Source of the DNA: Bugula neritina
Lineage: Eukaryota > Animalia > Bryozoa
Direction of reading: 5' to 3'
Length of the DNA stretch: 27,395 nucleotides
Assembly (NCBI GenBank): GCA_964035545.1
Contig: CAXIUT010000147.1
Span: 1-27,395 of the forward strand
Below, one piece after another: positions 1 to 27,395 of the stretch. A program made the position numbers and the translations under genes. The number at the start of each line of letters is the position of its first letter. Positions within the stretch are counted from its first letter, which is position 1. The notes below the pieces were generated by a model. It was not told where the DNA came from and did not search any database. It saw only the letters and a list, made by a program, of their open reading frames with translations.

Positions 1-69
1 CCCAACCCCAACCCCAACCCCAACCCCAACCCCAACCCCAACCCCAACCCCAACCCCAACCCCAACCCC
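1..69 (+). repeat. Left telomere, (CCCCAA)n
   Basis: About 11 perfect C4A2 units at the 5' terminus; the Tetrahymena-type ciliate telomere repeat. Confidence 0.98.
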
Positions 70-149
70 TATGTGCTATTAAAATATATAAAGAATCATC
101 TTATGGCTATCTCTTTCTTATAAATATTATATTTAATTTTAAAATTAAA

Positions 150-941
150 TCAAATTCGATAATCATCATATTTTCTTTCTTTATTGATCCCTTCAAAGTC
201 AATCAGTGTTAGGGGTTGTCCCTTGAGATTAAATTTTAGTCCTGTTTATTCTTAAAGAGTGAGCAAGCTGGTCATCCAATTGATCATTTTGAATGTCTAC
301 CCATGAGTATTATAGTATATGCTAAAAGCATTGATGTTATGTTGTTTCTTATGTTGTTGCAAATAACTATTTAATAGTATTGATCTGCTTTATACTATCC
401 TTCTTTTGTTATTTTGATTATAGATTTGTAGATGTTTTATACGTGTTTGCTATTTATTTGTATTATGTTTTCTTGCGGAATATTGGACCTGATATCAGCT
501 ATATACTGACTGACAGTGCTGTTTTAGAGGAGTTATTGGGCGTATGAAGTGAGACTTTATGATAAGGTTTTGGATGTTAGACTTTTATATTTAATTCTCT
601 AATGATGACTGTGTTGTAGTTTATTCTAGGTTTATTTGGATTTAGTTTGATTGTTTTTGAGTTGATTGCTATTATTATTCAATTTCGATTTGATTATTTT
701 GTTTTTGAAGTTGTTATTGGTGATTAATTGGTGAATGGCAAGTGGTTGTTTATGCAAATTAGAGTAAATAACTATTTTATTTTATTTCGGAGGAATATGT
801 TTGATGTAGTTTGAATTATGCCACAGTGAGAGAGATCAGAGCATTTATCTTATGGAATGGCTGAAGTTTAGGTTATTTGTTGTTTTGATTATAGAAGAAG
901 AAAGCTAGTCCTGAAGCTGCTCCTATTATTGGATAAATCAT
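150..941 (-). CDS. Hypothetical protein with a hydrophobic N-terminus; frameshifted as read
   Basis: ATG at 941: MIYPIIGAASGLAFFFYNQNNKEPKLQPFHKINALISLTVAEFKLHQTYSSE...; ends ...NLKGQPLTLIDFEGINKERKYDDYRI-TGA at 150-152. Several frame changes are needed in between. Confidence 0.5.
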
Positions 942-1107
942 TAACTATTATATCTTTGATATTCACAAAAAAAATATGTTTCAATGTGTCATTCAAATGA
1001 TATGAAAAATAGTCTAAAGATAGAATTTATTTTAATATTTTTTGTAAATGATTAGATAAAACTAATTATAACTAAAATTTAAACATTATTGAGAGTGATT
1101 TCAACAA

Positions 1108-1510
1108 TCATAAGTATGGATGCACTGATACTATCTTATCATGCAATTTTTCATATTTTTATACAAGAGATTCATTTATGGTTGAGCATCAATACCACTG
1201 AAGTTGGCTTCTTGGTCTCAGCAGCGACTCCCAGCTCCATTCTGCTTCTAACATATACGTAAGGAATATGGGCATCTTCGCACATGACAGGAATGTGACT
1301 GATTACATCGACTGGGGAGACATCAGATGCTAAGATGACGATACCTTTGGCTCCTTTCTTGATGGCTTTGCATACGTCTTTTACACCTCTGCGAGAGCCT
1401 TTCTCGATTGAGATGGCGAGTTAGTTTTAAGATTTAGCACGGAGAGAATCATTGGATAGAGGATTGGCGATGGGCGAGTTGTAGAAGGTTTATTCTTTTT
1501 ATGCCTCCAT
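1108..1510 (-). CDS. NHP2: H/ACA snoRNP subunit NHP2 (L7Ae family)
   Basis: SPIANPLSND...RRGVKDVCKAIKKGAKGIVILASDVSPVDVISHIPVMCEDAHIPYVYVRSRMELGVAAETKKPTSVVLM matches NHP2. Restoring five single-base homopolymer deletions gives 135 aa ending VSVHPYL-TGA. Confidence 0.92.
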
Positions 1511-1606
1511 GTTGAAGAAATCAATAAATATAGATGATTTTATAAAGAGTAAATCAATTTAATGATCATTTTAATAGTTAGAGATAAAGATATATTTGAA
1601 TGGAGA

Positions 1607-3966
1607 TCATTCTTGTTTGATTCCTGTTTCTAATTCTCCAAGTTTTGTCTCTAAGAGTTAATCTTGATCTGGTAATCTTTTCCATTTGCAGTATCTTTGT
1701 CTAGCTTCTTATCTATAGGTGGCTTCATTTCCTAAAATTTATCTGATTTTGTTGACTATCAGCATTAAATTTTAATACTCTTCTTCTTAATACTTTTGTT
1801 TTCTTTGAAGCATGATGACTGCTTGTTGAGTTCTTCCCCATCTAAGACAGTAGTTGGCATAATCCTCAAGAAATTGAGATTTTTAGATATTAGAAGTTGA
1901 TGCTTCGATGATGAGTTCATAAATTTCACAGGCGTCTTCGACCATGTTGTGGTGCTGGCATAGTTGGAGACCGTATGATTTGGGAGAAATCATTTCATTG
2001 TCTGGTAAAACTTTAAGAATGTTGACTATTCTTCTGATTAGTTAGTTTTTTGAAGTGATAGGTTGTTTAAGAGAATTTCTCTTTCATTTTAAGGGTTTCT
2101 TAGTCAGCAATAGATCTACAAATTGATTAGAAGTTTTTGTATGCTCTGATATAGCAATGAAGGGCTTTATTTTTGAAACCGTCCATAAGAAGAAGATCAG
2201 CTTTTGCTAATTAAAAATCACCTCTTTTTCTATTGAAAAATACAGGTTTTTGTGAATCTTTAAAATCTTGTTCATAATTTTTGAAGAATTTTAATATTGT
2301 TCAAGTAAATCGATGTTTGGGAAGAGTTTAGTGAGAATTTCTGAGGAGATTTGCAGAACAAATGTTTCAATAAAATCTTTTTTACTTTAAGTGAGTACAG
2401 TATCTATTTTACTGGGCAAATCAACCTTCACTTAATGAATTCTAATTTTATCAAGTTGATAAAGTTTATCGAACTATCTAAAACCTCTTTGAAGGACATA
2501 TTTCAAACTAGAGATCAGTTCCATTTCTTCATTATTAGTTGCAAATTTAGCCATACTATCTAACATACCTGAAAACTTATCAGAGTATCTTTTCATAGTA
2601 TCTTGAAATTCTTATGATCCCTCTTAAAAGGCACCTTCAGCAATTTCTTCAATCTTATTATATATTTCCAAAATGGCTTAAATGGCTTCAACAAGAGGCA
2701 AAGGCTAATAAGCTGCTTTAAAGATAGGTTCAATGCTTTCTTTGCTGTCATAGACATCATTGATCTCTAAAAATGATCTTATTTTAGCAAAATATTCTTA
2801 ATGGTTGAACGGTTTTATTAAATTTTACTGTTTTTAGGGAAGTTTTCCACATATTTTTGCCACTTGCTTTTGAAACAAGTAATGAGTACACATATGATAT
2901 CAGAAAATCCTGCATAAGAATTAATTTTTTCTTTGATTGCTTTGAGAATAAACTTTGTTAAACTTCTGTCATAGCAGCAAATTCTTTTTAGAAAGGAATA
3001 GAAATGATTGACTAATTCAGTTAATTTTAAACAGTGTCAAGGTTGAAGTATTCCCATTTAAGTTTTTAATTGAATCTCTTTTCAAAGTTACATTCTTCAG
3101 GTCCTACATCTTTTACAGCTGCTTTAAAAGATTCTATTCTGGCTGAGCTCAAAGAGTTTTAAAGAAGTTCCAATAGAATTTATTTATCTTCTACTTGGAA
3201 GAAAGGATCTTTGACTTTATCAATAATTTCTTACAAATATTGATAGTGATCTTCTGGCTTTTTTGATCGAGTAACAATCAATCCGATAGAGCTTTTCAAC
3301 ATTTCCTTCATTTCAGGAGTCAACAGGTTAAATTTAAACATATTAATGAATCCTCGAAAGGTTTTAATTAGTCCTTCTCCAGTTTCTTCTGAAAATCTAT
3401 GTTCATCCAAAACGATCAAAAATTTCACTTATCTAACTTGTTCAAAAATAGCTTTGAGGAAGTATGACACTCCAATAACTCCCACATGGTCTCTAGTATC
3501 AAAGTAACCTGCCATATCAATCAAACTAACTCCTTCATGAAAGTTGATGTGGATATTTGGATCTAGAGTCACTGAAGAAAAGCTACTTCCTAAGGCTGCC
3601 ATAGATTTATCAGAGCTATCAAGGGGATCAAAGTAAGAGTTGAGTTTTCCTTTGCCAATTAAAGGCTTGTTTAGCATCCAGTTGAAAGTTGTAGATTTAC
3701 CTGCTCTGGTGAGACCTACTTGAATGATGGCCTTTCTATGGGCTTTTATGATCTTTCTATCTCCTTTTAGAGGACTCTAAAGAGGTTTTGTTTAGTGACT
3801 TACATTATCAATATTACTTGCAAATCGAATAGTCAATTTATAGTAAGAATTATTATATTTTATTGATTACCGATAATCTATCTAAGTACTTATCTATAAA
3901 ATACCTAAAAAGAGATTAAACTTTTAAGATTTAATTGATTTCTACTATCTTAGCCTGATTAGACAT
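1607..3966 (-). CDS. P-loop GTPase (TRAFAC-like) with a long helical C-terminus, ~780 aa
   Basis: G1 VGLTRAGKSTT (~3690-3720), G2-like SVTLDP, G3 LIDMAGYFD, degenerate G4 LIVTRS. Track ORFs 3429-3677 and 3231-3428 join through an in-frame TAA. Start and stop are approximate because of indels or a possible intron at ~3800-3818. Confidence 0.75.
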
Positions 3967-3999
3967 ATTTTTTATATATTTTTATTATTTTTTATCGAA

Positions 4000-4853
4000 A
4001 ATGAGGGTATGATTGAGTGATAGGCACCTCATGATAAAGATAGGAATTCTAGAATATCAAATAAACTATAATTATGGTCTAATTTTAATATTAAGCAAGT
4101 AAAATCTCATTTCTCTGATCACTCCTGATGATTATTTTTCAATAATATCAAAAATAAAATCATGAAATAAGAGATGAAGACACTCAGATAGATGATATTA
4201 ATTGATCAATTTTAATTTATTTTTTAAAGAATGATAATATTTTAATGTTTATGTTTATGTTGTTATTATTGACATATATTCTTGTAGGAAAATCATCAAG
4301 AAATTAAATAATCCATAATTTAAAATTCTTCATATGATAATAATTATTTTTGATATATTTTGATATAAATGTTGAATAGTGTTGATAATAATTTGATAAG
4401 TTTTATTTTGTTTATTTTTCAATTGTTTATTTATTGAACATTATGGTGTTAAAATAATGTTATTGAATTTATTGGAAATATTTATTTGGATAGATTTTGT
4501 TTGTTATCGATAGTTTGTTGTGGTTTTTTTTATATTTATGTTAAAAATTATCAATAAAAAAGAGATTCTTAGGATGTAAATCATTCATTTATTTTTCATT
4601 AAATAACTCTAAAAACTATTTTTGAATAGTGTTCTTGGTGATTATCACTATTTATTACTTTTTTTGGATTAATTTTATCTAATAAGCTTATTTTTGGTCA
4701 AACGATGATTGATAGTTTTGCATTTTCTCTCTTAAAAATCAATAATTTATCAATAAAATAGCTTTAACAGATATCTAATACTATTATGAATATCTATTTA
4801 GTAATTCCTTATGCTGATAGTCTGTTAAGAAGTAGTCTACTATCACTAATCAT
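4000..4853 (-). CDS. Possible hypothetical protein (very AT-rich)
   Basis: ATG at 4853 MISDSRLLLNRLSAEGITKEIF..., followed by long TGA-free stretches that need frame changes. No recognisable motif; 3' end uncertain. Confidence 0.3.
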
Positions 4854-4935
4854 ATCATTAATATCAAAAATAAATATCAAACTATTAAAACTGATAATTC
4901 TAAGATATCATATATATCAATATTAACATACAATA

Positions 4936-6245
4936 ATGGAGCTACATCAGGTGATAATCATCGGGGCAGGAGCATCAGGTATTGGTGCTGCTTATACTTT
5001 AAACAAGTTGAATGTTCCATTTGTTATCTTGGAGAGTCGGATAGAATTGGAGGTCGTATGCATACTATGTAAATTGACGGGTCGATTATTCATCTAGGGG
5101 CATGCTATTTGCATAATCCTAATGAAAATCATGCTTTTTTGAATCTTATGAAAGAACTTGATATTCAACCTCTTAAAAATAACTATAGTAATTAGAGATA
5201 TATTCGATAGGGAGGATAAGTTATCGATTTAAAAGAGGTGTAAGAAGGTAAAAAATGTATAACTAGCTAAATTAATATATCACTATCAAAGCTAAACAAC
5301 TTAAATAGGATGTTCCTTTGATTGTGGCTGTTGATTAGTTTTTTTAGAAGATGAAGAAGAATAGATCTAAGAAAGCAATATAGATGGCTAAATTTATAAT
5401 GAAATTTGATGCGGGATTTGAAGGATCAGATATGAATATCTTTCTCTGAGATAATTTATTCATTAAAGAACAGCTTAAGACATGGTTCCACCGGAGGATA
5501 TCACAATGTTCTTTCAAAGATATGTAATTCCTTCAAGCCTAAAATATACTTCAATAAAAAGGTAGTTTCTATTGACTATTCTCAAGATAATGTGATTATT
5601 TCTGTTAATAATGGCTAGAAATATCAAGCAAAAGCATTGATATCAAGTTTACCTTTGGGAGTATTGAAAAGAAAGGTTGTTAGTTTCAATCCTGTACTTC
5701 CTGAATCATATGTTAAAACTATTGAGAATATAACTTGTGGAATTATGAACAAAATATATCTCAAATTTGAATAAGATTTTTGGACTGGAACAAGCGATTG
5801 GAATTTCTTATACACATAGTAGTCTCTAACCTTTAATGTTGTTGTCAATGAAGCTCAGACAAGTCCGAATTTAATGTGTATTAAAATAGGAGGTATTTAA
5901 AATATCCACATCTTCGATAAAACTGATAAATAACTGCTTAAAGATGTTTTTACTTATTTGTAGAAATACTTCAAGAAGGATAAGATGAAGTTAAAAGGGT
6001 ATCATATTACTCGATGGCACAAAGATGAGAATAGTTACGGATCGTATACTACTCTTCATACAGGAGAGACCAGATAAAGTATTAGAGAGCTGAATAAACC
6101 TCTTGATAATAAAGTTTGGTTTGTTGGATAGCATTGTAGTGTTGAAAAGTTTTCGTTTGCTCATGGAGCGTTGGAAAGTGGACAAAAAGCTGCTTTAGAA
6201 GTAGCTGCTAAACTCAAAAACTAAGCAATTAAGGGAAAGTTATGA
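4936..6245 (+). CDS. Flavin-containing amine oxidase (polyamine oxidase-like)
   Basis: FAD-binding VIIIGAGASGIGAA, LESRDRIGGRMHT, LGACYLH, SLPLGVLK..VSFNPVLP, NKIYLKFEEDFW, ITRWHKDENSYGSY, WFVGEHC...AHGALESGQKAA; ends KGKL-TGA. Four 1-nt deletions (~5040, 5255, 5443, 5492) restore ~437 aa. Confidence 0.93.
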
Positions 6246-6292
6246 TATAATCGATATTAATATTAATTAAAATATTATAAATAAAAAGAATA

Positions 6293-7353
6293 ATGTAGGA
6301 CAATAGTAACAGATAGTTGCCTCAAATGAATCCATAATAGCAATAGCTACTGCATAGAAATGAAGTAAAGACATCATTTTCTAATTATACAAAAGATATT
6401 TTATCATAGTAAAACAACTTCTCCTTAAAACTTAAAAATAGATATTACCAACTGAATCAATAGCGTAAAAGGATGATGATGTAAGAGGCGGTTAAAAGCA
6501 ATCAACTATTTTTAGACAAAATAATTTAATACATAAATGATATATACCAATAGAAAGAGTATAAGGCTAATAATGAGAGTACAGCAAACAACAGATCAAA
6601 GATAAAGACAACGCTAAAGCAATTTTTTAGATAGTGGTGCAAAGAGAGTAAGGAGAAGTAAGACTATCGAAAGATGGTCGATAAGATAAAGAAATATTTG
6701 AAGAAGGGAGATAATGTTCTTGTACCTGGTTGTGGATTGGGTCGATTGGTATATGAACTGATCTATGCTGGATTTGGAGCATAAGGCAACGAAGTCACTT
6801 ATTTCATGCTATTTGGGTCCAATTTCATCATCAATTGTTGCTAGAGTAAATAACAATTCAAAATATATCCTTTTGTTAGTTCCACTAATTACTATAGCAG
6901 TTAGTAGGATCTTTTTAGAAGTTTTGTTGTTCCTGATGTGGCACCCAGTCAATAACTTGAAGGCGTTAGGAACAACCCAACTTTGCCATTTCTGCTGGAT
7001 AGTTTACCTAGATATATAGAGAGAGAAAGGAGTTTTTTTAGGGTGTGGCGACTTGTTTCTTTCTTGATACTGCTAATAATATATTTTAGTATGTCGATAC
7101 CATTAGGTCTACGTTAAAGAAAGGAGGAATTTGGGTCAATTTTGGTCCATTGCTCTATCACTATCGATAAATGACTAACTAGGTGTCAATTGAGGTGAGT
7201 TGGTAACAGCTGAAATCATATATAAGTGAATACTTTTAGTTTAAGGAGTAAGAAATGGTTTAGACAACTTATTGCCATGATCCTAAATGCGAGATGAATG
7301 TTTAGTATCAGTGTATAAGTTTTGTTTGTATGAAAAAAGATGAAAATAAATGA
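6293..7353 (+). CDS. CARNMT1: Carnosine N-methyltransferase (N2227 family)
   Basis: KIKTTLKQFFREW, VLVPGCGLGRLVYEL, GNEVTYFML, AGEFTEIY, VATCFFLDTANNIFEYVDTI, LKKGGIWVNFGPLLYHY, SIEVSWEQLK. One 1-nt deletion near 6975. Confidence 0.93.
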
Positions 7354-7413
7354 TTGCTATATTTTAATCCTTTATCTATTTGATAATATATTGAAAATGA
7401 AAAATACTATTGA

Positions 7414-8281
7414 TCATTATGCAATAGGGTGTTTTAGACTATATCTCTTTAAGAACTCTATCTTCCAGCATTATCTTGCACTAGTTCAGTCTATTTTGAG
7501 CCATTAGCAACTCCTATTCATAAGAGATCGCTTTAAGTGGTAGCTATATCAGCTAAATTATCAATATTTTACATCGTTTTAGTTCTATTCTTTTCTAGAA
7601 TGATAGTATGTATTTAATTGTATCAAAATTCTTTCTTTGTCTCTGATATTTTCTTCCACTATTCGTATTCTTTGCGACATTCTTAGATAGAATTGTTGAT
7701 ATTGGCATAATGCACTCTTTTATCGTTTCTTTATTAAGCAAAGCGTCTCGAATAACTTACTGCTATTGACATTTTTTATCTATATTTGCTTTAAATTACT
7801 TAACTATGCATATTGGTTATCAAGTTATTCATAACTAGTAGTCTAATTGATAATATTTTTAAGAATTTACTGTTTATCTATTGTTTTATCTTTGATCTTT
7901 ACGATATCTTGATGATTGCGATCAATGACGATTCCTTGTTTCTACATATATGCATATAATTTCATCATTTATGTCATTGTTTATGTATTCGGTCTGCTAT
8001 CTTTATCTAAAATTATTTGCTATTTCTTATCTATTCGATCTTTGACTCGTCCCTACACTAACATTATAAAATACGTTGAGTTCATGTACGCTTTTCTTTG
8101 TTTTTTTACGAATGTTTTAAAGTTGTTCTAATAGATCTTTTCTTTTATCTAGAAGGGTCTAATTTTTTTATGAGACAAATGTGTTTATTATTTTTATGTT
8201 GTCTGGATTGGTCTAGGATTGGAGATGAGACATTATTTAATCTAATGTCATTTTTTTTAGTTTGCTGCGGCGAATAGACAT
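7414..8281 (-). CDS. Hypothetical coiled-coil protein, ~290 aa
   Basis: ATG at 8281 MSIRRSKLKKMTLDEIMSHLQSE...; about 240 codons open with TAR=Glu, K/E/Q-rich heptads. The 3' end needs frame changes, so the stop is approximate. Confidence 0.6.
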
Positions 8282-8488
8282 GACTGTTATTTTATCTATT
8301 AAAGTCAATAAAATATATTTAGGGAAATTAAATTAATATTAAGTAAGATCAATCAATAATGAATGAATTACTTTTATCAGATAAGTAATTATAAAAATAG
8401 CTATTAGTTAAAAATGACTTGAACTTGATTCTTTGTATAAGGTTCAAATATATATTTATTTTAGTTTAGAAGATCTCTATAATATTTT

Positions 8489-10052
8489 ATGTACCAATAA
8501 AATAATTCAACATTCCAAGCACCTGGTGCCCGTCTTGATCTTCAAGGCCCACAAATCCAGACCAATCTACAAAGTCCAGAATACAAACAAACCTAGGAAA
8601 CCCTCAATTCCAATCAAACAATCAAGATATCGTCTTCAATCCAACTTGCAAGGATCACATCTACAAAGTAACTTGAGATAGCCTTAAGGTCAAGGAAGAT
8701 ATCAATAAATTGAACTTCAATCTAACATGAGAGACCATAGATTCAGTCCAACATGAGAGGACCTGAACTTCATTCTAACATTCAAGGAAGTTCACATTTA
8801 CAGACTAATATGCAAGGTAGTTCTCTAAATCATTCGAATCCTAACATCCATTCAAGTCCTCACATCCTATCTAGTCCCAATCTCAACTTGAATGTCCAAA
8901 ACAACCAAATCAGAACATCTTAAGCTGACTTTTCCTTCAATCTCCTCCCAGCAATCTCCTCCCAGATATCCAGGCAGATAATAAAACAGACCTCTACTTC
9001 CCCAACAAGGATTCCAAGGAAACTTCAATTCCCAATAAAACAACAATTCATCAAACATTCCCCCACAATAGATCTAATCTTACATGAGAAAGAAACCTTA
9101 CACTCAAAATTTATATGGCTAAGAGTACACATACTCAGTTCTTCCAAAAAAACAGCAAACTCTCTGTATGAGCAACGACCGTTTTCTTCTTTTGAAAGGA
9201 TATTAGACAATTTCCTATTCAAATGATTTACCAAAACCAAAAACAGTGCCTTTTTCATCACTATCAGATATTCCCAAAGGCAAAGTAACTTCATCTTTGC
9301 TTGAAGTAGAGAAGTGTGAACTTCAAGATCAAAGTTTGATAATTAGATTTGCCAAAGACAAGAAGTTATGGCAATTTAATTGTCCATCTAAAATATGTGC
9401 GATTGAGTGGTCTCAAAAAATCAATTAAGCTGTTACTGTTGTTAACTAATTCAAGTTAAGTGGCATGCATTCTATGTAGGTATTTTTACGTACAAGAGGT
9501 GGAAAGCAGTCAAATAATTTTAGACCTCTTGAATACAGGCCAGAACCACAAATTGAACATAACTTTAACAGAGTTGATATCAATAGATCAGAAGAGAGAT
9601 TGGGTTCTTCAAATATTCATCCTCAAGTCAACTTGAATAAATAATTTAGCACTCCACCTAGACAAGTCAATGTTGATATCAATCATAAAGATCATGGAAT
9701 AAGCAATGCTTCTACTTTCAACGGCAATGCCAACTTTACAGGTTCGCCTGCTAGAATAAATTAATATAGAAGTCAAATTACAACCAATGTTGTACCACCA
9801 CCAGTTAATACTGATTTAAATATCAAGTATAATAGCAGTCTTAATACTACCCAAACTTCTGCAAATTTCAGCTCAAATGATGACAAATTAAGCATGATGT
9901 TAAGAAGTAGCAACTATCAAAGATATCCTTTGGGTGTTCCTCAAGGAGTAACTCAACATACTTTCCAAAGAAGCACACAACCAAATTATGAAATTGGAAT
10001 GAAGAAACAGGTCAGTACTGATTACGAGAACCACGATAGATACCTTTCATGA
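8489..10052 (+). CDS. PH-domain protein with N/Q/S-rich low-complexity flanks
   Basis: ~9150-9430 reads NDRFLLLKGYETISYS...PKGKV...LIIRFAKDKKLWQFNCPSKICAIEWSQKINEAV (PH-type strands and terminal Trp helix); ends ENHDRYLS-TGA. Start uncertain (8414 or 8489); a few indels. Confidence 0.7.
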
Positions 10053-10121
10053 TCCGATCATCATCATATCATTTATGAATAGTATAGATACTAAGATAGT
10101 ATGATAAGAAATTAAATAATA

Positions 10122-10547
10122 TCATGCTTAGGTTCCTCTACCTTATCCTGCTATTGCTATTACTTTATATTTCGACTCAGGTTGTTGACTGATTTAATAG
10201 TAGTCTTCAGTTTATTTACCACAATAAGTATCATAGAAGTGATTCGATGATACTGTGTCCCACAATTTGTATGTTTTTTTGTTATTATTGGTTAAATGCT
10301 ATACAAAACAAGCTCCAAAATTAGGTTTTCCTTGAATTTGTGAGAAAGTGATAAAGACAAAATCGAAAGTAGGATGATAATGTTCTAGATAAAGACATTT
10401 GAAGTCACAGTAGTTCCAGATATCATCTGAATGGTCTACTAGGAATTATGGACTTTATCCTGTTATCCAGAAGTTGTGAGTTCTAAGTGTTAAAGCCGAG
10501 ACGAGAAAGATGAGGATTTAAAAGGTTAATATCTTCAAGTTTATCAT
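10122..10547 (-). CDS. Small putative secreted protein, 141 aa
   Basis: Intact 142-codon ATG..TGA frame with TAR=Glu; N-terminus MINLKILTF(E)ILIFLVSA resembles a signal peptide; 4 Cys. Confidence 0.7.
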
Positions 10548-10880
10548 ATTTGATTTAATATCATATTTATAGTAAAAATAGTCAAGAAGTTCCGTTGGTT
10601 TTAAAGATTTAATAATAAAATTATTGAAATAGAAGGAATATCGATTAATTCAGGATAAGTTTTAAAGTGTTTTAATATCATATCATTGATAAATATAATA
10701 TTGATAAAATGAATAATTTGAATATTTAAATTCTATTTAAATTAAAAAAGAATTTAAATAGTATAATCTTTTACAATTATAGGAGATAAAATATTGATAA
10801 ATATAAAAGAATTATTATGAATTTATCTACAAAATTAGATTAAATCAAAGCGCTAATTCTCATATAAATATTATATATTC

Positions 10881-13800
10881 ATGACCGAATCCCTCCCAAA
10901 ATACATGTTCCTGCACTAGGACTCAGACTAGATGAAAGATAAAAGAATTCAAACTGAAGTCTACTACGATGATTCCTCATAAAACATTGAAAAAAAGTAT
11001 CGCAAAAGAATACATAACACCATTAACAATAAAATCGGTGTCCACGACCAATCCATTCACAATCTAGGTAATATTTATAGCATTTAGAATATTCTAATCA
11101 ATATGGAGTTGTTCTCAGAGCCATGGAAAACGAAGTGGCTGTCTGTAAAGTGGAAGTGATGGATGGATTTTTGAGAGAAGGGAAAGAGGAGATGAAAGAG
11201 ATGGGTACAATTGGCTTTAGTGGTGAGTTATTTTTGTCTCCAACTGAAGAGTTGCTTGCTATTTGCACTGATTCTTTAATTCAAATTATGAAGATGTCTG
11301 AGCTACCTTAGTTGACTCTTTTGCCTATGCCTAATATCCATAACTGCAAACATTTCAAATGGCTTGGAAATCATCAGTTATTGGCTTGGAATTTCTAGAA
11401 AGAAGCATATGTAGTTAATATAGATTTGAATAACAAAGAAACTAAGTTTGTTGAAATATAGGGAATCAAGGAATGCACTGGAATATCAATTGTTGGTCAG
11501 AACTTATTAATTATGCAGAAGTTGGAGATCTGGGTCTATGATATGAAACTATCTCTCATCAAGAAGCTAGATATGAGCTGTTAATAACATGATTATTTCC
11601 TCTACGATTACAGCTATATTATTGATGTCTTCAGGATCAACATTCATAGTTCACCTTAACAGCTGCTTTCACGTTCTAACTTGGCTTTTGAAGCGAATGA
11701 TATCTTGGGTTTTGTGATGGTCTACTATGATGATGAGTAAGAATAGCCTGATCAGAGATGGTTGACTTTCTTTAAGGGTGACTTGATGAGTGGATAGAAG
11801 AATTTTAGAGGTAGTGAGATGTTTTATTCTGCACATGATAAAAGATCTTTGTATTACGATGATGGAGAGAAGTTATCTTTTGATGTTAAAGTGATGGATC
11901 TTGGGTATTCACTTTGTATTGTTTTAGAGAAGATGTAAATTGTGTATCTAATTGATCCTTTTTAGACTTTTTAGAAGTTGAATATATTTTAAGTTAAAGG
12001 AAAACTTGATTTCAAGGATTCTGAAGGGAATTTCTTTAGAGGAGTCACTCTTATGAGAAACATGATGCCTTCATAAAAGAAAATACCGGAAAATGTAAAA
12101 AATCCTTTACTTTAAATCATTGTGAAGGAATTTGAGGGAGAATTTATGACCTTATACTTTGCTGCTCAGGAGACCAATTTAACTATAGCTTATCCTCCTT
12201 CTCTTATTGGTATTACTGATAAAACATTTTATAGGAGATATGCAGTCAGTGTCTTAGAAGGAATCGATAAAGATAAAGATGAAGATATTATTGCCGAGAT
12301 GAAGAAAATCAAAAAGTCAAAGCATATCATTAGTGTAAGAGATAAGTTGTAAGGAAAGATGAAGAAAATATAGAAAGAAGAGATAAAGAAAGAAGAAAAA
12401 TAAAAAAAGATAATCAATGCATAATCTAAAAATGAGATCTCAAAGAAAGAATAAAAAGTAGAGAAAAAAGAATAAAAACAGTAATAGAAGAAAGAAGGAA
12501 GTTTATTTAGTTCAATTTAAAAACCTTTCGGAAGTTTATTTGGATAATGTAAAAAATAATAAAAAACCTCTCTTTTTAAAACTTCTCAATAAGATAAGAA
12601 TCCTTTCAAGTCAACTTAAAAATAAGCAACAAGTTTATTTAATAAATAAAAATCACCTCTTTTCAAAACTTAATAAAATAAGAATCTTTTCAATTCAACT
12701 GAAAAATAGACAAAAGAAAAGTCTATTCCTTTTAAATCTTCTTAACAAGAAAAGAATCCTTTCAAGTCATCTGAAAAATAATCAACAAGTTTATTTAATC
12801 AATAAAAATCAACACTGTTTAAACCTTCTGATAAGCCAATAACATCAATATTTAGTAAAAATTAAGGTGATTCAGTCGAAAAGAATGTCAATAATATGTT
12901 CAATCAACATCCTCCTATTGTAAAGTAACCACTTAAAAAAGTTGACTCACCAAAATAAACTAAATCTGTTCTTCAAGATAAAGTAAAGTAAGAGTCGAAT
13001 CCTGGAGGAAGTTTATTTAGTAAAGGAGGAGCTTTCAATATACCAAAATCTGATCAAATAAAGAAGGAATAAGATAATTCTCTTTTTAAAGATAATAAAA
13101 ACAAATCTAGTTCACTTTTTGGTTAAAGTTCTACTGATACAGGTAGTTCTCTTTTTAAATCCAAGCCTAATGAATCTACTTAGCTTTTTAGCAATAAAGA
13201 TAATGCTCCTTTAGTTACTAAACCAGTGACTCCTTTAGTACCCTTTTTTGGAAATAAAAATCAAATGTCATAAATAAAATAGTAAAAATAGGAATAAAAA
13301 TCATCTTTTTCAAATTCTAATAAAATAATAGATAAATATTTTGATAAAAAAGAGGATAAAAAAGATCTTTTCCAAGCAAAGCCTTTTGGAATACCTAAAA
13401 AAGAAGATTCAATGTATCCATAGCCATCACTAATAAATCAATCTCCTTTAATATTTCCAAAAAAAACATAATTTAATACACCTAAAGTTGAAGAAAAGCA
13501 ACCATTTCAAAAATAGAATAAATAGTTATAAAAAAATTCATTGAAAACAAAAGAACTAAACTTAAAAAACAAGAAATAGTAATTATTATTATAGATGAAA
13601 AATGGTTTATCTTCAATAAAAAAGAAACTATCTCCATTCAAATCATAAATAAATATAAAACCATCATAGCTACAATGGCCAAAAATAAAATAACTAATAG
13701 ACAACTAGATGTTTAATCTAACAAAAATATAGGCATTATACTTGGGAGGTCCTTTAAGCAAAATATTACAAAAAGCATAATCAGCTCGTCACTTATATAC

Positions 13801-16321
13801 GAAATACTAATGGATATTTTCTTAAAATCATAAGCTAAATATCAAATAAATATAGAAGCAACTTAATTAGTTGGAATAGTAATTAAATAGGATACTGTTT
13901 TTTAAAAATGTTATCAATCCACCTAAAATAAAACGATCCAATAATAACAGGAGTAGTAGAAGTTAGAAATTGCCTGATACTGATGCTAATTTTAGCAATC
14001 TAAGAGACGTGTTTAGTGATAGGTAAGAGGATTTGTAGAAGTAGTTGGAGTAGCTTCATGCTATTTTGGTTGAGATGGATATGAAGGCTAGGAAGATAGA
14101 TCAAAAAGGAAGTCAAATAAGTCATAAATCTAGGAAGAGCTATGATTTTGGTGGGTTTAAAATGCAATATCAATAAGAATCAAAACTATCCAAAGTTAAT
14201 AGTTATCAATTGTAGCAATCAAAAATCATTTAAACATAACCATTGATAGTTAGAATTAAATAGTTCAATTCTAAACCTAGATTTACTTTGCCACTGTTCA
14301 AAGTATCATTACCTAAAGATTAAATACCTGGTCCATCAAAAACAACCCAAAATATCGTTCCAAATCCAAAATTGCCATCGAATCAATCATTTTCTTCAAT
14401 GAATCAATCTAAAGGTCTTACTATATCTAAGTAAAAGGTGGCGATACCGATGGTCAATCCAAAAATACCAACTTTGCTATAAAAGGATGCTATATCCGAG
14501 TAGGTACTATCTCAATCTGATTTTGAGGATGATGATGATTTGCCTGTCCCTCAGGCTACTCGACAGATATCTAAGATAGATAAGTAGGATAGCGTTAAAA
14601 TAGATAGTTCTAAGGAAAGGAAAATATTTGTTATTCAGAAAGAGAATAAAGTTGGATTATTTGAAGGAGATAAGCAGTAGTTTAAAAGTAAAGGAGAATA
14701 GAATAATTAAAAAGTTAAAGATCAGAGAGAGGTTAAGAGTTAAAAGAAATAAAATACTCTTTTTGGGAGTAAATAAGGTGATATATTTGGTAATAATCTG
14801 CCTCGTCTTTTCACTGATAATAAAAAAGTTGAAGAGAAGAATGATAAGAAAGATTAATCTAAGAAAGGATCTGACGGCAAGTAGTAAAAGGGTCCAGCAG
14901 GTTCTATATTTGGAGGTATTTCTTCAGTTGGTATTGATGGTGCAAGCAGATAGAAGAAATTTATACTTGAATTAGATAAAAAATAGATCTAAAAGAATGA
15001 TGAAGAACTTCTTTAAAGAAAGAATAAATTATAAGCTATGATGGAAAAGTAAAAAGAACAAAATAAAAAAGCATCAAATAAGGAATAGAAAAAATAGTAG
15101 ATAAAAGATGATAAAAAAGAAGAGAAGAAAGAAGATAAGAAAGATGATAAAAAGAAGTAGGTAGGTATAATTTTTGGTTCAGGTCAGGCTTAAACTAACA
15201 AAACAGGAGTATTACCATCAGATAAGAAAGATGGAGCATCTAAATCTCTATTTGATAACATAGGCAGTGGAGGTCCATCACTATTTTCAGTAGGTAGTAA
15301 CTAGAAAAGTTCAAAAACGGTTATAAAACCTGACGATAAATCTTCAAAAGTATCTGAAGATGCTACTAAAGTATAAAATAAAGCTGATAAAGCCCAATAA
15401 AATAAGTAAATTCCAAAAGCACCTTTATCAAATATTAAATAACAAAAAAAAGCATCAATGAGTGACGCATAAATCCAAAAGCAACTTCAAAAAGCTTTAT
15501 AATAGGCATAAAAAAAGTAATAATAGCCAAAAAATACTCTATTCGGCCAAAATCTACCTAAAACTTCAACTCAATCGATATCGACAGATAAGCCAGTCCA
15601 AAATGCTAGTCAACCTTCAGTAATTCAAAATGCTAGTCAGCCTTCAGCATTTAACATGACCGCTCCAAAGCAGCCAGTTGCTCAATTCGGTATGACAAGT
15701 AAATTTATGTCAACAGGACAGAACCAATCTAATATATTTGATCCAAAAGCTATGAGTTTTGGAGGATCGAACAATCCTTCTTTTAATTCATTTGGCAATA
15801 TAGCCAGCACTAATAATACAAGTATACCTGTTGGTAATCAAAATCCATCAGCTATTGTTTAAAATAAAACTGCTTTTAATAAGAATAGTAGTAGTAATTT
15901 GCTGACCCAAGCGGCAACCAATTCTATTCAGAATAATAGCAATCAAATGGCAAATAATTTGGCACCTCAGCAGCCAGGTAACAACAATAGTATATTCCAA
16001 AGTGGTCAGGGAATGTTTGCTGCAAATCCTTCCAACAATCCATTTGGTGGTGGCAATGGGAGTAATCTATTTAGTAACAGTGGAAATAGTGGAAATGGTG
16101 GTAACATTATGTAGGCGTCAACTAGTTTTGGTAGTGCATTTAGCCAGCCATCTAACCAGCCATCTAATAATAATCTTTTTGGTCAGAGCAATTCGATGGG
16201 CAATCAGAATGCGTTTAATTCTGGTTCAGCAGGTCAGTCTAATTTCTTACAGAATTTTAATCCTCAAAAAGCAAGTCAGCCATCGAGTGTGAATCCTAGT
16301 CTAATGGCCCCGCGTAAATGA
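10881..16321 (+). CDS. NUP214: FG-repeat nucleoporin, Nup214/Nup159-like, ~1,800 aa
   Basis: N-terminal propeller-like region with LEYSNQYGVVL and LFLSPTEELLAIC (cf. Nup214 LAVSNKYGLVF, LALSCDNLTLSAC); SLF/NPF/FG repeats; central coiled coil (REEDLEKELEELH); N/Q/G/S-rich FG tail ending SLMAPRK-TGA. The same frame holds at all points checked after one 20-nt intron. Confidence 0.78.
11068..11087 (+). other. 20-nt GT-AG intron (nucleoporin)
   Basis: gtaatatttatagcatttag; removal joins the ATG-10881 frame to the frame of track ORF 11123. Confidence 0.88.
12585..12825 (+). repeat. Imperfect intragenic duplication (156-nt offset) encoding KNPFKS.EKE.TSLFN.EKS.LFK
   Basis: aagaatcctttcaagtca..aaaaataa..acaagtttatttaat.aataaaaatca occurs at ~12596 and ~12752, with a partial copy between them. 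Confidence 0.85.
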
Positions 16322-16450
16322 TAAACCGTAAATACATATCATATAATATCATTGTTTAAGACATATTATCATTAACTAGCTTCAAAGATATAATAACCTG
16401 GCCAAATAACATAAATATCATAAATAATATAAATAAAATTAACTAAATAA

Positions 16451-16909
16451 TCATATATTTTATTTTCTGCTGAAAGATGCTAGACAACTATTTTTTATTT
16501 TACATTTATTATTATTTTTATTTATCTCCTTTAAACTTATTTTGGTGGGCATTCTTGATCCTAGTATTCCTCTCTTATTTTTCATAGTTATTGGTTATTT
16601 GCAGATAATTGAACATTGAGTTTGGGTAAGGCATGATTTCTTATTGAAAGGTGATAGTTGTTCTCTTATTCTTGATTCCTGCATAAAATTTATACGATTC
16701 TATCTTATTTACTAAGAGTATTAGGTGTTTACTCTCGTTTGGCTTTCATGTTGTATTTGTGATGAGTCAATCGAGTTGATAATAGATTAGTTCAAGAGAA
16801 ATGGTGAGGAGAGGGATTTTACTAATAGATTTTGTTTTGGTTTTATGTGCTAGGGTGTTTCAGGTGGGAGAAGTTGTTGGTTTAGAGATGATTTTCTTGA
16901 CTGGAACAT
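16451..16909 (-). CDS. Hypothetical protein, 152 aa
   Basis: Intact 153-codon ATG..TGA frame with TAR=Glu: MFQSRKSSLNQQLLPPETPEHIKPKQ...SFSRKENI. Confidence 0.6.
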
Positions 16910-17040
16910 TAATTTAAATTTATATAGGAACCATTTTTTATATCAATTATTACCTTTAATTATTTATTTGATATTATTTCTCATAAAAATGCTTATATTT
17001 TGTTGATTTATTTGATATCATAATATTTACTATAAAAGAA

Positions 17041-18055
17041 ATGAACGTTGTTATCCAATAACTATCAACCAAAACAAGTAACATCTATATCATATAGCTC
17101 TACAATAATTCATTGTTACTTTACTTGACGATGTCTGGAAGTACATCAAAACTGCCCATCCAATGAACGAAGACAAAATGATAGCAACCATTTATACTAT
17201 CTTCGGAAGAGTTCAAAAAGAATTTCCGATGGTTGCTTCTATCAGTAACCTATCGAAAAGGATAATCAAGGAGTTGAAAGAGGAAGTCGCTGATGTATTT
17301 ATTTACTAAATAAGAGGACTCATAAGATCATGTAGAAGAAGAAGAGCGAGGGATTGAGGTCGTTTATGGAGGGAATTAGTAAGGAAGAAGATCTGGAAAG
17401 GACGGGTAGTGAAGATAATCAATAAAATATGCAAAATTGGATCAAAAAAGTTATGCTTAAAAATATATCATAGCTTAAATAAGATATCATTAATGCTGAT
17501 TCCAGTACTGCTGAAGTTCTTTCTAATAAATTGGCAAGGACAGTATCTGGAAATAACAAATTACCATAAATACTATTTTTTGATTCTTTTTTGGCAAACT
17601 AAACTGCAATCAAAGCTGTTTCTGGATATAAAATCAGAAAGGTCGTTTAATCACCTAAAAATTAAAACTAAGTCAGTTTGTTCTAAAGTACCAAGATGTT
17701 GAGAAGAGCAAGAATTCTAGTTATCAGTGCTGATGCTATCCTTCGCAATGGAGGAATACTCTGTCTCAGTGGTGGACTCATGCTCTGTATTGCAGCAAAG
17801 GAACTAGGCATACCTGTCATAGCCATATCAAGGAGTTACTGTCTATGGTAGCATATAATTAGCGGTCAATAGGAACTAGTCGGTTCTGAAAGTGCTAGAA
17901 CTTGGTTCCCTTAATAAGATGAATTGAATTTCAGAGTGTTAATTGGTAAGAGATTCGACTACGTGAGTGCATAGTTAGTGGGATAAGTGGTTGGTGAGCG
18001 AGTGGGATGGTAGAGTCGCAGTTTGGTTGAAATATTTGAGTAATATTACCATTGA
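17041..18055 (+). CDS. EIF2B2: Translation initiation factor eIF2B subunit beta (divergent), 324 aa
   Basis: SISNLSKRIIKELKEE, ILVISADAILRNGGIL..SGGLMLCIAAKELGIPVI, FDYVSAELV, EIFEEYYH-TGA. Two 20-nt introns give a clean 325-codon frame. Confidence 0.85.
17078..17097 (+). other. 20-nt GT-AG intron (eIF2B-beta intron 1)
   Basis: gtaacatctatatcatatag; without splicing the frame hits TGA at ~17164. Confidence 0.85.
17295..17314 (+). other. 20-nt GT-AG intron (eIF2B-beta intron 2)
   Basis: gtatttatttactaaataag; removal restores the frame through to the TGA at 18053. Confidence 0.85.
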
Positions 18056-18091
18056 TTTGTAGATATATTAATCTTATAATAAATAGTATAA

Positions 18092-20350
18092 TCATGATTT
18101 ATCTTTGTTAGATTTATTTTTATATTCCATTGCGATTCTTTTGATCTAAATATCTAATAATAGGTACATATTATTAATCTTAGTCATCGCTATCGATAAC
18201 TATATTTTTTTTATCTTTTTATATTTTTTTATTTGTTTATTATTTCATTTTTATCTATTATTTTTTAGTCGTCGCAGGTAGATATATTTGGTCTTCTATT
18301 AGATATTTCTTTATTAGATCGTTGTTTTATTTTATTGATGGTTGCTATCTATTTTTCTTTTGCGATTATGGTTAATATAATGATTTGGTTATTTATTTCT
18401 AGGGGATGTGAGATGTTCGATCTGACCTTTATGCTTTTGTTTGGTATTTAGTACTATAGTTGCTGGGCATGTGTTTTTAAGTTGGTGGTGATTTGTTTTC
18501 GATGGGTCTTTCTGGGGATCGCTAGATGATTGATTTTTTATCATTGGGTGAATAATTTTATTTGTATTTTAGTTATTTAGGGGATTAGAGGCGATAGTTA
18601 TCGAAAGAGTTGATAGTTTTTTTGAGAGAGCTGCTGATATTGTTTTACTATTTTATTGTTTTGTCTTAATAGGGATTTATTTATTTGTAGGTTGATGGTT
18701 TTATGTCTTTGAATTGAGGTGATAAAAAGTTAGATTCCTAATTCATCTATAGATATTGTTATTCTTCATATGAATTTTACTGTGCGAATGATATGTTTTT
18801 AGGATCTTTTGCTTTGAATTATTTATTGGTTTTTTGGTTGTTTATTGTAGGATTTGGATCTGATGATGTCTTACCGAAATGAGGTTCTACTGGATAATCA
18901 TATGCCATCTATTGGTTGTATTGCTGATATGGTTCATGGCTATATTGTTGGTATGGGATCTATTGGTTATAGTTTGAATTCATGGGGTAGTTATTGGTTG
19001 GAACTGGCATGGGCATGGGCATGGGCATGTAGTTGGGTACATTTTTTTGAGAAGAAAGTAAAGCGATCACTGATTTCAACTATGCGCAATGGTTCTTATA
19101 TAGTTATAACTATGATTTCAGTCGAGCGATTTCATGGTCTCTCTAATCATAGCTTCTAGAACTGATGTTATCTATTGGTAAGTTGACATAATTCGGCCTA
19201 GATTGTACTGATTCAGCTTCAGACTACTATTTTTATTCTTACATTATGACCTCTCTAGTTGAGAAACGATGCACAACAGGAAACGAATCAGTGATCTCTA
19301 TACTAGACGAGATGGACCAGCGGGCAGCAGGTGAGATTTAGAAGAGATAGTTGGACATTTTTTTACAATTCTATTCAAAAAATATCAAAATACCTGTGTT
19401 GTTGCCTTTCATGCTGATTCGACGACGAATGCAAGGATCAATCAGGTAGTCAACTATGGTAGACCAGAGAAGAGTGTCTTGTTTGCTTGAGTTTCCTAGT
19501 TTACCTGCTACCCAGACACCGATCAAAGGGACAGGCTGTTTTTGGAAATTATGAGGTTCTAATAAGATTAGTTTATATGTCGAATCTTTTTGTGGAGAGA
19601 GTGAGACATATCCTGCTAGAACTTACTGATTGAAGTTTAGTTTGACTAATTTTGAAAAGGTTTATGTCTATGCGAAAGTAAAAGGAGTTATCTTCACTTT
19701 TCTTAATGAAATATCTACCTTAGGAAAGAACATTAGCCTTCCTATTTTCAGTTTCTTTTCTTTTTATTAGGCAATGATAAATACTCTTATTATTTTGGTT
19801 AATATTTTCCAAAGGTCATTGATTCTGCCCTGTTGCTCATCGATTTTAGGTCTAATTGCATTTCTTTAAGAAAGACATCTGAATTAATGCTATACTCTTT
19901 GTTGGGTTTTTGGCCTTCCTTACTCTCTCACTAAAGTCAATCCCACGCAAAAGGCGTCTTTCGAGGTTTGCATGGAACCTATATCGTCTGTTTATTCTGG
20001 GTGGGTTTACTGGAGACGAGTGAAGGGACAGTCTGGAGAGTCAGATAAGAGAGATGCTTGGAGAGACCGTTTGCTGCGGATGGCTTTATCTAGGAGAAGA
20101 GCGGCTAGTTCTGGATCTGTGTTAAGGACTAGTTCTGGAGGCCCGATGGTTCTTTCTGTGCCCTAGATATGATATTTTTGACTTTAGTTTCGAAGGTGTA
20201 TTGTTTGAATGTGATGGATTCGAAGAGAGGTTTGTTTGGTTTGGACGGATCTGGAGGATCGAGAGGTTGTCTGAGTATATTTCTGGAGGAAATGGACTTG
20301 AAGAATTACTACATCCAGACATTTCTATTTTTTTTGAATCGGTTGTTCAT
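18092..20350 (-). CDS. STIL-like protein (STIL N-terminal domain, coiled coil, STAN-like motifs), 738 aa
   Basis: GYVSLSPQKDSTYKLILLEPHNFQKQPVPLIGVWVAG...LLWSTIVDYLIDPCIRRRIS resembles STIL [33 protein letters not shown]...VWACCLRYIFNSSVQERV. Continuous frame after removing 20- and 22-nt introns. Confidence 0.72.
18146..18167 (-). other. 22-nt GT-AG intron (STIL-like gene)
   Basis: Minus strand gtacctattattagatatttag; removal brings the TGA at 18092-18094 into frame and avoids overlap with eIF2B-beta. Confidence 0.78.
20163..20182 (-). other. 20-nt GT-AG intron (STIL-like gene)
   Basis: Minus strand gtcaaaaatatcatatctag; joins the 56-codon first exon to the long downstream frame. Confidence 0.82.
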
Positions 20351-20431
20351 TATATTCCTATCTATTATATAAACCTATCCTAACTTACTTTAATACCAAA
20401 GTAATTCATTTAACAAAAGTAATAACTCAAT

Positions 20432-20496
20432 TTGGGTTGGGGTTGGGGTTGGGGTTGGGGTTGGGGTTGGGGTTGGGGTTGGGGTTGGGGTTGGGG
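20432..20496 (+). repeat. Internal telomeric tract (TTGGGG)n in right-end orientation
   Basis: One TTGGG plus ten TTGGGG units, about the same length as the terminal tracts; no adjacent CCCCAA tract. Confidence 0.97.
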
Positions 20497-23400
20497 AGTA
20501 CAGCGAGTAATGCCGATGCTTCTGTATTTGTGCAGAAGGCATTGAAAGGCATGAAATAGCTAACTCAGGCCGAGAAGACAATGAAGGGGTTGCACAATGA
20601 GGTCAAGGTGAGGAAGTTGGATGAAATAAATCGTATACTATAGATGGCAGTTCGAAGAGATCCTACTTCTGTTGCTGTATTCAGGTAAAATAAAATATTC
20701 ATCTATATTAAACATTTCTTTATTGAAAATGTTGCTAAGGCCCCTGCTCTTGCTTTTTTGAGATTGTTGCTGCAGTCTCAACAAGATTCTCTTATCTATC
20801 TGGTCAACAATATACCTATGATGGTGGTGAGAGTGTTGTAGCGTGATGACGGTCGTAAGGGCGGGTAGTGGGATGACGATGCGACGTAGGCTTTAAAGTT
20901 CATTGGTGAGTGGATAAGTCATATGCCTATGAGTATTCCTCGTATATTTGCCACTAGTATGGTGAGTTTGGGGGAGATGCCGGCTGTAATAGGTTTTTAG
21001 TAGAAGAAGAAAGACCATTTGTCTCAGCATATCAAGTTGCTAGTGATAGATATTTTATTGAATTTATCTGTAGGCAATTTGGATCTTTGTCTTTAGTCTG
21101 GAGGGTTTACTCTATTGGTTGGATCGATCACTGATCCGGCTGTTCAGGAGAGGAGTCAGGATATCCTGTTGAGGTTGTTGTATTTTATGAATGAGAGAAG
21201 GAGTCGATAGAAGATTTGGGTGTATGTGGATATTAAGAAGATCTTCAGTGTGTTTACTGATCTGGATTCTGTTTTTATTTAGTAGAATAATAGAAATAAA
21301 GGTAATATCGATTTTTGCTCTAAAATGCAAACCCAACTATCACTCAGTCGACAAGCTTTACTCACTCTTCTCAAAAGTTGGAATGGAATCATACTACTTG
21401 CCAACTAGCCATTGATATTGTCGACTATTTTATAGGCGTTGAAGCAGATTCCTAAACGCCAGGATTCATAGATCCGTAGAAATATATATACTTTGCTTGG
21501 CTAGTTACTCTAGATAGGTGAGGGTCTGTTGCAGGAGAATATATACCAACAATAGAGTATTTTTGTATGAATTTAGATGACTTCAGGGCTTCTAGTTTGC
21601 TGAGTTCTTATATAATTGACTTGTTGAGGTTGTTGATGCGACATGACTTGTTTAAGTTGTTGATTTAGTTGAGTGGAGTCGAAGAGAGGACTGTAGCTTA
21701 GCCTGCTCAGAAGTTGCTGAAGAAATTATCGATATATATGTTTAACTTTTTACCTGATGCGGCTAATTACATGGACTTCTTGATATCGGCAGGAACGAAA
21801 GTGGGTCCTGGTAGTGCAATTCTAAAGTATTCAAGTTCATTTATCGTGAGCAAGATTGGTAACTATGTGTTTGAAGACACCAAATAGCTTAAAAATTTAT
21901 TTCTTTGTGAGTTGTAGAACATATTTAATCCTGATTCATTTTTTGTTCCTTTGAAAAGATCGTCTGTGGTATCAGTTTGTAAAAATTTAAACTTCTTGGC
22001 ATATCGATAGATTCCTAACTATCGTCGCAAACTGCTAGATTTGAAGCCTATTCCTAAATAGCATAAATAAAATTTTAAATATTGGGACTGGAATGTGATT
22101 ATAGATTTGCTATCCTTTCCTGATGTGTAGAAGTAGGGGTCTAAGCCGGATGGCAATGACAAGTATCGTTAGTTTAAACTATTTAAATATTTGCTTAGAT
22201 TTTATTCTCCATTAAGAGGCAATTTTTCATAGCAGAAATGGTCTTTTGATAACTTGGTGTATATTAAAGCAGGTAAACTACTTATTCAGAATACATTGAT
22301 GATACCTGACAATTTGGCTTTGGTTCGTAATCCTCCTGAATCGCAATTCGAGTGTACGGTTAGTTTTATGGGTTAGTTAGAGAAGACTCTTTAAAATGCT
22401 TTATAGTTATCGATTAAAAATAGCTATCATTACTATTCTAATTTTTTTAAGAAGTTATAAAGACAGTTGATAGTTTGGATAGGTTCTTTTACGATGACTA
22501 AGGTAGGTTATGAGTCATTGATATGCTAGAATAACTTCTTTTAGATAATGTATAAATATATGAAATACAAGGAGTGTAGTTTTATGATAGGAGGTATTAT
22601 GTTTCAGATGGACTTCTATCGTGATTCTTTAGGGAAGAGATATAAATAGAATAATTAGGAGAAGAACATAATGGTGGGGCCTCGAACCTTATTGATTCGA
22701 TGTGTTAAGTAAGGATCCAAATATTTGAAGTTGATTAGCATAGAAATCATCAAGATGTTGTATCGAGGGGAATTGATTAGTTTTATTGACTAGGGTTTGA
22801 GGTTGTTGCTGTTGCTGGCCAGTTCTAGTAGTTAGTAGATTTGGTATCAAGCTATATAGACAATAGAGGAGTTGGTTAAAGACAAGCAGAGGTTATAGAT
22901 ATTGCTGTCTTTGTTGATCTAATACAACCATCAAAATGCATAAGGTTTTTAGACAATAAAAACAAGATTATCATCAAACATCTTTATCCGTTTATCAGGA
23001 CTGACTGAAGGATATCGTTTTATATAAAAGAGATATCCGATTTGGTTATAGCGATAGTATGAGAGATGGATGTCAAGCGAATCATCTCAGGCATATTTCG
23101 ATAATCTCTAACAACTACTGAACAATTGTTTGCATTATAGTAATAGGAAAACCCAGGGATATTGCATTTAAAATAAAAAGAAAGATTTGTTGGAATGGGC
23201 TTTTATCTATAAACTACCTTGGCTATTGTATATCAACTAGACTGAAGAGGTGCCATTGGTTGTAAAAATAGGTAATCAATCTGTTATCTTGTTTTCTTAG
23301 TTATAAAATTAGGAATACTAATTTAGATCTGTCAATAATGATAATATCATCAAAATATGTCTTGGAATGGGAGGAATTTATCTAGATCAAGGCCTCAATC

Positions 23401-24391
23401 CAGCTAAAAATAAACATTTTACCTCAATCAACCTCAACGACAACACACTAGTTACACTCTATGGTCAGTAGTATTACTGCTCATCACTAAATGGAGTCTC
23501 AGTTTATTTCTTGCTTAAACCTCAAGGAGATAGCATCCAGTAGTTGTCATCAAGTGAGGCATATGCCAATAGATATGACATTAGAAGGATACACATATAA
23601 ATAAAATTGAGTTCGTTTTCTGAAATAGAGGAGTTGCCTATCCATTTGATCCAGTAGTTGAATAAGACTGAGATGGGAATGGCATTTTTATAAAAGAAAA
23701 AACTAACTACTCACGCCTTGAAGGTCCTTGATCGCAAAGATAGTACATCATTGGATGTGCGTTCTGTGTTGTGGTCGTTGGGATATTATGGGTCGACTAA
23801 GGAGGGATTCAAGAAGTTGGTTTCTGAGGGAATTATTTAAAGAATAATAGATATGAGTATGAAGTCATCGATTTTGTCTATGAGGGGAACATGTCGTTAT
23901 GTCATGAATATGTTTTGTCATTCTTAGTAGGGAAGAAACTATCTGACTTTGAATCACTTTACTATCAATAAGAAGTTGCTATCATGCTATCCTACGGATC
24001 AGAATCTGTTATTTACTATCAATGATAATCCTAAGTAGCATATCAGTTGTAATTAATCTTTATGGAAATAATATTCTTCGTCTTTATTGCCTCTCAATGA
24101 AGGTATATTTATGTATATATAGTTGAATCTAGGCTGTTTGAGTCTATAAGTTTATTGATAAATAGTTTGTCTTCTAAGTATGCGATTGGACAGATAAAGT
24201 AGATGATAAAGGGAAGCAACAGATTGAGTTATTCTTTTGATTTGTTGAATAATGTGGTTTTGCTGATGAGTTTTTTCAAAATGAAGTATTAAGCCAGAAA
24301 AACTGTTCATTTTATTTTTGACTAGTTTTTGAAAAGTAATTAATTTGTCCATTAAACTTCAGGTAAAATCGATTATCCTCTCAGCAAATGA
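20497..24391 (+). CDS. RICTOR: RICTOR (TORC2 subunit), probably 5'-truncated at the telomere tract
   Basis: ALAFLRLLL, ALKFI...SIPRIFATSMVSLGE, SGGFTLLVGSITDP, KIFSVFTDLD, LLKSWNGII, LPIHLIQELNKTEMG, VRSVLWSLGYYGST, SILSMRGTCRYVMNM, ARKTVHFIFD. 1,285 codons after two 20-nt introns; first in-frame ATG at 20551. Confidence 0.9.
21557..21576 (+). other. 20-nt GT-AG intron (RICTOR)
   Basis: gtatttttgtatgaatttag; removal restores the frame. Confidence 0.87.
24103..24122 (+). other. 20-nt GT-AG intron (RICTOR)
   Basis: gtatatttatgtatatatag; removal restores the conserved C-terminal segment. Confidence 0.87.
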
Positions 24392-24474
24392 TCTGTCTTT
24401 ATTATTTTTATTTATATTAATAGATAAACATATCAATAATATATTAATAACTCTTAATAAAAGATTATTATCTA

Positions 24475-27204
24475 ATGAACAACAACAATCAAAATACTCA
24501 ATAGCTAAACATCAACAAGCAAGACTTATCTCATATTCTACATCTATTGTAGCAGGCACAATCGCCAAACAACCAAGTACAGGCCGAGATCTTCAAATCT
24601 TTAAAACTGATATAGTAGCATTCGATATCATATGTTTACTTGACGATTATATTCCATGATAAAACTATTGATAATACTATTCGACAGCTGGCTGGTTTGA
24701 CTTTGAATTCTTCATTGCAGAGGAATCGTTCTTTTTTGGTTTTTAGTCAAAATTAAGTCAATTTTATCAAAAAGGTAGTCTTTTAGGAAGAGTCATTCTT
24801 TTTAAGAACTGCCAAACATATGATCATTAGCAATCTTATCAGATTGAATCAGTTTGATTATGGTCTATTTGATGGAATAGTCAAAGAATTGGCATTAAAG
24901 TAAGAGAACGGGGTGATAGTTGCAGTTGTTTTGTAGGATTTGAAGTTTAATCGTGAAAATAGTAATATATTTGAGTAGTAGTAGTTTATTAACAGTCTTA
25001 GAAATGTGTATGAACAAATATTAAACATATTTTCAATCATACAAAAAGAACAACTAAAAAATAACCAAGTTAAACATCTAATGAAAACTATCAATCTTAT
25101 CATATTTCATAGTCCTAACTCACTACATCCATATATTCAACAATACTTATCAAATATCGTCAAAAACATCCTCAAACTATCTCTTACTGAATAGCTATCA
25201 CAGTAAATCATTACTTTAGCCCTTGAAGGACTTAGTTAGATCGCTGCGACTAAGCCGACTCTGGTCGATCGAGATGTTATTGATGTTATTATTGGTTATC
25301 AATATTGTATGGGTAATTCGTAAGAGATGTCAAAATACTGGACGAATATTATGATTGATTTGATTGATAGTGATTCTGAGGGGATGTTAGTTTCAGCTCA
25401 ACTATTGGTTGTGAGTCGAGGGATCGAAGGCATGAGATGGAGATAGAGTGATGGGAAAAGGATCAAATAGGAGATGCAGATGTAGTATAATCCATTTAGT
25501 TAAGAAGATACTGATTAATAGATGTTTGATAAAGACAAAGGATGTATGATTGGGGATAGTTTGAGGAAATTATCCTTTATTTTGATATAAAAAATATCTA
25601 ACAACTATCCTTAAAACTTCTGGAGTAGTTGGAGTTCTAAAATAGATGCAATCATTTTATCGTAAAACATATTTGAAGTGTAACTTTTCTTATATCATAG
25701 ATAAACTGGAATATCATTTATAGGTATAATTATGGACAGTTGTATTGACTAAATCCAACCATCACTAAAATAGATAACATCATATCTTCTAAAAGCTATC
25801 AAGTAATCTTCTTCTTACCTTATCAAAGCATCTAGTTTATGGACTTTGTAGAAGATGTTGCCTTATAATATATAAACATCGGTTGTTGGTTAGTGTTTGC
25901 AGATACTTCGAGATCAACTTGATCAATTGAACCAGTTTGATAGGAAGGTAGAGAAAATGATGTACTAGTAGGCCTCTATCAGTTTTCTTGATTAAATATT
26001 GGATAAGGATTGTAGTAGGACTTTATTTTAAAACGATTGTTTGGCATTAAAACAAGTTATATAGATTTTGGTCTATAATATGTACATTTCTTAAGGTAGA
26101 GTTCTAATATCAATTTTCAAAACTATAAGTACTATATTTTAAACTAACTTTCCTTAACAAGTCTTTACTCTTGACTTATTTACTATCTTAATAAAATCTC
26201 TTCAAGCCAAATGGTAATCAAATCCTTTGAAAGATTCCACAGTCTGTCCCATTCTCGAATGTCTGATCACAGCCTGTGAAAGCAAACCTCAATATTTCAA
26301 ACCATACATACCAATCTACTTCCAGACATCGCTTGCTTGTCTAAATAATAAGTAGCGATTGGCAGTGGTACTTCGAGCGATTGATTTTATATCGTCTTTG
26401 ATCAATAAATCATAAGGTGAGTTGTAGCAATATGTTTTATGTGAGGGTATGTTGGGGTAGGTGTATAACTTGTTGTTGTGTGAGGAGAGGCAGATAAGAC
26501 ATTTTGCCTATGGATTGGTTAGTGATATATCTAGAAAATACAATATATCGTTGTATGTATAAAAATTTATATAAACTGTTGCCAAAAGTATTGACTAATA
26601 AGTACTAACTAGTCTTAACAATGGACTAATGTGTTTGACTAATCTACTAGTGACATATCATGCTATTACTTCACGTTTTGTTGCAGATGTGATGGACAAA
26701 GTGTTGGTAGTTATCAAGAAGCAAAAGGTATTATTAAATCTATTTATAGTTATAGTCTATTTTGGCATTTAACTTTGCTAGATGTTTCGGTCGGTTGTCT
26801 CTCTTGAATCCTCAAATGGCTAAAGAGCATTTGCTTCGTGAAGGGAGGTTGGTGAAGATGTTGTTTTTATCTTTGAGGACAAGGGAAGTCAATCAACTGA
26901 CTTCTGATAGTTTTAAGTAATTTATAATACAATATTTAGAGGATTGATAATGTCGATAATTTTGATGACTGAGTCGTAGTTGTTGAGCATATATGAGCAT
27001 TTGGAGTGTGTTGTTGATGGGTTGGTTTGCTATCCGATACGAGTTGATCCTGTGCCTTAAAATGAGCAGTTGTTGTCGATGTTTATTCAGTTTACTAAAC
27101 ATATTTATGGCATGTTAGGAGAAGAGAGGTGGAGAGGGATCATGCAGTTGCCTATATTTTTACCTGGTACGATCAAAACTCTGTCTTTGTGGTTGAATTC
27201 GTGA
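24475..27204 (+). CDS. TNPO1: Transportin / importin-beta-2 family karyopherin, 894 aa
   Basis: LSHILHLLEQAQSPNNQVQ, IRQLAGLTL, acidic loop SEEDTDEEMFD followed by SLRKLS, SSLWTL, NFARCFGRLSLLNP, DSFKGLIMSI. Two introns give 895 codons, a typical transportin length. Confidence 0.85.
26728..26749 (+). other. 22-nt GT-AG intron (transportin)
   Basis: gtattattaaatctatttatag; frame restoration. Confidence 0.83.
26917..26939 (+). other. 23-nt GT-AG intron (transportin)
   Basis: gtaatttataatacaatatttag; splicing avoids a premature TGA and gives DSFKGLIMSI. Confidence 0.85.
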
Positions 27205-27319
27205 TTATTCTTTGATATGTTATGTTATAATATATTATAAGAGATGATATTTAATATATTTTGGTCATTTCTTTCATTATATGTAAAATGGATGAATTAC
27301 GATATGATGTCATATTATA

Positions 27320-27395
27320 TGGGGTTGGGGTTGGGGTTGGGGTTGGGGTTGGGGTTGGGGTTGGGGTTGGGGTTGGGGTTAGGGGTTGGGTTGGG
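27320..27395 (+). repeat. Right telomere, (TTGGGG)n
   Basis: About 12 units at the 3' terminus, with one TTAGGGG and short TTGGG variants at the very end. Confidence 0.98.

Follow-up and report, generated by a model that had tools for sequence, protein, structure and literature searches.

We report a peritrich gene whose product most likely belongs to the STIL family and takes part in assembling the cartwheel of basal bodies. STIL is the animal protein that starts the building of centrioles. Its N-terminal domain, which consists of two MPN-like halves, serves as a module for docking to other proteins; the central coiled coil, common to STIL, Ana2 and SAS-5, oligomerises and in animals binds PLK4; and the C-terminal STAN segment, of about 90 residues, binds SAS-6 after phosphorylation. 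Vertebrate-type STIL also carries a PRxxPxP motif (CR2), which binds the TCP domain of CPAP/SAS-4, and a C-terminal KEN box, through which it undergoes APC/C-dependent degradation. Ciliates are, to our knowledge, generally described as lacking PLK4.

The gene was found in the genome assembly of the bryozoan Bugula neritina (GCA_964035545.1). The window, by which we mean the whole stretch of 27,395 nucleotides that was analysed, is the entirety of contig C156 (CAXIUT010000147.1) in a 216-Mb assembly of 321 contigs, the largest of which measure tens of Mb. Its GC content is about 30%, and it contains the following telomere-type tracts:

4-69: C4A2 repeats, a telomere-type repeat of the window
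20437-20496, plus strand: G4T2 telomere repeat, an internal tract lying 86 nt upstream of the ATG of the STIL-like gene
27321-27380: G4T2 repeats, the second G4T2 tract of the window

The long reading frames of the window are broken by TAA or TAG only and never by TGA, and the presence of such frames, together with the telomere repeats and the GC content, indicates that the window is ciliate macronuclear DNA. The contig is a telomere-capped minichromosome of a peritrich ciliate that was assembled within the animal genome project, and the STIL-like gene is located at its end, with an eIF2B-family gene converging on its 3' end. Positions 10843-20356 of the window are syntenic with positions 22013-12524 of another contig of the assembly, C29. 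In an alignment of the ciliate family of this gene, glutamate stands opposite TAA/TAG in 35% of the aligned cases against a background of 6%, while the corresponding values for glutamine are 7% and 5%. This excess of glutamate justifies translating the STIL-like gene with the peritrich code (table 30), whose features it displays: its coding sequence includes 54 in-frame TAA/TAG codons (36 TAA and 18 TAG), read as glutamate, and ends in TGA.

The gene is encoded on the minus strand and comprises three exons:

20183-20350, minus strand: exon 1, residues 1-56, with the ATG at 20350; the start M-N-N-R-F-K-K is kept in the paralogue on C29 and in the orthologue L006
20163-20182, minus strand: intron 1, 20 nt, GT..AG, shifting the frame; an intron of equal length (20 nt) is found at the same position in the C29 paralogue (L005) and in L006
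18168-20162, minus strand: exon 2, residues 57-721, without in-frame TGA
18146-18167, minus strand: intron 2, 22 nt, GT..AG; a 24-nt intron occupies the same position in the C29 paralogue
18092-18145, minus strand: exon 3, residues 722-738, with the TGA stop at 18092-18094

The first-pass annotation of this DNA had proposed, for positions 18092-20350, a 738-residue frame hidden by the genetic code and by tiny introns. The proposal is borne out on the minus strand, from 20350 to 18092: removal of the introns leaves 738 codons, and the two frame changes are explained by the GT..AG introns of 20 and 22 nt. A profile of the family run over the whole assembly matched the window and the C29 paralogue, whose first 450 residues are 69% identical; in this search the STIL of the host animal was not matched. 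Orthologues were also recovered from three JGI metagenomes (52-70% identity), one further JGI metagenome (33%, L010) and one from ENA (31%). In what follows, the Pfam, PDB, HMMER-library and AlphaFold runs used stop-free pieces of the genes; the joined 738-residue translation served for local work, namely for coordinates, MAFFT alignment, tblastn against fetched loci and shuffle tests.

The identification of the protein begins with its N-terminal part:

19236-20350, minus strand: N-terminal domain, approximately residues 1-365, containing intron 1; the best-conserved part of the ciliate family
19374-19622, minus strand: STIL_N core block GY..LILLE..PLIGVWVAG..W..Y, 83 residues, free of TAA/TAG

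The core block, which the first-pass annotation had placed at about 19330-19700 as a STIL N-terminal pattern, matches a single Pfam family, STIL_N (PF15253; E=7e-4, profile positions 208-267), with a score of 19 bits that falls under the cut-off of 27 bits because only stop-free pieces were scored; every single-piece score lies below that cut-off. A whole-library HMMER search with the 83-residue piece recovered this gene from other ciliates in the form of ten fragments, which are short because prokaryote-style gene calling had chopped them at TAA/TAG. STIL_N is the top weak Pfam match for four of these ten fragments and the sole match of a longer piece from L009 (E=6e-4), and the matches of the window piece, L009 and the fragments all fall within profile positions 170-280. 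The same library search yielded no full-length named relative, and a repeat protein (P0004) among its matches was rejected as spurious; the ESM Atlas gave no usable match. None of the gene's nine remaining stop-free pieces had a match in Pfam, and the C-terminal, coiled-coil and subdomain-1 pieces of the orthologues matched only noise (DUF5117 and Spc29, E about 0.08).

A profile built from the ciliate fragments (A1) and searched against 177,635 distinct PDB sequences had 5OI9_A as its sole hit (E=2.3e-6), and a profile of 180 positions (A3) matched the same chain over residues 203-300 with E=1.6e-6, the runner-up standing at E=1.1. The entry 5OI9 is a crystal structure of STIL's N-terminal domain from Trichoplax adhaerens (PMC5928214). 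A separate profile of the subdomain-1 pieces (A2) matched nothing in the PDB, and the sequence-level match to STIL covers about 100 residues in the second half of the domain (subdomain 2) only. The ciliate and animal domains are of similar length and share a core of the form GY...LLL.DP...PL[VI]G[VI]W..G...W...Y; in the window protein the GY/GVW core lies at residues 240-276 and the domain ends near residue 365, an arrangement colinear with the 348-residue Trichoplax domain. In the reverse direction, an HMM of the ciliate family gave no useful match in a six-frame translation of 30 kb around the host STIL gene, a test of low power in view of the shortness of the host exons and of the intron that divides the key motif, and comparison of the ciliate protein with this locus by pairwise tblastn gave nothing significant.

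Downstream of the N-terminal domain, the following features can be distinguished:

19056-19163, minus strand: central coiled coil, residues 390-425, a heptad helix of about 35 residues
18975-19040, minus strand: Pro/Met/Tyr-rich tract after the coiled coil, loosely conserved and without PRxxPxP
18759-18797, minus strand: motif N-I-S-F-A-Q-E-N-S-Y-E-E-E, kept in L006 and L010, weaker in the C29 paralogue; no known counterpart
18708-18728, minus strand: motif F-L-S-P-Q-F-K (F-x-S-P-Q-F-K in the family alignment); no known counterpart
18285-18329, minus strand: STAN-like KKYL motif, residues 668-682, of which only KY(L) is common to the ciliate copies
18095-18197, minus strand: acidic D-S-D cluster and C-terminal amphipathic helix, residues 712-738, spanning intron 2; kept in all four full C-termini

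The family alignment reveals a conserved acidic linker between the N-terminal domain and the helix at residues 390-425. In the window protein, the a/d positions of this helix are occupied by core residues at a frequency of 0.8 as against 0.16 elsewhere (p=0.006). The register is the same in four of four family members, with no proline or glycine, and the segment is retained even in the 33%-identical orthologue. As a feature of the family, therefore, a short coiled coil, predicted to be of the parallel type, directly follows the domain. The coiled coil put forward by the first-pass annotation (about 19050-19140) accordingly holds as a conserved heptad helix but not as one specifically similar to that of STIL: a shuffle test against the coiled coil of the host STIL showed no specific similarity, and a phmmer search of the PDB with the L010 coiled-coil piece returned generic coiled coils only, none of them specific to STIL/Ana2. 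Beyond it, the Pro/Met/Tyr-rich tract that the same annotation had noted after the coiled coil was located, and is followed by a further conserved motif, E-P-x-F-G-K. The rest of the protein is long and disordered, contains several short motifs that ciliates have conserved, and closes with a cluster of Ser/Asp/Glu and an amphipathic helix. A motif scan found neither PR..P.P nor P..P.P in any of five family members. The window protein has the triplet K-E-N twice, at residues 590 and 667, but these positions are not conserved, and L006 lacks the triplet.

The two C-terminal motifs had been singled out earlier for their likeness to STAN, and both do lie in the C-terminal part of the protein. Their family forms are D-[LI]-I-x-K-Y-[LS] for the KKYL site and [IL]-D-S-D-[SD]-acidic, followed by the amphipathic helix, for the terminal cluster. 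Exons of the host animal's own STIL, an intron-rich gene of animal type that uses the standard code and lies at C1:27.346 Mb (a region of about 30 kb was used), served as the STAN reference and provided one verified animal STAN sequence. These exons gave STAN segment 1 (A-L-A-L-K-Y-L-Q-D-D-Q-L) and segment 2 (Q-Q-Y-L-K-R-Y-A-L), as well as a coiled-coil segment and a terminal L-P-K-F-L. When ungapped BLOSUM62 matches were evaluated against 5,000 shuffles, the KKYL motif emerged as the best site for segment 1 in the window protein (p=0.027), but in the C29 paralogue, L006 and L010 the best site lay elsewhere (p=0.4-0.8). The resemblance to STAN thus holds for this one site of the window protein, whereas its additional identities are not conserved in those three copies. 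Segment 2 found nothing relevant in the window protein, and the match of the C-terminal cluster and helix was not significant; with a single reference sequence, the STAN test is one of low power. Moreover, SAS-5 itself shares only 12% identity with STAN (PMC4554922), so that a negative result would be expected either way at such a distance.

Set against the known members of the family, the order of parts in the ciliate protein is that of animal STIL, i.e. the domain, a coiled coil, a disordered region and short C-terminal helices. It differs from vertebrate STIL in being about half as long, and from vertebrate-type STIL in the absence of the CPAP-binding PRxxPxP motif from its family. Further differences from animal STIL are: 1) the position of the coiled coil, which begins about 30 residues after the domain as compared with about 350 in STIL; 2) the lack of a demonstrable STAN; 3) the lack of a conserved KEN box; and, with respect to the host STIL, 4) the lack of a terminal L-P-K-x-F. 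The proposal of a full STIL architecture is hence sustained for the N-terminal domain and, as far as a conserved heptad helix goes, for the coiled coil, but not for the remainder, in which STAN is weak and PRxxPxP absent; as STAN rests on one short and unconserved motif, the full architecture is unproven. Drosophila Ana2 and C. elegans SAS-5 offer another comparison, as they too are short and have a central oligomerising coiled coil followed, in their case, by a segment at the C-terminus that binds SAS-6; in SAS-5 this role falls to a terminal helix, and the ciliate family might do likewise. We know of no description of an N-terminal domain of the STIL type in Ana2 or SAS-5.

It may be, though this is less likely than not, that the KY(L) site, the D-S-D cluster and the terminal helix together constitute a true but highly diverged SAS-6-binding module of the STAN/SAS-5 type. 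In that case the complete STIL-SAS-6 starter of the cartwheel would persist in ciliates without PLK4, the module would predate control by PLK4, and the making of basal bodies in large numbers would be licensed by a different kinase, acting on the acidic serine cluster. It is on balance unlikely that the kinship with STIL is confined to the protein's N-terminal domain, with a C-terminal half that is a ciliate invention, does not bind SAS-6 and does not make the protein an equivalent of STIL/Ana2; it might then have another job, at basal bodies or elsewhere. Such a reading draws on the failure to detect STAN in the paralogue or the orthologues, the missing PRxxPxP, the mid-region motifs SFAQ.NSYEEE and F.SPQFK, which have no counterpart in STIL, and the absence of Pfam matches in the C-terminal pieces. 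It is countered by the preserved order of parts and by the case of SAS-5, a bona fide member whose 12% identity to STAN (PMC4554922) makes a missed STAN unsurprising, as well as by evidence from another ciliate. In Stentor coeruleus, SteCoe_3381 and SteCoe_12006 are annotated as 'STIL_N domain protein' with STIL_HUMAN as the best BLAST hit; SteCoe_3381 is labelled STIL and shares a cluster with SAS6 in the centriole-gene table of the oral-apparatus module, and is induced with SAS6 during regeneration of the oral apparatus, when basal bodies form (PMC9371601). Homologues of STIL in ciliates are therefore already annotated, and the peritrich gene adds to them; the likeness between the two was assessed by annotation only, and Stentor, a heterotrich, belongs to a different ciliate class from the peritrichs. 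In the accessible part of the Tetrahymena and Paramecium basal-body literature, Sas5/STIL is named as an animal factor only, and in the accessible literature we came across no work on what STIL does in a ciliate.

A STIL-type identity for the N-terminal domain also has to be weighed against the possibility that its likeness to STIL reflects nothing but a shared fold, the protein being a generic MPN/JAMM-fold protein (similar to Rpn8, CSN6, Abraxas or BRCC36) or one related to the N-terminal domain of Atg7. Each subdomain of the STIL N-terminal domain has the β-barrel with capping helix that is seen in MPN/JAMM proteins (Rpn8/Rpn11, CSN5/6, BRCC36/Abraxas, the Jab1 domain of Prp8) and in the Atg7 N-terminal domain; the STIL domain is itself MPN-like, and the structure paper describes the MPN and Atg7 domains as its distant look-alikes (PMC5928214). 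In favour of a merely shared fold, such structures fill the lower ranks of both of our fold searches. The fold evidence comes from a partial model of middling quality, the AlphaFold2 model of L010:221-661 (147 residues, pLDDT 61), which belongs to the 33%-identical orthologue. Its top Foldseek matches are 5oi9/5oid (E=8e-4) with a probability of 1.0 as against less than 0.5 for the rest, Atg7-N appearing only in the lower ranks. In VIA-align, the same model has Z scores of 9.6 and 9.0 to the two Trichoplax STIL entries and of 4.4 or less to all others, the next row being Prp8 (4.4) with the MPN-fold proteins below it (about 4.1 or less). A model of the window's own 83-residue piece also placed 5oi9_A first in Foldseek, though not significantly (E=0.29, probability 0.84). 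At the sequence level the profiles match STIL only (E about 2e-6), with no MPN chain of the PDB at E<=10 and no Pfam JAB/MPN match among the pieces searched, and the ciliate protein does not carry the JAMM metal-binding motif. A generic MPN or Atg7-like protein is hence very improbable. With profile and modelled fold both pointing to STIL and neither offering a better match to an unrelated family, the ciliate protein's N-terminal domain is identified as one of the STIL type.

The gene is intact and under selection in the peritrich ciliate. Comparison of the gene in the window with the C29 copy gave a pN of 0.16 and a pS of 0.71 across the N-terminal domain and coiled coil, which indicates strong purifying selection. 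Although TGA is rare in DNA of 30% GC and the window contains many overlapping TGA-free frames of 150-400 codons, it is hardly conceivable that the frame is a chance product of AT-rich DNA or a decaying pseudogene, given that it runs for 753 codons before splicing with no TGA, as against 15 and 17 TGA in the other two frames of the stretch, has conserved intron positions, shows a pN/pS of about 0.2 (lower once corrected), and has orthologues that retain the same conserved blocks at 31-70% identity.

As regards possible partners, a match to SAS-6_N with in-frame TAA/TAG on a small contig of the same assembly (C264, around 5207-5479) indicates that the same ciliate has SAS-6. Matches to Plk4_PB1 in the assembly are confined to the large chromosomes of the host, in an assembly whose ciliate part is incomplete. 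By analogy with STIL/Ana2 in animals, we propose that the peritrich protein most likely functions each time a new basal body is initiated. Its oligomerisation would depend on the coiled coil, SAS-6 would be bound through the conserved motifs of the C-terminus, and the N-terminal domain would attach the protein to a scaffold component of the mother basal body. The first-pass annotation suggested that it may work in a pathway independent of PLK4.

The gain is a modest one, in that the domain had already been annotated in Stentor and routine annotation would most likely have caught the gene once it was correctly translated with table 30. Nevertheless, a gene of the STIL type is present and under selection in peritrichs. 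The motifs described here provide a starting point, in tractable ciliates, for asking how the duplication of basal bodies is triggered where PLK4 is said to be lacking.

The large contigs of the assembly (G000) are the genome of the animal host, which carries its own STIL gene at G000:C1:27345700-27352100 (loci L011, L014 and L012). This gene is intron-rich and uses the standard code; it has exons for the N-terminal domain, one exon for the coiled coil and two for STAN, and it ends in L-P-K-F-L. Thus, within this animal genome project the window is a passenger or a contaminating contig. A match to the SAS-6 N-terminal domain (53.6 bits) was recovered on a small contig (G000:C264:5207-5479, minus strand), with six in-frame TAA/TAG codons inside it, and is the SAS-6 of the ciliate itself.

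The neighbors of the STIL-like gene in the window are ordinary eukaryotic housekeeping genes:

Neighboring genes in the window
1175-1420, minus strand: L7Ae-family protein (E=3.5e-20)
3432-3776, minus strand: GTPase (weak match)
6662-6781, plus strand: carnosine N-methyltransferase-like protein (27.0 bits, at the cut-off)
17687-17848, plus strand: eIF2B-family subunit (E=2e-7), convergent with the STIL-like gene
23694-23837, plus strand: RICTOR_V-like piece (weak match)

The window also contains a TGA-free frame of 1,776 codons (10991-16321, plus strand), for which no Pfam matches were found among the pieces searched. The C-terminal third of this frame (15527-16318) is Asn/Gln-rich with many F-G and G-x-N-x-F repeats, by which the predicted product resembles an FG-nucleoporin.

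A block of about 9.5 kb (window 10843-20356) is syntenic, in reverse orientation, with G000:C29 22013-12524, a region that includes a paralogue of the STIL-like gene (locus L005). Nucleotide identity across the block is 68-87%, reaching 87% around window 16863-18397 and standing at 72% over the STIL-like gene. The two contigs are either paralogous chromosomes or derived from two related peritrichs in the sample. Both are ciliate contigs, and common to them is an internal G4T2 tract besides the terminal ones:

Telomere tracts of the window and C29
Window 4-69: C4A2, terminal
Window 20437-20496: G4T2, internal
Window 27321-27380: G4T2, terminal
G000:C29 6-83: C4A2, terminal
G000:C29 8430-8525: G4T2, internal
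G000:C29 23352-23436: G4T2, terminal

On neither contig does the piece beyond the internal tract begin with C4A2; the internal tracts reflect either the joining of two minichromosomes by the assembler or alternative fragmentation isoforms.

The C29 paralogue shifts frame within about 8 nt, past the Pro/Met tract (L005 2142-2151; G000:C29 about 13884-13893), where no recognizable intron is present, and a second frame change lies near L005 2609-2683. These changes could be assembly indels, unusual introns or incipient decay of the C29 copy. One JGI metagenome orthologue (L006) has an extra 19-nt intron (L006:1268-1286) that interrupts the N-terminal domain after F-Y-P-K and before V-D-I-S and is absent from both the window and C29. 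The pattern suggests that a tiny intron was recently gained or lost among peritrichs.
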